Of a DNA stretch of 64,000 nt, positions 1 to 64,000 are shown piece by piece. Below the pieces are notes generated by a model. That model searched no databases. It saw only the letters and a list, made by a program, of their open reading frames with translations, and was not told the DNA's origin. The position numbers were made by a program, and so were the translations under genes. The stretch's first letter is position 1. Each line of letters begins with the position of its first letter. The stretch comes from Dehalococcoidia bacterium (GTDB lineage Bacteria > Chloroflexota > Dehalococcoidia > DSTF01 > JACRBR01), in the NCBI GenBank assembly GCA_021462855.1, contig JAJTXQ010000014.1, positions 42,042-106,041 of the forward strand, in the 5' to 3' direction.

Positions 1-139
1 TACATCGCCGCGCGCCTCTCGATTGCTGGCCCGTGGCGATGCCGTGCCGTACCATCCAACTCGCCGGGCCAACTCGCCGGGCTGCGGCCCGGTCCAACGG
101 CCGAGGCAGCCGTCGCGATGCCCATTCCCAGAGGTGAAC

Positions 140-841
140 ATGGCCCCATCCAGCATCGTCGAACGCGCGCGCGCCGAAGGCCGCACGATCCTCACCGAGA
201 TCGAGGCGAAGCAGTTGCTCGAGCAGGCCGGCGTGCCGGTCTCGCCCGCGCGCCTCGCCACGACGAAGGACGCCGCGATCGCCGCCGCCAGTGAGCTCGG
301 CTTCCCGATCGTGCTCAAGATCGTCTCGCCCCAGATCACGCACAAGACCGATGTCGGTGGCGTCGCGCTCGGCCTCGCCTCGGCCGGCGATGTCGGCGCC
401 GCGTTCGACCGCATCATCGCGTCGGCGAAGGAGCACGCGCCGGCCGCCACGATCGAGGGCGTGGCGGTGCAACGCATGGAGAAGGCCGGCACCGAGGTCA
501 TCATCGGCATGACGAAGGACGCCCAGTTCGGCCCCGTGCTGATGTTCGGCCTCGGCGGCGTGCTCGTTGAGGTGCTGAAGGACGTGGCATTCCGCGTCGT
601 GCCGATCAACGAGCGCGACGCGCGCCAGATGGTCGAGGAGATCAAGGGGTATCCGATCCTGCAGGGGTACCGCGGCCAGGCGCCCGCCGACCTCGGCAAG
701 CTGCACGACCTGCTGCTCCGCGTGTCATCGTTCGTCGAGGAGCACCCGGAGATCGCCGAACTGGACCTGAACCCGGTGTTCGCCTACAGCGATGGCGCGA
801 TCGCGGTCGACGCCCGCGTCGTCATTGAAGGCAAGGCGTGA
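140..841 (+). CDS. ADP-forming acetyl-CoA synthetase-like protein, ATP-grasp (beta) subunit
   Basis: Translation from MAPSSIVERARAEGRTILTEIEAKQLLEQAGVPV... has the ATP-grasp architecture of NDP-forming acyl-CoA synthetase beta domains. ATG at 140 is preceded by a GAGGTG SD at 131-136. The track's 5' extension from TTG 23 is low-complexity. Confidence 0.7.
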   Translation: MAPSSIVERARAEGRTILTEIEAKQLLEQAGVPVSPARLATTKDAAIAAASELGFPIVLKIVSPQITHKTDVGGVALGLASAGDVGAAFDRIIASAKEHAPAATIEGVAVQRMEKAGTEVIIGMTKDAQFGPVLMFGLGGVLVEVLKDVAFRVVPINERDARQMVEEIKGYPILQGYRGQAPADLGKLHDLLLRVSSFVEEHPEIAELDLNPVFAYSDGAIAVDARVVIEGKA

Positions 842-2262
842 CGCACGACCTCCGCCGCGCCCTCGCGCCGCGCACCGTGGTCGTCGTTGGCTCCAAGAAG
901 GCCGACGGCTACATGTGGCTGCGCAACTACAGCACGTTCACCGGTAACGTCTACTCGGTGCAGATCGACCCGAACGAGATCCCCGGCATCGAGGCGCTGG
1001 GCGTGCAGAACTTCACGTCGCTCGCCGACGTGCCGGGCGATATCGATTACGTGATGCTCGCGGTGCCGCGACAGGTGGCGCCGCGCATCCTCGCCGACTG
1101 TGCCAAACGGGGCGTCGGCGGCGTTTCGCTGTTCACATCGGGCTTCGCCGAGACCGGCGAGGAAGAAGGCATCAAGCTCCAGCAGCAACTGCTCGAGATC
1201 GCGCGCGAGGGCAACGTGGCGCTGATCGGCCCGAACTGCATGGGGCTGTATAACCGCCGGCTCGGCGTGCGGCAGAGCGGCGAGCAGGGCGCCGGCGAGG
1301 CGGGCGACGCCGGCTTCATCGGCCAGAGCGGCACGCACAGCATCAACTTCGGGCTCGTCGGCGAGGCGCACGGCGTGCGCGTCAGCACGTCGGTCAGCAT
1401 CGGCAACGCGATCATCCTCGATGTGCCCGACTACCTCGACTACCTGACCGATGACCCGGAGACGAAGGTCATCGCGATGTACATCGAGGGTGTGAAGGAT
1501 GGGAGCCGCTTCGTGGAGTCGCTGCGGCGCGCCACGGCGAAGAAGCCCGTCGTCGTCTGGAAGGGCGGCGTGACCGACGCCGGCGCGCGCGCCACGGCAT
1601 CGCACACGGGATCGCTTGCCGCGCCGCGCGCGGTGTTCGACGCGATCGTGCGGCAGGCCGGCGCCGTACCGGCGCACAGCCTCGAGGACACCATCGACGT
1701 GGTGAAGGCGCTGCTCTACGCGAAGCCGGCGACCGGCCGCCGCATGGGGCTGATGGCGATGACCGGCGGCCAGTCCGTCGTCATCACCGACGCGTTCGTC
1801 GACGCCGGGCTCGAGGTGCCGCGCCTGACCGACGCCTCGTACGAGCAACTGCGGTCGTTCTTCAACATCGTCGGCGGCAGCTACCAGAACCCGCTCGATA
1901 TGGGCGGCACGATCGGCTTCGGCGGCTCGCGCGAGACGCTCGGCCGCCTGTTCGACATCCTCGACGCAGACGTGAATATCGACGCGATCGCGATGGAGAT
2001 GGCGTCGGGCTTCCTCGCGCGGATGTGGCAGTCGACCCCGGCCAGCCTCGACACGCTGCTCGACGCAATCGACGCCCACCGCAACCGCTCGGCCAAGCCG
2101 TTCGTCGCCGTCCTCCAGCCGCAGCACGTCGAGGAGGTCGTCGTGGCGGCGCGCAAGCGCATCCAGGAGCGCGGCATCGCGGTGTTCCCGTCGTTTGAGC
2201 GCGCGGCCGCCGCGCTCAATCGCGCGATCGCCGTGCACCGCTTCCGCGCGGGAATGGACTGA
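838..2262 (+). CDS. ADP-forming acetyl-CoA synthetase-like protein, CoA-binding/ligase-CoA (alpha) subunit
   Basis: N-terminus [20 protein letters not shown] plus succinyl-CoA-synthetase-alpha-like region (GPNCMGL, GQSGTH). GTG start at 838 overlaps the upstream stop (GTGA), implying coupling with the beta subunit. Confidence 0.75.
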
Positions 2263-2267
2263 CGCGC

Positions 2268-2657
2268 ATGGAGCGGCGCAACATCAGCAGCGGGTCGAAG
2301 TGGGAGCCAGCCGTCGGCTACTCGCGCGCCGTGCGCATCGGGCCGTACGTGCACGTGTCCGGCACGACCGGCACCGCGCCCGATGGCTCGGTCGCCGGCC
2401 CGGGCGACGCCTACGCGCAGGCGAAGCAGGCGCTCGCCAACATCATCGCCGCGCTCGAGCGCGCAGGCGCGTCGGCCGGCGATGTGGTGCGGACGCGCAT
2501 CTTCGTCACCGACATCAGCGCGTGGGAGGAGGTCGGCCGCGCGCACGGTGAGGTCTTCGGCGACATCCGCCCGGCGACGACGATGGTCGAAGTCGCGAAG
2601 CTCATCGACCCGGCGATGCTGGTCGAGATCGAAGCCGACGCGTACATCGGCGGGTAG
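2268..2657 (+). CDS. ridA: RidA/YjgF family reactive-intermediate deaminase
   Basis: 129 aa; motifs [11 protein letters not shown] and RTRIFVTDI, and C-terminal VEVEA-like end, are typical of the YjgF/RidA fold. Confidence 0.7.
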
Positions 2658-2727
2658 GCCGCTCCGCGCCTGCTGAGTCCACGCGCAGCCGCCGCGCGGG
2701 CTCGTTACCATGCACCGGAGGTTCGCG

Positions 2728-3069
2728 ATGCCCGACTGCCTGTTCTGCAACATGTCCTCCGGCGCCATGGATGTCCCGAAACTGCACGACGACGACCTCG
2801 TCTTCGCCATACGCGACATCAACCCGCGCGCGCCGGTCCACATCCTCATCATCCCGAAGGAGCACATCGCCGATGCGCGCGACGTGTCCGAGCGCCACGG
2901 CCCCGCCATCGCGCGCATGGTCAGCGTCGCACGCGACCTTGCCGGGGCGGACGGCCTTCTGGAGCGCGGTTATCGTCTCGCGTTCAACATCGGCGAGGAC
3001 GCCGGAATGACGATCCCGCACTTGCACATGCACCTCATCGGCGGCCGCCACCTCGGCGCGGAGGGATAG
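2728..3069 (+). CDS. HIT family (histidine triad) nucleotide hydrolase
   Basis: MPDCLFCNM... start motif and the HxHxHxx triad (PHLHMHLIGG). ATG 2728 has a GGAGG SD 6 nt upstream. Confidence 0.75.
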   Translation: MPDCLFCNMSSGAMDVPKLHDDDLVFAIRDINPRAPVHILIIPKEHIADARDVSERHGPAIARMVSVARDLAGADGLLERGYRLAFNIGEDAGMTIPHLHMHLIGGRHLGAEG

Positions 3070-3131
3070 CCGGCGGGTTGGGCAATCTGCGCCGCCGTGC
3101 GAGACTGCACCGGCGCACCGCGCGCCGCATC

Positions 3132-4358
3132 ATGCGCATGCACGCCACCCGTAGCCTCACGCCGCACATCGTGCTGGCGGCGATCGTCGCACTCGCGCTC
3201 GCGGCCGGCGCCGCCGCCGCACGCGCTCTCGCGCTGCCGGACGGCGCGGACGACTACAACTCGCCCGGCTTCATCGTCCGTCACGCCTGGGAGAAGTTCG
3301 CGTACCTCGGCGGCGAGCCGTTCCGCGACGGCCTGAGTCCCGCGGAGGAAGATGCGCGCATCGCCCGCTTCTTCGAGCTCAACGGCCTCATCGCCGACCG
3401 CTCCCGCACCGCCACCGACCCGGAGGCGCAGCCAGATGCCGCGCGCATCGCCGCGGCCGCCGCGGCGACGCTGCGCGCCGAACGCGCGCGCATCGAAAAC
3501 AGCGTCGAGCGCATCATCGAGGGCCGGCTGACGCATGTGCTGAAGGAGCAGGGCCTCACGCGCCGGGTGGGCGGCGACCTCCTCTGGCCGCCGGTTGACA
3601 TTGAATTCGAGGATGCGCCATCGGTGCTCGTCACATCGCCCCGATCGCGGATCGAGAAACGCGGTGAATCGCTCGTGCGCGGCGATCTGCCACCCGAGCG
3701 CATCGAGCGCATCGAAGCGGCGGCCGAGCGCGATGGCGAGACATCGGCGCTCGTCGTCCGCATCGGCGCGATCGCGATGTACCCGTCGATCATCCCGCCG
3801 TCACGCGACTACGCCGGCACGATGGAGACGGCCGCGCACGAGTGGCTGCACCACTACCTGTGGTTCGCGCCGCTGGGACGCCGCTACTACCAGGACGGCC
3901 GACTGACGACGCTCAACGAGACGGTCGCGAACATGGCCGGCCGCGAGCTCGGCGAGGCATTCGTGCGCGCGTACCCGCTCGCCAGAATCGAGGCGAGCGA
4001 CGCGCTCCCGCCGGCCGCGCCCGGTGACACGCCGGCGATCGATTTCACCGCCGAGATGCGCGGCCTGCGCCACGACGTCGAGTCGCTGCTCGCAGCGGGA
4101 CGCATCGAGGACGCCGAGCGGCTGATGGACGAGAAGCGGCGCTTCCTGGCCGGCCACGGATACTACATCCGGAGGCTCAACCAGGCGTACTTCGCGTTCC
4201 ACGGCTCGTACGCCGACACGCCCGGGTCGATCGACCCCATCGGCCCGAAGCTGCAGTCGCTGCGGGAGCGGAGCGCGTCGGTGAGCGCGTTCGTCGAGAC
4301 CGCGCGCGGGTTGACGTCGGAGCGCGATCTCGACGCCGCGCTCGGCGCTACGCCGTGA
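3132..4358 (+). CDS. membrane-anchored putative zinc metallopeptidase (HEXXH) of unknown family
   Basis: N-terminal TM helix (PHIVLAAIVALALAAGAAAA); HEWLHH motif with a downstream NE..E candidate third ligand. Start chosen at ATG 3132 (alternatives TTG 3078, ATG 3138). Confidence 0.45.
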   Translation: MRMHATRSLTPHIVLAAIVALALAAGAAAARALALPDGADDYNSPGFIVRHAWEKFAYLGGEPFRDGLSPAEEDARIARFFELNGLIADRSRTATDPEAQPDAARIAAAAAATLRAERARIENSVERIIEGRLTHVLKEQGLTRRVGGDLLWPPVDIEFEDAPSVLVTSPRSRIEKRGESLVRGDLPPERIERIEAAAERDGETSALVVRIGAIAMYPSIIPPSRDYAGTMETAAHEWLHHYLWFAPLGRRYYQDGRLTTLNETVANMAGRELGEAFVRAYPLARIEASDALPPAAPGDTPAIDFTAEMRGLRHDVESLLAAGRIEDAERLMDEKRRFLAGHGYYIRRLNQAYFAFHGSYADTPGSIDPIGPKLQSLRERSASVSAFVETARGLTSERDLDAALGATP

Positions 4359-5022
4359 CCTTCGCCGCGGCTTTCCGCAAGGCGGCCAGGTTGGCCTGCG
4401 GCGACGCATCGCCGTTGTAGACCGACGACCCGCACACCAGCACGTTCGCCCCGGCGGCGATGCACGACGCGACGTTGTGTTCCTTGACGCCGCCATCGAC
4501 TTCGATGTCCGGTGAGAGGCTTCGCTCATCGAGCATCGCGCGCAGACGGCGCACTTTGTCGATCATCGACGGGATCAGCTTCTGGCCGCCCCAGCCCGGG
4601 TTGATCGCCATCACCATCACCTGGTCAGCGACGTCGAGCACGTCCTCGATCGCGCTGAGCGGCGTCGCCGGGTTGATGCAGATGCCGGCGCGCTTGCGCA
4701 GCGTGTGGATCTGCCGCAGCAGCCGGTCCGCGTGCCGCGTCGCCTCGATGTGGAAGTTGATGATGTCGCCGCCGGCCTCGGCAAACGCGTCGAACTGCGC
4801 CTCCGGGTTGTTGATCATCAGGTGGATGTCGAGCGGCAGCTTCGTCGTGCGGCGCACCGCCTCGACGACGAGCGGGCCGAACGTGATCGGCGGGACGAAG
4901 CGCCCGTCCATCACGTCGAGGTGGATGTAGTCCGCACCGCCGGCCTCGGCCGCCTTGATCTGCTCGGAGATCCGCCCGAAGTCCGCCGTCAGGATCGATG
5001 GCGCCAGCTTGATCGCGCTCAC
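4348..5022 (-). CDS. rpe: ribulose-phosphate 3-epimerase
   Basis: VSAIKLAPSILTADFGRISEQIKAAEAGGADYIHLDVMDGRFVPPITFG... is canonical Rpe. GTG start at 5022 with a GGGAGGA SD; the track ORF extends 5' into low-complexity sequence. Confidence 0.85.
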   Translation of the reverse strand: MSAIKLAPSILTADFGRISEQIKAAEAGGADYIHLDVMDGRFVPPITFGPLVVEAVRRTTKLPLDIHLMINNPEAQFDAFAEAGGDIINFHIEATRHADRLLRQIHTLRKRAGICINPATPLSAIEDVLDVADQVMVMAINPGWGGQKLIPSMIDKVRRLRAMLDERSLSPDIEVDGGVKEHNVASCIAAGANVLVCGSSVYNGDASPQANLAALRKAAAKVTA

Positions 5023-5035
5023 GTGTCCTCCCGCG

Positions 5036-6462
<1,427 letters not shown>

Positions 6463-6472
<10 letters not shown>

Positions 6473-8145
6473 GCCGGGGGCGCCTCCGTCGCCGCGAGCG
6501 CGTCGCTTGCGCCCTTCCGCACCAGCACGTTGAACCATCCACCCTCCGCCGCCGGAGCCACCCGCGGCTCGTACCGCTCCCATAGGTCCGGCATCGCGAT
6601 CATATCGACCAGCGCCGGGATGATCGTCAGCCCTTGCCGGTCGTAATCCGCCTTCCGCGCGGGCTCCGCGGTGATGACATCGATGAGGATGATGATATCA
6701 GGCGACCGGCCGAGCACGTACTCGCTGTCGTATTTCTCGTGCCCGGCGGAAAACGACCCGATCGCCAGGTCGCGGTGCGCGATGTGCTCATCGTTGATGC
6801 CGAGCATGTCGATCGTCGTCAGCCGTGATTCGTAGGCGAGCGCGCCGACCGGGACGGTAGCGATCACCGTGTCGTCCGGCATCGCGTCGCGCAGCCAGCT
6901 GCCCATCGCCTTGCGGTCGGCGACGGCCTCGCGCTCGCCGGTAAAGCCGCGCGCGAAGTCGCTGGTGCCCGACTGCAGCAGGAACGCCATCAGCCCGCCG
7001 ACGATGACCGCCGCCACCAGCGCGAGCGCGCGCGCGTCGCTGCCGCGTTCCGCGTGCGCCAGGCGCAGCAGCGCGACACCGGACGCGGCGACCAGCGCCC
7101 ACGCGAGCGGCTGCACAGGCGCGAAGAAGCGGAACCACACGAGCGAGTCGCCGCCGACGTACACGACGTACCCGAACCACGCCGCCAGCAGCGCGGCGAT
7201 GTACCAGGCGGCGCCGCTCCGCATACGCGTCGCCACGGCGGCGACGGGCGCCAGCAGCAACAGCCACGCCGCGTCCTGCCGCGCGAACTCGGCGAAGTAC
7301 TGCAGGCCGCGGTCGTACTGGTCGACGCCGGTGCCGACCTTCGCGTAGTACGTGTTCGGGAACAGGTGGTCGTAGAACGCGTAGCGCCATCCGAAGTAGA
7401 TACCCCACGTCGCGGCAAAGAGCGCGACCCACGCGAGCAGCCACGCCAGCGACACGGCGAGCGTGCGCAGGCGCCGCTCGCGCCCTTCGCGCGCACGCCA
7501 GCCCGCCTCGATCAACTTCGCGGCGGCTGACACGGCGAACAGCAGCGGCCCCTCCGGACGCGTCATCGATGCGAGCCCCCATGCCGCGCCGGAGAGCGCG
7601 AACGAGCCGTCGCGCTGCTCCCGCAGGTGCAGCAGCGCCGCCCCGAGCGTCAGCAGCGCGAAGAGCGGCACCTCCAGCCCGGCGCTCGTCCACACGCCGA
7701 ACGGCGGCGATGCCGCCAGCAGCAGCACCGCCACGAACCCGGCGATGCGGCCGCTGTCGCCATCGAGCAGGCGCCTCGCCAGCGCATACGTCAGCGCAAG
7801 CGCGGCCACGCCGGCCGCAAAGCCGAGCCACCGCCCCGTCAGCACGATGTCGGCGCCCGCCCGGTGCGCGCCGGCGAGCATCATCACCCAGAGAAAGTTC
7901 GAATACCCCTCGACGTGCTCGCCGCGGTTCCAGACGAGCCCGAATCCCTCCGAAAGGTTGTACGCGTACCGGTACGAGATGTATGCGTCATCGGCCGTGT
8001 AGCGAGCGTATAGCGGGCCGTGCAGGAACAGGATCGCGCCACCCGCCGCCACCGCGCCGACACCGTACTCCGCCGTTAGCCGGACGGCCCACGCCGCCAC
8101 CGCCGCGACGAGCAGCACGGCGATCACCAGCACCGGGAACGTCAT
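6463..8145 (-). CDS. GT-C fold polytopic membrane glycosyltransferase (ArnT/PMT-like, GT39/GT83-like)
   Basis: 560 aa, about 12 predicted TM helices. First periplasmic loop ADDAYISYRYAYNL matches the DxD/RYA motif of ArnT/PMT-type GT-C enzymes. ATG at 8145 lies 6 nt after the HAD hydrolase stop. Confidence 0.55.
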
Positions 8146-8151
8146 CCGGCG

Positions 8152-8988
8152 TCAGCCCTCGCCGTAGATCGGCAGTTCCGTGATCTCCCACAGCGTATGC
8201 ACGGTAAAGTCGGGCGTGGCATCCTCGCCGCCCTTCCACTCGCCGAGCGCGCGGCCCGTCTCCGCACGCGTCGCGCCGATGTTTGGCGGCACCTCGCCCA
8301 CCTGCTCGGGCTCGTGCGGCGGATCCTTCTTCTTCACGCGCCGCCAGATCGCCGTCATCGCGACCGCCTGCGCGCCCTCGACATCCGCGCGCAACGAGTC
8401 GCCGACCATCGCCGTCTCCCGCGGGTCGATACCCATCCGCTCGAACGCGAGCTCGTAGATCCTCGGATGCGGCTTCATGTAGCCGATGTCGCAGGACACG
8501 ATCGTCGTCTCGAAATACTGGTCCAGCCGCAGCTCGCGCATCTCCTCGACAAAGCGTGGGCCGCCGAACACGCGGTTCGTCACGCAGCCGATGCGCACGC
8601 CGCGCTCCCGCAGCCAGTCGAGCGTCCTGTACGCGTCATCGAACATCGTGCGCCCGAGCGTCAGCCCGCCGAGGTTCCACGCATCCCACAGCTGCGCCGC
8701 GCGCTCATAGTCCAGGTGCAAGCCCTTTTCGGCGGCGATGCCGCGCACGACCTCGTTGAAGTCGGGGCTCACGCAATCGCTCTCGTATGCCGCCCGGTCG
8801 ACCTTCTCCACCCCGAGTCTTATGTCACGCCCGAGGAACTGGAGCTCGCCGCCGAGCGGCACATCCCACGACTTCAGCAGCCCGCCGATCCGCCGCATCG
8901 TCTCCGTTCGGATCTCCTGCGCCGGCGGCATCTTCGGGAAGTGCCACAGCGTATCGCCGAGGTCGAAGAGCATGTTCTTGATCGCCAT
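8152..8988 (-). CDS. HAD superfamily hydrolase
   Basis: MAIKNMLFDLGDTLWHF (DxD motif I), CVTNR (motif II) and MVGDSLRADVEGAQ (motif IV). ATG 8988 with a GGAGGGAAG SD; the track ORF is over-extended at the 5' end. Confidence 0.75.
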   Translation of the reverse strand: MAIKNMLFDLGDTLWHFPKMPPAQEIRTETMRRIGGLLKSWDVPLGGELQFLGRDIRLGVEKVDRAAYESDCVSPDFNEVVRGIAAEKGLHLDYERAAQLWDAWNLGGLTLGRTMFDDAYRTLDWLRERGVRIGCVTNRVFGGPRFVEEMRELRLDQYFETTIVSCDIGYMKPHPRIYELAFERMGIDPRETAMVGDSLRADVEGAQAVAMTAIWRRVKKKDPPHEPEQVGEVPPNIGATRAETGRALGEWKGGEDATPDFTVHTLWEITELPIYGEG

Positions 8989-9117
8989 CTTCCCTCCGCG
9001 AGCGAGGATACATCGCGCTCTCGCGCTCAAACAAACGGTGCGCCACGCCCGCTCCCGTAGGTATTCCGCCGATGCCATTCGGCACTGCGGGGCCGATGCT
9101 ACCGTTGGAGGACGCCC

Positions 9118-10512
9118 ATGCGCGAGCGTGCGCTCGAACTCATCACCGCTGCGGTGATCGCTGTGCCGCTGCTGGCGCTCGCTGCGTTCCACGCGTGGCC
9201 CCAGCACGACCCGCTGATCATGCGAAACCACCTGCACTTCTGGTCCGTCGGCGCCACGGCACTGGCATCCGCCATCGCGTGCGGCGTGATCGTCGCCGGG
9301 GCGCGCACGCTGCGGGAGACACGGTTGCTGTTCCTCGCGCTGGCATTCGTGTCGATCGGCGGCATCTTCTCGGTGCACGGTCTCCTGACGCCGCACGTGC
9401 TGGTCGAGACGTTTTACCCGGCGCTCGCCGTGTCATCGTGGGCAAGCGTGCTCGCAGGATCGGCGTTCGTCGCGCTCAGCGCGGCGCCGCTGCCACGGCC
9501 GATAGAGCGCGCGGTCGCCCGCGCCGGCGCCGCGATCTTCGCCTGGGCGACGGTCGGCATCGCTCTCTACATCACGCTCAGCTTCCGGGCGGAGCGCTGG
9601 CTCGACTGGGCGCCGACCGACGAACGCGCCGCGCAGTATCTCATCGCCGCGACGGCGACGGCGCTGTTCGCCTATGCCGCCTACCGCTACTGGCAGGCGT
9701 TCCAGTTCGCGCGCCTCCCCTCGCAGGGCGCGATGGTGATCGCGCTCGCGCTGCTTGCCGACGTGCCGGCGATCCTGCTCTGGGGCCAGCTGTGGGCATT
9801 CTCGTGGTGGATGTACCACCTCCTTTACGGCGCGGCGTTCGTCGTGCTGTTCGCCGGCTGGGCCTACGAGGCGCGGCGCGCCGGCTCGCTCAACGTCATC
9901 GCCGATGCGCTCTCAATGCGCGACGCGCTCGCCGCGCTCGACCGTGGCCGCGACGCCCACCTCATCGAGCTCGTCGACGCGATCGAGACGAAGGATCGCG
10001 CCACGCTCGGGCACGTCCGCCGCGTGAGCGCGTATGCGCTCGCTGCCGGCCGCGAGCTGCGGCTCGGCGCAACCGAATTGCGCGACCTCGCGCTCGCCGC
10101 CGAGATGCACGACGTGGGAAAGATCGGCGTGCCGGACCAGATCCTCGCCAAGCCCGGCAGGCTCACCCCCGACGAGCACGCGGAGATGCAGCGCCATGCG
10201 CAGCGTGGCGGCCGCATCGCGTCGGGTGTACGGTCGCTGCGCGGGATCGCCGCCGTGATCGGCGCGCACCATGAGCGGCTGAACGGCGCCGGTTACCCGG
10301 ACGGACTCCGCGGAGAACAGATCCCGTTCCTCGCCCGGATCATCGCCGTCGCCGACCCCTACGACGCGATGACATCCGACCGGCCGTACCGCCGCGCGAT
10401 GTCGCACGACGAGGCCGTCGCCGAGCTGGAGCGCGTGCGCGGCGTGGAGCTCGATGCGGCATGCGTCGATGCGCTGGTCCGCTCGCTGGACACACGCCGG
10501 GCCGCTGCCTGA
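9118..10512 (+). CDS. 7TM-receptor with HD-GYP domain (predicted c-di-GMP phosphodiesterase)
   Basis: About 7 N-terminal TM helices followed by HD (EMHDVGKIGVPD) and HHERLNGAGYPDGL (GYP) motifs. GGAGGA SD before the ATG. Confidence 0.8.
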   Translation: MRERALELITAAVIAVPLLALAAFHAWPQHDPLIMRNHLHFWSVGATALASAIACGVIVAGARTLRETRLLFLALAFVSIGGIFSVHGLLTPHVLVETFYPALAVSSWASVLAGSAFVALSAAPLPRPIERAVARAGAAIFAWATVGIALYITLSFRAERWLDWAPTDERAAQYLIAATATALFAYAAYRYWQAFQFARLPSQGAMVIALALLADVPAILLWGQLWAFSWWMYHLLYGAAFVVLFAGWAYEARRAGSLNVIADALSMRDALAALDRGRDAHLIELVDAIETKDRATLGHVRRVSAYALAAGRELRLGATELRDLALAAEMHDVGKIGVPDQILAKPGRLTPDEHAEMQRHAQRGGRIASGVRSLRGIAAVIGAHHERLNGAGYPDGLRGEQIPFLARIIAVADPYDAMTSDRPYRRAMSHDEAVAELERVRGVELDAACVDALVRSLDTRRAAA

Positions 10513-10551
10513 TCGCATTACGTCGACCACGTGCGGGCCGCCGCGCCCGGC

Positions 10552-10580
10552 GTCGCCGCAGCGCCATCCGCGCGTATAAT
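10552..10580 (+). promoter_or_regulatory. candidate sigma70-like promoter for dnaX (perfect TATAAT -10 at 10575-10580, weak -35)
   Basis: TATAAT lies 39 nt upstream of the dnaX ATG in a 106-nt intergenic gap. The -35 (GTCGCC) is poor. Confidence 0.3.
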
Positions 10581-10618
10581 GCGGGCATCCCAACGTTCTT
10601 CGAGCGCTCGGAGCCCGC

Positions 10619-12388
10619 ATGCCGGCCGAAGTCCTTTACCGCAAATGGCGCCCCCAGCGCTTCGCCGACGTCTCCGGACAGGAGGTCGTGAAGCGCACGC
10701 TCACGAACGCGCTCGCGCAGGGCAAGGTCTCGCACGCCTACCTCTTCTCCGGCCCGCGCGGCACCGGCAAGACGACGATGGGCCGCCTGCTCACAAAGGC
10801 GATCAACTGCGAGCGCATCCAGGACGCGGCCGGCGAGCCATGCAACGAGTGCGCATCCTGCATCGCGTTCAACGCCGGCACCGCGCTCGACCTCGTCGAG
10901 CTCGATGGCGCGAGCAACCGCGGCATCGACGAGATCCGCAAACTGCGCGAGAACGTCGGCTACATGCCGATGGCCGGCAGCGGCGCGCACAAGGTCTACC
11001 TGATCGACGAAGTGCACATGCTCACCGACCAGGCATTCAACGCCCTCCTCAAGACGCTCGAAGAACCGCCGCCGCACATCGTCTTCATCCTCGCGACCAC
11101 CGACGCGCACAAGGTGCCGCCGACCATCGTCTCGCGCTGCCAGCGGCTCGACTTCCGCCGCATCCCGCTCGGCGCGATCGTCGATCGGCTCGCGCACATC
11201 GCCGCGAACGAGGGCATCGCCATCCCGCGCGAAGGGCTCGAGTTGGTCGCCCGCAGCGCCACCGGCAGCCTGCGCGACGCGATCAACCTGCTCGAGCAAA
11301 TCTGCGACTCCTGGGGCAAGGAGGCCACGCTCGAAGCCGTCCGCGAGGGACTCGGCCTGATCGCCGACGAGCGCGCCGCCGGCCTCGCGCTGCAGGCGGT
11401 GCACGCCGACCTCGCCGGCGCGCTCTCCACCATCGGCGCCGTCCGCGACGACGGCATCGACCTCAAGCAGTTTCAGAAGGAAGTGGTCGCGCGCCTGCGC
11501 GAATTACTGCTCGTGCAGGCCGGCGCCGAGGGCGATGCCACGTACACGCCCGAGCAGGTCGACGCGATGCGCGAGAGCATCGCCGGGGTGCCGGGCGAGC
11601 GCATCGTCCGCGTGCTCAAGCTGTTCAGCCAGGCGGACCTGCGGCAGGATCAGCTCTCGCCGCTGCCGCTCGAGCTCGCCATCGCCGAGTCGATGGTCGC
11701 GCCCGCCGCAACGCAACCCGCCGCGTCGACCACCACGCAACGGCCCGCGCCGCCGATGCAGCGGCCCGCCTCACCTGCGCCCGCCGCGCGCCCGGCTCCG
11801 TCCTCTCGTGCGCCCGCGCGCCCGGCGCCGCAACCGCGCGCGCCCGAGCATCTGCGCCGCGACAACATCACCGGCGCATCGGCCGAGGACATCGCGCGGA
11901 TGGTCGGCAGCAAGGGGCCGGTGATCCCGCCCGCGACCGACGAGCCGGAGGGCGACGCACCGGCAGCAGCGCCCGCGACGGGGAACGGCGGCCAGGACCA
12001 GCCCGCCGCCGCGCCGGCGGCCGAGGGCGCGCACATCGGCGATGACGGCGTCGACCTCGACGCGTTCGTCAGCCAGCACCTGCGCCCGGCGGCGCGCAAA
12101 CGCTCGATGAAGCTCGACGCGCTGCTCAACGGCACCTGCCGCGCCGTCTCGTGGCAGGACGGCGTGCTCACGCTCGGCTTCTACCAGGACGCGTATCCGA
12201 AGAAGACGGCCGAGGAGCCGGCGAACCGCAAGGCGTACGAGGAGATCGCGTCGGCGCTGCTCGGGAAGCCCGTCTCGATCCGGTGTATCATTGCGCCGAG
12301 ACAGGCGAAGGCGCTGAGCAAGAGCCCGCTCGTCCAGCACGCCGTCCAGAACCTCGGCGCGACGATCGTCTCCGACGACGAAGACTGA
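10619..12388 (+). CDS. dnaX: DNA polymerase III subunits gamma/tau
   Basis: LYRKWRPQRFADVSGQE..., Walker A GPRGTGKTT, zinc module CNECASC and a Pro/Ala-rich tau linker; followed by ybaB-recR. Confidence 0.92.
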   Translation: MPAEVLYRKWRPQRFADVSGQEVVKRTLTNALAQGKVSHAYLFSGPRGTGKTTMGRLLTKAINCERIQDAAGEPCNECASCIAFNAGTALDLVELDGASNRGIDEIRKLRENVGYMPMAGSGAHKVYLIDEVHMLTDQAFNALLKTLEEPPPHIVFILATTDAHKVPPTIVSRCQRLDFRRIPLGAIVDRLAHIAANEGIAIPREGLELVARSATGSLRDAINLLEQICDSWGKEATLEAVREGLGLIADERAAGLALQAVHADLAGALSTIGAVRDDGIDLKQFQKEVVARLRELLLVQAGAEGDATYTPEQVDAMRESIAGVPGERIVRVLKLFSQADLRQDQLSPLPLELAIAESMVAPAATQPAASTTTQRPAPPMQRPASPAPAARPAPSSRAPARPAPQPRAPEHLRRDNITGASAEDIARMVGSKGPVIPPATDEPEGDAPAAAPATGNGGQDQPAAAPAAEGAHIGDDGVDLDAFVSQHLRPAARKRSMKLDALLNGTCRAVSWQDGVLTLGFYQDAYPKKTAEEPANRKAYEEIASALLGKPVSIRCIIAPRQAKALSKSPLVQHAVQNLGATIVSDDED

Positions 12389-12410
12389 GCCGCACAGCAG
12401 GAGCACCGAC

Positions 12411-12734
12411 ATGGCCATGAACCGCGACATGATGGCGAAGCTCGCCCAGATGCAGGAGCGTCTCGTCAAGGCGCAGGCCGACCTCGGCGAGAAGCGCGCG
12501 GAGGGCACGTCGGGCGGCGGCGCCGTCACGATCGTCCTCACCGGCGGCATGAAGGTCGACTCGCTCAAGATCAACCCGGAGGTCATCGACCCCGATGACC
12601 CCGAGATGCTCGAGGACCTGCTCACCGCCGCCCTGAACGAAGTCCTGGCGAAGGTGCAGTCGCTGCAGATGGGCCAGCTTGCCGGGCTCGCCGGCAGCCT
12701 CGGCATCGGCGGGCTGCCGGGCCTGGCGCCCTAG
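12411..12734 (+). CDS. ybaB: YbaB/EbfC nucleoid-associated protein
   Basis: 107 aa; [18 protein letters not shown]...[33 protein letters not shown] is canonical YbaB; AGGAG SD. Confidence 0.9.
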
Positions 12735-12754
12735 GCGGCGCACCCGCGCGCGAT

Positions 12755-13366
12755 ATGAACGAACAACTCGGCGCCGCGCCCGCGCCGGTCACCCGCCTGA
12801 TCGAGGAGTTCCACCGCCTCCCCGGCATCGGCCCAAAGAGCGCGCAGCGTCTCACCTACCACCTGCTCCGCGTCCCGCACGGCGACGCCGTTGCGCTCGC
12901 GCAGGCGATCATCGAGCTCAAGGAGCGCACGGTGCTGTGCTCCGTCTGCCAGAACGTCACCGAGGACGACCCGTGCGCGATCTGCCGCGACGACCGCCGC
13001 GACCGCGCCGTCATCTGCGTCGTCGAGGAGCCGCTCGACATCCTCGCGGTCGAGCGCACGCGGGGGTTTCACGGCCTGTATCACGTGCTGCACGGCGTGA
13101 TCTCGCCGATGGAAGGCATCGGGCCGGAGGACCTGAAGGTCAACGAACTCCTCGCGCGCGTGCGCGGCGGCGCCGTGCAGGAGGTGATCATGGCGACGAA
13201 CCCGAACCTCGAGGGCGAGGCGACGGCGATGTACGCCAGCCGGCTGCTGACGCCGCTCGGCGTGCGCGTCACGCGCCTCGCGCGCGGCCTGCCGATGGGC
13301 AGCGACCTCGAGTACGCCGACGACGTGACGCTCTCGCGCGCGATCGAGAACCGGCAGGACGTCTGA
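12755..13366 (+). CDS. recR: recombination protein RecR
   Basis: [12 protein letters not shown] helix-hairpin-helix, C4 zinc finger CSVCQNV...CAIC, and Toprim region; conserved dnaX-ybaB-recR order. Confidence 0.92.
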
Positions 13367-13406
13367 GCACTCGCGCCAGCACCTCCCCTCGCGTAGCATC
13401 AACCCG

Positions 13407-15272
13407 ATGAAGCTCCACCTCGCACCCGCGCCATCGAGCGTCGCCTCCGCCGGCGGCTACCACACGCTCGCCCGCGACCGCACCATCGTCATCGCCTGCG
13501 ACGGCCGCGACGCCTGCATGGCCGGCGCGCGCGCGCTCCGCGATGCGATCGACCGCTACGCCGGCGGCCGCTGGGAGATCCGCGCCGCCAGCGGCCTCGC
13601 CGAGCGCGAGGGCGCCGTCGCGGTCATCGACCGGCGCGCCGTGCGCCAGCGCGAGGGCTATCACCTGACCATCGGCGACGAGCGGATCGGCATCGTCGCG
13701 CACGACACCGCCGGCATCCAGCACGCGTTCAGCACACTGACCCAGATCGTGCGGCAGTGCGGCCGCCGCCTCCCGCGCCTGCACATCGAGGACGCGCCGG
13801 CGTTCGCGCACCGCGGCGTCATGCTCGACATCAGCCGCGACAAAGTGCCGACGATGCAGACGCTGTACGGCCTCGTCGACATGCTCGCCGGCTGGAAGAT
13901 CAACCAGTTCCAGCTCTACATGGAGCACACGTTCGCCTACCAACAGCACCGCGCCGTGTGGAAGGACGCCTCGCCGCTCACCGGCGAGGAGGTGCTCGCG
14001 CTCGACGCATACTGCCGCGCGCGGCACATCGACCTGGTGCCGAACCAGAACAGCTTCGGCCACATGGCGCGCTGGCTCGAGCACAAGCCGTACAACGGCC
14101 TCGCCGAGGCGCCGCGCGGCACGACGCTGCCGTGGGGCAAGCTGCCGCCGTTCACCCTCGACCCCGCGGACCATCGCTCGATCGAGCTGGTCGAGGGGCT
14201 GTACGCGGAGCTGCTGCCGCACTTCACGAGCCGCCTCTTCAACGTCGGCTGCGACGAAACGTTCGACCTCGGCCGCGGCAAAAGCGCCGACGCCGTCGCG
14301 AAGCGCGGCGCCGGGCGCGTATACCTCGACTTCCTGCTGAAGGTCCACGCGCTCTGCGCGCGCCACGACCGGCAGATGATGTTCTGGGGCGACATCATCC
14401 TGCAGCACCCGGAGCTGATCCCCGAGCTGCCCCGCGACGTCATCGCGCTCGAGTGGGGCTACGAGCACGACCACCCGTTCCGGCAGGACGCCAAGGCGTT
14501 CCGAGGCGCGGGCGTCCAGTACTACGTGTGCCCCGGCGCCGGCGGCTGGAACTCGCTCATCGGCCGGCTCGACAACGCGGTCGAAAACATCCGCAACGCG
14601 ACGACGAACGGCAAGCGCCACGGCGCGTCCGGCGTGCTCAACACGGAGTGGGGCGACAACGGCCACATGCAGCCACTGGCCGTCGCCTGGCCCGGCATGC
14701 TCTACGGCGCCGCCATGTCGTGGTCGCCGCGCGAGAGCGCCTCGCTCGACCTTGCGGCGGCCCTGAGCCTGCACGCGTTCGACGATCCCTCGGGCGCCAC
14801 CGGGCGCGCGGCCGTCGAGCTCGGCAACGCGTACCAGGTGAACGGCGCGAAGACGCGCAACGGCTCGCTGCTCGCGCAGCTCTACTTCCTTCCGCTCGAC
14901 AACGAGTGGCCGATGAGCCGCGTGCGCCCCGGCGGGTTCGGGGACACGCGCGACCACATCGCCAGCGCGATTGAACGCGTCGACGCCGCGAACATGCGCC
15001 GGGAAGACGCCGGCCAGGTTGCACGCGAGCTGCGCTGCGCCGCGCGCATGGCGAGCGCCGGCGCAACCATCGGCGAGGCGAAGCACGTGCGCGCCAGCGG
15101 CGGGTCCGCATCCAGGGAGCGCGCGGCGTGGAAGCGCGCTGCCCGCTCGCTCGCCGATGTCACCCCGGAGTACGAGCGGCTGTGGCTCGCACGGAACCGC
15201 CCGGGCGGCCTGCGCGACAGCGTCGCCCGCATCGACGCGCTCGTCGCCGCCCTGCGCAAGGCCGCCGGGTGA
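13407..15272 (+). CDS. beta-N-acetylhexosaminidase, glycoside hydrolase family 20
   Basis: GH20 catalytic region RGVMLDISRD..., HIDLVPNQNSFGHM and the D-E pair in FNVGCDETF. No signal peptide seen. Confidence 0.8.
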   Translation: MKLHLAPAPSSVASAGGYHTLARDRTIVIACDGRDACMAGARALRDAIDRYAGGRWEIRAASGLAEREGAVAVIDRRAVRQREGYHLTIGDERIGIVAHDTAGIQHAFSTLTQIVRQCGRRLPRLHIEDAPAFAHRGVMLDISRDKVPTMQTLYGLVDMLAGWKINQFQLYMEHTFAYQQHRAVWKDASPLTGEEVLALDAYCRARHIDLVPNQNSFGHMARWLEHKPYNGLAEAPRGTTLPWGKLPPFTLDPADHRSIELVEGLYAELLPHFTSRLFNVGCDETFDLGRGKSADAVAKRGAGRVYLDFLLKVHALCARHDRQMMFWGDIILQHPELIPELPRDVIALEWGYEHDHPFRQDAKAFRGAGVQYYVCPGAGGWNSLIGRLDNAVENIRNATTNGKRHGASGVLNTEWGDNGHMQPLAVAWPGMLYGAAMSWSPRESASLDLAAALSLHAFDDPSGATGRAAVELGNAYQVNGAKTRNGSLLAQLYFLPLDNEWPMSRVRPGGFGDTRDHIASAIERVDAANMRREDAGQVARELRCAARMASAGATIGEAKHVRASGGSASRERAAWKRAARSLADVTPEYERLWLARNRPGGLRDSVARIDALVAALRKAAG

Positions 15273-15730
15273 CGCGGCGCTTCACCATCGCGCTCCGCGC
15301 TGACGTCGCGGCGCCCGGGCTCGACACGCGAGCGCTGCGGGCGCTCGCCCGGCGCGCGCTGGCGTCGGAGCGCGTCGACCCGCCGGCCGAGCTCAGCATC
15401 GTGCTGGCCGGCGATGCGGCCGTGCGTGCGCTCAACCGCGAGTACCGCAAGACCGACCGCCCGACCGACGTCCTGTCGTTCGCCCAGTCCGAGGGGGAGC
15501 CGTTCGCGCGGCCGGAGCGCGAAGCGCGGCACCTGGGCGATGTCATCATCTCGGTGGACACGGCCGGGCGGCGAGCGGCGGAGCAGGGGATCGACGTTGA
15601 AGACGAGGTGGAGCACTTGCTGGTGCACGGCATCCTGCACCTGCTCGGCCACGACCACGAAACGGCCGCCGAGGCGGCGATCATGCGCTCGCACGAGGAC
15701 GCGATCCTCGGCCGCGCGCATCACGACTGA
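15269..15730 (+). CDS. ybeY: rRNA maturation RNase YbeY
   Basis: HLLVHGILHLLGHDHE zinc-binding motif. GTG 15269 overlaps the hexosaminidase TGA stop (GTGA). Confidence 0.85.
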   Translation: MTRRFTIALRADVAAPGLDTRALRALARRALASERVDPPAELSIVLAGDAAVRALNREYRKTDRPTDVLSFAQSEGEPFARPEREARHLGDVIISVDTAGRRAAEQGIDVEDEVEHLLVHGILHLLGHDHETAAEAAIMRSHEDAILGRAHHD

Positions 15731-15917
15731 TGCGGGCAGCGTGAAGGGCCGTGCAGGCCAGTTCGGCCCCGCGCGGCCCCTCACATCGGATGCTGTGGTT
15801 GGGTTGCGGCTGATGCCCTCAGGTCGCTCCGTCGCAGCGAAGCCGCAGCATCTTCACCAGAAGCATCGGCCGCCGGGATGCCGTCCGCGTAGGGGAACTG
15901 CCGGATGTTTCGGGTGT

Positions 15918-16043
15918 TCAGTCGCGGCGCGAGCGGCGCTCCTCGCGCCAGGCGTCGTAGCGCGCCCACAGCCCGAACACGTCCGCCACCCACACCAGGA
16001 TGAAGCCGAGCAGGACGATGTACAGGATTTCGCCGGCGTTCAT
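15918..16043 (-). CDS. 41-aa single-TM micro-protein (MNAGEILYIVLLGFILVWVADVFGLWARYDAWREERRSRRD)
   Basis: Not in the ORF track as an independent ORF (too short). ATG 16043 is preceded by a GGGAGG SD at 6 nt; hydrophobic core plus a basic tail. Lies 170 nt downstream of nuoN. Confidence 0.35.
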   Translation of the reverse strand: MNAGEILYIVLLGFILVWVADVFGLWARYDAWREERRSRRD

Positions 16044-16216
16044 CGATGCCTCCCTGCGCATACGCGTGACCCGATCGTGCCCTGTTTCAGCGGCCGCGTC
16101 CAGATCCCTTTGACAAGTACAACTTGACAAGCGACATCTCGTGGTGTCGCGGCCACGCGTGGCCGCCAAAGGACGCGCGCGCTGTCGGAAGGCGCGTGCC
16201 GGTGGCCCGTGGCGAG

Positions 16217-17698
16217 CTACGCGAAGGCGTGGACGGCCCGCTGTGCCGCCTCGATGAGGGGGATGGGATAGACGAAGAACACGCACACGCCCGCCGCCGC
16301 CGCGACGAGCACGGCCTGCGTCGTCAGCGCGGGGCGGAGATCCTCGCCCGGTTCGCCATCGCCGCGATACATCTGCCGCGCCAGCCCGAGGTAGTAGAAC
16401 GCTGACACGACCGTGTTCAGCACGGCGATCATGACGAGCCACACCAGGTCCGCCCGCATGCCCGCGTTGAAGATGTACATCTTCGCCCAGAAGCCGGCCG
16501 TGGGCGGCAGGCCCGTCAGCGACAGTAGGCAAATCGTCAGCACCAGCGCCGCCAGCGGCGACCGCCGCGCGATACCGGCGTAATCCTCGATCTCGTCGCT
16601 GCCGGTCCGGTTGCCGATCGCCATTACCGCGAAGAACGCACCGAGGTTCGTGAAGGCGTACGTCGCGATGAAGAACACCACGCCACTCGCGCCGAGCGCC
16701 GTGCCGTCCGACGTCGACGAGATCGCCGCGAGCCCGACGAGGAAGTTGCCCGCCTGCGCGATCGAGCTGTAACCGAGCAGCCGCCGCACGTTCGTCTGGC
16801 GCAGCGCCATCACGTTGCCGACCGTCATCGACACGGCGGCGAGGACGGCGAACATCATCTTCCAATCCTCACCCACGAACGTGTCCGCGCCGAATCCCTC
16901 GAAGAAGACGCGCAACACCACCGCGAACGCCGCCGCCTTGCTGCCGACCGACAGCAACGCCGCCACCGGCGTCGGCGAGCCCTGGTACACGTCGGGCGTC
17001 CACATCTGGAACGGCACGATCGACATCTTGAATCCGAACCCGGCCGCGAGGAACACCATGCTCACGAGCAGCGCCGAGCGGATGCCGCTGTCGCCCGCCG
17101 CGATCGCCCCCGCGATGCTCGCGCCGCCGTCCGTCGCGACCAGCCGCGTCGTGCCGGCGATGCCGAACAGGAACGCCATGCCGTACAGCACCACCGCCGA
17201 TGAGATCGCGCCGAGCAGCAGGTACTTGATCGCCGCCTCGCTGCCCCGGTCATCGCGCAGGAACCCGGCGAGGATGAACTGCGTGATGCTCGTCAGCTCG
17301 AGCGCGACGAAGATCGCCACCAGGTCGCGCGATCCCGCGAGCAGCATCATCCCCGCTGTCGCGACGAGCACGAGCGCGAAGAACTCGCCCTTGTGGCTGC
17401 CGAACCGCTCGACGTACTCGAGCGACGCGAGCAGCACCGCGCCCGCGACGCCGATGAACAGGAACGTGAAGAAGATCGTGAAGTCGTCGAGCGCCATCGA
17501 GTCGCTGAAATACGACGCCTGGCGGTCGCGCGCGATCAGCTGCACCATCCACGCCGCCGACGCGGCAAGCCCGAGCAGGGCGACGCCGGCGAGCCACTTC
17601 TCGCGGCGGCGCGGCACGACGAGGTCGGCGAGCACGATCAGTCCCGCCGCCACCAGCACCGCCAGCACCGGGCCGAGCCGGTCGAGATCCTGCAGCAT
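16217..17698 (-). CDS. nuoN: NADH-quinone oxidoreductase subunit N
   Basis: 493 aa, about 14 TM, ND2/NuoN-like; its start overlaps the nuoM stop (ATGA). Confidence 0.9.
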   Translation of the reverse strand: MLQDLDRLGPVLAVLVAAGLIVLADLVVPRRREKWLAGVALLGLAASAAWMVQLIARDRQASYFSDSMALDDFTIFFTFLFIGVAGAVLLASLEYVERFGSHKGEFFALVLVATAGMMLLAGSRDLVAIFVALELTSITQFILAGFLRDDRGSEAAIKYLLLGAISSAVVLYGMAFLFGIAGTTRLVATDGGASIAGAIAAGDSGIRSALLVSMVFLAAGFGFKMSIVPFQMWTPDVYQGSPTPVAALLSVGSKAAAFAVVLRVFFEGFGADTFVGEDWKMMFAVLAAVSMTVGNVMALRQTNVRRLLGYSSIAQAGNFLVGLAAISSTSDGTALGASGVVFFIATYAFTNLGAFFAVMAIGNRTGSDEIEDYAGIARRSPLAALVLTICLLSLTGLPPTAGFWAKMYIFNAGMRADLVWLVMIAVLNTVVSAFYYLGLARQMYRGDGEPGEDLRPALTTQAVLVAAAAGVCVFFVYPIPLIEAAQRAVHAFA

Positions 17699-19197
17699 CA
17701 GCCCAGCCTCTGGACGATGTTCAGCATGCCGCTGTCCAGCACGTCAACCACCAGCGACGGCCGCACGCCGACCGCGACGATCACGAGCACCAGCGCCGCC
17801 ATCGGCACGCGCTCCCACCACTGGTCCGCATCGGGCACGTGCGCCCAGCGCTCGTGGCGCGGCCCGAAGAACACGCGCTGCGCCATCCACGTGATGTAGC
17901 CCGCCGACAGCAGGATGCCGATCACCGCGGCGATCGTCGGCAGAGTGTACTTGTCGAAGCTGCCGAGGAACACGAACAGCTCGGCGACGAACCCAGAGAG
18001 CGCCGGCAGCCCGAGCGACGCCAGCCCGGCGATGATCATCACCGTCGCCGTGAGCGGCATGGTGTGCGCGAGCCCGCCCAGCTGGTCGATGTCGCGGGTG
18101 TGCGTCCGGTCATAGATCACGCCGACCATCAGGAACAGCAGTCCCGTGATCGTGCCGTGCGTGAACATCTGCAACGCGGCGCCGCTCATCGACAGGTGCC
18201 CGAGCGCGGCGACCCCGAGCAGCACGTACCCCATGTGGCTCACCGATGAATACGCCACGAGCCGCTTCAGGTCCTTCTGCCGGAGCGTCAGCACCGCGCC
18301 GTAGATCACCGAGATCGCGGCGAGCGTGGCCATCCACACGCCGTAGTCCTTCGCCGTCTCGGGCAATAGCGTGACGAGGATGCGCAGCATGCCGTAGCCG
18401 CCCATCTTCAGCAGCACGCCGGCGAGGATCACCGACACGGCGGTCGGCGCGTCGGTGTGCGCATCCGGCAGCCACGTGTGCAGCGGGAACATCGGCAGCT
18501 TCACCGCGAACGCGATGAAGATGAACCCGAAGATCACCCACAGCGGCAGCAGCGCATCGCCGATCGTCGACTGTTGCAGCGCCACCATGTCGAACGTGGG
18601 ATCCGGCTGTGCGCTGAACCCCATCGCCAGGAACCCGACGAGCATGAACGCCGACCCGGCGACGGTGTACAGGACGAACTTCATCGCCGAGTACTCCTTG
18701 CGGCCGCTCCCCCAGATCGAGATGAGCATGTACATCGGCAGCAGTTCGACTTCCCAGAAGAAGAAGAACATCAGCAGGTCGAGCGAGGTGAAGACGCCGA
18801 GCCCCCCCGTCTCGAGCGCGAGCAGCCAGATGAAGTACTCCTTCGGCCGCAGCGTCACGCCGAACGAGATCAGCGTCGCGATGACGAAGAGGAACGTCGT
18901 GAGCAGCACCATCGTCACGCCGAGGCCGTCGACGCCGAGGTGGAACTGCACGTCGAACCCGGCCGACGCGGCGTCGATCCACGTGCCCTGCGACTCGAAC
19001 TGGAACGGGTTCGCCGCGACCTCGCCCGGGTGCCGGTCGAACGCGAACACGAGCACGACCGACGCGGCAAACGACGCGCCCGTCGCCATCAGCGCGAGCC
19101 ACTTCGCCTGACCCTGGCTGTCGCGCGGCACGGCCAGCATGAGCACGGCCGCGGCCACCGCCGGGAAGAACACCGTGAAGACCAGCACGCCGTTCAT
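17698..19197 (-). CDS. nuoM: NADH-quinone oxidoreductase subunit M
   Basis: 499 aa; ND4-type antiporter-like subunit (LLMFFFFWEVELLPMY, broken-helix motifs). Confidence 0.9.
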   Translation of the reverse strand: MNGVLVFTVFFPAVAAAVLMLAVPRDSQGQAKWLALMATGASFAASVVLVFAFDRHPGEVAANPFQFESQGTWIDAASAGFDVQFHLGVDGLGVTMVLLTTFLFVIATLISFGVTLRPKEYFIWLLALETGGLGVFTSLDLLMFFFFWEVELLPMYMLISIWGSGRKEYSAMKFVLYTVAGSAFMLVGFLAMGFSAQPDPTFDMVALQQSTIGDALLPLWVIFGFIFIAFAVKLPMFPLHTWLPDAHTDAPTAVSVILAGVLLKMGGYGMLRILVTLLPETAKDYGVWMATLAAISVIYGAVLTLRQKDLKRLVAYSSVSHMGYVLLGVAALGHLSMSGAALQMFTHGTITGLLFLMVGVIYDRTHTRDIDQLGGLAHTMPLTATVMIIAGLASLGLPALSGFVAELFVFLGSFDKYTLPTIAAVIGILLSAGYITWMAQRVFFGPRHERWAHVPDADQWWERVPMAALVLVIVAVGVRPSLVVDVLDSGMLNIVQRLG

Positions 19198-21165
19198 CTA
19201 CCGCTCCACCAGCAACAGCATCAGGAGCGACGCAATGACGAGGCCGGCGAAGCCGACCGTGCCATACGCCTGCACCGAACCCGACTGCACCCAGCGCAGC
19301 GTGTCGCCCGCACGGCGCGTCAGCGCCCCGGCGCCGTTCACCGCGCCATCGACGACGTTCGTGTCGAACCACTGGCCGGCGCGCGTCGCGAACGCGTACA
19401 GCCCGCGCCGCACGACGACGTCCTCGTACAGCTCGTCCATGTAGTACTTGCGCGCGACGAGCGTATGCACAGGGCCGAACGTCCTCTGCAGGTCGTCCGC
19501 CGGCACGACGCGCCGGACGTAGATCGCCCACGCCAGCGCGATGCCCGCGAGCGCGAGCGCCGTCGACGCGGCGGCGATGACGGCGTTGAACCCCGCGTGG
19601 TGCAGCGCGTGCGCCGACTCCTCCGGCAGCGAGCCGTGCAGCAGGTGGCCGAGGGCCTGGAGCGAGTCGTTCGGCACGTTCGTGAACCCCGCGAGCGCCG
19701 CCGGCACCGCGAGCACCAGGAGCGGCGCCGCCATCACCCACGGCGATTCGTGCGGCGTGCCGTGGTGCGCGTTGCCATGCTCGGGCGCCTCGCCGCCGCG
19801 GTACTCGCCCTCGAACGTCATGAAGACGGCGCGGAACGAGTAGAACGCGGTCATGAACACCACCGCCATCGCGACGAAGAACAGCAGCTTGTCGTCGTGC
19901 CATACCGTGCCGAGGATTTCGTCCTTCGACCAGAACCCCGCGAGCGGAAACACCCCAGCCAGGCTCAGCGAACCGATCAAGAACGTCGCCCACGTGATCG
20001 GCATGGACCGCCGCAGCCCGCCCATCTTGCGCATGTCGAACGTGCCCGTTGCGTGGTTCACCGAGCCCGAGCCCAGGAACAGCATCGCCTTGAAGTACGC
20101 GTGCGTGAACAGGTGGAAGATCGCCGCAACATACCCGCCGGCGCCAAGCGCCAGCATCATGTAGCCGAGCTGGCTGATCGTCGAGTACGCGAGCACGCGC
20201 TTGATGTCCGTCATCACGATGCCCATCGACGCCGCGAAGATCGCCGTGAACCCGCCGATGTACGCCACCGTCGTCATCGCCACGTCGGACGCCTGGAACA
20301 CGGGGAACATCCGCGCGACGAGGTACACGCCGGCGGCGACCATCGTCGCGGCGTGGATCAGCGCGGACACCGGCGTCGGGCCTTCCATCGCGTCCGGAAG
20401 CCATACGTGGAGCGGGAACTGGGCCGACTTGCCGACGGCGCCCGCAAACAGGCCGAGCGCAAAGAGCGTGATTACCGTGTCGGAGAGCGCACCGCTATGC
20501 GCCATCTCCTGCAGCACGGGGATGTCGAACGTGCCCGCCTTCGTCCACACGAGCAGGATCGCCAGCAAGAAGCCGATATCGCCGAGGCGCGTCGTCAGGA
20601 ACGCCTTCTTCGCCGCGTCGGCCGCCGACGGCTTGTGGAACCAGAACCCGATCAGCAGATACGACCCCAGCCCGACGAGCTCCCAGAACACGTAGATCAT
20701 CAGGATCGAGTCGAACAGCAGCAGGCCAAGCATTGCCGCCGTGAAGAGCGACATCCACGCGAAGTAGCGCGAGTAACCGCCGTCGTGCTCCATGTAGCCC
20801 TGCGAGTACACCTGGACGAGCAGCGAGACCGACGTCACGACGACCAGCATCACCGCGCTGAGCCCGTCGATGTTCAGGGCGAGACGGACCTCCAGCGACT
20901 GCCCGCCGAGGCGTTGCAACACGGGGTTGTCGGTGTGGACCTTCACCCACTCGTACGAGCTGAACGCCAGGCGATGGCCGTCGCTTTCGATGATGCTGTC
21001 CAGCACCCACAGCGATAGCAGGAACGCCGTTCCGATCGCCGCGATCGTCACGTAGCCCGACAACCGCGGGTACGGCTTCGTCACGAACCCGATGATCAGC
21101 AGCGAGGCGACCGGCAGCAGCAGGATCGCCCAGACCACACCCTCGGGGACCACCGGAAGCAGCAC
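19198..21165 (-). CDS. nuoL: NADH-quinone oxidoreductase subunit L
   Basis: 655 aa ND5-type with a long C-terminal amphipathic helix region; GTG start with AAGGAGAA SD. Confidence 0.9.
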   Translation of the reverse strand: MLLPVVPEGVVWAILLLPVASLLIIGFVTKPYPRLSGYVTIAAIGTAFLLSLWVLDSIIESDGHRLAFSSYEWVKVHTDNPVLQRLGGQSLEVRLALNIDGLSAVMLVVVTSVSLLVQVYSQGYMEHDGGYSRYFAWMSLFTAAMLGLLLFDSILMIYVFWELVGLGSYLLIGFWFHKPSAADAAKKAFLTTRLGDIGFLLAILLVWTKAGTFDIPVLQEMAHSGALSDTVITLFALGLFAGAVGKSAQFPLHVWLPDAMEGPTPVSALIHAATMVAAGVYLVARMFPVFQASDVAMTTVAYIGGFTAIFAASMGIVMTDIKRVLAYSTISQLGYMMLALGAGGYVAAIFHLFTHAYFKAMLFLGSGSVNHATGTFDMRKMGGLRRSMPITWATFLIGSLSLAGVFPLAGFWSKDEILGTVWHDDKLLFFVAMAVVFMTAFYSFRAVFMTFEGEYRGGEAPEHGNAHHGTPHESPWVMAAPLLVLAVPAALAGFTNVPNDSLQALGHLLHGSLPEESAHALHHAGFNAVIAAASTALALAGIALAWAIYVRRVVPADDLQRTFGPVHTLVARKYYMDELYEDVVVRRGLYAFATRAGQWFDTNVVDGAVNGAGALTRRAGDTLRWVQSGSVQAYGTVGFAGLVIASLLMLLLVER

Positions 21166-21179
21166 GCGTTCTCCTTACG

Positions 21180-21371
21180 TCAGATCTTGCGCAGGATCTC
21201 GGCCGCGACGTGCGTCTTGCTGTCGGGCACCCAGATCTCGCGCGCCTGCGCCATCGGCGCGTCGCTCGTCAGCGGCGGCACGACGCGGTTCGAGACGCCC
21301 TCCGCATCGAGCAGTTCCTTCCACACCTCGGCGGCGTACCCGTTCTTCACGTCCATCAGCTTCGACCACAC
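21180..21371 (-). CDS. DUF2007-like small soluble protein embedded in the nuo operon
   Basis: 63 aa, VWSKLMDVKNGYAAEVWKELLDAEGVSNRVV...IWVPDSK..AAEIL. Strong GC3 codon bias. GTG start 16 nt after the nuoK stop with a GGAGGGA SD; its stop is 15 nt before the nuoL start. Confidence 0.5.
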   Translation of the reverse strand: MWSKLMDVKNGYAAEVWKELLDAEGVSNRVVPPLTSDAPMAQAREIWVPDSKTHVAAEILRKI

Positions 21372-21386
21372 GTCGGCGTCCCTCCG

Positions 21387-21719
21387 TTACCAGCGCAGCA
21401 GGTCAATCTCGTCGATGTTCACCGTCTCGCGGTGCCGGTACACGGCGACGGCAAGCGCGAGCGCGACCGCCGCCTCCGCCGCCGCGATGGCGATGACGAA
21501 CATCGCGAACACCTGCCCATCGAGCGGCCGCGGCGACTCCACGTAGCGCGAGAACGCGAGGAACGTCACGTTCACGGCGTTCAGCATCAACTCCACGCCC
21601 ATCAGGATGCCGACGGCGTTGCGCTTCGACAGCGAGACGTACAGGCCGATGCTGAAGAGCAGCGCGCCGATCACCAGCACGTTCTCGAGCGACACCGAGG
21701 CGAGCACGACGCTAGACAT
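21387..21719 (-). CDS. nuoK: NADH-quinone oxidoreductase subunit K
   Basis: 110 aa, 3 TM, ND4L-like (LSLSKRNAVGILMGVELMLNAVNV). Confidence 0.9.
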   Translation of the reverse strand: MSSVVLASVSLENVLVIGALLFSIGLYVSLSKRNAVGILMGVELMLNAVNVTFLAFSRYVESPRPLDGQVFAMFVIAIAAAEAAVALALAVAVYRHRETVNIDEIDLLRW

Positions 21720-22218
21720 CGTCGCCCTCCTCGCGCGTGAGCACGATCGCGCCGATCATCGCCGTCATCAGCAGCACTGAGACGACCTCGAACGGCACCA
21801 CGTACGGCTTGAGGAACGCCTCCCCGAGCGACGCCGCGGTCGCCGGAAACGCATCGCGCCCCGAGATGCGCCACTCGGTGTCGTACGCGACGAACGTCAC
21901 GATGGCGAGCACGAGGCCCGCGAGCACCGCCGCCGGCGCCTGGAAGATCGTCTCGGAGTTCCGGCGGTCCGCCGCCGGCGTAAGCATGATCGCGAACGTC
22001 ATCAGCACGCCGACCGCGCCGGCGTAGATCAGCACCTGCACCAGCGCCACGAAGTCCGCCGCCAGCACGATGTAGATGCCGGCGACGCCGACGAACGTCA
22101 GCGCCAGGAACAACACGGCGTGGACCAGGTTCCGCACCGCCGCGACCATCAGCGCGCATACCACCGTTGATACCGCGATCACCCAGAAGGCGACGACCAC
22201 GCCCGCGTCGTCGATCAC
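21712..22218 (-). CDS. nuoJ: NADH-quinone oxidoreductase subunit J
   Basis: ND6-like (LVQVLIYAGAVGVLMTFAIML). Start chosen at GTG 22218 (GAGGGAAGGA SD); the track start 22254 lacks an SD. Confidence 0.8.
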   Translation of the reverse strand: MIDDAGVVVAFWVIAVSTVVCALMVAAVRNLVHAVLFLALTFVGVAGIYIVLAADFVALVQVLIYAGAVGVLMTFAIMLTPAADRRNSETIFQAPAAVLAGLVLAIVTFVAYDTEWRISGRDAFPATAASLGEAFLKPYVVPFEVVSVLLMTAMIGAIVLTREEGDDV

Positions 22219-22261
22219 GCGCGCCGTCCTTCCCTCGCGGCGCCACCGCCGCACGCGCGCG

Positions 22262-23548
22262 TCATTGCGACTGCGTGCCCGGCTGCACCGGCGCCACCGC
22301 CGGCAGCGACGGCACGTCGATCGTCGAGTAGAAGCGCGGGCGGTCGGGGAATCGCTCGAAGCGCGGCGCGAACACGCGCACCCACGCGACGATGAGCGCC
22401 AGCGCCAGCGCGTTGTTGAGCACGACGTAGATCGGCAGCAGCACGCCCGCGCTCCAGCCTGTCTCCTCCCAGATGAGCACCTCGGCCGCGACCATCAACA
22501 CGTTGACGAGCGCCATCGGCGTCATCCACTTCCAGGCGAAGGCGAGCAACTGGTCGATGCGGAATCGCGGCAGCGTACCGCGCGTCCAGATGAAGAGGAA
22601 GTACACCGCGTACACCTTGCCGATGTAGATCATCCAGCCCGGCACGATCTCATCGAGCTTGTACGCCCACCACCCGCCCAGGAACAGCGTCGCGATGATC
22701 GCCGACACGGTGACGCAGTTGATGAGCTCCGCCGCGTAGTACAGCCCGAACTTCATCCCGGAGTACTCGACGTGGTATCCGCCCGCGATCTCGGACTCCG
22801 CCTCGGCAAGGTCCGCGGGCGTGCGGTTCAGCTCGGCCGAAGACGACATGAAGTAGATCACGAACGCCAGCGGTTGGAGCATGATGAGGAAGAGCCAGTG
22901 ATCCTCCTGGAAGCGCACGATGCCGTCGAGGTTCATCGTCCCCGCGAACATGGCGATGCCCAGCAGCGACATCACGATCGGGATCTCGTACGTCACGAGC
23001 ATCGCGATCACACGCATCGACCCGAACAGCGCGTACTTGTTGTTCGAGCCGTACCCGCCGATGAACACCGCCAGCGCCGCCAGCGACGACATCGCGAAGA
23101 TGAACACGATGCCGGCGTCGAGGCTCGCGAGCGTCATGTTGCGGCCCCACGGGACCACCGCCAGCACCGCGATCCCCGGCACGGTGAACGCGATCGGCGC
23201 CGCCGTGAACACCAGCGCGTCGGCAAGCTTCGGCTGCAGCACTTCCTTCTGCATGAGCTTGATCGCGTCGGCCAGCGGCTGCAGCAGGCCGACCGGCCCG
23301 GGGCGGTTCGGCCCCAGCCGTGACTGCATTCGCCCCACCACGCGCCGCTCGATCCAGATGTTGATGATGGCCGTCACGCCCACGAACGTCACGATGCCGG
23401 CGGCGCCGAGCAACCCGGCCACCACGTAGACGAGCCAGCCCGGCCCGCCGGCGTCGCTGACCAGGTCGCGGATCGCGCCGCTCAGGTTCGACAGGTCGCG
23501 GATGTCCCACCAGTTGTCCGTGATGATCGTCAGCAGCGCGCCGGTCAT
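22262..23548 (-). CDS. nuoH: NADH-quinone oxidoreductase subunit H
   Basis: ND1-like (RRVVGRMQSRLGPNRPGP, YEIPIVMSLLG). ATG 23548 overlaps the nuoD stop (ATGA). Confidence 0.9.
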   Translation of the reverse strand: MTGALLTIITDNWWDIRDLSNLSGAIRDLVSDAGGPGWLVYVVAGLLGAAGIVTFVGVTAIINIWIERRVVGRMQSRLGPNRPGPVGLLQPLADAIKLMQKEVLQPKLADALVFTAAPIAFTVPGIAVLAVVPWGRNMTLASLDAGIVFIFAMSSLAALAVFIGGYGSNNKYALFGSMRVIAMLVTYEIPIVMSLLGIAMFAGTMNLDGIVRFQEDHWLFLIMLQPLAFVIYFMSSSAELNRTPADLAEAESEIAGGYHVEYSGMKFGLYYAAELINCVTVSAIIATLFLGGWWAYKLDEIVPGWMIYIGKVYAVYFLFIWTRGTLPRFRIDQLLAFAWKWMTPMALVNVLMVAAEVLIWEETGWSAGVLLPIYVVLNNALALALIVAWVRVFAPRFERFPDRPRFYSTIDVPSLPAVAPVQPGTQSQ

Positions 23549-24651
23549 CGGTCCACCTCGCCGACGTTGATGTCGATGCTGCCGAGCGTGACGATCGCGT
23601 CGGCGATCGACTGGCCGATCGTCATCTGCGGCAGCACGCTGAGGTTGATCAGCGATGGCGCGCGCACGTGCCAGCGATAGGGCGCCGGCCCGCCGTCGCT
23701 CACGACGTAGAACCCGAGTTCGCCCTTCGGCGACTCGACGCGCGAATACGCCTCTCCGGCCGGCGGCCGCAGCGCGAGCGGCACGTCGACCTTGTGCGGG
23801 CCGTCCGGCAACTCGGCCATGCACTGACGGATGATCCGCAAGCTTTGCTTCATCTCCTCGATCCGGATCACCATCCGGTCATACGAATCGCCGTTGTAGC
23901 CGACCGGGATCTCAAAGTTCATCCGGTCGTACACGCAATAGGGGTCCGCCTTCCGGATATCCCACGCGATGCCGGCGCTGCGCAGCATCGGCCCGCTGAG
24001 CGAGGCGTTGATCGCCATCTCCGGCGTCACGACACCGACGTCGCGCGAGCGCATGAGGATGATCTCGTTTCCGACGATCAGGTTCTCGAGCTCCTCGAAG
24101 CGCGCCGGCAGGTCGTCGTTCACGAGCCAGTCGAGCGCCGGCAAGAACTCGTCCGGGATGTCGAATGCCACGCCGCCGATCCGCATGTAATTCGTGGTGA
24201 TGCGCGCGCCGCACGTCATCTCGAACAGGTCGAGCACCTTCTCGCGGTCGCGGAAGGTGTACATCACCGGCGTCTGCCAGGCGCCGCAGTCGTTGATGAA
24301 CGCGCCGGTCGCCATGCAGTGGCTCGCCACGCGTTGCAGCTCCGAGAACATCGTCCGCAGGTACTGCGCGCGTTCCGGCACGTCGATGCCCGCGAGCTTC
24401 TCCACCGACAGGCAGTAGCCGAGATTCCCGGTCATCGCCGCCAGGTAATCCATGCGGTCCGTGAACGGGATGTTCTGCGTGTACGTGCGCTCTTCGGCCA
24501 GCTTTTCCATGCTGCGGTGCAGGTAGCCGACGACCATCTTCACGTCGGTGACGCGCTCGCCGTCGATCCGCGCGACCATGCGGAACACGCCGTGCGTGCT
24601 CGGGTGCTGCGGTCCGATGTTGACTTCGACGGGCTCCGACTTGATCGGCAC
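23545..24651 (-). CDS. nuoD: NADH-quinone oxidoreductase subunit D (49 kDa)
   Basis: VNIGPQHPSTHGVFRMV... and C-terminal GELGFYVVSDGG...RAPSLINL match Nqo4/NuoD. Confidence 0.9.
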   Translation of the reverse strand: MPIKSEPVEVNIGPQHPSTHGVFRMVARIDGERVTDVKMVVGYLHRSMEKLAEERTYTQNIPFTDRMDYLAAMTGNLGYCLSVEKLAGIDVPERAQYLRTMFSELQRVASHCMATGAFINDCGAWQTPVMYTFRDREKVLDLFEMTCGARITTNYMRIGGVAFDIPDEFLPALDWLVNDDLPARFEELENLIVGNEIILMRSRDVGVVTPEMAINASLSGPMLRSAGIAWDIRKADPYCVYDRMNFEIPVGYNGDSYDRMVIRIEEMKQSLRIIRQCMAELPDGPHKVDVPLALRPPAGEAYSRVESPKGELGFYVVSDGGPAPYRWHVRAPSLINLSVLPQMTIGQSIADAIVTLGSIDINVGEVDR

Positions 24652-24669
24652 GTGATCCTGCTTCGCGCG

Positions 24670-25233
24670 TTATGGCGCGCCCGCGCCCGCGTCGCGCGGG
24701 CGGAACTCGCCGCCGGTCTGCCCCGGCGCCTGCTTCGGGAACTGGCTCAGCCCCGACTTCTGCCCTCCCGGCAACGACATGAAGTCCTTGCGCAACGGGT
24801 GCCCCGGGAACTTGTCCCAGAGGAAGAGGCGCGTGAGCTCCGGGTGGCCCTCGAACGCCACGCCCATCAGGTCGTACACCTCGCGCTCCTGCAGCGTGGC
24901 GCCGATCCAGAGCGGGGCGACCGATGCCACGGCGGGGCGCTCGTGATCCGCCGGCACCTTCACCTCGAAAATGTGGTTCCGCGCCAGCGATGCCAGGTGG
25001 TAGACGACGTCGATGCGCGTGATCATGTCCACGCTGCACATCTGCACCAGGTACTTCGCATCGAGTTCGGGGTCGTCGCGCATGAACGCCATGGCCGCGA
25101 ACAGCGAAGCCGGTTCAAGCACGACGTGTTCGGCGAACGCCTCACGCACGGCGCCCGGCAGCGCCGCGCCCAACCGCTCGGCGACAGCCGTGCCCGGCAG
25201 CGTGACCGTGGCGGGATGCGGCACTACTTCCAC
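24670..25233 (-). CDS. nuoC: NADH-quinone oxidoreductase subunit C (30 kDa)
   Basis: NuoC-like core (EREVYDLMGVAFEGHPELTRLFL). Start is GTG 25233 or 25224, overlapping the nuoA stop, so no room for nuoB. Confidence 0.8.
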   Translation of the reverse strand: MEVVPHPATVTLPGTAVAERLGAALPGAVREAFAEHVVLEPASLFAAMAFMRDDPELDAKYLVQMCSVDMITRIDVVYHLASLARNHIFEVKVPADHERPAVASVAPLWIGATLQEREVYDLMGVAFEGHPELTRLFLWDKFPGHPLRKDFMSLPGGQKSGLSQFPKQAPGQTGGEFRPRDAGAGAP

Positions 25234-25595
25234 TCCATCGCGCCCTTGCGCCACGCGTACGCATATCCGACGAACAGGATCCCCAGGAACAGCACCACCT
25301 CGACGAACGCGTACAGGCCGAGCTGCCGGTACGTCACCGCCCAGGGATACAGGAACACCGCCTCGACATCGAAAATCACGAACAGCAGGCCGAACACGTA
25401 GTACCGCACGTTGTAGCGGACCTGCGCGTTGCCGATCGGCACCATGCCGCACTCGTAGATCGACTCCTTGACCGGATCCGGCTTCCGCGGGCGGATCTTG
25501 AACACCCCGAGCACCACCGAGGCAACGATTGGGAGCAGGGGGAACGCGACCGCAAACAGGAGCAGGAACCCGGCGCGGCCGAATTGCTCAATCAA
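25224..25595 (-). CDS. nuoA: NADH-quinone oxidoreductase subunit A
   Basis: 123 aa, ND3-like (YECGMVPIGNAQVRYNVRYYVFGLLFVIFDVEAVFLYPWA); AGGGAGCAAGAG SD. Confidence 0.85.
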   Translation of the reverse strand: MIEQFGRAGFLLLFAVAFPLLPIVASVVLGVFKIRPRKPDPVKESIYECGMVPIGNAQVRYNVRYYVFGLLFVIFDVEAVFLYPWAVTYRQLGLYAFVEVVLFLGILFVGYAYAWRKGAMEWK

Positions 25596-25829
25596 CTGCT
25601 CTTGCTCCCTGGCGGCACTTTGTGAATTTCTGCGCTAGCGCGCGGAATATATCACAGGCCCCCTGCACGGACAACAGAATCGTGCCCCCGGAACCCTGCC
25701 CAGAGTAGGCGTTCCTGCCACCTCGGCCAATCCCGTTCCACTACGGGCCTTACGCCCCTCAAGTACGGGAAAACCCTGCCGATAGCTCCTGTAGCAGAAG
25801 GAAACCGCATCTCAGCTCGGAGGTAACCG

Positions 25830-25919
25830 ATGTCCCGCTACATCACTGCAGCCCTCATCGCCGGTAACTTCATCGCCGTGGTCGCCATCGCTGCCGCGCC
25901 GTGGTCCTGGGGCCGCTAA
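25830..25919 (+). CDS. 29-aa hydrophobic micro-ORF (MSRYITAALIAGNFIAVVAIAAAPWSWGR)
   Basis: ATG at 25830 with a GGAGGT SD 6 nt upstream; single predicted TM; TAA stop; 100 nt upstream of a polytopic membrane protein. Too short for the ORF track. Confidence 0.35.
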   Translation: MSRYITAALIAGNFIAVVAIAAAPWSWGR

Positions 25920-26020
25920 CCGGCCGCCGGCAAGCGAAACGCGATGCCCCGCCTGGCGGGGCATCTTCGCATCTGCGGCAGAAGCCGATACTCCGGCGGC
26001 CGCACCGACCGGGGAGAGCC

Positions 26021-26590
26021 ATGCCGACGCCCACCAACCGCATCGTCCTGAGCACATCGCTGGCGCTCGCGCTCCTGCTCGCCCAGGCGCTGACCATCCG
26101 CTTCGCGCCGTCCGAGCTTGCCGTGCGCATCGTCCTGCCCGCGACGATCGCGCTCGTGCCGCTCGCGCTGTGGCCGCAGCGGCGCTTCGCGGGCGTGTGG
26201 GTGATGTTCGTTGGCCTTGCCGCGAACCTCGCGGCGATCCTCTCGAACGGCGGACTGATGCCGATCCGTTACGACACCGTCGTCCACGCCGTCGGCGAAG
26301 CACGCGCGGCCACGTATGCGCCCGGCGCCTGGATGCCCCGCTCGAAGGACGTGCTGCTGGCGCCCGGCGACGGGCGCCTCGTCGCGCTCGGCGACGAGAT
26401 CATCGTGCGCACCGGGCGGCGCGGGTTCGCCGTGAGCGCCGGCGACCTCGTCATCCTCGCAGGCATGGCCGTGCTCGTCGCACAGGCGTCGTGGGAGTGG
26501 CAGCGGCGGCGCGCGCCACGGGGGGAGGGCGGCGTGCCTACTCCTCGCGCGGCACGCCACCCCGCCACCACGGGGCGTACCCCGCGATAG
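26021..26590 (+). CDS. polytopic membrane protein of unknown function (DUF5317-like by recollection)
   Basis: ATG 26021 with GGGGAGAG SD; about 4 TM helices; NGGLMPIR and GDEIIVRTG..SAGDLVILAG motifs. Family assignment is from memory and not verified. Confidence 0.5.
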   Translation: MPTPTNRIVLSTSLALALLLAQALTIRFAPSELAVRIVLPATIALVPLALWPQRRFAGVWVMFVGLAANLAAILSNGGLMPIRYDTVVHAVGEARAATYAPGAWMPRSKDVLLAPGDGRLVALGDEIIVRTGRRGFAVSAGDLVILAGMAVLVAQASWEWQRRRAPRGEGGVPTPRAARHPATTGRTPR

Positions 26591-26766
26591 CGAGGGCAAG
26601 GTCTATCGCGGACGCCACCGGAGCCATCGTATGGCCGCTGTCTGACGAGATTCTGACCGCCGCACGTTGGTGATACCCCGGTCGCCGCGCCACTTCGCCA
26701 TGTCAACGGCGCGAACGCAAGGGAGGCCCGGCGGGCCTCCCCTGTCGCGCGATCCGTATCTCCGCG

Positions 26767-27051
26767 CTAGCCGGTGATGGCGTCGACCTTCGCCCGCGCG
26801 GCCGCCTTGTCCTTGTACCACAGCGCATTGATCTCGGTGAACGGCTTCGCGGCGTCCGGCACGTCGTCCTCGGCGAAGATCGCGTTCACCGGGCATGCCG
26901 GCTCGCAGGCGCCGCAGTCGATGCACTCGTCCGGGTCGATGTACAGCAGCTTGTCATCGTCGCCTTCGTCGTGGATGCAGTCCACCGGACAGACGTCCAC
27001 GCACGAGCGGTCCTTCGTGCCGATGCAGGGGTCGGTGATGACGTAGGCCAT
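26767..27051 (-). CDS. fdxA: 7Fe ferredoxin ([3Fe-4S][4Fe-4S], FdxA-type)
   Basis: [30 protein letters not shown]...[18 protein letters not shown]: CxxDxxC...CP and CxxCxxC...CP motifs. Confidence 0.85.
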
Positions 27052-27132
27052 GGTTTGAGTTCGCTCCTTGTGTGCCTTTCCGAGTCGCTGGTCCGGCGAT
27101 CCGCGGGCATTGTAGGCACGGCCCAACGCTAA

Positions 27133-27624
27133 GTGAAGGAGGTTTGCGAAGTCTTTGCTTCGCTTATCCAGCGGATTGTCGGAATCGATACCCGGCCCGA
27201 CAATGCCACCGTGGATGACTCACGCGACCCCATCCTGCGTCGCATCGCGGCGCTCGCCGGCGAGTACGATGCGACGGCGGAGCCGTTCGTCGTGCAGTGC
27301 CTGCACGCCGGGCACGATGTCGCCATCGCCGCCGCGGCGCTCGACCTGCTCTGCCGCCGCTGGAGCCGCACCGCGGAGTACCTCGACGCGGTGCATCTCT
27401 TCGTGCGCGGCGTCGCGTGGGACGAGGGCGACCGGCTCCGGCTCGCTGCCATCGCCATTGCCGGCGCGTGGCTCCAGGAGCGCGAGGACCTGCCGCTGCT
27501 CTATGAGCTCATCGACATCGCCGAACGCGGCGACGGCGCCAGCGACGCCGTGCGCGACGGCGCGGTGCGCGCGCTCGCGCGTGCGACGGGCTATCGCGGC
27601 AAGCCGATCAGCCTCGACCTCTAA
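27133..27624 (+). CDS. hypothetical protein (alpha-helical)
   Basis: ORF with GTG 27133; the first ~25 codons have atypical low GC3, so the true start may be further downstream. No recognisable family. Confidence 0.3.
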
Positions 27625-27923
27625 CCCGCGCCCTCGTACCGCGCGGCGATCAGCGCCAGCAGCACGACCGATGGCGCGTAGTACACGAACCCCGCGTATC
27701 CGACCGCCGACGCCAGTGCGATTACAACTACGATCGCCGCACCCGCCCACACGCGCGCCGGCGCGAGCAGCCACCGCGCGCCCAACGGCATCGCCGCATA
27801 GAAGCCGATCGCGATCCCGAGGAACACGACGCGCGCCGTGTCCGCGGCCGTCCCATCGAACTCGGCGCGGCAGATGCGCCACACGGAAACGGCGACCCCC
27901 CAGAGCGCCGCCGTGTTGAGCAT
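27621..27923 (-). CDS. small membrane protein downstream of cimA
   Basis: About 101 aa from MLNTAALWGVAVSVW..., 3 TM, good GC3 bias; its start is 18 nt after the cimA stop. Confidence 0.4.
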   Translation of the reverse strand: MLNTAALWGVAVSVWRICRAEFDGTAADTARVVFLGIAIGFYAAMPLGARWLLAPARVWAGAAIVVVIALASAVGYAGFVYYAPSVVLLALIAARYEGAG

Positions 27924-27940
27924 CGACTGCCAGATCACCG

Positions 27941-29530
27941 TTAACCCGGCACGTAGCCCGCGCGCTTCACGAGGAAGTACTCGAGCGAGTCCGCCAGCGC
28001 CAGCCACGACGCCTCGATGATGTCCGTGCTCGCGCCGACCGTCGTCCAGAAGTGCCCGCCGTCCGTCGACTCGATGAGCACCCGCACCGCAGCGCTCGTC
28101 CCCGCCGCCGAGTCGATGATGCGCACCTTGAAGTCGACGAGCTTCACCGCGTAGATCGTCGGGAAGAACTCCACCAGCGCCTTGCGCACGGCGGCGTCAA
28201 GCGCGTTTACCGGCCCGTTGCCCTCGGCCGCGGTCTGGCGCTGCGTCCCCTCGACGCGCACTTTCGCCATCGCCTCGGCCTGCATCTCGCGGTCGTGGTT
28301 GGCATCGGCGGCGGCGCGGCGCTCCACGATCCAGAAGTCATCGAGCTCAAATGGTGGCGTGTAGCCCGGCTGCAGGCGCCGCACGAGCATCTCGAACGAC
28401 GCTTCCGCGCCCTCGTACTGGTACCCCTTCGACTCCTGCTCGTTCACGGTCTCCTGCAGGTCGCGCGCCTCGTCGCGCGAGAGATCGAACTCCACGCCGA
28501 GTTCCTTGAGCTTCTGCTGCACGCCGCGGCTGCCGCCGAGCTCCGAGACGAGCATCCGCCGCTGGTTGCCGACGGCCTCCGGCGGCACGTGCTGATAGCT
28601 GGCGTCCGTCTTCAGTACCGCGGCGACGTGCAGCCCGCCCTTGTGCGTGAACGCCGACGTGCCGACGTACGGCTGGTACGGGTTCGGCACCATGTTCACG
28701 ACCTCGCTGATGTAGTGACTGACGTCGGTCAGCATCGCGAGCTGCTCGTCGCTGATGACATCGATCCCCATCTTCAGCTTGAGGTCGGCGATGATGCTGG
28801 TGAGGTTGGCGTTCCCGCAGCGCTCGCCGTATCCGTTGACGCACGCCTGTACCTGCCGCACGCCCTCCTGCACCGCCGCAAGCGAATTCGCGACGGCGAG
28901 GTCGGCGTCGTTGTGCGTATGGATGCCGAGGGGCGCATCGACCTGCGCCTTCACCGCGCGCAGCACATCGATGAGCTCGTGCGTCAGCATGCCCCCGTTC
29001 GTGTCGCACAGCACCAGGCAGTCGGCGCCGGCGCTCGCGGCCGCCTTCAGGCAACGCACGGCGTACGAGGCATCGGACATGTAGCCGTCGAAGAAGTGCT
29101 CGGCGTCGAAGAACACCGTGCGGCCGTTCTGCTTCATGAACCGCACGGAGTCGGCGATCATCGCCAGGTTCTCCTCGAGCGACGTCTCGAGCACGTCGCG
29201 CACGTGCATGTCGCTCGTCTTGCCGACGAGCGTGACCACGGGCGTGCGCGCGTCGAGGAGCGCGCGCAGGTTGGCGTCGCTCTCCGTCTCGCCGCCCGCC
29301 TTGCGTGTCGAGCCGAACGCGGCGAGCCGCGCGTTCTGCAGGTTCAGCGACTGCGCGCGCACGAAGAACTCGGCGTCCTTCGGGTTGCTCCCGGGCCACC
29401 CGCCTTCGATGTACTGCACGCCGAGCTCGTCAAGCTTGCGCGCGATCTTGAGCTTGTCCTCGACGGATAGCGACATGCCTTCCATCTGGGCGCCGTCGCG
29501 CAGCGTTGTGTCGTAGAGTTCGAGCTTCAT
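27941..29530 (-). CDS. cimA: (R)-citramalate synthase / 2-isopropylmalate synthase family (CimA-like)
   Basis: MKLELYDTTLRDGAQMEGMSLSVEDKLKIARKLDELGVQYIEGGWPGSNPKD..., HTHNDADLAVANSL, and a C-terminal LeuA-dimer regulatory domain. Confidence 0.85.
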   Translation of the reverse strand: MKLELYDTTLRDGAQMEGMSLSVEDKLKIARKLDELGVQYIEGGWPGSNPKDAEFFVRAQSLNLQNARLAAFGSTRKAGGETESDANLRALLDARTPVVTLVGKTSDMHVRDVLETSLEENLAMIADSVRFMKQNGRTVFFDAEHFFDGYMSDASYAVRCLKAAASAGADCLVLCDTNGGMLTHELIDVLRAVKAQVDAPLGIHTHNDADLAVANSLAAVQEGVRQVQACVNGYGERCGNANLTSIIADLKLKMGIDVISDEQLAMLTDVSHYISEVVNMVPNPYQPYVGTSAFTHKGGLHVAAVLKTDASYQHVPPEAVGNQRRMLVSELGGSRGVQQKLKELGVEFDLSRDEARDLQETVNEQESKGYQYEGAEASFEMLVRRLQPGYTPPFELDDFWIVERRAAADANHDREMQAEAMAKVRVEGTQRQTAAEGNGPVNALDAAVRKALVEFFPTIYAVKLVDFKVRIIDSAAGTSAAVRVLIESTDGGHFWTTVGASTDIIEASWLALADSLEYFLVKRAGYVPG

Positions 29531-29831
29531 GTCGGGGTCTCCTGGCTCATCCGCCGCCGAGTATCACGATCGGCGGCCCGGCTGTCTATCGGGGGAGTGA
29601 CCGACAGCCGATGGCGCCCCGCGGCGATGAACCGCGGGTTGGCGTTCCTCCGGTGAGCAGGTACGACTTCATCGCGCAAAGCCTAACACATCGCGCAGCC
29701 CTCGATGGCCGGGGCGCCGGCTCCCTACTACCTTTGTTCGTGCGGCGGGGTTACGATCACCGTGTGAATCGAGAGGACGCGCGCGCCGCGCATGACCGGG
29801 TGCCCCTCGCCGGCGCCGTGGCGGGAAGCGC

Positions 29832-31979
29832 ATGACAGAACAGCCAGACCCCCCGGCGCCGGACGACGGCGACCCGCCGGCGCGACCGCCGGCGCCGCCC
29901 GGCACGCGCGAGCCGAGCCGCATCCGGCTCCAGCGCGACGGCGGCGCGCTGCCGGACGACGTCGAACAGCACGAGATCGTCACGGGCCGGAAGCCGGGCG
30001 ACCGCTTCGCCCGCCGTGTGCGCGAGGGCGAGCGCCGCTTCCAGCGCGACCAGGAGACCGGCACGATCCGGGCGACCCGCGTGGCGACCGCCCCGCGCAC
30101 CGCCGCCCAGCGCGCGTGGGCGCAGGTGCGCCGCATCGCGATCGGCGCGCCGATCTCGTCCGAGGAGTCGGAGCACCAGCGCCTGCCGAAGCTCAAGGCG
30201 CTCGCCGTCTTCTCGTCTGACGCACTGTCGTCGAGCGCGTATGCCACCGACGAAATCCTGCTCGTGCTGATCGCCGCTGGCACCTCGGCGCTCGTATGGT
30301 CGATCCCGATCGCGCTCGCCATCGCGACGCTGCTCGCCGTTGTGACGTTCTCGTACCGCCAGACAATCCGCGCGTATCCGAGCGGGGGCGGCGCCTACAT
30401 CGTCGCCCGCGAGAACATGGGGGACGTCGCCGGCATCACCGCCGCGGCCGGACTCGCCGTCGGCTATATCCTCACCGTGTCGGTGTCGGTCGCCGCCGGC
30501 GCGGTCGCCGTGGTGTCGGCGTTCCCCGAATTCGACGGGCTGCAGGTGCCGATCTCCGTCGGCGCGGTGGCGATGGTGACGCTGCTCAACCTGCGCGGCA
30601 TCCGGGAGTCCGGCACGATCTTCGCCATCCCGACGTACGGGTTCATCGTCGCCTTTGGCGCGCTTATCGTCGCCGGGTTCATCCGCCTGCTCATCGACCC
30701 GGGGCTCGAGGCGCCGGAACTCGAATCCGCAAAGCACGCCGGCGCGGCGTCGGTCACGGCGTTCCTCGTCTTGCGCGCGTTCTCGTCCGGCGCCGCCGCG
30801 CTGACCGGCGTCGAGGCGATCTCGAACGGCATACCGGCGTTCAAGAAGACCGAGTGGCAGAACGCGCAGATCACGCTCACGTGGATGGCAATCATCCTCG
30901 CGTTCCTCTTCGTCGGCATCACGATCCTGGCGCGCGAGCTCGGCGTGCGTCACTCCGAGGAGGTGTCGGCGCCGGCGCAGGTCGCGCGGACGATCTACGG
31001 CGACAATGTGCTCTTCTACGTGACGCAGGCGTTCACGGCGGGCATCCTGTTCCTGGCCGCGAACACGGTCTACGCGGACTTCCCGCGGCTCGGATCCATC
31101 CTCGCGCGCGACCGCTTCCTGCCGCACCAGTTCCTGTTCCGCGGCGACCGGCTCGCATTCTCGAACGGCATCATCGTGCTGGGACTCGCGGCGTCGTCGC
31201 TGCTGATCCTCTTCAACGCGGACCTGAACCGCTTGATCGCGATGTACGCGTTCGGCGTGTTTATGTCGTTCACGCTGTCGCAGACAGGCATGGTGCTGCA
31301 CTGGCTGCGGCTGAAGGAGCCAGGCTGGAAACGGAGCGCCGTGATCAACACCATCGGCGGCGGCACGACCGGGCTCGTCGCCGTGATCGTCGGCAGCACA
31401 AAGTTCATGGACGGCGCATGGCTCGCCATGATCGGCATCGCCGTGCTGGGGTTGATCCTGTGGTGGATCTACAGCCACAACACGTCGGTGGAAGAGGAGC
31501 TCACCGTGCCGCCCGGCGCGATGCTCCACCAGATGAAGCGACACCCGCAGGCCGTGCTCGTGCCCGTCGACAAGATCAACCGCGCCGTGCTGCGCAACGT
31601 CGACTACGCGCTCACGATCTCGCCGAACGTCCGCGCCATCCATGTCACCGACGACCTGGAAGAGGGCGCGTTGCTCCGCAAACAGTGGGAGCAGTCCGTG
31701 CTCGATGTCGAGCTTGTGATCATCGAGTCGCCGTACCGCTCATTCGTCGCGCCCGTCGTGTCGTATATCGACGCGCTCGACAAGCAGTACCCGGGCGAGT
31801 TCGTGACGGTCGTCCTGCCGGAGTTCCGTACGTTCTGGCCGTGGCACCGGTTCTTGCACAACCAGTCGGCGGCCCGGCTCAAGAAAGCGCTCCTCGGCCG
31901 CCAGAACACGGTGATCGTCGAAGTGCCGTATCACCTCGGGGTCACGGCGCCGGCCGGCGAGCCCGCCCGGCAGACGTGA
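29832..31979 (+). CDS. APC superfamily permease with N- and C-terminal cytoplasmic extensions
   Basis: 715 aa; 12-TM APC core (FSSDALSSSAYATDEILLVL, GGGAYIVARENMG) plus a ~230-aa C-terminal soluble domain. Confidence 0.8.
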   Translation: MTEQPDPPAPDDGDPPARPPAPPGTREPSRIRLQRDGGALPDDVEQHEIVTGRKPGDRFARRVREGERRFQRDQETGTIRATRVATAPRTAAQRAWAQVRRIAIGAPISSEESEHQRLPKLKALAVFSSDALSSSAYATDEILLVLIAAGTSALVWSIPIALAIATLLAVVTFSYRQTIRAYPSGGGAYIVARENMGDVAGITAAAGLAVGYILTVSVSVAAGAVAVVSAFPEFDGLQVPISVGAVAMVTLLNLRGIRESGTIFAIPTYGFIVAFGALIVAGFIRLLIDPGLEAPELESAKHAGAASVTAFLVLRAFSSGAAALTGVEAISNGIPAFKKTEWQNAQITLTWMAIILAFLFVGITILARELGVRHSEEVSAPAQVARTIYGDNVLFYVTQAFTAGILFLAANTVYADFPRLGSILARDRFLPHQFLFRGDRLAFSNGIIVLGLAASSLLILFNADLNRLIAMYAFGVFMSFTLSQTGMVLHWLRLKEPGWKRSAVINTIGGGTTGLVAVIVGSTKFMDGAWLAMIGIAVLGLILWWIYSHNTSVEEELTVPPGAMLHQMKRHPQAVLVPVDKINRAVLRNVDYALTISPNVRAIHVTDDLEEGALLRKQWEQSVLDVELVIIESPYRSFVAPVVSYIDALDKQYPGEFVTVVLPEFRTFWPWHRFLHNQSAARLKKALLGRQNTVIVEVPYHLGVTAPAGEPARQT

Positions 31980-31980
31980 A

Positions 31981-32041
31981 AAGACCAGGGCGCCGAGTCT
32001 GGTGACGGGGATTGTCGCGCCCTGGTCCTTTGAAGAAGCCC
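31981..32041 (+). terminator. long hairpin after the permease stop (stems GACCAGGGCGC and GCGCCCTGGTC) followed by CTTT
   Basis: 11-bp perfect stem with a large loop immediately 3' of TGA 31977-31979. Confidence 0.4.
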
Positions 32042-32182
32042 CTATCGCGTGGGTGCTCTCCACGAGTTAGGTTCACCCCCATTATCGGCAGGGGCTGTTA
32101 AGAAACGATGAGCCAAACCCTAACCGTGGGCTAAGAACACGCGTCAAGTTCCGCAGCGGTGAATCCGGCTGCTTCGCGCGGC

Positions 32183-32503
32183 TCAGGGGATGAGCCCGGG
32201 GCCGCTTTCGCGCGCCTTCTTCCGGCTCTCGGGCGTCGTCATCGGCTGGTCGAGCCGGTACTTCTTGACGAGGCTGTCGAACGACAGGTCCGGGTTCGCG
32301 GAATCGATCATCTTGTCGTACTTGGGGTCGAGCTGGTCGATCCGTGACTTCATCGACAGGTGGAACGAGAAGCTGCTGATCATCCGTGTCAGGCGCTTGC
32401 CGCCACACTCCGGGCAGCGCGGATCGAAGTCGTCGCTCACGCGGCGCACGATCACCTCGACGAACTGCTTGCAACCGTGACAGGCGTACTCGTAGATCGG
32501 CAT
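32183..32503 (-). CDS. FmdB-family zinc-ribbon protein
   Basis: MPIYEYACHGC...CPECGG: two CxxC pairs at the N-terminus, 106 aa. Confidence 0.7.
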   Translation of the reverse strand: MPIYEYACHGCKQFVEVIVRRVSDDFDPRCPECGGKRLTRMISSFSFHLSMKSRIDQLDPKYDKMIDSANPDLSFDSLVKKYRLDQPMTTPESRKKARESGPGLIP

Positions 32504-32512
32504 CTCGTCTTC

Positions 32513-33487
32513 CTATGACCTTCGCTTCAGCACGTACTCGCCAATGTCCTCGAGCGCGGTGCGCGCGGCGCCGGCGGGCAGCGGCGCGAGCGCCTGCAGC
32601 GCGCGGTCGCGGAAGTCGCGCGCCACATCGTACACCTCGTTGAGGATGTCCGAGTTCAGCACCATGTACACGGCTTCCGCGACGTGCTCGGACCGCGGCT
32701 TCTTTGTGCGGAACGCCTTCTTCACCGGGTTGTCCTTCGGGTGCCGCTCCATCAGCAGCAGCGAGGGCAGCGTCAGCGTCCCCTGCATCAGGTCGCTGCC
32801 GATCGGTTTCCCCATCTCATCCTCGTCGCCGGCGAAGTCGAGGATGTCGTCGACGACCTGGAACGCCATGCCGATGTTCAGCCCGTAGGAGCGCAGCGCC
32901 TCGCGCTCGCCGCCGGAACACCGCGCGACCATGGCGCCGCCTTCGGCCGACGTCGCGAAGAGCGACGCCGTCTTTCCTTCGATGCGGCCGAAGTAGGCCA
33001 TCGTGTCCTGCCCGTAGTCGTACGCGCTCATGTCCTGGTGCAGCTCGCCGCTGGCGATCTTCATGATCGTCTTCGCGAAGAGCCGCACCACCGCCGTGTT
33101 GTCCGTCCGCGCGATGAGGTCGGCGGCGTGCGCGAACATGTAGTCGCCGAGCATCACCGCCGCCGAGTTGTTGAACAGCTCGTTGGCCGTCGGCCGCCCG
33201 CGCCGCGACGGCGACGCATCGATCACGTCGTCGTGCACGAGCGTCGCCGTGTGCAGCAGCTCGATCGATGCGGCGAGCGGCACATGCAGCTCCGTGCGGT
33301 AGTCGCCGAACTTGCCGGCGAGCAGCGCGATCGCCGGGCGCAGCTGCTTGCCCGTTCCACCGAGGATCTGCCCGAGCATCTTCGACAGCATCGGGAACTC
33401 CTCGACCGACTTGATCTGGTCGAACGTGTCCTCGACGAGGCGCAGGTCCTCCTGCACGGGCCCGTACAGGGATCCCACCTTCAACAT
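32513..33487 (-). CDS. polyprenyl diphosphate synthase (trans-isoprenyl diphosphate synthase family)
   Basis: First (LVHDDVIDAS) and second (VVDDILDF) DDxxD motifs. ATG 33487 overlaps the tatD TGA stop (ATGA). Confidence 0.85.
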   Translation of the reverse strand: MLKVGSLYGPVQEDLRLVEDTFDQIKSVEEFPMLSKMLGQILGGTGKQLRPAIALLAGKFGDYRTELHVPLAASIELLHTATLVHDDVIDASPSRRGRPTANELFNNSAAVMLGDYMFAHAADLIARTDNTAVVRLFAKTIMKIASGELHQDMSAYDYGQDTMAYFGRIEGKTASLFATSAEGGAMVARCSGGEREALRSYGLNIGMAFQVVDDILDFAGDEDEMGKPIGSDLMQGTLTLPSLLLMERHPKDNPVKKAFRTKKPRSEHVAEAVYMVLNSDILNEVYDVARDFRDRALQALAPLPAGAARTALEDIGEYVLKRRS

Positions 33488-34290
33488 CACATCCCCCTGG
33501 CGGCCACGGCGATGCCGAGCAGCCGCATCGCGTTCTTCGTCGTCGCGTCGGCGACCTCGTCCTCGCCGCAGCCGCGCAGCTCCGCGACCGCCCGCGCCGC
33601 TTCGACGACGTACGCCGGCTCGTTGCGTGTGCCGCGGTATCGCTGCGGCGCGCCGTAGGGCGCGTCCGTCTCCAGCACCATGTCGCCAAGCGGGATGGCG
33701 CGCGCGACTTCCTGCAGCGTCGTGGCCTTCGGGTGCGTAACCGAGGTGTGCACCGAGATCATGAACCCCAGGTCGATGTAGCGCCGCGCGAGCTCCGCAT
33801 CGCCGCTGAAGTAGTGCATCACGCCGACCGGGCGGTCGCCCGAAGGAGCGGCGCCGCGCGCCCAATCGGCGAGCAGCGGGTACATCGTGTCGTGGGCGTC
33901 GCGCGCGTGGATGGCGACCGGCTTCCGTACGCGGCGCGCCGTGTCCAGCTGCCGGTCGAGCACCCGGCGCTGCACATCGCGCGGCGAGAGATCGCGGTAG
34001 AAGTCGAGCCCGATCTCGCCGACGACGGCGACGCGTTCGTCGCCCGCCAGCGCCTCGAGCGCGTCGAGGTCGGCGTCGGTCGCATCAGCGGCGTCGTGCG
34101 GGTGCACGCCGGCGGCCGCCAGCACGCCCTCGTGCGATGCCGCGAACGCCAGCGCGCGCTCACTGTCGGCGCGGTTCACGCCGAGCGTCAGCACCCAGCG
34201 CACGCGGGCATCGCGCGCGCGGCGCGCGGCGTCCGTGGCGTCGTCGCCGAAGCCTTCGTGGATGTGGCAATGCGTGTCCGCGAGGATCAT
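33487..34290 (-). CDS. tatD: TatD family metal-dependent hydrolase
   Basis: MILADTHCHIHEGF..., VVGEIGLDFY, LETDAPY motifs; immediately downstream of metG as in many bacteria. Confidence 0.85.
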   Translation of the reverse strand: MILADTHCHIHEGFGDDATDAARRARDARVRWVLTLGVNRADSERALAFAASHEGVLAAAGVHPHDAADATDADLDALEALAGDERVAVVGEIGLDFYRDLSPRDVQRRVLDRQLDTARRVRKPVAIHARDAHDTMYPLLADWARGAAPSGDRPVGVMHYFSGDAELARRYIDLGFMISVHTSVTHPKATTLQEVARAIPLGDMVLETDAPYGAPQRYRGTRNEPAYVVEAARAVAELRGCGEDEVADATTKNAMRLLGIAVAARGM

Positions 34291-34291
34291 C

Positions 34292-35971
34292 TTACGCCGT
34301 CAGGCGCGCCTCCCCCTCGACACCGGTTTCGATCTTCCGGAAGAGCGGCTCCGGCGGTGGTAGCGGCGCGCCCGGTTCCGGCCGCCGCGCGTCCCAGCCG
34401 GCGTCCTCGATCGCGCCGCTCATCCCCAGGTACTCGTGGATCTTCTGGCTCGAGAACGGCAGGAAGGGGTACAGGGCGACCTTCAGCGCGTTTATAACAC
34501 ACAGCGCCGTGTAGAGGGACGTGGCCGTGCGCTCCCGGTCGGTCTTCGCGGTCTTCCACGGCTCCGTCTCGTTCAGGTATGCGTTCGCTTCCTGCGCGAG
34601 CGCCATCGCGTCCCCGAGCGCCGCCTTCAGCCGCACCGCTTCGATGTGCCGCGCCACGTCGCCAACGACGTCGCCCGCTCGCGCGAGGATGCGCTCGTCG
34701 CGCCCGTCGAAGGCGCCCGGCTGCGGCACCTCGCCGCCGAACGTCCGATGCGTCATCGCCAGCACGCGGTTGACGAGGTTGCCCCACGTCGCCACGAGCT
34801 CGTCGTTGTTCCGACGCACGAGCTCCGCCTCCGTCAGATCCGTGTCCGATGTCTCCGGCAGGTTCGCCGCAAGGCCGTACCGCAGCATGTCCGGCTGATA
34901 CCGCTCGAGATACGAGAGCACGGAGGCGCCGACGCCCTCGCTCTTCGAAGCCTTCTCGCCCTTGAACGTCACGTACTGGTTCGCCGGCACGTCGTACGGC
35001 AGGTTCAGACCGCCGTAGCCCATCAGGATCGCCGGCCAGATGATCGTGTGGAACGGGATGTTGTCCTTGCCGATGAAGTAATACGAGCGCGCGGAGGGGT
35101 CTTCCCACCACGGTCGCCACGCTTCGGGATCGCCGCGCAGTTGCGCCCACTCCTTCGACGCCGACAGGTAGCCAATCACCGCCTCGAACCACACGTAGAT
35201 CCGCTTCCCGGGGCCGAGATCCTCGACGGGGAGCGATACGCCCCACTCCAGGTCGCGCGTGATCGATCGGTCGTGCAGCCCCTCCTCGACAAAGCCGATG
35301 CTGAAGTTCTGCACGTGCTTGCGCCATCCCTCGCGCGAGCGGAGCCAGTCGAGCAGCGGCTGCTGGAACGCGCTGAGCCGGAAGAAAAAGTGCTCCGTAT
35401 CGCGCATCTCGGGCGTGGCGCCTGTGATGCGGCTGCGCGGGGCCAGCAGTTGGTCCGGGTCGAGCGTGCGGCCGCAGTTGTCGCACTGGTCGCCGCGCGC
35501 CTTCTCGTAGCCGCAGTTCGGGCACGTCCCCTCCACGTACCGGTCCGGCAGGAAACGCCCCGCCTGCGGGTCGTAGAACTGCGCGCTCGTGTCCTTGTAG
35601 ATGTGGCCGTGCTCCTGCAGGCGCAGGAAGATGTCGTGGGTCACCGCGGCGTGATTCGCCGTGCCCGTCGTCGTGAACAGGTCGAACGAGATGCCGAGCT
35701 CGCGCCAGTAGCGCAGGAACTCGGGATGGAACTCGTCGACGACTTCCTGCGGCGTGCGGCTTTCGTGGTCCGCCCGTACGGTGATCGGCGTGCCGTGCTG
35801 GTCGCTGCCCGAAACCATGAGCACCGCGCTGCCCTTCATCCGGTGGTACCGCGCGAAGATGTCCGCCGGCAGGTACGCGCCGGCGATGTGCCCCAGGTGG
35901 AGCGAGCCGTTGGCGTACGGCCACGCGACCGCCACGAGGATCCGCTCGCCCGATTGTGAACCTGTATTCAT
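34292..35971 (-). CDS. metG: methionine--tRNA ligase
   Basis: ANGSLHLGHIAG (HIGH), CPNCGYEKARGDQCDNCG zinc knuckle, KASKSEG (KMSKS). ATG 35971. Confidence 0.92.
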   Translation of the reverse strand: MNTGSQSGERILVAVAWPYANGSLHLGHIAGAYLPADIFARYHRMKGSAVLMVSGSDQHGTPITVRADHESRTPQEVVDEFHPEFLRYWRELGISFDLFTTTGTANHAAVTHDIFLRLQEHGHIYKDTSAQFYDPQAGRFLPDRYVEGTCPNCGYEKARGDQCDNCGRTLDPDQLLAPRSRITGATPEMRDTEHFFFRLSAFQQPLLDWLRSREGWRKHVQNFSIGFVEEGLHDRSITRDLEWGVSLPVEDLGPGKRIYVWFEAVIGYLSASKEWAQLRGDPEAWRPWWEDPSARSYYFIGKDNIPFHTIIWPAILMGYGGLNLPYDVPANQYVTFKGEKASKSEGVGASVLSYLERYQPDMLRYGLAANLPETSDTDLTEAELVRRNNDELVATWGNLVNRVLAMTHRTFGGEVPQPGAFDGRDERILARAGDVVGDVARHIEAVRLKAALGDAMALAQEANAYLNETEPWKTAKTDRERTATSLYTALCVINALKVALYPFLPFSSQKIHEYLGMSGAIEDAGWDARRPEPGAPLPPPEPLFRKIETGVEGEARLTA

Positions 35972-36008
35972 GCGCCGACAGTCTATCTCACGTTCGCCGC
36001 GCGGGTGC

Positions 36009-36824
<816 letters not shown>

Positions 36825-36874
36825 GGAGATATGTTAACCTGCTGAAACGTTTATGCGAAAACGGCCGAAAACCC

Positions 36875-36904
36875 TTGACGCTCCTTCGCCGGCGGAGCTA
36901 GACT
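36875..36904 (+). promoter_or_regulatory. candidate sigma70-like promoter (TTGACG, 18-nt spacer, TAGACT) upstream of the IMPDH-family gene
   Basis: Found in the lower-GC 260-bp divergent intergenic region between rsmI and the guaB-family gene. Confidence 0.3.
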
Positions 36905-37086
36905 TGTTCAAATAGTCCTCCGACGCCCGATGTGGCGCCAGCAGACAAGAAAACACGGCAGCATGTAGCGGAAACCGGTAGGAAGCCTCCGCCGGCCTCG
37001 ATCTCGTCATATCCGCGAGACGGGGACCCAGCAGCGAAGCCTCAAGGCGGGCAGGCCCGGCGGCATGAGTTGGAGGTACCCGAACG

Positions 37087-38232
37087 ATGTCCCAGCCCCA
37101 CTTCAAGGAAATGCGCCGCGCCTACGGGTTCGATGACGTAGCGATCGTCCCCGGCGGCACCCACACGATTAACCCCACCCTCGTAGAGCTCTCCTTCAAA
37201 CTCGCCCGTTTCGACTTCCAGCTCCCGTTCGTCGCCGCCGCGATGGACGGCGTCGTCGACGTCGACCTGGCGGTCGCCTTCTCGAAGGCGGGCGGGCTCG
37301 CCGTCCTGAACCTCGAAGGCGTACAGACCCGCTACGACGACCCGGCGCCCGTGCTCGAGGAAATCGCCGCCGCACCCAAGTCCGAGGTGACGGCGCTGAT
37401 GCAGAAGGTGTACTCCGCGCCCATGCGCCCTGACCTCATCGGCGAGCGCATCCGGCAGATCAAGCAGGCGGGGGGCATCGCCGCCGTGTCGGCCACCCCG
37501 ATGAACACGAAGAAGTTCGCGGCGCTCGCCAAGGAGGCGGGCGTCGACGTTTTTGTGGTGCAGTCCACCGTGACCAGCGCGCGCCACATCTCCACCAGCG
37601 AGAAAGGTCTCATCTTCGACGAACTGGTGCGGAACATGGGCGACACGCCCGTTGTCGTCGGCAACACCGTCACGTTCTCGGCGACGAAAGAGCTGATGGA
37701 GACCGGCATCGCCGCGGTGCTCGTCGGCGTCGGTCCCGGCGCCGCATGCACCAGCCGCGAGGTGCTCGGCATCGGCGTGCCGCAGGTGACGGCGACGATC
37801 GACGCCGCGGCCGCCCGCGACACCTACTACCGCGAGACCGGCCGCTACGTGCCGATCGTCACCGACGGCGGCATCACTAACGGCGGCGCGATGTGCAAGG
37901 CCTTCGCCGCCGGCGCCGATGCCGTCATGCTCGGCAGCATCCTGGCGGCGACCGAGGAAGCCCCCGGGCGCGGCCACCACTGGGGCATGGCGACACCGCA
38001 CGGCGAGCTGCCCCGCGGCACGCGCGTCAAGGTGGCGATCGACACGACGCTGCAGCAGACGCTCTTCGGGCCCACGTCGCGCACCGACGGCCGCGAGAAC
38101 CTCGTTGGCGCCCTCCGGACCGCCATGGGCACCTGCGGCGCACGCACGATCCGCGATTTCCAGAAGACCGAGATGGTGGTCGCACCCGCGATCAAGACCG
38201 AGGGCAAGACCTACCAGATCGCACAGGGGTAG
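37087..38232 (+). CDS. IMP dehydrogenase family protein without CBS domains (GuaB3-like)
   Basis: 381 aa; FDDVAIVPG start and GVGPGAACTSREVLGIGVPQ active-site-loop region; no CBS pair. Confidence 0.8.
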   Translation: MSQPHFKEMRRAYGFDDVAIVPGGTHTINPTLVELSFKLARFDFQLPFVAAAMDGVVDVDLAVAFSKAGGLAVLNLEGVQTRYDDPAPVLEEIAAAPKSEVTALMQKVYSAPMRPDLIGERIRQIKQAGGIAAVSATPMNTKKFAALAKEAGVDVFVVQSTVTSARHISTSEKGLIFDELVRNMGDTPVVVGNTVTFSATKELMETGIAAVLVGVGPGAACTSREVLGIGVPQVTATIDAAAARDTYYRETGRYVPIVTDGGITNGGAMCKAFAAGADAVMLGSILAATEEAPGRGHHWGMATPHGELPRGTRVKVAIDTTLQQTLFGPTSRTDGRENLVGALRTAMGTCGARTIRDFQKTEMVVAPAIKTEGKTYQIAQG

Positions 38233-38260
38233 CCCGCGGCACATGCCACGCACACAAATC

Positions 38261-38295
38261 GAGGGCGCCATCCGGCGCCCTCGTCGCTGTCTTGC
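38261..38295 (+). terminator. hairpin GAGGGCGCC-atcc-GGCGCCCTC between convergent genes
   Basis: 9-bp perfect stem, 4-nt loop, weak T tract; sits between the guaB-family stop (38232) and the minus-strand J-like gene stop (38306). Confidence 0.4.
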
Positions 38296-38305
38296 GCGGC
38301 CTTCG

Positions 38306-38689
38306 TCAGGCCGCGTGCTCCCGCTTCCCGAATACGCCGAACAACGCGGCGAACAGCCCGCGGCGAGAGCCGGCCGCCCCATCCGACTTCAATGCGCCGG
38401 CCCGCTGCCGGTCATACGCCAGCCGCTTGTGAGCCGACCCGAGCACCTCGTAGGCCTCGTTGAGCAGCGCCAGCGCTTGCACCGATTCGCGCGTCGGGAT
38501 CGACTGCAGGTCGCGCGCCCGTACCCAGTACGCCTCCTCGATGAGCCGGTGGTGGCAGCGCGGCTTGACGCCGAGCACGTCGTAGTAGTCAGTAAATCCG
38601 GACAAGCGTGCACCTCCTTCGGTTCGCCGGCAAGCCGGGCCCGAAGACGGAGACGAGCGTCCTGCCCACTCGCCTTCGTCTCCTAGCAT
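38306..38689 (-). CDS. DnaJ-like domain protein lacking the HPD motif
   Basis: DYYDVLGV J-domain helix I signature but no HPD tripeptide; 127-aa ORF, start uncertain. Confidence 0.45.
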   Translation of the reverse strand: MLGDEGEWAGRSSPSSGPACRRTEGGARLSGFTDYYDVLGVKPRCHHRLIEEAYWVRARDLQSIPTRESVQALALLNEAYEVLGSAHKRLAYDRQRAGALKSDGAAGSRRGLFAALFGVFGKREHAA

Positions 38690-38765
38690 CGGCCGCCACG
38701 GGTGGATCTGTACCCCCTGGCAGGCGTTGTCTGGCCCAGGGGGGCCGCGTATACTGGGGCCTCGT

Positions 38766-38840
<75 letters not shown>

Positions 38841-38852
38841 TCAGACCACAAC

Positions 38853-38873
38853 GCGGCCCGGCGGGCCGCGTTT
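38853..38873 (+). terminator. hairpin GCGGCC-cggcg-GGCCGC followed by GTTTCG, just 3' of the tRNA
   Basis: Seen directly in the sequence. Confidence 0.4.
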
Positions 38874-38892
38874 CGCGTTCCGGGCGGAGCCA

Positions 38893-38927
38893 AAAGGGGA
38901 GCGCCCGGGTGGGCGCTCCCCTTTCTG
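38893..38927. terminator. bidirectional intrinsic terminator: AAAA GGGGAGCGCCC-gggt-GGGCGCTCCCC TTTCT
   Basis: 11-bp perfect GC stem flanked by an A tract and a T tract; serves the tRNA (+) and the cupredoxin gene (-). Confidence 0.6.
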
Positions 38928-38944
38928 GCATCTCAGCCGGGCGG

Positions 38945-39424
38945 TTACTTGACCTCGAGCTTGCCGAGCATCGTCGCCGGGTGGACGACGCACCAGTAGA
39001 AGTAGTCGCCGGCCTCCAGCGTCAGCTTCAGCTCGTGCTTGACCGGGCCGTTGCTGATCTCCGTCGAGCCGAGCAGCTCGCCGGTCTCGTCCTCTCCCTT
39101 GTACACCTCGATGTTATGGGCGACGCCGGGGTCCTGGTTGTCCAGGATGATCGTGATGGGGCCGGCCGCGGCCTCGATCTCCGGCGTGTCCCAGAGCGTG
39201 TTCTTGGCGGTGATCGTGAACGTGTTGTCGCCGCCGCCCGACGGCGTCTCCGACGACGAGGTCGCCGCCGCCGTGGGGCTGCCGGCAGCCGCCGGCTTTG
39301 TCGCCGTGGCGCCGCCGCCGTTGCCGCCGTCGTCATCGCCGCCGCCGCCACAGGCGACGAATGCGAATGTCAACGCCGCGGCCGCAGCGGCGATGACCAG
39401 TGCCTTCCTTCCTCGGACCATCAT
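38945..39424 (-). CDS. cupredoxin (type-1 blue copper) lipoprotein, putative electron donor to NosZ
   Basis: Lipoprotein signal with lipobox LTFAFVAC and a Gly/Asp-rich linker; cupredoxin ligands H (VAHNIEVY) and C-x2-H-x4-M (YWCVVHPATM). Exceptionally purine-rich SD before the ATG. Confidence 0.8.
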   Translation of the reverse strand: MMVRGRKALVIAAAAAALTFAFVACGGGGDDDGGNGGGATATKPAAAGSPTAAATSSSETPSGGGDNTFTITAKNTLWDTPEIEAAAGPITIILDNQDPGVAHNIEVYKGEDETGELLGSTEISNGPVKHELKLTLEAGDYFYWCVVHPATMLGKLEVK

Positions 39425-39734
39425 CTCTCCTTGTTCCTTCCTTCCTCCTCCTCACGCGCGGACGCCCCGCAACGTGTCGGTTGCGTTCGAGGCTGTGCCG
39501 GGGACTACGCTGCCGCGGGGCGCGGGGCACAGCGCACGGTCCAGCCGTGGCTCAACCCCACTGTATCGCCTGACGACAGATTGGACGAGGCCCGGTCAGA
39601 AAGTGAGTCCATTCGGCCCCCTGCGGCCCGTGCCAAGTACCGAGCACGCACGGCCGGTCATCCCTTCCGATTCGTGGGCTTTTTCACGATCATGAGGAGG
39701 ACGCCTTAACCGTTCCGTAACAGGAGGAGGGAAC

Positions 39735-41777
39735 ATGAGACCCAAGGGCCGATTCCTCGCCATCCTCGCCGTGATGGCATCGCTCCTGCTCACGCTGGGC
39801 GTAACCGTGAGCTGCAGCGACGACGACAACGGCAACGGCAACGGATCCGCCGGGAGCGGCGATTTGGACGCGATTGCCCAGGAGCGCGGGCTTTCGCCGG
39901 ATGACATGCGGCACGCGCTCCAGAGCTTCGTCCCGCCCGGCAAGTTCGACGACTACGTGCTGCTGGCCTCGGGCGGCCACTCCGGGCAGATGCTCGTGAT
40001 CGGCATGCCGTCGATGCGCATCCTCAAGGTCATCGGCGTGTTCACCCCCGAGCCGTGGCAGGGTTACCTCTACGGTTCCGACTGGGGCGAGGTCGCGAAC
40101 GTGGACGCTGACCAGGCCAACCCGCCAACCGAGCTGAGCTGGGGCGACACGCACCACCCCGCAATCAGCGAGACCAACGGCGAGTACGACGGCCGGTTCG
40201 TGTACATCCAGGACCGCGCGAACGGGCGGGTTGGATTCGTCGACCTGCGCGACTTCCGCACGAAGCAGGTCCTCGCCATCCCGAACATCCAGACGTCCCA
40301 CGGCGGCATGTTCGTGACGCCGAACTCCGAGTACGTCCACGTCTCCTCGAAGTTCCCGGAGGTGTGGCCCGAGGGAGCGTATGCGGACCTCACCGAGTAC
40401 AAGGAGAAGTACCACAGCGTCTCGACGTGGCTGAAGATCGACCAGACCACGGGCAAGCTCAACCTCGCCGAGAGCTTCCAGGTCGAGATCCCGCCCTACA
40501 CGCAGGACCTCGCCGACGCGGGCAAGAAAGTCAGCGACGGCTGGGGCTTCATCGGCTCGTTCAACACCGAGATGGCCACCGGCGGCAACATGGAAGGTGG
40601 CCAGTCGATGGAGGCGGGCGCGTCGAAGAACAACTTCGACTACCTGCACGCCATCAACTGGAAGAAGGCCGAGGAAGTCGCGAAGGCCGGCAAGGTCGAG
40701 GAGATGAACGGCATCCGCGTCATCCGCCTCCAGACCGCGATCGAAGAAGGCATCCTCTACCTGATCCCCGAGCCCAAGAGCCCCCACGGCATCGACGTGG
40801 ACCCCTCGGGCCGGTACATGGTCGTCGGTGGCAAGCTTGACCCGCACGTCACCGTCTACGACTTCAACAAGATGCAGACCGCCATCGAGAACAAGGACTT
40901 CGAGGGGAACGACGTCTTCGGCGTGCCGATCCTCAAGTTCGACTCGGTGATGTCCGGCCAGGTCGAAGTCGGCGCGGGCCCGCTGCACACGCAGTTCGAC
41001 AGCAAGGGCCACGGCTACACGTCGCTCTTCCTGGAGAGCGCCGTCGCCAAGTTCACGCTCGGCGACGACGTCGTGCAGACCGGCGAGACGCCGTACACGC
41101 TCGTCGACAAGGTCGCGGTCAACTACAACATCGGCCACCTCGCGATCACCGAGGGCGACACGACGACGCCAGACGACAAGTACCTCGTCGCGCTGAACAA
41201 GTGGTCGATCGACCGGTTCCTGACCGTCGGTCCGCTGCACCCGCAGAACTTCCAGCTGATCGACCTCAAGGGAGGCGACGGCGGGAAGATGGAACTCATC
41301 TCCGACATGCCGATCGGCGTCGGCGAGCCGCACTACGTGCAGATCATCAAGGCCGACAAGATCAAGGCGCTCGATGTCTACCCGGCCGGCACCGACTCAG
41401 CGACGATGCAGAAGAGCGAGTTCGCCATCGAGGGTGGCCAGGAGAAGACGGAGCGCAACGGCAACACCGTCGAGGTGTGGATGTCCGCGCAGCGGAGCCA
41501 CTTCACCCCCGACATCATCCGCGTGAAGCAGGGCGACACCGTCAAGCTCCACATCACGAACGTCGAACAGACGAAGGACGCCACGCACGGGTTCGGCATC
41601 GCCGACTACAACATCCAGGCGAGCCTGGAGCCGGGCGAAGTGTCGAACTTCGAGTTCACCGCAGACAAGTCGGGCGCGTTCAACTTCTACTGCACGGAGT
41701 TCTGCTCGGCGCTGCACCTGGAAATGGCGGGCTGGCTGCTCGTCGAGCCCGCGGGCTCGGCCATGGCCGCCCCGTAG
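39735..41777 (+). CDS. nosZ: nitrous-oxide reductase, clade II (Sec/lipoprotein-type) NosZ
   Basis: 680 aa; non-Tat lipoprotein signal (single R; LLLTLGVTVSC); beta-propeller CuZ domain with conserved His ligands; C-terminal CuA cupredoxin motif HGFGI...FYCTEFCSALHLEMAG. Confidence 0.93.
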   Translation: MRPKGRFLAILAVMASLLLTLGVTVSCSDDDNGNGNGSAGSGDLDAIAQERGLSPDDMRHALQSFVPPGKFDDYVLLASGGHSGQMLVIGMPSMRILKVIGVFTPEPWQGYLYGSDWGEVANVDADQANPPTELSWGDTHHPAISETNGEYDGRFVYIQDRANGRVGFVDLRDFRTKQVLAIPNIQTSHGGMFVTPNSEYVHVSSKFPEVWPEGAYADLTEYKEKYHSVSTWLKIDQTTGKLNLAESFQVEIPPYTQDLADAGKKVSDGWGFIGSFNTEMATGGNMEGGQSMEAGASKNNFDYLHAINWKKAEEVAKAGKVEEMNGIRVIRLQTAIEEGILYLIPEPKSPHGIDVDPSGRYMVVGGKLDPHVTVYDFNKMQTAIENKDFEGNDVFGVPILKFDSVMSGQVEVGAGPLHTQFDSKGHGYTSLFLESAVAKFTLGDDVVQTGETPYTLVDKVAVNYNIGHLAITEGDTTTPDDKYLVALNKWSIDRFLTVGPLHPQNFQLIDLKGGDGGKMELISDMPIGVGEPHYVQIIKADKIKALDVYPAGTDSATMQKSEFAIEGGQEKTERNGNTVEVWMSAQRSHFTPDIIRVKQGDTVKLHITNVEQTKDATHGFGIADYNIQASLEPGEVSNFEFTADKSGAFNFYCTEFCSALHLEMAGWLLVEPAGSAMAAP

Positions 41778-41850
41778 CAATCAACTCCACTGGCGGTGCG
41801 GGCCACGGTGGCCCGCACCCGCCCGTGGTGCATCTTGAGGGAGGTGCATC

Positions 41851-42531
41851 ATGAACAAGATCTTCGGTAAGCCTGACCTGACGTGGATCGTTAGCGCCGT
41901 CATCGCCTGCGCGCTGCTCGCCAGCTCCGCGCTCGTCCCGCTGTGGAAGATGGAGCTCGTCGCGCCGCAATACCCGGAGGGCCTCGTCATGAAGGCGTTC
42001 GGGTACAAGTTCGTCGACGACCCGGGCAGCCGGTACGATGATGTGCGCGAGATCAACGGCCTCAACCACTACATCGGCATGAAGCCGATCGAGGAAGTCT
42101 TCGAGATGCAGATGTTCCTGCCCGGCCTCGCCGCGCTGATCGTCGGCACGCTCGTGCTGAGCTTCGTGAAGTGGCGCCGCACGTGGGTGCGCGGGGTGCT
42201 CATCGCGGGCTTCTGGTTCATCCCGCTGTTCTTCCTCGCCGACCTGCAGGCATGGCTGTACTACTACGGGCACACCATGGACCCCGAAGCCGCGCTCAAC
42301 ACCGGCGACTTCACGCCAAAGGTGATCGGCACGACGAAGGTGTGGAACTTCCACTCCGAGAACAGCGTCGACATCGGCTTCTGGCTGATGGTCATGGCCG
42401 CCCTCGTCATTACGTTCGTACCGCTGTCGGTACGGCTGTTCCGCCGCCTGCGCGCCGCGTCTCCCTCAAACCGGCGCGCAGAGACGGCGGGCCGCGCCGC
42501 AAGCGTCGGCAGCATGAGCGGAGCGCGATAA
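41851..42531 (+). CDS. polytopic membrane protein, NosB-like (clade II nos accessory)
   Basis: 226 aa, 5-6 TM, immediately after nosZ as nosB is in clade II clusters. Family assigned by position and topology only. Confidence 0.55.
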   Translation: MNKIFGKPDLTWIVSAVIACALLASSALVPLWKMELVAPQYPEGLVMKAFGYKFVDDPGSRYDDVREINGLNHYIGMKPIEEVFEMQMFLPGLAALIVGTLVLSFVKWRRTWVRGVLIAGFWFIPLFFLADLQAWLYYYGHTMDPEAALNTGDFTPKVIGTTKVWNFHSENSVDIGFWLMVMAALVITFVPLSVRLFRRLRAASPSNRRAETAGRAASVGSMSGAR

Positions 42532-44036
42532 TGCGTACGCTCGCCGTGGCCGCCGTCCTGGCAGCTACGGCAATCCTGGGGGTGGGCGCGCAGACCGGCG
42601 CGCACAGCGCTGGCGAGGCGCCCACCCTGCAGGAGCGCATCGACCAGGCCGCGCCCGAAGACATCATCGTCGTCGAGGGCGGCACCTTCCACGAGCGCAT
42701 CACCATCAACAAGCCGGTGTCCCTCATCGGGCGCGGCTGGCCCGTCATCGACGGTGGCGGTCAGGGCGACGTCGTGACCATCACCGCCGATGACGCTGTC
42801 ATCTCGGGCTTCGAGGTACGCAACAGCAGCAAGAGCATCTCCACCGAGCCCGCCGCCATCAAGGTCAGCGATGCCGACCGCGTCAGCATCAAGAACAACC
42901 GCGTGCGCGATGCGTACTTCGCGGTGCACATGACGGGCTCGGACAGCAGCACGGTCGCTGACAACGACATCCACGCCGGCGCCGGGGTGGATGAGGGGCG
43001 GCGGGGACACGCGCTGTACCTCTGGGAAGTGCACAACTCGCAGATCCACCGCAACCGCATCCGCGAGGCGGCCGACGGGATCCACCTGGAGTTCGCGAAC
43101 GACAACCTGATCGTCGAGAACACGGTCACCGGCAGCCGCTACGCGCTGCATTTCATGTACTCGCACAAGAACACGATCGTCCGCAACACCTTCACCGGCA
43201 ACCTCGCCGGCGCCGTGCTGATGTTCTCCCACGACCTCGTCGTCAAGGACAACGAGTTCTCGCAGAACCGCGAAGGGGCGACGGGCGCCGGCATGCTGCT
43301 CAAGGACAACGACAACCTCTTCGCCGAGGGCAACCGCATGCTGCGCAACAAGTACGGCATGACGGTTGAAGGCACGCCGCAGACGAAGGGCACCACGGCC
43401 GTGTTCCGCCGCAACCTGTTCGCTCTCAACGACGTCGGCATCGCGCTGACGTCGAACTCGCCGATCACGTTCGTGGAGAACGCGGCGATCGACAACGGCG
43501 TGCAGGTCAAGGCGCTAAGCGGCGCGATCGCCGGCCAGGCGCTCGCCGGCCACGGCGGTTCGCTTCCCGCGCGCGGCCCCGGCGACGATGACGAGCAGGC
43601 GCGCCTGCCCGCGGGCGCCGTGTTCACAAGCAACGGCCGCGGGAACTACTGGAGCGACTACCGCGGCTACGACGCCGACGGCGACGGGGTTGGCGACCAG
43701 CCGTACCTGCCACGCCCGGCGTTCGCCGGCAAGCTGGATGACGACGACACGCTGCGCCTGTTCCAGTTCACCCCGGCGCAGCAGGCGATCGACCTCGCCG
43801 CCGACCTCTTTCCGATCTTCCGCTATCACGCAGTCATCGAGGACCAGGGACCGCTCATGTCACCGCCGGAAGGCCTGGGCGTCCCGCATGGCGAAGGCGT
43901 CAACGTACGCCTGCTCGCTGCGAGCGGCGTCCTGCTGCTCGTTTCGGCGAGCGCCACGCTCTGGCTCTCGGGAGCAGATGCCCGTAACGCATGGCGGGCG
44001 GCCGGCGGCCGCGTTCGGCCCTCGGAGATATCATGA
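42531..44036 (+). CDS. nosD: nitrous-oxidase accessory protein NosD (periplasmic right-handed beta-helix, Cu insertion)
   Basis: Signal peptide, repeated beta-helix NosD/CASH-type repeats (VSGFEVRNSS, NNRVRDAYFAVHM, NTVTGSRYALHFMYS). TAATG overlap with the upstream gene. Confidence 0.88.
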   Translation: MRTLAVAAVLAATAILGVGAQTGAHSAGEAPTLQERIDQAAPEDIIVVEGGTFHERITINKPVSLIGRGWPVIDGGGQGDVVTITADDAVISGFEVRNSSKSISTEPAAIKVSDADRVSIKNNRVRDAYFAVHMTGSDSSTVADNDIHAGAGVDEGRRGHALYLWEVHNSQIHRNRIREAADGIHLEFANDNLIVENTVTGSRYALHFMYSHKNTIVRNTFTGNLAGAVLMFSHDLVVKDNEFSQNREGATGAGMLLKDNDNLFAEGNRMLRNKYGMTVEGTPQTKGTTAVFRRNLFALNDVGIALTSNSPITFVENAAIDNGVQVKALSGAIAGQALAGHGGSLPARGPGDDDEQARLPAGAVFTSNGRGNYWSDYRGYDADGDGVGDQPYLPRPAFAGKLDDDDTLRLFQFTPAQQAIDLAADLFPIFRYHAVIEDQGPLMSPPEGLGVPHGEGVNVRLLAASGVLLLVSASATLWLSGADARNAWRAAGGRVRPSEIS

Positions 44037-44881
44037 ATGCGATGCCTGATGACAAACCACGGCCCATGCTCCGCGTGCAGTCGCTCCAGCGCTCGTACGG
44101 CAAGCGCGTGGTGCTGCGCGACGTCACCTTCGATGCGGCGGCCGGCAGCGTCATAGCGCTACTCGGCAGCAACGGCGCCGGCAAGACCACCGCGCTCAAG
44201 TGCATCCTCGGCGTCATCTCGTTCGGCGGCGAGATAGAGGTCGACGGCTGCTCCGTGAAGAAGGACGGCAAGGAGGCGCGCAAGCGCATCGGCTACGTGC
44301 CGCAACTGCCCGCCCTGGCCGAGGGCGACACCTGCCAGCAGGCGCTCGAATTCATCGCCGACCTGAAGGGCGCGCCACGCGCCGGGATCACGCCCGCGCT
44401 CGAGCTCGTGAACCTGGCGCAGGAGCGCGACGCGAGGATCGGCCAGCTCTCCGGCGGCATGCGCCAGCGCCTGGCCGTCGCCGCGGCCGTGCTGGGCGGC
44501 CCGCCCGTGCTGCTGCTCGACGAGCCGACGGCCAGCCTCGACATCGACAGCAAGCGGGAGTTCCAGCAGCTGATCCTGCGCCTGCGCGACGAGGGTAAGA
44601 CGATCATCCTCTCGACGCACTTCTTCGAGCACCTCGAGGAGCTTGCCGACCGCGTGCTCATCCTGCATGACGGCCGCGTCGCCTTCGATGGCACGACCGA
44701 CGACCTGGCGGCGACGTCCCGCAGCAAGCGCCTCGTCGTCAACCTCAACGGGCACAGCCCGTCGGAGACCGCCGCCGTCCTCGAACGCGCGGGCATCGAC
44801 CGCTCGCGCATCCAGCCCGTAGCGATGGGCTGGGAGGACATCGTGCTGGCGACGCAGCAGACCGAGGAGGACGCGCAATGA
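44033..44881 (+). CDS. nosF: ABC transporter ATP-binding protein NosF
   Basis: Walker A GSNGAGKTT, signature LSGGMRQR, Walker B LLLDEPT. ATGA overlap with the nosD stop. Confidence 0.85.
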   Translation: MNAMPDDKPRPMLRVQSLQRSYGKRVVLRDVTFDAAAGSVIALLGSNGAGKTTALKCILGVISFGGEIEVDGCSVKKDGKEARKRIGYVPQLPALAEGDTCQQALEFIADLKGAPRAGITPALELVNLAQERDARIGQLSGGMRQRLAVAAAVLGGPPVLLLDEPTASLDIDSKREFQQLILRLRDEGKTIILSTHFFEHLEELADRVLILHDGRVAFDGTTDDLAATSRSKRLVVNLNGHSPSETAAVLERAGIDRSRIQPVAMGWEDIVLATQQTEEDAQ

Positions 44882-45702
44882 ACGCCGTCGTCACCGTTGC
44901 CCGCAAGGAAGTGCGCGACGCGCTCAACAGCACGTGGCTGCTCCTCTACGCGGTGATGTTCACCGCGCTCGCTCTCGGCCTCTCGTACCTCGGCGAGCGC
45001 AACCTCGGCTCGCTCGGGTTCGAGAACTTCAGCCGCACGACCGCGAGCCTGCTCAACCTGTGCCTGCTGCTGGCGCCGCTCGTCGCGCTCGCGCTGAGTT
45101 CGGGCGCGATCGCAGGCGAGCGCGACCGCGGCACGCTGACGTTCCTGCTCGCGCAGCCACTCGAGCGCTGGGAGCTGCTGCTTGGCAAGTACGCCGGCCT
45201 CGCCGCGTCGATCGGGCTCGCGACGGCCGCCGGGTTCGGCGTCGCCGGCAGCCTCATCGCGCTGCAGTCCTCGGCGATGGACGCAGGGACGTACATCCTG
45301 TTCCTCGGCCTCGTGCTGGCGCTGATCGTGGTGATGACGGGGCTCGGCCTCGTCGTGTCGGTCGTGTCGGAGTCGCGCGTGCAGGCGCTTGGCATGGCGA
45401 TGCTGATCTGGTTCGTGGCGGCCTTCTTCTTCGACCTCGTGCTGATCGGCATGGTGTCGACGACGTCGCTCGGCGGCGGCGGCCTGCTGCTCGCGCTGCT
45501 TGCGAACCCGATCGAGATCGTGCGCGTGCTGGCGATCATCCGGCTCGAGCCGGACCTGCAGATCCTCGGGCCCTTCGGCTCGTACCTCATGGAGCGCGTC
45601 GGCACGACAGGCGCGACGGTGATCCTCAGCACGGCGCTGCTGGCGTGGATCGCCGTGCCGGTCGGCATCGCCGCATGGCTGTTCGAGGCGCGGGAGGACT
45701 GA
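44878..45702 (+). CDS. nosY: ABC-2 type permease NosY
   Basis: 274 aa, 6 TM, follows nosF with ATGA overlap; GAGGAGG SD. Confidence 0.8.
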   Translation: MNAVVTVARKEVRDALNSTWLLLYAVMFTALALGLSYLGERNLGSLGFENFSRTTASLLNLCLLLAPLVALALSSGAIAGERDRGTLTFLLAQPLERWELLLGKYAGLAASIGLATAAGFGVAGSLIALQSSAMDAGTYILFLGLVLALIVVMTGLGLVVSVVSESRVQALGMAMLIWFVAAFFFDLVLIGMVSTTSLGGGGLLLALLANPIEIVRVLAIIRLEPDLQILGPFGSYLMERVGTTGATVILSTALLAWIAVPVGIAAWLFEARED

Positions 45703-46001
45703 TGGGCCGATGGATCGTCCCGGCCATCGGCGCGCTCGTCCTCAGCGTCGCGATCGTCGCTGGCGCGCTCATTTGGGCCGGCTCCTCCGGCAGCGAGGCA
45801 TCGTGCGACCGCAACGCGCTCGCCGATGCGGCGCGTGACGGGATCGCCGCCGCCGAGCGGGCCGACGACCAGCAAGTGACGATCGAGATGGGCGACGGCT
45901 GCGGGGACGCCGACCTCGAGTTCGTCCTGCCCGAGGTCACTCGGGACTGGCACGTCATGCCCGGCGGCACGCTGATGCGCGCTTCCCAGCACTCCAACTA
46001 G
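45702..46001 (+). CDS. small N-terminally anchored protein at the end of the nos cluster (possible minimal NosL-like; unassigned)
   Basis: 99 aa, one TM then a soluble domain with Cys/Met/His (GDGCGDAD..HVMPGG). TGATG overlap with nosY. Shorter than typical NosL (~170-190 aa). Confidence 0.4.
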   Translation: MGRWIVPAIGALVLSVAIVAGALIWAGSSGSEASCDRNALADAARDGIAAAERADDQQVTIEMGDGCGDADLEFVLPEVTRDWHVMPGGTLMRASQHSN

Positions 46002-46084
46002 CGCGGCGCCAAGGCGCCCGATCGCCCAGAATCCTCCCGCGGGGTGGTTCCAACCTGCCGGGACTGGGCGTACACTCGCGCCTG

Positions 46085-47098
46085 ATGGAATCCGCTGCAA
46101 CCGATTCGCAGGCGGCGACATTCCTGCGACTGATGACCGAGGCCGAATGGTCCGCGCTGCGCGCGACCATGGAGCGGCGCGCGTACGCCGCGGGCGTGCG
46201 CCTCATCGAGCAGGGGACGCCCGAACCGGAGTTCCACGTCATCGTCGAGGGCACCGTCACGGTGATGGCAACCGGGCCGCATGGCGAGCCGCGCGAGGTC
46301 GGCCTCCTGGGGCCGGGTGACGCGCTTGGCGACATGTCGCTCCTCACCGGCGAGCCCGCCTCCGCCGACGCCGTGGCACGCACAGCGGTCACGACATACG
46401 CCATGCCGCAGGAGCGCGTCGCCGCGCTCGGCGACATGCGCGCGCGCATCATGGAAGCGCTGGCGATGCTCCTCGCGCAGCGGCTGCGGCACGCCAATGA
46501 ACGGCTCGTCGCGAGGTACGCCGCGTGCGTCCACACGATCACCTGCGAGCCGTGCGACCTGCCCGCGCTCGCGCGCCTCCCGCACGAGATGGCACGCGTC
46601 GTCGGTGCGCCCGTGCTGGCAATCACGCCTGCGGGTGCGAGCAACGCGTCTGGCCTGCGCCCTTCGGCGCGCGTCACCGTGCGCGAGTGCGACGAACCAG
46701 CGCAGGCGCGCGACCTCCAGCGGCGGGCGGCGTTCGAGTTCGACCAGATCGTTGTGTTCGCGGCGCCCGGCACCGAGGCGCAGATCGATGGCGAGCTCAC
46801 CTCGCACACGCAGGCGCTCCGCGAAGGCGCGTCCACGACCGTGGCCGGGGACTGCGACGTCATCGCGCTCAGCCCGCTGCGCTGGACGCGCCCGGCGCTC
46901 CGCACGCTGGGCGGCGCCTTCGGCCGGAACGTGGTGGCGTGGTCCCCGCCGAACCGCAGCCGGCGCAGCACCGCGATCCCGTCGCAAAGCTCGCGCGCGT
47001 GCTCACCGGAAGGCAGGTCGGACTGGCGCTCGGCGCCGGCGCGGCGAAGGGGCTCGCGCACATCGGCGCGCTCCGCGCGATCGACGAAATGGGCGTGA
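46085..47098 (+). CDS. cyclic-nucleotide-binding (CAP_ED) domain ORF; likely N-terminal part of a cNMP-binding patatin-like phospholipase disrupted by a frameshift
   Basis: RLIEQGTPEPEFHVIVEGTVTVMATGPHGEPREVGLLGPGDALGDMSLLTGEPASADAVA matches the cNMP-binding beta-roll (GE...R.A phosphate-binding cassette). After about nt 46930 the frame becomes an R/S-rich shadow. Confidence 0.55.
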   Translation: MESAATDSQAATFLRLMTEAEWSALRATMERRAYAAGVRLIEQGTPEPEFHVIVEGTVTVMATGPHGEPREVGLLGPGDALGDMSLLTGEPASADAVARTAVTTYAMPQERVAALGDMRARIMEALAMLLAQRLRHANERLVARYAACVHTITCEPCDLPALARLPHEMARVVGAPVLAITPAGASNASGLRPSARVTVRECDEPAQARDLQRRAAFEFDQIVVFAAPGTEAQIDGELTSHTQALREGASTTVAGDCDVIALSPLRWTRPALRTLGGAFGRNVVAWSPPNRSRRSTAIPSQSSRACSPEGRSDWRSAPARRRGSRTSARSARSTKWA

Positions 47099-47808
47099 CG
47101 GCAGACGTCATCGCCGGCACGAGCATCGGCGCGGCGGTGGCCGCCGGGGGGGCGGCCGGCTACACGCCGCCGGAGCTCGACGAGGTGGTGTCGCGCATCG
47201 CCAGGCGCGCCCTGCGGCCGACGGTGCCGCTGCATTCGTTCCTGAGCAGCCGCGGCATCCGTGACGAGTTGGAGCTGGTCGGCGCGGGGCGGCGGTTCGA
47301 GGACCTCGACATCCCGCTCGCGATCTGCGCGACGGACATCGACCTGCGGCAGGAGGTGACGTTCACGACGGGCATCGTCTGGCCGCGCATTCTCGCCAGC
47401 ATGGCGATGCCCGGGATCTACCCCGCGCTCCGGTCCGGCGACAGTTACCTCGTCGATGGTGGCGTGCTGAACCCGATTCCGGCGCGCCAGTGCCGCATGC
47501 TCGGCGCCGGCGTCGTCGTGGCGCTGCGGCTCAGCGGCAAGCGCCACGACACGCCCCGCGCGGCCGGGACGAAGCCGAACCGCCCGTTCGCTCCGGACAC
47601 CATCCTCCGGTCGATGGAGATCATGCACAACCGCCTGTCCGAAATGAGCCGCCACGAGTCGGACCTGACGGTCGAGATGGCGATCGAGCACGGGGGGTTG
47701 CGCGACTTCCGCCGCAGGGAAGAGACTATCGACGAGGGCTACCGCGCAACGCTCGCCGCCGGGCAGGAGATCCGCGCGCTGCTCCCGTACGTCGGGGAGA
47801 GCGCATGA
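46946..47808 (+). CDS. patatin-like phospholipase domain (frame +1 relative to the cNMP ORF)
   Basis: GLALGAGAAKGLAHIGALRAIDEMGV (oxyanion GGxK), GTSIGAAVAA (GxSxG) and LVDGGVLNPIP (catalytic DGG). Candidate GTG start 46946; the track's frame-1 ORF from 46525 is low-complexity before that point. Confidence 0.6.
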
Positions 47809-48914
47809 CGCTGCTTGCGCTGCGCAACCTGGTGAGCGAGAAGACGCGATTCGCGTTCTCCGCCGCGGGCATCGGCTTCGCCGTCTTCCTCATCACGATG
47901 ATGCTCGGGTTGTACCAGGGCTGGAACACGAAGGTCGGCGGCTTCGTCGAGACTGTCGATGCCGACGCGTGGGTCGCCCGCAAGGGCACCACCGACTTCA
48001 TCAACGCGGCGTCGATCCTGCCCGATGACGTGGGCAGCGACATCGCCGCGACGAATGGCGTCACGTCGGTGCACCCGCTGATCGTGCGGCTGATGTCGTT
48101 CGAGAAAGACGGCAAGAAGGTGGACCTGCACCTCATCGGCTACGACGTGGCGTCCGGCGTCGGCGGGCCGGCGAAGGTGACGAAGGGCGCGAAGGAGCCG
48201 TCCGGCAACCAGATCATCATCGACGAGACGCTCTCGCGCACCGATGGCGTGAAGATCGGCGATGAGCTCAAGGCCGGCGACATGACGCTCGAAGTCGTCG
48301 GCATCGCCAGCGGCGCGAACTTCGCCATCTCACAGGGTGGGTTTATGGATGTCGACTCCGCGCGCGAGATGCTGAAGATGCCCGGGCTGTCGACGTTCTA
48401 CCTGTCGCGGCTCGACGAAGGCGCCGACGCGCGCACCTGGGGCGACGCGTTCAGCGCCGAGCACCCGGATCTCGCCGTGTTCACGTCCGGCGAGTTCGCC
48501 TCCGCGACACGTCACAGGATCCTCGACAACATCGTGCCGATCCTGTTCCTGATCGTCGGCCTGGCGTTCGTCGTCGGCATCGCCGTCACGAGTCTCACCA
48601 TCTACACGGCGACGGTCGAGCGCGCACGCGAATTCGGCGTGATGAAGGCGATCGGCTTTGACAACACGGACCTCTACAAACTGGTGATCAGCCAGAGCCT
48701 GATCACCGGCTTCCTCGGCTTCGTCTGGGGCGCGCTGTTGACGTACGCCCTGAGCCAGTTCGTCGACCTGCTCGTGCCGCAGTTCCTCGTGAACGTGCGG
48801 CTCGTCGACCTGGCGTTCGTGCTCGGCGCCACGCTGCTCATGGCAGCGCTCGCATCGATCGTCCCGGCGCGGCGCGTGGGCGCGGTCGACCCTGCCGTGG
48901 TGTTCAGGGGGTAG
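47805..48914 (+). CDS. ABC transporter permease, FtsX/MacB-like
   Basis: N-terminal TM, large periplasmic domain, and a C-terminal 3-TM FtsX domain (GVMKAIGFDNTDLYKLVISQSLITG). ATGA overlap with the patatin stop. Confidence 0.8.
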   Translation: MTLLALRNLVSEKTRFAFSAAGIGFAVFLITMMLGLYQGWNTKVGGFVETVDADAWVARKGTTDFINAASILPDDVGSDIAATNGVTSVHPLIVRLMSFEKDGKKVDLHLIGYDVASGVGGPAKVTKGAKEPSGNQIIIDETLSRTDGVKIGDELKAGDMTLEVVGIASGANFAISQGGFMDVDSAREMLKMPGLSTFYLSRLDEGADARTWGDAFSAEHPDLAVFTSGEFASATRHRILDNIVPILFLIVGLAFVVGIAVTSLTIYTATVERAREFGVMKAIGFDNTDLYKLVISQSLITGFLGFVWGALLTYALSQFVDLLVPQFLVNVRLVDLAFVLGATLLMAALASIVPARRVGAVDPAVVFRG

Positions 48915-48915
48915 C

Positions 48916-49635
48916 ATGGCCAACGCCGTCCTCGAGATGATCGACGTGACGCAGGTCTTCGGCGACAAGGCCAACCCCACGTACGCGCTGCGCAGCGTCT
49001 CGCTGCAGGTCGAGCAGCGCGAGGTGGTGATCATCATGGGACCCTCTGGCGCCGGCAAGTCGACGATGCTGTCGATCGCCGGCGGCCTGCTGCGCCCCAC
49101 GGCGGGCCGCGGGGTCATCGACGGCACGGAGATCACGCGCCTCGGCGACCGCGCGCTCGCCGCGGTACGGCTGCGCGGCATCGGCTTTGTGTTCCAGGAC
49201 TTCAACTTGCTCGAATCGCTGAACGTCATCCAGAACCTCGAGTTGGTGCTGGCCAGGGCCGGCGTGCGCGGCCGGGCGGCGACGGCGCGCGCCCACGAAA
49301 TCCTGCGCATCCTCGGCCTCGAACAGCGGATGGACTATCGCGTCGGACTGCTCAGCGGCGGTGAGCGCCAGCGCGTCGCGATCGCCCGCGCATTGTGCAA
49401 CAATCCCACCGTGATCATGGCCGACGAGCCGACGGCAAGCCTCGACGGCAAGCGGGGCGCCGAGGTCATGACGATGCTCCGCATGATCGCGCATGACATG
49501 GGCAAAGCGGTGCTCATGGTCAGCCACGACCACCGCGTGCTGGCGTACGCCGACCGCGTCGTCTGGCTGCAGGATGGGCTGCTCGAGAACCGCGAGCCGG
49601 AATCGATGGCAACGATCGCAGCGCCGCAGCACTGA
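48916..49635 (+). CDS. ABC transporter ATP-binding protein (MacB/LolD-like)
   Basis: Walker A GPSGAGKST, Q-loop, LSGGERQRVAIARAL, Walker B IMADEPT. Confidence 0.85.
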   Translation: MANAVLEMIDVTQVFGDKANPTYALRSVSLQVEQREVVIIMGPSGAGKSTMLSIAGGLLRPTAGRGVIDGTEITRLGDRALAAVRLRGIGFVFQDFNLLESLNVIQNLELVLARAGVRGRAATARAHEILRILGLEQRMDYRVGLLSGGERQRVAIARALCNNPTVIMADEPTASLDGKRGAEVMTMLRMIAHDMGKAVLMVSHDHRVLAYADRVVWLQDGLLENREPESMATIAAPQH

Positions 49636-49664
49636 TCCCGTAGCGCACAACAGAAGGATGGGGC

Positions 49665-50813
49665 ATGGCATCGCGCGGCGCGCCCGCTGACGGCAGCAAG
49701 CACTGGCGCACGCTCTCGCTCAGTCCCGGCGCGCCCGAGTGCGTGATCCGCGCCGCGCACCGCTACTACATCGAGTTGCACCACCCGGACCGTGGCGGCG
49801 ACGTCGCCGCGGCGCAGAGGATCAACGTCGCGAACGACGAGCTGCGAGACGCCGGGGCGAATGCCAACGAGTACGTCGCGGCGAACTTCAACGGCGAACC
49901 GTGGCTCGTGCTCGGCCTCGCCGCCAATGCGCCCAAGGAGCTCGCCGAGCGGGCGAGCCGCGCGCTCGCGCGCGAGCTGAACGAGCATCGCCGGCTCGCC
50001 GAGCGCGTCGCGTGGGCGGCCGAGCACTTCGGGCGCGCGGCGCGCGTGCGCATCCGCCCCGCGACGCCGCCGCCGCCACCGCGCCCGGAGCCCTCGCCGA
50101 AGCCGCGCCCGCCTGCCGTGCCCGGCATCCCCGAGGGGCTGGCGAGCAACGTCCATCTCGGCACGCTGCCTTGGGGCGCCGGCGTCTCCCACGACATCCG
50201 CCTCACCTGGCGCGAACACGCACCCTACGGCGTGCGCGCCGAGACGTCGGGCGCGTTGCGGGCCGAGGTCAACGAGTCGCGCGCGGTGCCGGGCCGGTTC
50301 GTGGTGTCGCTCTCCATCGACTGGGGCGCGATCCCGCCGCCCGACAGCCCGCGCAGCGCGGCATTCGTAGAGTCGGTGCGCCTGGCATGGGGCGGCGGAG
50401 GGAGCGCGACGATCCACGTGCACGCCACCCTGCAACGTCCGCCGGCGATCACCGCACAGCCCGCCGAGATCGACATGGGCACGACGACGCGCGGACAGCC
50501 GGCGCGCGCCACGCTCGTGCTCACGAGCACCGCCATGGCGACGGCGCACGTCTCATGCTCGGCCTGGCTCAAGCGCGTGGATGCCGCAGGACGCGAGGTC
50601 GATGAAGATGTGCGGCTGCGCGCCGATACGCCGGTCCGCCTCTCGTTCGCGGTCGACTGGGCGCCGATCGACGATCGCGCGAAGCGGTGGCCCGTGCGGC
50701 CGACCGGCAAGATCACGGTCCGCTGGAGCGACGGGACGATCGATGTGCCGGTGCAGATGGTAGCCAACGATGCCCGCGCGCCGGTGTCCGCGCGCCCTTC
50801 GACGCGGCGCTAG
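49665..50813 (+). CDS. J-domain (HPD) protein with Pro-rich linker and beta-rich C-terminal domain of unknown function
   Basis: YYIELHHPDRGGD J-domain motif; PPPPPRPEPSPKPRPP linker; ~230-aa C-terminal domain with no recognisable motif. Confidence 0.55.
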   Translation: MASRGAPADGSKHWRTLSLSPGAPECVIRAAHRYYIELHHPDRGGDVAAAQRINVANDELRDAGANANEYVAANFNGEPWLVLGLAANAPKELAERASRALARELNEHRRLAERVAWAAEHFGRAARVRIRPATPPPPPRPEPSPKPRPPAVPGIPEGLASNVHLGTLPWGAGVSHDIRLTWREHAPYGVRAETSGALRAEVNESRAVPGRFVVSLSIDWGAIPPPDSPRSAAFVESVRLAWGGGGSATIHVHATLQRPPAITAQPAEIDMGTTTRGQPARATLVLTSTAMATAHVSCSAWLKRVDAAGREVDEDVRLRADTPVRLSFAVDWAPIDDRAKRWPVRPTGKITVRWSDGTIDVPVQMVANDARAPVSARPSTRR

Positions 50814-51577
50814 AAGTAGTTGACGCTGATGCCGCCGTCCACGACGAACTCCGCGCCCGTCATCCAGGCCGACTCATCCGAGGCGAGGTACATCGCCGCG
50901 TAGACGATGTCCTCGGGCAGCCCGAAGCGGCCGAGCGGGATGCGGTTCAGCCGCTTCATCTTCTCCTCCTCGTTCGGAAAGAGGTCCGCGAGCAGCGGCG
51001 TGAGGATCGGCCCGGGACAGATGGCGTTGACGCGCACGTGGTTGCGCCCGAACTGCACCGCGAGCGACTTCGTCAGCGCCAGCACGGCGCCCTTGCTCGC
51101 CGTATACGCATCCTGCGGAACCGTGCAGCCGACGAGCGCGACGAACGACGCGATGTTGACCACCGACCCGCCGCCCGCGCGCACGATCTCCGGGATGCCA
51201 TGCTTGCAGCACAGCATGACGCCTTTGAGGTTCACGTCGAGCGTGCGGTGGTAGGTGGCTTCGTCCATTTCCAGCACGCCGCGGTCGGCATCGGGGAAGA
51301 TGCCGGCGTTGTTGTACAGCACGTGCAGCGCGCCGAACCGCGCGACGCCCTCGCGCACCCAGCGCGCGACGTCGGCCTCTCGCGTTACATCGCCGGAGAG
51401 CGGCAGCACGTTGCCGTGCGCGCCCTCCGCGACGAGTGCGGCCGTCGCGGCGAGCCCCTCCTCGTTCACGTCGGTCGCGATGATGCTCGCGCCCTCCCTC
51501 GCGAACATCACGCTCGCGACGCGGCCCATGCCGCTGCCCGCGCCCGTGATCAGCGCCGTCTTTCCTGCGAGTCGCAT
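50810..51577 (-). CDS. SDR family oxidoreductase
   Basis: TGAGSGMG Rossmann motif, NNAG, and catalytic YTASK (YxxxK). Confidence 0.85.
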   Translation of the reverse strand: MRLAGKTALITGAGSGMGRVASVMFAREGASIIATDVNEEGLAATAALVAEGAHGNVLPLSGDVTREADVARWVREGVARFGALHVLYNNAGIFPDADRGVLEMDEATYHRTLDVNLKGVMLCCKHGIPEIVRAGGGSVVNIASFVALVGCTVPQDAYTASKGAVLALTKSLAVQFGRNHVRVNAICPGPILTPLLADLFPNEEEKMKRLNRIPLGRFGLPEDIVYAAMYLASDESAWMTGAEFVVDGGISVNYF

Positions 51578-51723
51578 GCATCCCCCTCACATCCCGCGGA
51601 AGCGCCCGCCCCGCTCCGATCGTAGCGGCTCCGCGGCGTGCGTCCACCGCGCCGCTGACGCTTGACGGTGATGGCGGCTCGCCCTATCATTCCGCACAGA
51701 CGTTCTAAATTGCGAAGGACCGC

Positions 51724-52587
51724 ATGCCCGCCTACCACCGCCTCGGCGCCCTGCACCTCGCCGTCATCTCCGATGGCACGTACTACCAGGACGCGGGCGC
51801 GGTCTTCGGCATCGTGCCGCGCGTGATGTGGGAACGTCTCGGCATCGAGATGAACGCCCGGTACCAGATGGCGCTCGGCCTGAACTCGCTGCTCGTCCGC
51901 TCCGGCGGCAAGACAGTGCTCATCGAGACCGGCGTCGGCGAGAAGGAGCGGCCGCTCGCGCAGACCGAGCGGCCAGCCGGCACGCTGCTCGACGGACTGC
52001 GAGACGCCGGCGTCGCGCCGGAAGATGTCGACATCGTCATTAACTCCCACCTGCATGCCGACCACTGCGGCTGGAACACGCGCGCCGCCGGCGACGGCTT
52101 CGTGCCGACGTTTCCGCGCGCGCGATACATCATCCAGCGCGCAGAGTGGGAGGCGGCGACGCACCCGAACGAGCGCACGCGCGCAACGTACCTCGCCGAG
52201 AACATGCTGCCGCTCCAGGCGTCCGGCCAGCTCGAACTCGCCGACGGCGAGCTGCAGATCACGGACGAGATCACGCTGATCCCCACGTTCGGGCACTCGA
52301 TGGGACATGCGAGCGTCGTGCTCGCCTCGGGCGGCGAGTCGGCGGTGTACGTCGGCGACATGATCCAGCACCCCGTGCAGCTCGAGCGCGCCGCCTGGGT
52401 GTCATCGTTCGACATCTACCCGCTCGAAGCGATGGAGACGAAGAAGGCGGTCGTCGGCCGCGCGATCGACGAGCAGCAGCTCGTGATCGCCGTGCACGCG
52501 GATTACCCCGGCCTCGGCCGCATGTCCGAGGCCGGCGGCAAGCGAACGTGGACGCCGGTAGAACCGAACGGGGAGCGTGCGCCATGA
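51724..52587 (+). CDS. MBL-fold metallo-hydrolase
   Basis: HLHADHCGW (HxHxDH) motif. Confidence 0.8.
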   Translation: MPAYHRLGALHLAVISDGTYYQDAGAVFGIVPRVMWERLGIEMNARYQMALGLNSLLVRSGGKTVLIETGVGEKERPLAQTERPAGTLLDGLRDAGVAPEDVDIVINSHLHADHCGWNTRAAGDGFVPTFPRARYIIQRAEWEAATHPNERTRATYLAENMLPLQASGQLELADGELQITDEITLIPTFGHSMGHASVVLASGGESAVYVGDMIQHPVQLERAAWVSSFDIYPLEAMETKKAVVGRAIDEQQLVIAVHADYPGLGRMSEAGGKRTWTPVEPNGERAP

Positions 52588-54431
52588 TCCAGCTCTATGA
52601 CTGGCAGCGCGAGGCGATCGACGCGCTGGTCAGCGGTCCGGGGCGCGTCCTCGTCGTCGCGCCGACCGGTGGCGGCAAGAGCATGTGCTACCAGCAGCCC
52701 GCCGTCGACCTCGACGGCGTGGCGATCGTCATCTCGCCGCTCGTCGCGCTCATGGCGGACCAGGTCGCGGCGCTCGAAGCACGCGGGGTAGCGGCGACGT
52801 ACCTCGCATCGACCAACGACCCGGAGGAGAACCGCCGCCGCGCGGACAGCGCGCTGCGAGGCGAGGTAAAGCTGCTGTACATCGCGCCGGAGCGGCTCGC
52901 GTCGGAGCGGTTCGTCGAGGAGGTGCTCGCCCGCCTGCCCATCTCGCTGCTCGCCGTCGATGAGGCGCACTGCATCAGCCACTGGGGCCACGACTTCCGC
53001 CCGGACTACCTGCAGATCGGCGCGCTCGTCGAGCGGCTGCGGCCGCGGCGCCTGCTTGCCTGCACAGCGACCGCGACGCCCGTCGTGCGGCACGAGATCA
53101 TCGAGCGGCTGCGCATGGACGGCGCGCACCAGGTGCTGCGCGGGTTCGCGCGCCGCAACCTCGAACTGAGCGTGGCCGAGGTCAGCGGCCCGCGCGCGAA
53201 GGAAGCGCGCATCGCCGATGAAGTGAAGCGTGCGCTCGGCGGCCCGAAGGAAGCGCGCGGCGCGGCGATCATCTACACCAGCCAGCGCCGCCACGCGGAG
53301 GACGCCGCCGAGGCGCTGCGACACCGCGGCTGGCGCTCCGACCACTACCACGCCGGCATGGATGGCGATGCGCGCGCGGCGGTGCAGGCGAAGTTCCAGT
53401 CGCGCGCGCTCGACGTCGTCGCCGCGACGAACGCGTTCGGCATGGGCATCGACCGCGCGGATATCCGCCTCGTGCTGCACCACGCCGTGCCGGAGTCCGT
53501 CGAGGCCTACTACCAGGAGGTCGGCCGCGCGGGCCGCGACGGCGAACCGGCCAGCGGCGTCCTGTTCGTCAGTGACCCGGACATCTCCTGGCGGTTCAAG
53601 CTCATCGCCTCTGATGTCGCGCTTGACCCGCAGCGAGCGCTCCGTCACCGCGACCTGCTGCGCTCGATCGTCGCCTATGCGACGACATCGGCGTGCCGGC
53701 ACGACGCCATCCTGCGCTACTTCGAGGACGATGCCGAGGCGCTCGGCGGCTGCGGCCACTGCGACAACTGCCGCGCCCGCGCCGCCGGCACGCTCGCGGA
53801 TGACCTCGACGCCGTCGCGTCGACGGCCACCGTGCGCGCCACGCTCGACGCGGTCCGCGCGCTGCCGTTCGCCGTCGGCGCGGGCACGCTCGGCGCGTGG
53901 CTGCTCGGCGACCCGTCGGCCGCCGTGCGAAAACACGAATGGGAGAAGCGCGCCGGATTCGGCACGCTCCGCGCATACCGCGAACCGCAGGTCGCGCGCA
54001 TCCTGCGCCGGTTCGTCGCCGAGGGCCTGTTCGCCGTCGATCCCGAGCACAGCACGCTGCGCATCACGCGCCGCGGCGTCGACGTCGCTGGCGGCCGCCG
54101 CGACAACGGCGTCGAGTTGCCGCAGCCCGGGGCGACGGTGCGCCAGGCGAGCGCCAACACGGGCGAGCGCGCGCCGGTTGCGCTCGACGGTCACGGCCTC
54201 GCGCTGTTCGACCGGCTCAAGCAGTGGCGCGCCGCCCGCGCCGCCGCCGACGACGTGCCCCCCTACGTCATCTTCCACGACGCGACGCTCCGCGCCATCG
54301 CCGACGAACGGCCAGCCGATGACGGCGCGCTGCTCGGCATCAGCGGCGTCGGGCCGCGCAAGGTCGAACGCTACGCCGCCGACGTGCTCGCCCTCATCCG
54401 CGACGCCGCTCCCGCAACGGCGACCGCCTGA
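52584..54431 (+). CDS. recQ: RecQ-family ATP-dependent DNA helicase
   Basis: APTGGGKSMCYQ (motif I), DEAHCISHWGHDFRPDY (DEAH), zinc-binding CRHDAILRYF...CGHCDNC, and a C-terminal HRDC-like region. ATGA overlap with the MBL stop. Confidence 0.9.
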   Translation: MIQLYDWQREAIDALVSGPGRVLVVAPTGGGKSMCYQQPAVDLDGVAIVISPLVALMADQVAALEARGVAATYLASTNDPEENRRRADSALRGEVKLLYIAPERLASERFVEEVLARLPISLLAVDEAHCISHWGHDFRPDYLQIGALVERLRPRRLLACTATATPVVRHEIIERLRMDGAHQVLRGFARRNLELSVAEVSGPRAKEARIADEVKRALGGPKEARGAAIIYTSQRRHAEDAAEALRHRGWRSDHYHAGMDGDARAAVQAKFQSRALDVVAATNAFGMGIDRADIRLVLHHAVPESVEAYYQEVGRAGRDGEPASGVLFVSDPDISWRFKLIASDVALDPQRALRHRDLLRSIVAYATTSACRHDAILRYFEDDAEALGGCGHCDNCRARAAGTLADDLDAVASTATVRATLDAVRALPFAVGAGTLGAWLLGDPSAAVRKHEWEKRAGFGTLRAYREPQVARILRRFVAEGLFAVDPEHSTLRITRRGVDVAGGRRDNGVELPQPGATVRQASANTGERAPVALDGHGLALFDRLKQWRAARAAADDVPPYVIFHDATLRAIADERPADDGALLGISGVGPRKVERYAADVLALIRDAAPATATA

Positions 54432-54490
54432 CGCGCTGCGCTATCATCCGCTGATCCGGCGCCAGCAGCGCCGGACGGGGGAGGATATCC

Positions 54491-55780
54491 GTGCGCATGC
54501 CGTCGGGCGCGCTCTGGCGCAACACCGACTTCATCCGGCTGTGGGCCGCGCAAACGATCTCCGTCTTCGGCACGATGATCACGGGCACGGCGCTGCCGTT
54601 CACCGCGATCCTCACGCTCGATGCGACGCCGCTGCACATCGCGCTGCTGCAGGCGAGCCGGATCGTGCCCGCGATCGCGATCGCGCCGTTCGCCGGCGTG
54701 TGGGTCGACCGCCTCCCTCGCCGCCCGCTGATGATGGCCGCAGACCTCGGCCGCGCGGCCATCCTCGCCACGGTGCCGCTTGCGTGGGCATTCGACGCAC
54801 TGACGATCGAGCAGCTGTACGCCGTGTCGTTCGGCGCCGGCGTCCTGACCATGTTCTTCGACGTCGCGTTCCGCTCGTTCCTCCCGGCGATCGTCGAGCG
54901 CGACGAACTGCTCGACGCCAACAGCAAGCTCACGGCGTCGAGCGCGGTCGCCGAGTTCGGCGGGTTCTCGGTCAGCGGCTGGCTCGTGCAGCTGCTCGCC
55001 GGCCCACTCGCGATCCTCGCCGATGCCTGCTCGTTTGTCGCATCGGCGGCATTCCTGCGCACGATCCGCCGCGCCGAGCCGCCGGCCGACCGCAGCACCG
55101 CCGAGTCGGTGTGGGACGAAGCCGCGGACGGGTTCCGTGCCGTCGCGTCGAGCGGGGTGCTGCGGACGATCGCCGCGATCACGGCGATCTATTCGGCCGC
55201 GTTCGGCATGTTCGGCGCCGTGTTCCTCGTGTTCGCCACGCGCGAGCTCGGATTCGGCACGGGCGTCCTCGGCATGATCTTCGCCGTCGGCGGCGTGAGC
55301 TCGCTCGCCGGCGCGCTGCTTGCGGGCCGCGCCGCCCGCGTGCTCGGCGTCGGGCCGTCGATGGCGGCGGGGGTGCTGTTCATGGGGCTGTCGATGCTGC
55401 TTGCCCCGGCGGCGCAGGGCGCGACGCTCGTCGCCGCCGCGCTGCTGCTCGCCCAGCAAGTCACCGGCGACGGTATGTTCACCGTCTTCCAGGTCAACGA
55501 GATGAGTCTCCGCCAGTCCGTCACCGACGGCCGGATGCTTGGGCGCATCAACGCATTCATGGGGATCATGGAGCAGGCGTTCCTGCTCGCCGGCACGCTG
55601 GCCGGCGGCGCGCTCGGCGAAACGCTCGGCCTGCGCCCGACGCTCGTCACCGCCGCATGCGCGCTGACCGCCGGCGCGGCGATGCTGTACGCATCGCCCG
55701 TGCGCGCGGTACGGAGCGCGTACGTCGCGGCGGAGGTCACGCAGTGCGCGCCGGCCGCCGGCGGCGGACCACCGTCCTAG
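54491..55780 (+). CDS. MFS transporter
   Basis: 12 TM, DRLPRRPLMM-type motif A (GxxxDRxGRR-like) between TM2 and TM3. Confidence 0.8.
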   Translation: MRMPSGALWRNTDFIRLWAAQTISVFGTMITGTALPFTAILTLDATPLHIALLQASRIVPAIAIAPFAGVWVDRLPRRPLMMAADLGRAAILATVPLAWAFDALTIEQLYAVSFGAGVLTMFFDVAFRSFLPAIVERDELLDANSKLTASSAVAEFGGFSVSGWLVQLLAGPLAILADACSFVASAAFLRTIRRAEPPADRSTAESVWDEAADGFRAVASSGVLRTIAAITAIYSAAFGMFGAVFLVFATRELGFGTGVLGMIFAVGGVSSLAGALLAGRAARVLGVGPSMAAGVLFMGLSMLLAPAAQGATLVAAALLLAQQVTGDGMFTVFQVNEMSLRQSVTDGRMLGRINAFMGIMEQAFLLAGTLAGGALGETLGLRPTLVTAACALTAGAAMLYASPVRAVRSAYVAAEVTQCAPAAGGGPPS

Positions 55781-56154
55781 TTCTGCACGCCTGACTGGAG
55801 CAGCACGCCGTTGTGGATCAGGAACGACCGGACCGTGTTACCCCACTTGGCTTTGCGGATCCGCGAACCCTCCATCGCCGCCTGCCACACGTCGATGAGG
55901 CCGACGTAGCGCTCGCGGCCCTTGACGCGGATGCGCTTCTCTCCGTCCTTGATCATCGTCGTTTCCTTGATGATCTGGTCGGGGTCGCGGTTGATGTGCC
56001 GGCAGAACGCCTCGAGCATCGGCAGGCGCTCCGGGTCGTCGTTCGCCGGATCGCCACCCCAGTGCTGCTGCAGGCCGCGCAGCCACTCACGCACCGTCGC
56101 GTACTCCTGCAGCGGGCGCAGTTCGACAGGCTGTTCGGTTGTCTCTTCGGCCAT
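55777..56154 (-). CDS. hypothetical protein
   Basis: 125-aa ORF with good GC3 bias; ATG 56154 lies 2 nt after the nitroreductase stop; no recognisable motif. Confidence 0.4.
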   Translation of the reverse strand: MAEETTEQPVELRPLQEYATVREWLRGLQQHWGGDPANDDPERLPMLEAFCRHINRDPDQIIKETTMIKDGEKRIRVKGRERYVGLIDVWQAAMEGSRIRKAKWGNTVRSFLIHNGVLLQSGVQN

Positions 56155-56156
56155 CG

Positions 56157-56945
56157 CTACATCGGCAGGCCGTACTTGTCGGCCAGCTTCTTGATCTCCT
56201 CGATGCGCGCCGGGTCGTTCGGCTTCGCCGGCTCCTGGATCATCTTCGCCGCCTTCAGTTCGGCCACGACCTTGTCGTCGCGCTTGAACGGCTTGCCGTA
56301 CGCGCCTTCGAAGTACATCTCCTCGAACGGCGGGCGCGGCCGCTGGCCGCCGCCATCCGCCCGCTCGGACGGGTAACCGACGAGGATCGTCGAGAGCGGG
56401 ATCCAGTCGTCGGGCGTCTTGAACACTTCCTTGAGCACGGCGCCATTCAGCGTCACGAATCCCACGCCGAGGCCTTCATCGACTCCGGTGAGCAGCGCCT
56501 GGCAGGCAGCGACGCCAACATCGAATGTCGAGGTCACCTGGTAGAACGGGCTGCCCGTCAGGGGCTTGAGGATCTGCGGGTACACGAACTCGTCAACGAA
56601 CTTGTGGCTCCAGCCGTGCGTCGGCGCCAGCGCGCCCACGTCGACCAGCTCCTTGAGCCGCGAACCCTGGATCCGGTTGACGATCCCGAGGTCGTTGAAG
56701 AGGTGGATGTGCACCGGCGCCAGCTCGACGTTGAGCGCGGCGACCGGCGTCAGCAGCCGCTTCAACTGGTCCTCGGCCAGGTCGTCGCGGAACCCGACGA
56801 TGGCGCGCGCCCAGTGCGCGTTGACGGCGCACGACGACAGCCGCATCGCCTCGAGCATCTTCTGAATCTTCTCGCGCTCCACGGGCCGATCCGGGTCGAA
56901 GAACCGGATCGAGCGGCGCGAGCCGATCACTTCCTTGAATTCCAT
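56157..56945 (-). CDS. nitroreductase family protein
   Basis: MEFKEVIGSRRSIRFF FMN-nitroreductase N-terminal signature. ATG 56945 with GGAGG SD; the track ORF is extended at the 5' end. Confidence 0.8.
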   Translation of the reverse strand: MEFKEVIGSRRSIRFFDPDRPVEREKIQKMLEAMRLSSCAVNAHWARAIVGFRDDLAEDQLKRLLTPVAALNVELAPVHIHLFNDLGIVNRIQGSRLKELVDVGALAPTHGWSHKFVDEFVYPQILKPLTGSPFYQVTSTFDVGVAACQALLTGVDEGLGVGFVTLNGAVLKEVFKTPDDWIPLSTILVGYPSERADGGGQRPRPPFEEMYFEGAYGKPFKRDDKVVAELKAAKMIQEPAKPNDPARIEEIKKLADKYGLPM

Positions 56946-57100
56946 GGCGCCTCCACATTGCTGCTGGCCTGTTCCGGCCCGGGAATTGTCCGGCACGCTT
57001 CCGCAAGGCGCCAGAGCCAATTGGCCGCCCCCCGGCGTGGAACCAAACGCCCGCGTGTGCGACGCTTCGGCAGCACGAGCGCCGGCGCGAGGAGGCAGCG

Positions 57101-57910
57101 ATGCACGAACAGATCCTGTACGAAAAGAGCGATGGCGTGGCGGTCATCACGCTCAACCGCCCGGAGCGCATGAACGCCTTCACCGACGTGATGATCCGCG
57201 AGTGGGCTGCCGCGCTCGAGGACGCGCGCCTCGACCCCGCCGTGCGCGTCGTCGTGGTTACGGGCGCCGGGCGCGGGTTCTGCGCCGGCGCCGACCTGCG
57301 CGGCGGCGCCGGCGTCGGCGAGGCGGCGAGCGGCGAGCGGCCGCCGGCGGCCTCCGAGCGCCGCAACTGGCTGCGCGATGGCGTGCACTACGTCCCGCGG
57401 GCCGTGCAGCTGCTGGACAAGCCGTACATCGCCGCAGTCAATGGCGCGGCCGTCGGCGCCGGCATGGACATGGCGACCATGGCAGACCTGCGGTTCGCGT
57501 CCGACGCGGCGAAGTTCGCGATGTCGTACGTGAAGGTCGGGCTCGTGCCGGGCGACGGCGGCTGCTACACGCTGCCCCGCGTCGTCGGGCTGGCGAAGGC
57601 GCTGGAGCTGATCTGGACCGGCGACTTCGTCGACGCCGCCGAAGCGCTCCGCATCGGGTACGTGTCGCGCGTCGTCCCGGGCGATCAGCTCATGGACGAG
57701 ACGCTGGCGTTCGCCCGCCGCCTGGCGGCAGGGCCCGCCGTGGCGATGCAACTCGCGAAGGGGCTGGTGTACCGCGGCCTGAACGCCGACTGGCACGAGG
57801 CATTCGAACAGGCGGGCATTGCCATGTCGATCGCGCAGTCGACCGAGGACGCCCGCGAGGGCCCGCGCGCCTTCGTCGAGAACCGCCCGCCAAAGTTCCA
57901 GGGGCGCTGA
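57101..57910 (+). CDS. enoyl-CoA hydratase/isomerase (crotonase) family
   Basis: ITLNRPERMNAF and GAGRGFCAGADL oxyanion-hole motifs; GAGGAGG SD. Confidence 0.85.
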   Translation: MHEQILYEKSDGVAVITLNRPERMNAFTDVMIREWAAALEDARLDPAVRVVVVTGAGRGFCAGADLRGGAGVGEAASGERPPAASERRNWLRDGVHYVPRAVQLLDKPYIAAVNGAAVGAGMDMATMADLRFASDAAKFAMSYVKVGLVPGDGGCYTLPRVVGLAKALELIWTGDFVDAAEALRIGYVSRVVPGDQLMDETLAFARRLAAGPAVAMQLAKGLVYRGLNADWHEAFEQAGIAMSIAQSTEDAREGPRAFVENRPPKFQGR

Positions 57911-58052
57911 CCGCGGCACGCGCCCGCCTGGTCCGATCGCACCATTTCGGCGCGCCGCACCCGCGCGCTACGCTGTCCTCGGTAAAGTTCTCGTAACTTG
58001 ACCGTGCCGCGCGCCGGAGCGTACGGTACATGAAACTTAGCCGGAGGCTACG

Positions 58053-59405
58053 ATGCGGGTGCGTGTGTTCGAAGTCCTGGAGGAGCGCGGCCAGAAGCAA
58101 CGCTGGCTCCTCGCCGAGCTCGAACGCCGCGGCTACCGCATCAGCGAGGGCTACCTCTCCCAGATCAAGGCCGGCTCGAAGCAGCCCGGCCGCCAGTTCA
58201 TCGACGCGGTGTGCGACATCATGGGCATGCCGGAGCACGAGCTGTTCATCACGCAACGCGAAGGAGGAGCGAGCAGCATGGCAGGAAAGACCGCCGCAAC
58301 GACACCGGCACGAGCGCGGAAGAAGGACGGCAAGGGCAAGATCAACGTCGCCATCATTGGCGTCGGGAACTGCGCGTCGTCGCTCGTGCAGGGCCGCTAC
58401 TTCTACCGCGACGCGCGCGATGGCGAGGTCATCCCCGGCATCATGCACGCCACGCTCGGCGGCTATCACATCAGCGACATCAACTTCGTCGCGGCGATCG
58501 ACATCGACGCCAACAAGGTCGGCAAAGACCTCTCCGAGGCGGTCTTTACCGAGCCCAACAACACCTTCAAGTTCAGCGATGTGCCCCACCAGGGCGTCCG
58601 CGTGTCACGCGGGATGACGCACGACGGCCTCGGCAAGTACCTCTCGACGGTCATCACCAAGGCCACCGGCCCCACCGATGACATCGTCCGCCTGCTGAAG
58701 GAGACCGAGACCGACGTCGTCGTCAGCTACCTCCCCGTCGGCTCCGAGGAAGCGACGAAGTGGTACGTCGAGCAGGTGCTCGCGGCCGGCTGCGGTTTCG
58801 TCAACTGCATCCCGGTGTTCATCGCGCGGGATCACTACGGCTACTGGCCAAAGCGCTTCCGCGAGGCCGGCGTGCCGATCGTCGGCGACGACATCAAGTC
58901 GCAGGTCGGCGCGACTATCGTCCACCGGGTGCTGACGCGCCTGTTCCGCGAGCGCGGCGTCCGCCTCGACCGCACGTACCAGCTGAACTTCGGTGGCAAC
59001 ACCGACTTCCTCAACATGCTCGAGCGCGAGCGCCTCGAGTCGAAGAAGATCTCGAAGACCGGCGCCGTCACTTCGCAACTCGACTACGAACTGCCCGCGT
59101 CCGACGTCCACGTCGGTCCCTCGGACCACGTGCCGTGGCTGCAGGACCGCAAGTGGTGCTACATCCGCATGGAGGGCACGACGTTCGGCAACGTCCCGCT
59201 CAACGCCGAGGTCAAGCTCGAGGTCTGGGACAGCCCGAACTCCGCCGGCGTCGTCATCGATGCCATCCGGTGCTGCAAGATCGCCATGGACCGCGGCATC
59301 GCCGGTCCGCTCGAAGGGCCATCGGCCTACTTCATGAAATCGCCGCCGACGCAGTATGCTGACGATGTCGCGCGCGACATGGTGGAGCAGTTCGTAGCGG
59401 GATAA
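58053..59405 (+). CDS. ino1: myo-inositol-1-phosphate synthase (bacterial/archaeal type) with an in-frame N-terminal XRE-type HTH extension; probable internal MIPS start at 58278
   Basis: Residues 1-75 look like a helix-turn-helix ([28 protein letters not shown]). From M76 (MAGKTAA...[19 protein letters not shown]) it is a canonical NAD-binding MIPS. GGAGG SDs precede both ATG 58053 and ATG 58278; no stop lies between them. Confidence 0.8.
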
Positions 59406-59412
59406 AGGAATC

Positions 59413-60339
59413 GTGCTCGATCGGATCGTCTACTGGCTCTTCCGGCTGGCGATCCTCGTGACACGGCCGCTGCCCCTGCGGCTCGGATACTGGTTCGGCG
59501 AGCGAGTGGCGCTGCTCTGCTACTGGCTGGTCTCCCCGCGTCAGCGGCGCGCCCTCAACGCCAACCTCGCCCACGTGCTCCGGAGCGACGATCACCGCTA
59601 CGTGGACGCCGTCGCCCGGCGCAGCTTTCGCAACTTCGGCAAGTACGTCATCGACTTCATCCACTACCCGCTCATGACGCGCGGCGAGGTGCGGCGGCGC
59701 CTCAAGTTCGACCAGTTCCCGGAACTCGACGAGGCGGTCGCCGCCGGCCGCGGCGTGCTCATCGTCACGATCCACTTCGGCAACTGGGACCTCGGCGCGG
59801 CCGCGCTGGCGGCGCACGACTATCCAATCAACGCCATCGCCGAGTCCTTCCGCTACCGGCCGATGGACGACCTCGTGCAGGGTTCGCGCGCGAAGCTCGG
59901 GATGCGCGTCATCGGCCACGACCGGCTCGGGCCGACGGTATTTCGCGCGCTGCGCAACGGCGAGCTGCTCGCCATGCTCGTCGACGTGACCAACGACGCA
60001 CACCACCGGCTCGAGGTCGACTTCTTCGGCGCGCCGGCGCTCGTCTCGTCCGCACCGGCGCGCATCGCGCTGCGCACCAACGCGTGGGTAGTGCCCGCCG
60101 TCGTCATCCGCGGCCCGGACGACGATCTCGACATCCGCCCCATCATCGACACGTCGCTCGGCGGCTTTGCTCCGACCGGAGACGAGCCGCGCGACATCGC
60201 CGAGCTCACACGGCTGATCATGGCATCCCTCGAGCGGACGATCCGCCGCTACCCGGAGCAGTGGTTCATCTTCCGGCGCCTCTGGGGCCGCGCGGCCGCG
60301 CCCGCGCGCCGCGCCGGGGCCATCGCGGAGGGTGCGTGA
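59413..60339 (+). CDS. lysophospholipid acyltransferase (LPLAT/HtrB-PatA-like) 1
   Basis: LPLAT superfamily pattern (FGNWDLG, HHRLE region). Located between ino1 and a PimA-like GT4, as patA sits beside pimA in mycobacteria. Confidence 0.7.
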   Translation: MLDRIVYWLFRLAILVTRPLPLRLGYWFGERVALLCYWLVSPRQRRALNANLAHVLRSDDHRYVDAVARRSFRNFGKYVIDFIHYPLMTRGEVRRRLKFDQFPELDEAVAAGRGVLIVTIHFGNWDLGAAALAAHDYPINAIAESFRYRPMDDLVQGSRAKLGMRVIGHDRLGPTVFRALRNGELLAMLVDVTNDAHHRLEVDFFGAPALVSSAPARIALRTNAWVVPAVVIRGPDDDLDIRPIIDTSLGGFAPTGDEPRDIAELTRLIMASLERTIRRYPEQWFIFRRLWGRAAAPARRAGAIAEGA

Positions 60340-61277
60340 TTAGCGTCCCGTTCCCCCGGCCGCGACTGTGGAAGTACTACCTGATGGTCATCGTCATCAA
60401 CACGATCGGCCGCATGCCGCTGCGATGGCGCTACGGCATCTCGCGCATCGTCAGCGACCGCATCTACGACTGGCGCAAGTCGGTGCGCGAGGCGACGCGC
60501 AGCAACGTGCGCCACGTGCTCGGTCCCGGCGCGAGCGAGGATGAGGTCGACCGCATCGCTCGCCAGTGCGCGCGCAACACGGGCCGCTACTACGCCGACG
60601 TCGTCGGCATGCACCGCATCAACGTGCGCCGCTTCTTCGAAAATGACCTGGTGCTCGAAGGCCTCGAGCATGTCACGCAGGCGCAGGCGCGAGGCCACGG
60701 CGTGGTGCTCGCGTCGGCGCACTACGCCAACCCCGAGTTCGCCGTCCAGGCGCTCGCCGCGGCCGGTATCGAGGTGTTCGCGCTCGTCGAGCCGCTGAAC
60801 CCGCCAGAGCTCGGCCGCCTGATGTGGAACCTGCGCAACGTCCACGGCCACCGCTACGAGCCGGTGAGCTTCAGCGCCGTGAAGCACGCGATGGAGTGGC
60901 TGCGCAACTGCGGCGTCGTCGCGATCCTGGTCGACCGCGACATCCAGAAGCGCGGGATCGAAATCGAGTTCTGCGGCGCGCCAGCGCGCTTCCCCACCGG
61001 CGCCATCGACCTGGCGCTGCGCACGAACGCGGTCGTCGTCCCGGGCTGGGTGCGCCGCATCGGCGAGTTCAAGGTGCACGCACGCCTCGGCCCGGCAATG
61101 CCGCTCGTGCGCACTGGCAACAACGAGGAGGACGTGCGCGTCAACACGGCGTCGCTGCTCGCCCTCTTCGAGCAGCACCTGAAGTCCGACCCGGGCCAGT
61201 GGAGCGTGCTCGACCGCATCTGGCCCGACGACGCGTCCGCGACGCCCGCGCCGTCCGAGACCGCCGCCACGCACTGA
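60336..61277 (+). CDS. lysophospholipid acyltransferase (LPLAT/HtrB-PatA-like) 2, paralog
   Basis: Same fold signature (ASAHYANPE, VDRDIQKRG). GTG 60336 overlaps the upstream TGA (GTGA). Confidence 0.7.
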   Translation: MISVPFPRPRLWKYYLMVIVINTIGRMPLRWRYGISRIVSDRIYDWRKSVREATRSNVRHVLGPGASEDEVDRIARQCARNTGRYYADVVGMHRINVRRFFENDLVLEGLEHVTQAQARGHGVVLASAHYANPEFAVQALAAAGIEVFALVEPLNPPELGRLMWNLRNVHGHRYEPVSFSAVKHAMEWLRNCGVVAILVDRDIQKRGIEIEFCGAPARFPTGAIDLALRTNAVVVPGWVRRIGEFKVHARLGPAMPLVRTGNNEEDVRVNTASLLALFEQHLKSDPGQWSVLDRIWPDDASATPAPSETAATH

Positions 61278-61361
61278 CGCGCCCCGCCGCGCGCAACATC
61301 GTTACAATGCGGCATCGCTGCGGAACCGGCGCGCTACCGCGCGGCGCGGCGACGTGACGAC

Positions 61362-62156
61362 GTGGGCACAGCCGACCTCCACATCCACACGCGCTACGGC
61401 GACGGCATGGCCACCGTCCCGGAACTGCTCCGTTATGTCGCGCAGCGCGGCGGCATCGATGTCATCGCCGTCACCGAGCACGACACCCTGCGCGCCGCCG
61501 GCGAAGCCCGCGAGATGCATGCGCGCGGCGATTACCCCTTCGGGCTGGTCACCGGCATGGAAGTGACCACGCTCGACGGCCACCTCCTCGCGCTGTTCAT
61601 CGACGAGCCCGTGCCGAGCTTCCGCCGCATGGAGGAGACGCTCGTCGCCATCCACCGCCTCGGCGGCCTGGCGGTCGTGCCCCACCCGTTGTCGTGGCTC
61701 ACCCGCAGCGTCAGCGCGAAGGTGCTCGACCGCATCGCCGCCATCGGCAACGACGCCGTGCACTTCGACGCGATCGAGGAGTACAACCTCTCCCCGGCCG
61801 GCCGTGTGACGTCGGCCCGCGTGCGCCGCCTCAACCGCGAGCGATTCCACCTCCCGGCGGTCGGGTCGAGCGACGCGCACTTCCTGCAGGCGATCGGCAG
61901 CGCCCTCACGTCCTTCGAGGGCACGACGCCCGACGACCTGCGCCGTGCCATCGCGGCCGGCACGACCGCGGGGGCCGCGGGGCGCGCGCCCCGCATGTCC
62001 GAGCTGGGATACCGCAACATCGCGTTGCAGCAGTGGCGCGGCATGATGGCGACGCCGCGCAACATGGGCTGGGCGCCGACGATCCGCAGCTTCATCATCA
62101 GCCGCGCGCGTCACCGCCCCGCGCCCGGCGCCGCCCCGGAGGATCCCGCCCGGTGA
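61362..62156 (+). CDS. PHP-domain metal-dependent phosphoesterase
   Basis: ADLHIHTRYGDG (HxH) and VTEHD motifs of the polymerase/histidinol-phosphatase (PHP) fold; GTG start. Confidence 0.65.
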   Translation: MGTADLHIHTRYGDGMATVPELLRYVAQRGGIDVIAVTEHDTLRAAGEAREMHARGDYPFGLVTGMEVTTLDGHLLALFIDEPVPSFRRMEETLVAIHRLGGLAVVPHPLSWLTRSVSAKVLDRIAAIGNDAVHFDAIEEYNLSPAGRVTSARVRRLNRERFHLPAVGSSDAHFLQAIGSALTSFEGTTPDDLRRAIAAGTTAGAAGRAPRMSELGYRNIALQQWRGMMATPRNMGWAPTIRSFIISRARHRPAPGAAPEDPAR

Positions 62157-63313
62157 AGGTCGCGCTCGTTTCGCCCTACGACTGGTCGGTGTCCGGCGGC
62201 GTGAACAACCACATCGCGCCCCTCGCGGCGGAGTTCGTGCGCCTCGGCCACGAGCCGCACATCGTCGCCGCCGGCGCGAAGGCCGCCAAGCCCGGCATCT
62301 GCCCCATCACGACGATCGGGCGGCCGATCCCGCTGCGCGTCAGCGGCTCCGTGGCGCGCATCACGCTGTCCCTGCGCGTCGCCGGCCGCGTGCGCAAGTT
62401 CCTCGAGGAGCACGACTTCGACATCGTGCACGTGCACGAGCCGTTCATGCCGCAGCTGCCAATCCAGTTCCTGCGCTACTCGACTGCGGTGAACGTCGGC
62501 ACGTGGCATGCGGCGCGCGAGTCGAACTTCGTCTACCTCTACGGCCGCCGCCTGATCAAGCGCTGGGCCACCAAGCTCGATGGCAAGATCGCCGTCTCCT
62601 CGGCCGCGGACAAGCACGTGCAGAAGTACTTTCCCGGCTACTACAACATCATCCCGAACGGCGTCGATGTCGAGCACTTCGCACGCGTCGCCGCCCCGCT
62701 GCCGGAGTTCGAGGACGGCAAGCTCAACGTGTTGTTCGTCGGGCGCCCGGAGAAACGGAAGGGGCTGAAGTACCTGGTCCGCGCGTTCGTCGGTGTGCAG
62801 CGCGAGGTCCCCGACACGCGCCTGATCGTCGTCGGCGCCGGCAAGTTCGACCGGTACGAGGCGGCCGTCCGCAACGCCCGGCTGCAAAACGTGCGCTTCC
62901 GCGCCTACGTGCCGTTCGATGAGTTGCCGCGCTACCCCCATACGGCGCACGTCTTCTGCGCGCCCAATACCGGCTTCGAGAGCCAGGGCATCGTCCTGCT
63001 GGAGGCGATGGCGGCCGGCATGCCGATCGTCGCGTCGAACATCGACGGGTTCGCTGGCGTGCTCACGCACGGCGTCGAAGGCCTGCTCGTCACGCCCGAG
63101 GATGCGCCGGCGCTCGCCAGCGCGCTCGTCGATCTGCTGCGCGATCCCGCGCGCCGCCAGGCGATGGGCGAGCGAGGCCGCGAGCGGGCGCAGCACTACA
63201 GCTGGGACCGAGTCAGTCAGCGCGTGCTGTCCTACTACGAGCGGCTCATCTACGAGCGCCGCATGCTCGAGCGCGAGCAGGGCGCCGCCGCCGCCGATCC
63301 CGTCGTCAGCTAG
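62153..63313 (+). CDS. GT4 family glycosyltransferase, PimA-like (phosphatidylinositol mannosyltransferase-like)
   Basis: VKVALVSPYDWSVSGGVNNHI N-terminus and EAMAAGMPIVASNIDG (E-x7-E region) are GT-B GT4 hallmarks. GTGA overlap with the PHP gene. Confidence 0.8.
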   Translation: MKVALVSPYDWSVSGGVNNHIAPLAAEFVRLGHEPHIVAAGAKAAKPGICPITTIGRPIPLRVSGSVARITLSLRVAGRVRKFLEEHDFDIVHVHEPFMPQLPIQFLRYSTAVNVGTWHAARESNFVYLYGRRLIKRWATKLDGKIAVSSAADKHVQKYFPGYYNIIPNGVDVEHFARVAAPLPEFEDGKLNVLFVGRPEKRKGLKYLVRAFVGVQREVPDTRLIVVGAGKFDRYEAAVRNARLQNVRFRAYVPFDELPRYPHTAHVFCAPNTGFESQGIVLLEAMAAGMPIVASNIDGFAGVLTHGVEGLLVTPEDAPALASALVDLLRDPARRQAMGERGRERAQHYSWDRVSQRVLSYYERLIYERRMLEREQGAAAADPVVS

Positions 63314-63326
63314 CGTCGGCCGCGCA

Positions 63327-64000
63327 TCAGCCGCACGAGGTCCCGTGCTGCCGCACCGCGATGCGTATGTCGAGCGTGTTGACGCTGTTGTCGCCATTCA
63401 CGTCGTACACGGCGGCGACTGCGCCAACGTTCTTCGCGATCATTGCGAGGTCAAGGACATTCACCCGCCGGTCGATGTTCACATCGGCGCATGCGCGCGT
63501 GAGCGGCGCGTATCCCAGCGCGGCAAGCGCGTCCGCGATCGCGGCGCCCCCGTTGGCGTTCGGGTGGACTCCGTCGTAGACGTAGCCGAGCATCCATGGG
63601 TCGTCGGCGCCGCTCGGGCCGTTGAAGATCGCGTGCACATTCGCCACGCGCATGTCTCGCGTCGTGGCCGCCGACGCGTGGATGTGGTCGTTCATCGCGA
63701 GCAGGTACGAATTCAGCAGTTCGAACGGCGGATCTTCGCCGGCCTGATCGAACGTGGGAACGGCATAGTACAGGTCGAAGGCACGGATGATCGTACCGGG
63801 CGCGCGTAGCGCATCGATCTCGCCGAGGATCGCATCCCAGTTCGCCTGGAATCCGGCGACCACCGCACGAAGGCAATCCTGGCCATCCACCCCGCCACAG
63901 GTCCCGTCAACATAGGAAGCACGGGCCGGCCAGAAGTCGTTGATCCCGACCTGCAGCGTCACGATCTCGGCGCCCGCAAGCGCGTCCCTCCCCGCGCCGT
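63327..64000 (-). CDS. SGNH/GDSL-type hydrolase with C-terminal dockerin-like repeats; 5' end outside window
   Basis: C-terminal DVNIDRRVNVLDLAMIAK and DVNGDNSVNTLDIRIAV match the tandem dockerin repeat (DxNxDGxVNxxDxxxL). The upstream part resembles an SGNH esterase (DGVHPN). The reading frame is open to the window edge. Confidence 0.55.
   Translation of the reverse strand, partial: GAGRDALAGAEIVTLQVGINDFWPARASYVDGTCGGVDGQDCLRAVVAGFQANWDAILGEIDALRAPGTIIRAFDLYYAVPTFDQAGEDPPFELLNSYLLAMNDHIHASAATTRDMRVANVHAIFNGPSGADDPWMLGYVYDGVHPNANGGAAIADALAALGYAPLTRACADVNIDRRVNVLDLAMIAKNVGAVAAVYDVNGDNSVNTLDIRIAVRQHGTSCG

Follow-up and report, generated by a model that had tools for sequence, protein, structure and literature searches.

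Bioinformatic and comparative genomic analyses of a 64 kb stretch of Dehalococcoidia DNA (hereafter, the window) confirmed a tightly packed operon of five genes on the + strand, at positions 58053-63313, that encodes an inositol phosphate synthase (Ino1), two LPLAT acyltransferases, a PHP phosphoesterase and a PimA-like GT4 mannosyltransferase. All five ORFs were found where a first-pass annotation of this DNA had placed them, and profile and structure-sequence searches matched the families that it had proposed. The same annotation had reported that the window carries no CDP-alcohol phosphatidyltransferase; indeed, neither a six-frame search of the 64 kb for the motif D-G-x2-A-R...G-x3-D-x3-D nor a tblastn search of the 64 kb with nine Chloroflexota PI-phosphate synthase (PIPS) proteins, which gave nothing below E = 0.4, detected one. 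The spacer between ino1 and LPLAT1 is 7 nt long, and the LPLAT1/LPLAT2 and PHP/GT4 junctions are 4-base overlaps (GTGA in each case). The five-gene block recurs in the same order in dozens of species-level genomes in which the flanking genes are unrelated, and therefore the arrangement is not due to chance. Only these five genes (six in relatives) are conserved in the cluster.

The first ORF (58053-59405) contains a myo-inositol-1-phosphate (inositol-3-phosphate) synthase core (58278..59405), recognized by PF01658 (E = 1.4e-36, 125 bits) and by TIGR03450 (540 bits over residues 97-448 and model positions 1-355, short of the actinobacterial equivalog cut-off of 638). The core is preceded by a 75 amino acid XRE-like helix-turn-helix extension (58053..58277), in frame and with no intervening stop codon, which has weak matches to HTH_31 (E = 0.004) and ClgR (E = 2e-4); an in-frame extension of this type is also present in 12 window-type and four six-gene-type loci. 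Direct reading of the sequence showed a Shine-Dalgarno-like GAAGGAGGAG (58260-58269) just upstream of the internal ATG, and relatives keep the corresponding internal Met, preceded by E-G-G or E-E-G.

The second and third genes encode distinct LPLAT paralogs. LPLAT1 (59413..60339, + strand) is a PatA-like protein with the motif HFGNWD (PF03279, E = 7e-41, 141 bits), while LPLAT2 (60336..61277, + strand), whose start overlaps the LPLAT1 stop and whose gene call matches that at locus L003, harbors the motif HYANPE (PF03279, E = 9.5e-30, 104 bits). For both proteins the top NCBIfam model is the PIM acyltransferase PRK07920, with scores (127.6 bits for LPLAT1 and 125.3 for LPLAT2) that do not reach the PatA equivalog cut-off of 209 bits, and the closest solved structure is PatA (5f2t; E = 1.3e-14 and 1.9e-11, respectively). 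The H-x4-D/E catalytic motif is present in both, and HFGNWD of LPLAT1 aligns to HSGNWD of PatA. Nearly all of the 68 scored orthologs of LPLAT1 have the HxGxWD motif, and the H-x4-E motif of LPLAT2, mostly in the form HxxxPE, is kept in 69 scored orthologs.

The fourth gene (61362..62156, + strand) encodes a PHP/PHP_C metal-dependent phosphoesterase, a candidate PI-phosphate (PIP) phosphatase, identified by PF13263 (45.8 bits; cut-off 21.3) and by a CehA/McbA domain (72.6 bits). The metal-site residues D5, H9, D14, H40, E67, H74, H108, D171 and H173 are invariant among 92 homologs, and the H7 metal-ligand position is H or Q (Q in 29 of the 92). An AF2 model of the protein, which has a cytoplasmic-type N-terminus, folds into a PHP barrel (core pLDDT ~90; Foldseek probability 1.0 to PHP structures) and is nearest to TM0559, RNase AM and Cv1693. 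Our searches found no characterized close homolog, and the protein falls far under the equivalog cut-offs for RNase AM, pAp phosphatase and cyclic phosphate diphosphodiesterase (for the RNase AM/3',5'-bisphosphonucleotide phosphatase equivalogs, NF047791 scores 51.9 against 375 and NF041577 38.8 against 400). With the TrpH/YciV group (RNase AM, 7ug9/9etk; Cv1693, 2yb1) it has in common the fold, the PHP_C segment and the metal-ligand pattern HxH, D, H, E, H, H, DxH; it differs from this group in that the similarity covers only ~85 N-terminal residues (residues 3-85 in alignments with the RNase AM and Cv1693 models), with TM-scores of ~0.5, and in its lipid-pathway gene context and lineage-specific C-terminal tail. 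This basic, aromatic tail (residues 206-252; nine K/R, one D/E and four aromatics) would suit an anionic membrane surface.

The last gene (62153..63313, + strand), whose start overlaps the PHP stop, encodes a GT4 protein with both GT-B domains (PF13439, 73 bits; PF00534, 121 bits; PF13692, 115 bits; all over the cut-offs). It matches Mycobacterium smegmatis PimA (4n9w/2gej) at full length (residues 1-365, 195 bits, E ~ 2e-56), and the next matches, to 6kih, PimB' (3okc) and MshA (3c48), reach 58-83 bits over the C-terminal half alone. Among characterized proteins it is therefore closest to PimA, from end to end, and not to any other GT4. In the alignment, it keeps the equivalents of PimA Y9, G15-G16, H118, R196, K202 and E274, which we take to be the catalytic and GDP-mannose-binding residues, and the segment AGRVRKF stands opposite HRKVKKW of PimA, in the basic amphipathic helix.

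To determine the distribution of the cluster, we compared 80 species-level GTDB loci gathered by PHP-specific peptide patterns, a set that consequently represents this orthologous group only. A PimA-like GT4 gene lies directly 3' of the PHP gene in 70 of 73 evaluable loci and an LPLAT gene directly 5' in 65 of 76; hence the PHP gene has not been conserved on its own, apart from the inositol genes, in line with the association put forward in the first-pass annotation. Outside the clade of the window, a PIPS-like gene is located immediately 3' of the GT4 gene (45/49 evaluable loci), so that the synthase missing from the window does belong to the system in relatives, and the ancestral operon can be read as ino1-LPLAT-LPLAT-PHP-pimA-pips. 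The product of this sixth gene is PIPS-like rather than PgsA-like (131-145 bits with NF045883 versus 27-31 with the pgsA model), and among PDB entries it is closest to M. tuberculosis PgsA1 (6h53; 3e-25).

PIPS is detached from the operon solely in the window's own clade, where none of the 17 fully evaluable loci has a PIPS gene within 10 kb. A further member of this clade (L012) keeps the order GT4-PIPS-thioredoxin-like, in agreement with an independent contig (L097; 98% DNA identity), and related GC-rich metagenomic contigs carry "solo" PIPS genes together with the ancestral downstream neighbors, which suggests that the operon was split rather than that PIPS was lost. In Thermomicrobiales-type loci the core is reduced to PHP-GT4-PIPS, with no ino1 or LPLAT gene nearby, which ties the PHP protein to the synthase and mannosyltransferase pair. 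In the sister clade there is an additional gene of ~520 codons, whose product weakly matches GT87 (the PimE family), in some cases along with a PMT_2 GT-C gene; such genes would be expected if PIMs were elongated. This putative operon for mannosylated, acylated inositol lipids is conserved across the phylum Chloroflexota, and PI has been described as a major polar lipid in a cultured Chloroflexota (PMC12453558).

The closest known system is the early PIM operon of mycobacteria and corynebacteria (Rv2612c pgsA1 - Rv2611c patA - Rv2610c pimA - Rv2609c), in which the same PIPS, PatA-type LPLAT and PimA-type GT4 families are co-transcribed (PMC3229680), likewise with an extra hydrolase-type gene beside pimA. 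The Chloroflexota operon differs, apart from the phylum, in having an HTH-fused ino1 inside the operon, two LPLATs (below the PatA equivalog cut-off) instead of one, and a PHP protein in place of the LemA/NUDIX protein. The first-pass annotation had rightly listed ino1, the second acyltransferase and the PHP gene as additions relative to mycobacteria, but its view that the gene order mirrors the mycobacterial one does not really hold, as PIPS comes at the end of the ancestral operon instead of at its beginning, and is detached in the window. In Bacteroides thetaiotaomicron, MIPS, PIPS and a dedicated PIP phosphatase (BT_1525) are clustered in BT_1522-BT_1526, and the pathway proceeds via PIP (PMC9246714); BT_1525 is a member of the PgpA family, unrelated to PHP, and the cluster leads to inositol sphingolipids, without PimA or PatA. 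In mycobacteria, where the enzyme for the PIP-to-PI step was still unidentified in July 2026, EphE (Rv3670) has been proposed as the PIP phosphatase and is predicted in complex with PimA (bioRxiv 10.64898/2026.07.15.738315). EphE is an alpha/beta-hydrolase encoded away from the mycobacterial operon. Its predicted link to PimA has a parallel in the Chloroflexota operon, where translation of the PimA-like gene is coupled to that of the PHP gene.

We propose, with a probability of roughly 55%, that the five genes constitute an operon for the early, cytoplasmic steps of the synthesis of PIM-type glycolipids, with the PHP protein as the PIP phosphatase. Ino1 would convert glucose-6-phosphate to inositol phosphate, which PI-phosphate synthase, whose gene came sixth in the ancestral operon and in this clade presumably lies elsewhere in the genome, would join to CDP-diacylglycerol to form PI-phosphate. 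The PHP phosphoesterase would then remove the inositol phosphate group from PI-phosphate to yield PI, the PimA-like GT4 would add mannose from GDP-mannose, and the two LPLAT paralogs would add acyl chains, LPLAT1 (HxGNWD) through a PatA-like action on mannose O-6 and LPLAT2 (HxxxPE) at another site, which may be inositol O-3 (as in Ac2PIM). To our knowledge, the enzyme of this second PIM acylation has never been identified.

Gene context and active-site integrity make the PHP protein a credible candidate for the PI-phosphate phosphatase, and dephosphorylation of PIP to PI is the one pathway step for which no operon-encoded enzyme is otherwise assigned. Both outcomes that the first-pass annotation had named as refuting the idea, a PHP gene conserved apart from the inositol genes and a lack of PI-phosphate synthase, were contradicted by the comparison of related loci. 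PHP enzymes comprise diesterases and nucleases besides monoesterases. Among the structural relatives, Cv1693 (2yb1) is a phosphatase that takes the 3'-phosphate off 3',5'-bisphosphonucleotides; the phosphate removed there, like the one in PIP, is a monoester on a ring with another phosphate close by, and for this reason we counted this activity in favor of PIP as the PHP substrate.

It is also conceivable, although we consider it rather unlikely, that PIM-type lipids are made but that the PHP protein is an accessory nucleotide or nucleotide-sugar hydrolase, an inositol-monophosphate phosphatase or a scaffold for PimA. Dephosphorylation of PIP would then fall to an enzyme encoded elsewhere, for instance one of the PgpA or alpha/beta-hydrolase type, and an accessory hydrolase would have its counterpart in the NUDIX domain of Rv2609c, whose gene comes last in the mycobacterial pimA operon. 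The nearest solved structures fit such a role, since they act on nucleotides or RNA (RNase AM, Cv1693) or lack a known function (TM0559, BVU_3505). So does the mycobacterial hydrolase-domain protein beside pimA, whose role is unclear and which is predicted to be a scaffold (bioRxiv 10.64898/2026.07.15.738315), as well as the fact that the Bacteroides PIP phosphatase (PMC9246714) and the mycobacterial candidate (bioRxiv 10.64898/2026.07.15.738315) belong to other families. However, the conservation of the metal ligands, invariant but for H/Q at H7, points to a real catalyst rather than a scaffold, and an inositol-1-phosphate phosphatase would compete for substrate with PIPS, yet both are co-transcribed in the 45 of 49 loci mentioned above. 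The smallest conserved core, PHP-GT4-PIPS, also argues against an accessory role, as does the precomputed Pfam annotation of the neighboring genes, in which no PgpA-like or other phosphatase gene appears in the clusters examined.

A phosphate-free product in the clade that lacks an adjacent PIPS is improbable, and we rank it below the reading of the PHP protein as a PIP phosphatase. Here, Ino1 would be followed by PHP action on inositol phosphate (or mannosyl-inositol phosphate), mannosylation by the GT4 and acylation by the two LPLATs, one acyl chain being placed on mannose and one on inositol, to give an acylated mannosyl-inositol glycolipid akin to the propionibacterial diacyl inositol mannoside. 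Five genes would just suffice for this product, and PIPS is absent both from the window and from all 17 fully evaluable window-type loci. In addition, the propionibacterial lipid, studied by Prottey and Ballou in 1968 and by Shaw and Dinglinger in 1969, reportedly has mannose on inositol O-2 and an acyl chain on mannose O-6, which is the regiochemistry of PimA and PatA. Nevertheless, all five proteins have their orthologs in the PIPS-containing operons, the GT4 retains the basic segment aligned with the membrane- and PI-binding helix of PimA, L012 and L097 keep the GT4-PIPS-thioredoxin-like order, and the solo PIPS genes on related contigs speak for a split instead of a loss.

Finally, MshA takes inositol phosphate as its acceptor, and we know of no identified partner phosphatase for it. 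An MshA-like GT4 acting on inositol phosphate, with the PHP protein as a sugar-inositol-phosphate phosphatase and a soluble or thiol-type inositol glycoside as the product, would accord with the presence of ino1, a GT4 and a phosphatase in one operon, but is very improbable in view of the full-length PimA match (MshA covers the C-terminal donor domain only, with 58 bits in PDB, 1e-14, and 81 bits against the TIGR03449 cut-off of 462), the two lipid acyltransferases, the adjoining PIPS in relatives and the absence of MshB, MshC and MshD genes from the cluster.

Returning to the PIM-type pathway, the broader proposal that the PHP protein is the PI-phosphate phosphatase of a Chloroflexota-wide pathway of this kind, and LPLAT2 the enzyme of the second PIM acylation, has in our judgment about even odds. 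If it is true, the PHP protein would represent a third non-homologous solution to PIP dephosphorylation, the other two being the PgpA-like BT_1525 and, as proposed, EphE.

Our analysis of the window, whose G+C content is ~69% throughout, identified five consecutive ORFs at 58053-63313 (+). The first (58053-59405, +) is ino1, encoding a myo-inositol-1-phosphate synthase (PF01658, E=1.4e-36; TIGR03450, 540 bits over residues 97-448). It is followed by two ORFs, at 59413-60339 (+) and 60336-61277 (+), which encode members of the lipid A/LPLAT acyltransferase family (PF03279), here LPLAT1 and LPLAT2. For both, the top NCBIfam model was PRK07920, a phosphatidylinositol mannoside (PIM) acyltransferase model (128 and 125 bits, respectively, both below its cut-off of 209 bits), and the top solved structure was PatA (5f2t; E=1e-14 and E=2e-11). 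The fourth ORF (61362-62156, +) encodes a protein with a PHP/PHP_C domain match, and the fifth (62153-63313, +) a GT4 glycosyltransferase whose closest solved relative, M. smegmatis PimA (4n9w/2gej), aligns with it over the full length (195 bits, E~2e-56). The gap between ino1 and LPLAT1 is 7 nt, LPLAT1/LPLAT2 and PHP/GT4 each share a GTGA overlap, and 84 nt lie between LPLAT2 and PHP; a promoter and terminator scan of 57700-63600 gave nothing above shuffled-sequence expectation. A six-frame search of the 64 kb yielded no full match to the CDP-alcohol phosphatidyltransferase motif, and tblastn of nine Chloroflexota PI-phosphate synthase (PIPS) proteins against the window returned nothing below E=0.4. 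The first-pass annotation had described this five-gene cluster, with the same gene identities and without a CDP-alcohol phosphatidyltransferase, and the ORFs, profiles, structures, motif and tblastn searches bear it out in every particular.

The operon is flanked by an enoyl-CoA hydratase gene upstream and a convergent GDSL-type lipase/acylhydrolase gene downstream (63327-63962, -). The latter lies 13 nt past the GT4 stop and runs off toward the window end; the complete gene is found in a related locus (L003, 4175-5107). Its product has a C-terminal dockerin-like domain, dockerin domains being unusual in such a context. Elsewhere in the window, a 680 amino acid NosZ-like protein (39735-41777, +) combines a nitrous-oxide-reductase propeller repeat with a cupredoxin domain, an indication that the genome of this Chloroflexota bacterium has the capacity to reduce N2O. 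Two further ORFs with high GC3 and no Pfam match encode proteins of 560 amino acids, with a hydrophobic, membrane-like N-terminus (6463-8145, -), and 426 amino acids (3078-4358, +).

The N-terminus of Ino1 carries an in-frame XRE-like HTH domain of ~70 amino acids (58053-58300), also observed in related loci L007-L019, L025, L087, L089, L091 and L093. This fusion is conserved in the window clade and in a sister clade, whose loci encode a PHP protein 55-60% identical to that of the window. We know of no described HTH-MIPS fusion. An internal Met immediately past the HTH is conserved, and the preceding E-G-G or E-E-G codons spell a Shine-Dalgarno-like GAAGGAGG, so both the DNA-binding fusion and plain Ino1 may be made. 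Two Ino1 forms would be suggestive of operon autoregulation.

LPLAT1 and LPLAT2 belong to distinct lineages, both of them conserved: LPLAT1 orthologues keep an HxGxWD motif (compare HSGNWD in PatA), and LPLAT2 orthologues keep an H-x4-E motif, mostly as HxxxPE. We infer that LPLAT1 is the PatA equivalent. The second PIM acyltransferase has, to our knowledge, not yet been assigned to any enzyme, and LPLAT2 is a candidate for it. This protein may attach a further acyl chain, with inositol O-3 as one possible site by analogy with Ac2PIM2, the structure of which has been described (PMC3229680).

The PHP protein has 1665 homologues in a large protein collection, the best 120 of which are 71-100% identical and come from Chloroflexota or Dehalococcoidia wherever the organism is named. 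The five genes recur, in unchanged order and between unrelated flanks (biotin carboxylase upstream, histidine operon downstream), on a Chloroflexota contig of 168 kb (L001). A scan with the PHP alignment over one genome per GTDB species gave at least 80 loci, and all those listed belong to Chloroflexota sensu lato (Dehalococcoidia, Tepidiformaceae, Thermoflexus, Anaerolineaceae, Thermomicrobiales, Limnocylindria, and Dormiibacterota). As the loci were gathered by PHP-specific peptide patterns, the sample describes the PHP orthologous group only. The window proteins were mapped onto these loci to count neighbours. Among the loci listed, the PimA-like GT4 lies directly 3' of PHP in 18/18 window-type loci (PHP at least 61% identical to that of the window) and 52/55 others, an LPLAT lies directly 5' in 18/19 and 47/57, and two LPLATs lie upstream in 17/18 and 38/50. 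With GT4 and LPLAT neighbours recurring in this way, the PHP gene of this orthologous group is not conserved independently of the inositol genes, a possibility that had been raised against its role in the pathway. The cluster is thus a genuine feature, with phylum-wide conservation.

In more distant relatives, the GT4 is followed ~10-250 nt later, on the same strand, by a gene that contains the complete CDP-alcohol motif (45 of the 49 evaluable loci listed). These genes encode proteins of ~200 amino acids that are PIPS-like rather than PgsA-like, scoring 131-145 bits with the NCBIfam PIPSynth and archaetidylinositol-phosphate synthase models versus 27-31 bits with pgsA. In the PDB they match M. 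tuberculosis PgsA1 best (6h53, E=3e-25), with the PIPS structures of Renibacterium and M. kansasii next. This recurrent position indicates that the ancestral operon was ino1-LPLAT-LPLAT-PHP-pimA-pips. With PIPS in sixth place of that operon, the earlier reading, which had noted the synthase as absent from the window, is sharpened. All seven examined matches of PIPS-query protein searches lie in operons with PIPS adjacent, and in Thermomicrobiales-type loci the conserved core is PHP-GT4-PIPS alone. Two PIPS genes are interrupted. In L086 (CAYWCZ010000040.1, 4690-4770), ~75 bp encoding the conserved EEELLIFAAVVASFLVSY stretch are reversed inside the gene, splitting it, and the inverted segment is bounded by short G+C-rich inverted repeats; this inversion could be an assembly artefact or real. 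In L085, an in-frame TAG at a conserved Ser position (4110-4114; AALAG*IMVSY) led the gene caller to split PIPS into products of 128 and 77 amino acids, and could reflect a pseudogene, a strain variant or a sequencing error.

In the sister clade the six-gene operon has a fixed context, with nusA-ylxR-infB-rbfA-truB-DUF5679 upstream and a thioredoxin-like gene, a gene of ~520 codons, a Peptidase_MA_2 gene and prfB downstream. The ~520 amino acid product encoded after PIPS and the thioredoxin-like gene has a weak GT87 (PimE-family) match in two loci (L095 and L096), and its homologues in the remaining sister-clade loci have no recorded Pfam match. In two sister-clade loci (L091, 5660-8092; L095, 5635-8082), LPLAT2 and PHP are separated by a gene for an 810 amino acid PMT_2 GT-C glycosyltransferase. 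The PMT_2 and GT87-like genes hint at periplasmic glycolipid elongation. A different extra gene, encoding a Meth_synt_2-like protein, lies between the LPLATs and PHP in L087 (5992-7155).

None of the 17 fully evaluable loci listed whose PHP is 61-82% identical to that of the window has PIPS within 10 kb. The exception among window-type loci is L012, a contig that ends inside a PIPS gene directly after GT4. Its PIPS N-terminal fragment shares 90% identity with the L093 PIPS, and the other five proteins of the two loci share 46-72%. As the sole window-type PIPS locus, with a discordant PIPS identity, it was suspected of being a chimeric contig end; this was ruled out, since the GT4-PIPS-thioredoxin-like junction is also present, at 98.4% DNA identity, on a second, independent contig from JGI (L097), and is thus real. 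Recombination and unusually strong constraint are possible readings of the discordance.

A metagenome scan with the L012-type PIPS gave ~25 "solo" PIPS loci (55-65% identical to the query, 66-70% G+C; including L110, L117, L120, L125, L127-L134, L138, L142, and L150), with no ino1, LPLAT, PHP or GT4 within 8 kb. Downstream, most loci examined still have the GT87-like gene, Peptidase_MA_2 and prfB; upstream, many have genes for a membrane protein of ~200 amino acids and a 201 amino acid protein with the motif LPPGQKLTDGWPVLHYGGIP. Most simply, these loci would reflect lineages in which the five-gene block relocated, with PIPS staying behind at the ancestral site. None of the ~25 solo loci could be linked to the window genome. 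An exact-sequence look-up of the window PHP protein gave no match, and that of its 100%-identical database entry (P0001) led to 8.5-kb Logan contigs only. An amino-acid permease gene ~2 kb upstream of some solo PIPS genes has its homologue in the window at 29832-31979 (68% identity), which was rejected as a link because synteny ends there and permeases are paralogue-rich. A tblastx comparison of a related locus with the window gave compositional noise only in this 69% GC DNA.

Across 92 PHP homologues, D5, H9, D14, H40, E67, H74, H108, N158, S170, D171 and H173 are invariant, and position 7 is H in 62 and Q in 29; the conserved residues make up the full ligand set of the PHP trinuclear metal site. 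An AlphaFold2 model shows a PHP barrel (mean pLDDT 78.5; core ~90; residues 227-264 below 50), and the closest solved structures are TM0559, the RNase AM PHP domain, BVU_3505, BAD_1165 and Cv1693, a 3',5'-nucleotide bisphosphate phosphatase (TM-scores ~0.5-0.6). Since sequence similarity to solved structures is limited to the first ~85 residues and equivalog scores are far under the cut-offs, function is not transferable by homology. Neither a signal peptide nor a membrane segment is present at the N-terminus. In a protein that is near neutral as a whole, residues 206-252 contain nine K/R, one D/E and four aromatics; the hydrophobic moment of this tail is not exceptional, charge and aromatic content alone standing out. 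Such a composition would suit an anionic membrane surface.

Bacterial PI synthesis proceeds via PI-phosphate (PIP). In the proposed pathway, Ino1 would form inositol phosphate, PIPS would produce PIP, PHP, as a metal-dependent phosphoesterase, would convert PIP to PI, the PimA-like GT4 would add the O-2 mannose, and the PatA-type LPLAT would acylate mannose O-6. Every early PIM step is covered by an operon enzyme except PIP-to-PI dephosphorylation, and PHP, whose gene is translationally coupled to the PimA-like gene, is the single hydrolase of the operon without an assigned step. One step without an enzyme and one spare metal-dependent phosphoesterase lead us to propose PHP as the PIP phosphatase, with a probability of about 0.5-0.55. 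The first-pass annotation had nominated PHP for this missing activity, and the step-by-step gap and the operon context support that nomination as a hypothesis.

Somewhat unlikely, in our judgement, is that PHP is an accessory hydrolase, a scaffold or an Ins-P phosphatase and that the true PIP phosphatase is unlinked; the NUDIX/LemA protein beside mycobacterial pimA would be a comparable case. It is more doubtful that the clade without adjacent PIPS makes phosphate-free diacyl mannosyl-inositol, as propionibacteria do. MshA-like chemistry on inositol phosphate is highly improbable, as an MshA/mycothiol-type GT4 is contradicted by the full-length PimA match at 195 bits, PimB' and MshA aligning to the C-terminal donor domain only (58-74 bits). 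In the alignment, GT4 and PimA are identical at the equivalents of Y9, the GG motif, H118, R196, K202 and E274, residues with functional roles in the PimA structures, and a basic helix, HRKVKKW, lies opposite AGRVRKF.

A PIP phosphatase is established genetically only in Bacteroides, where it is the PgpA-like BT_1525, the deletion mutant of which accumulates PIP (PMC9246714); in the Chloroflexota operon, in contrast, the candidate belongs to the PHP family. The mycobacterial enzyme was termed "as-yet unidentified" in a July 2026 preprint, which nominates the alpha/beta-hydrolase EphE from a predicted PimA complex and the PIM-defective phenotype of the mutant (10.64898/2026.07.15.738315). Our literature search, with thin coverage of subscription journals, found no paper on the operon or on a PHP-type PIP phosphatase. 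The pathway itself is known; what is new here is its occurrence in a different phylum, with ino1 fused to an HTH domain, an additional acyltransferase and, for the PIP phosphatase step, a candidate from a new enzyme family.

These results indicate that PIM-like glycolipids, usually counted as a hallmark of actinobacteria, probably also occur widely in Chloroflexota. In the cultured Chloroflexota Dictyobacter, PI is among the major polar lipids (PMC12453558). The PHP protein offers, in a second large phylum, a candidate phosphatase encoded within the operon, between the acyltransferases and PimA and beside PIPS in relatives, and makes a long-standing gap in the pathway directly testable.
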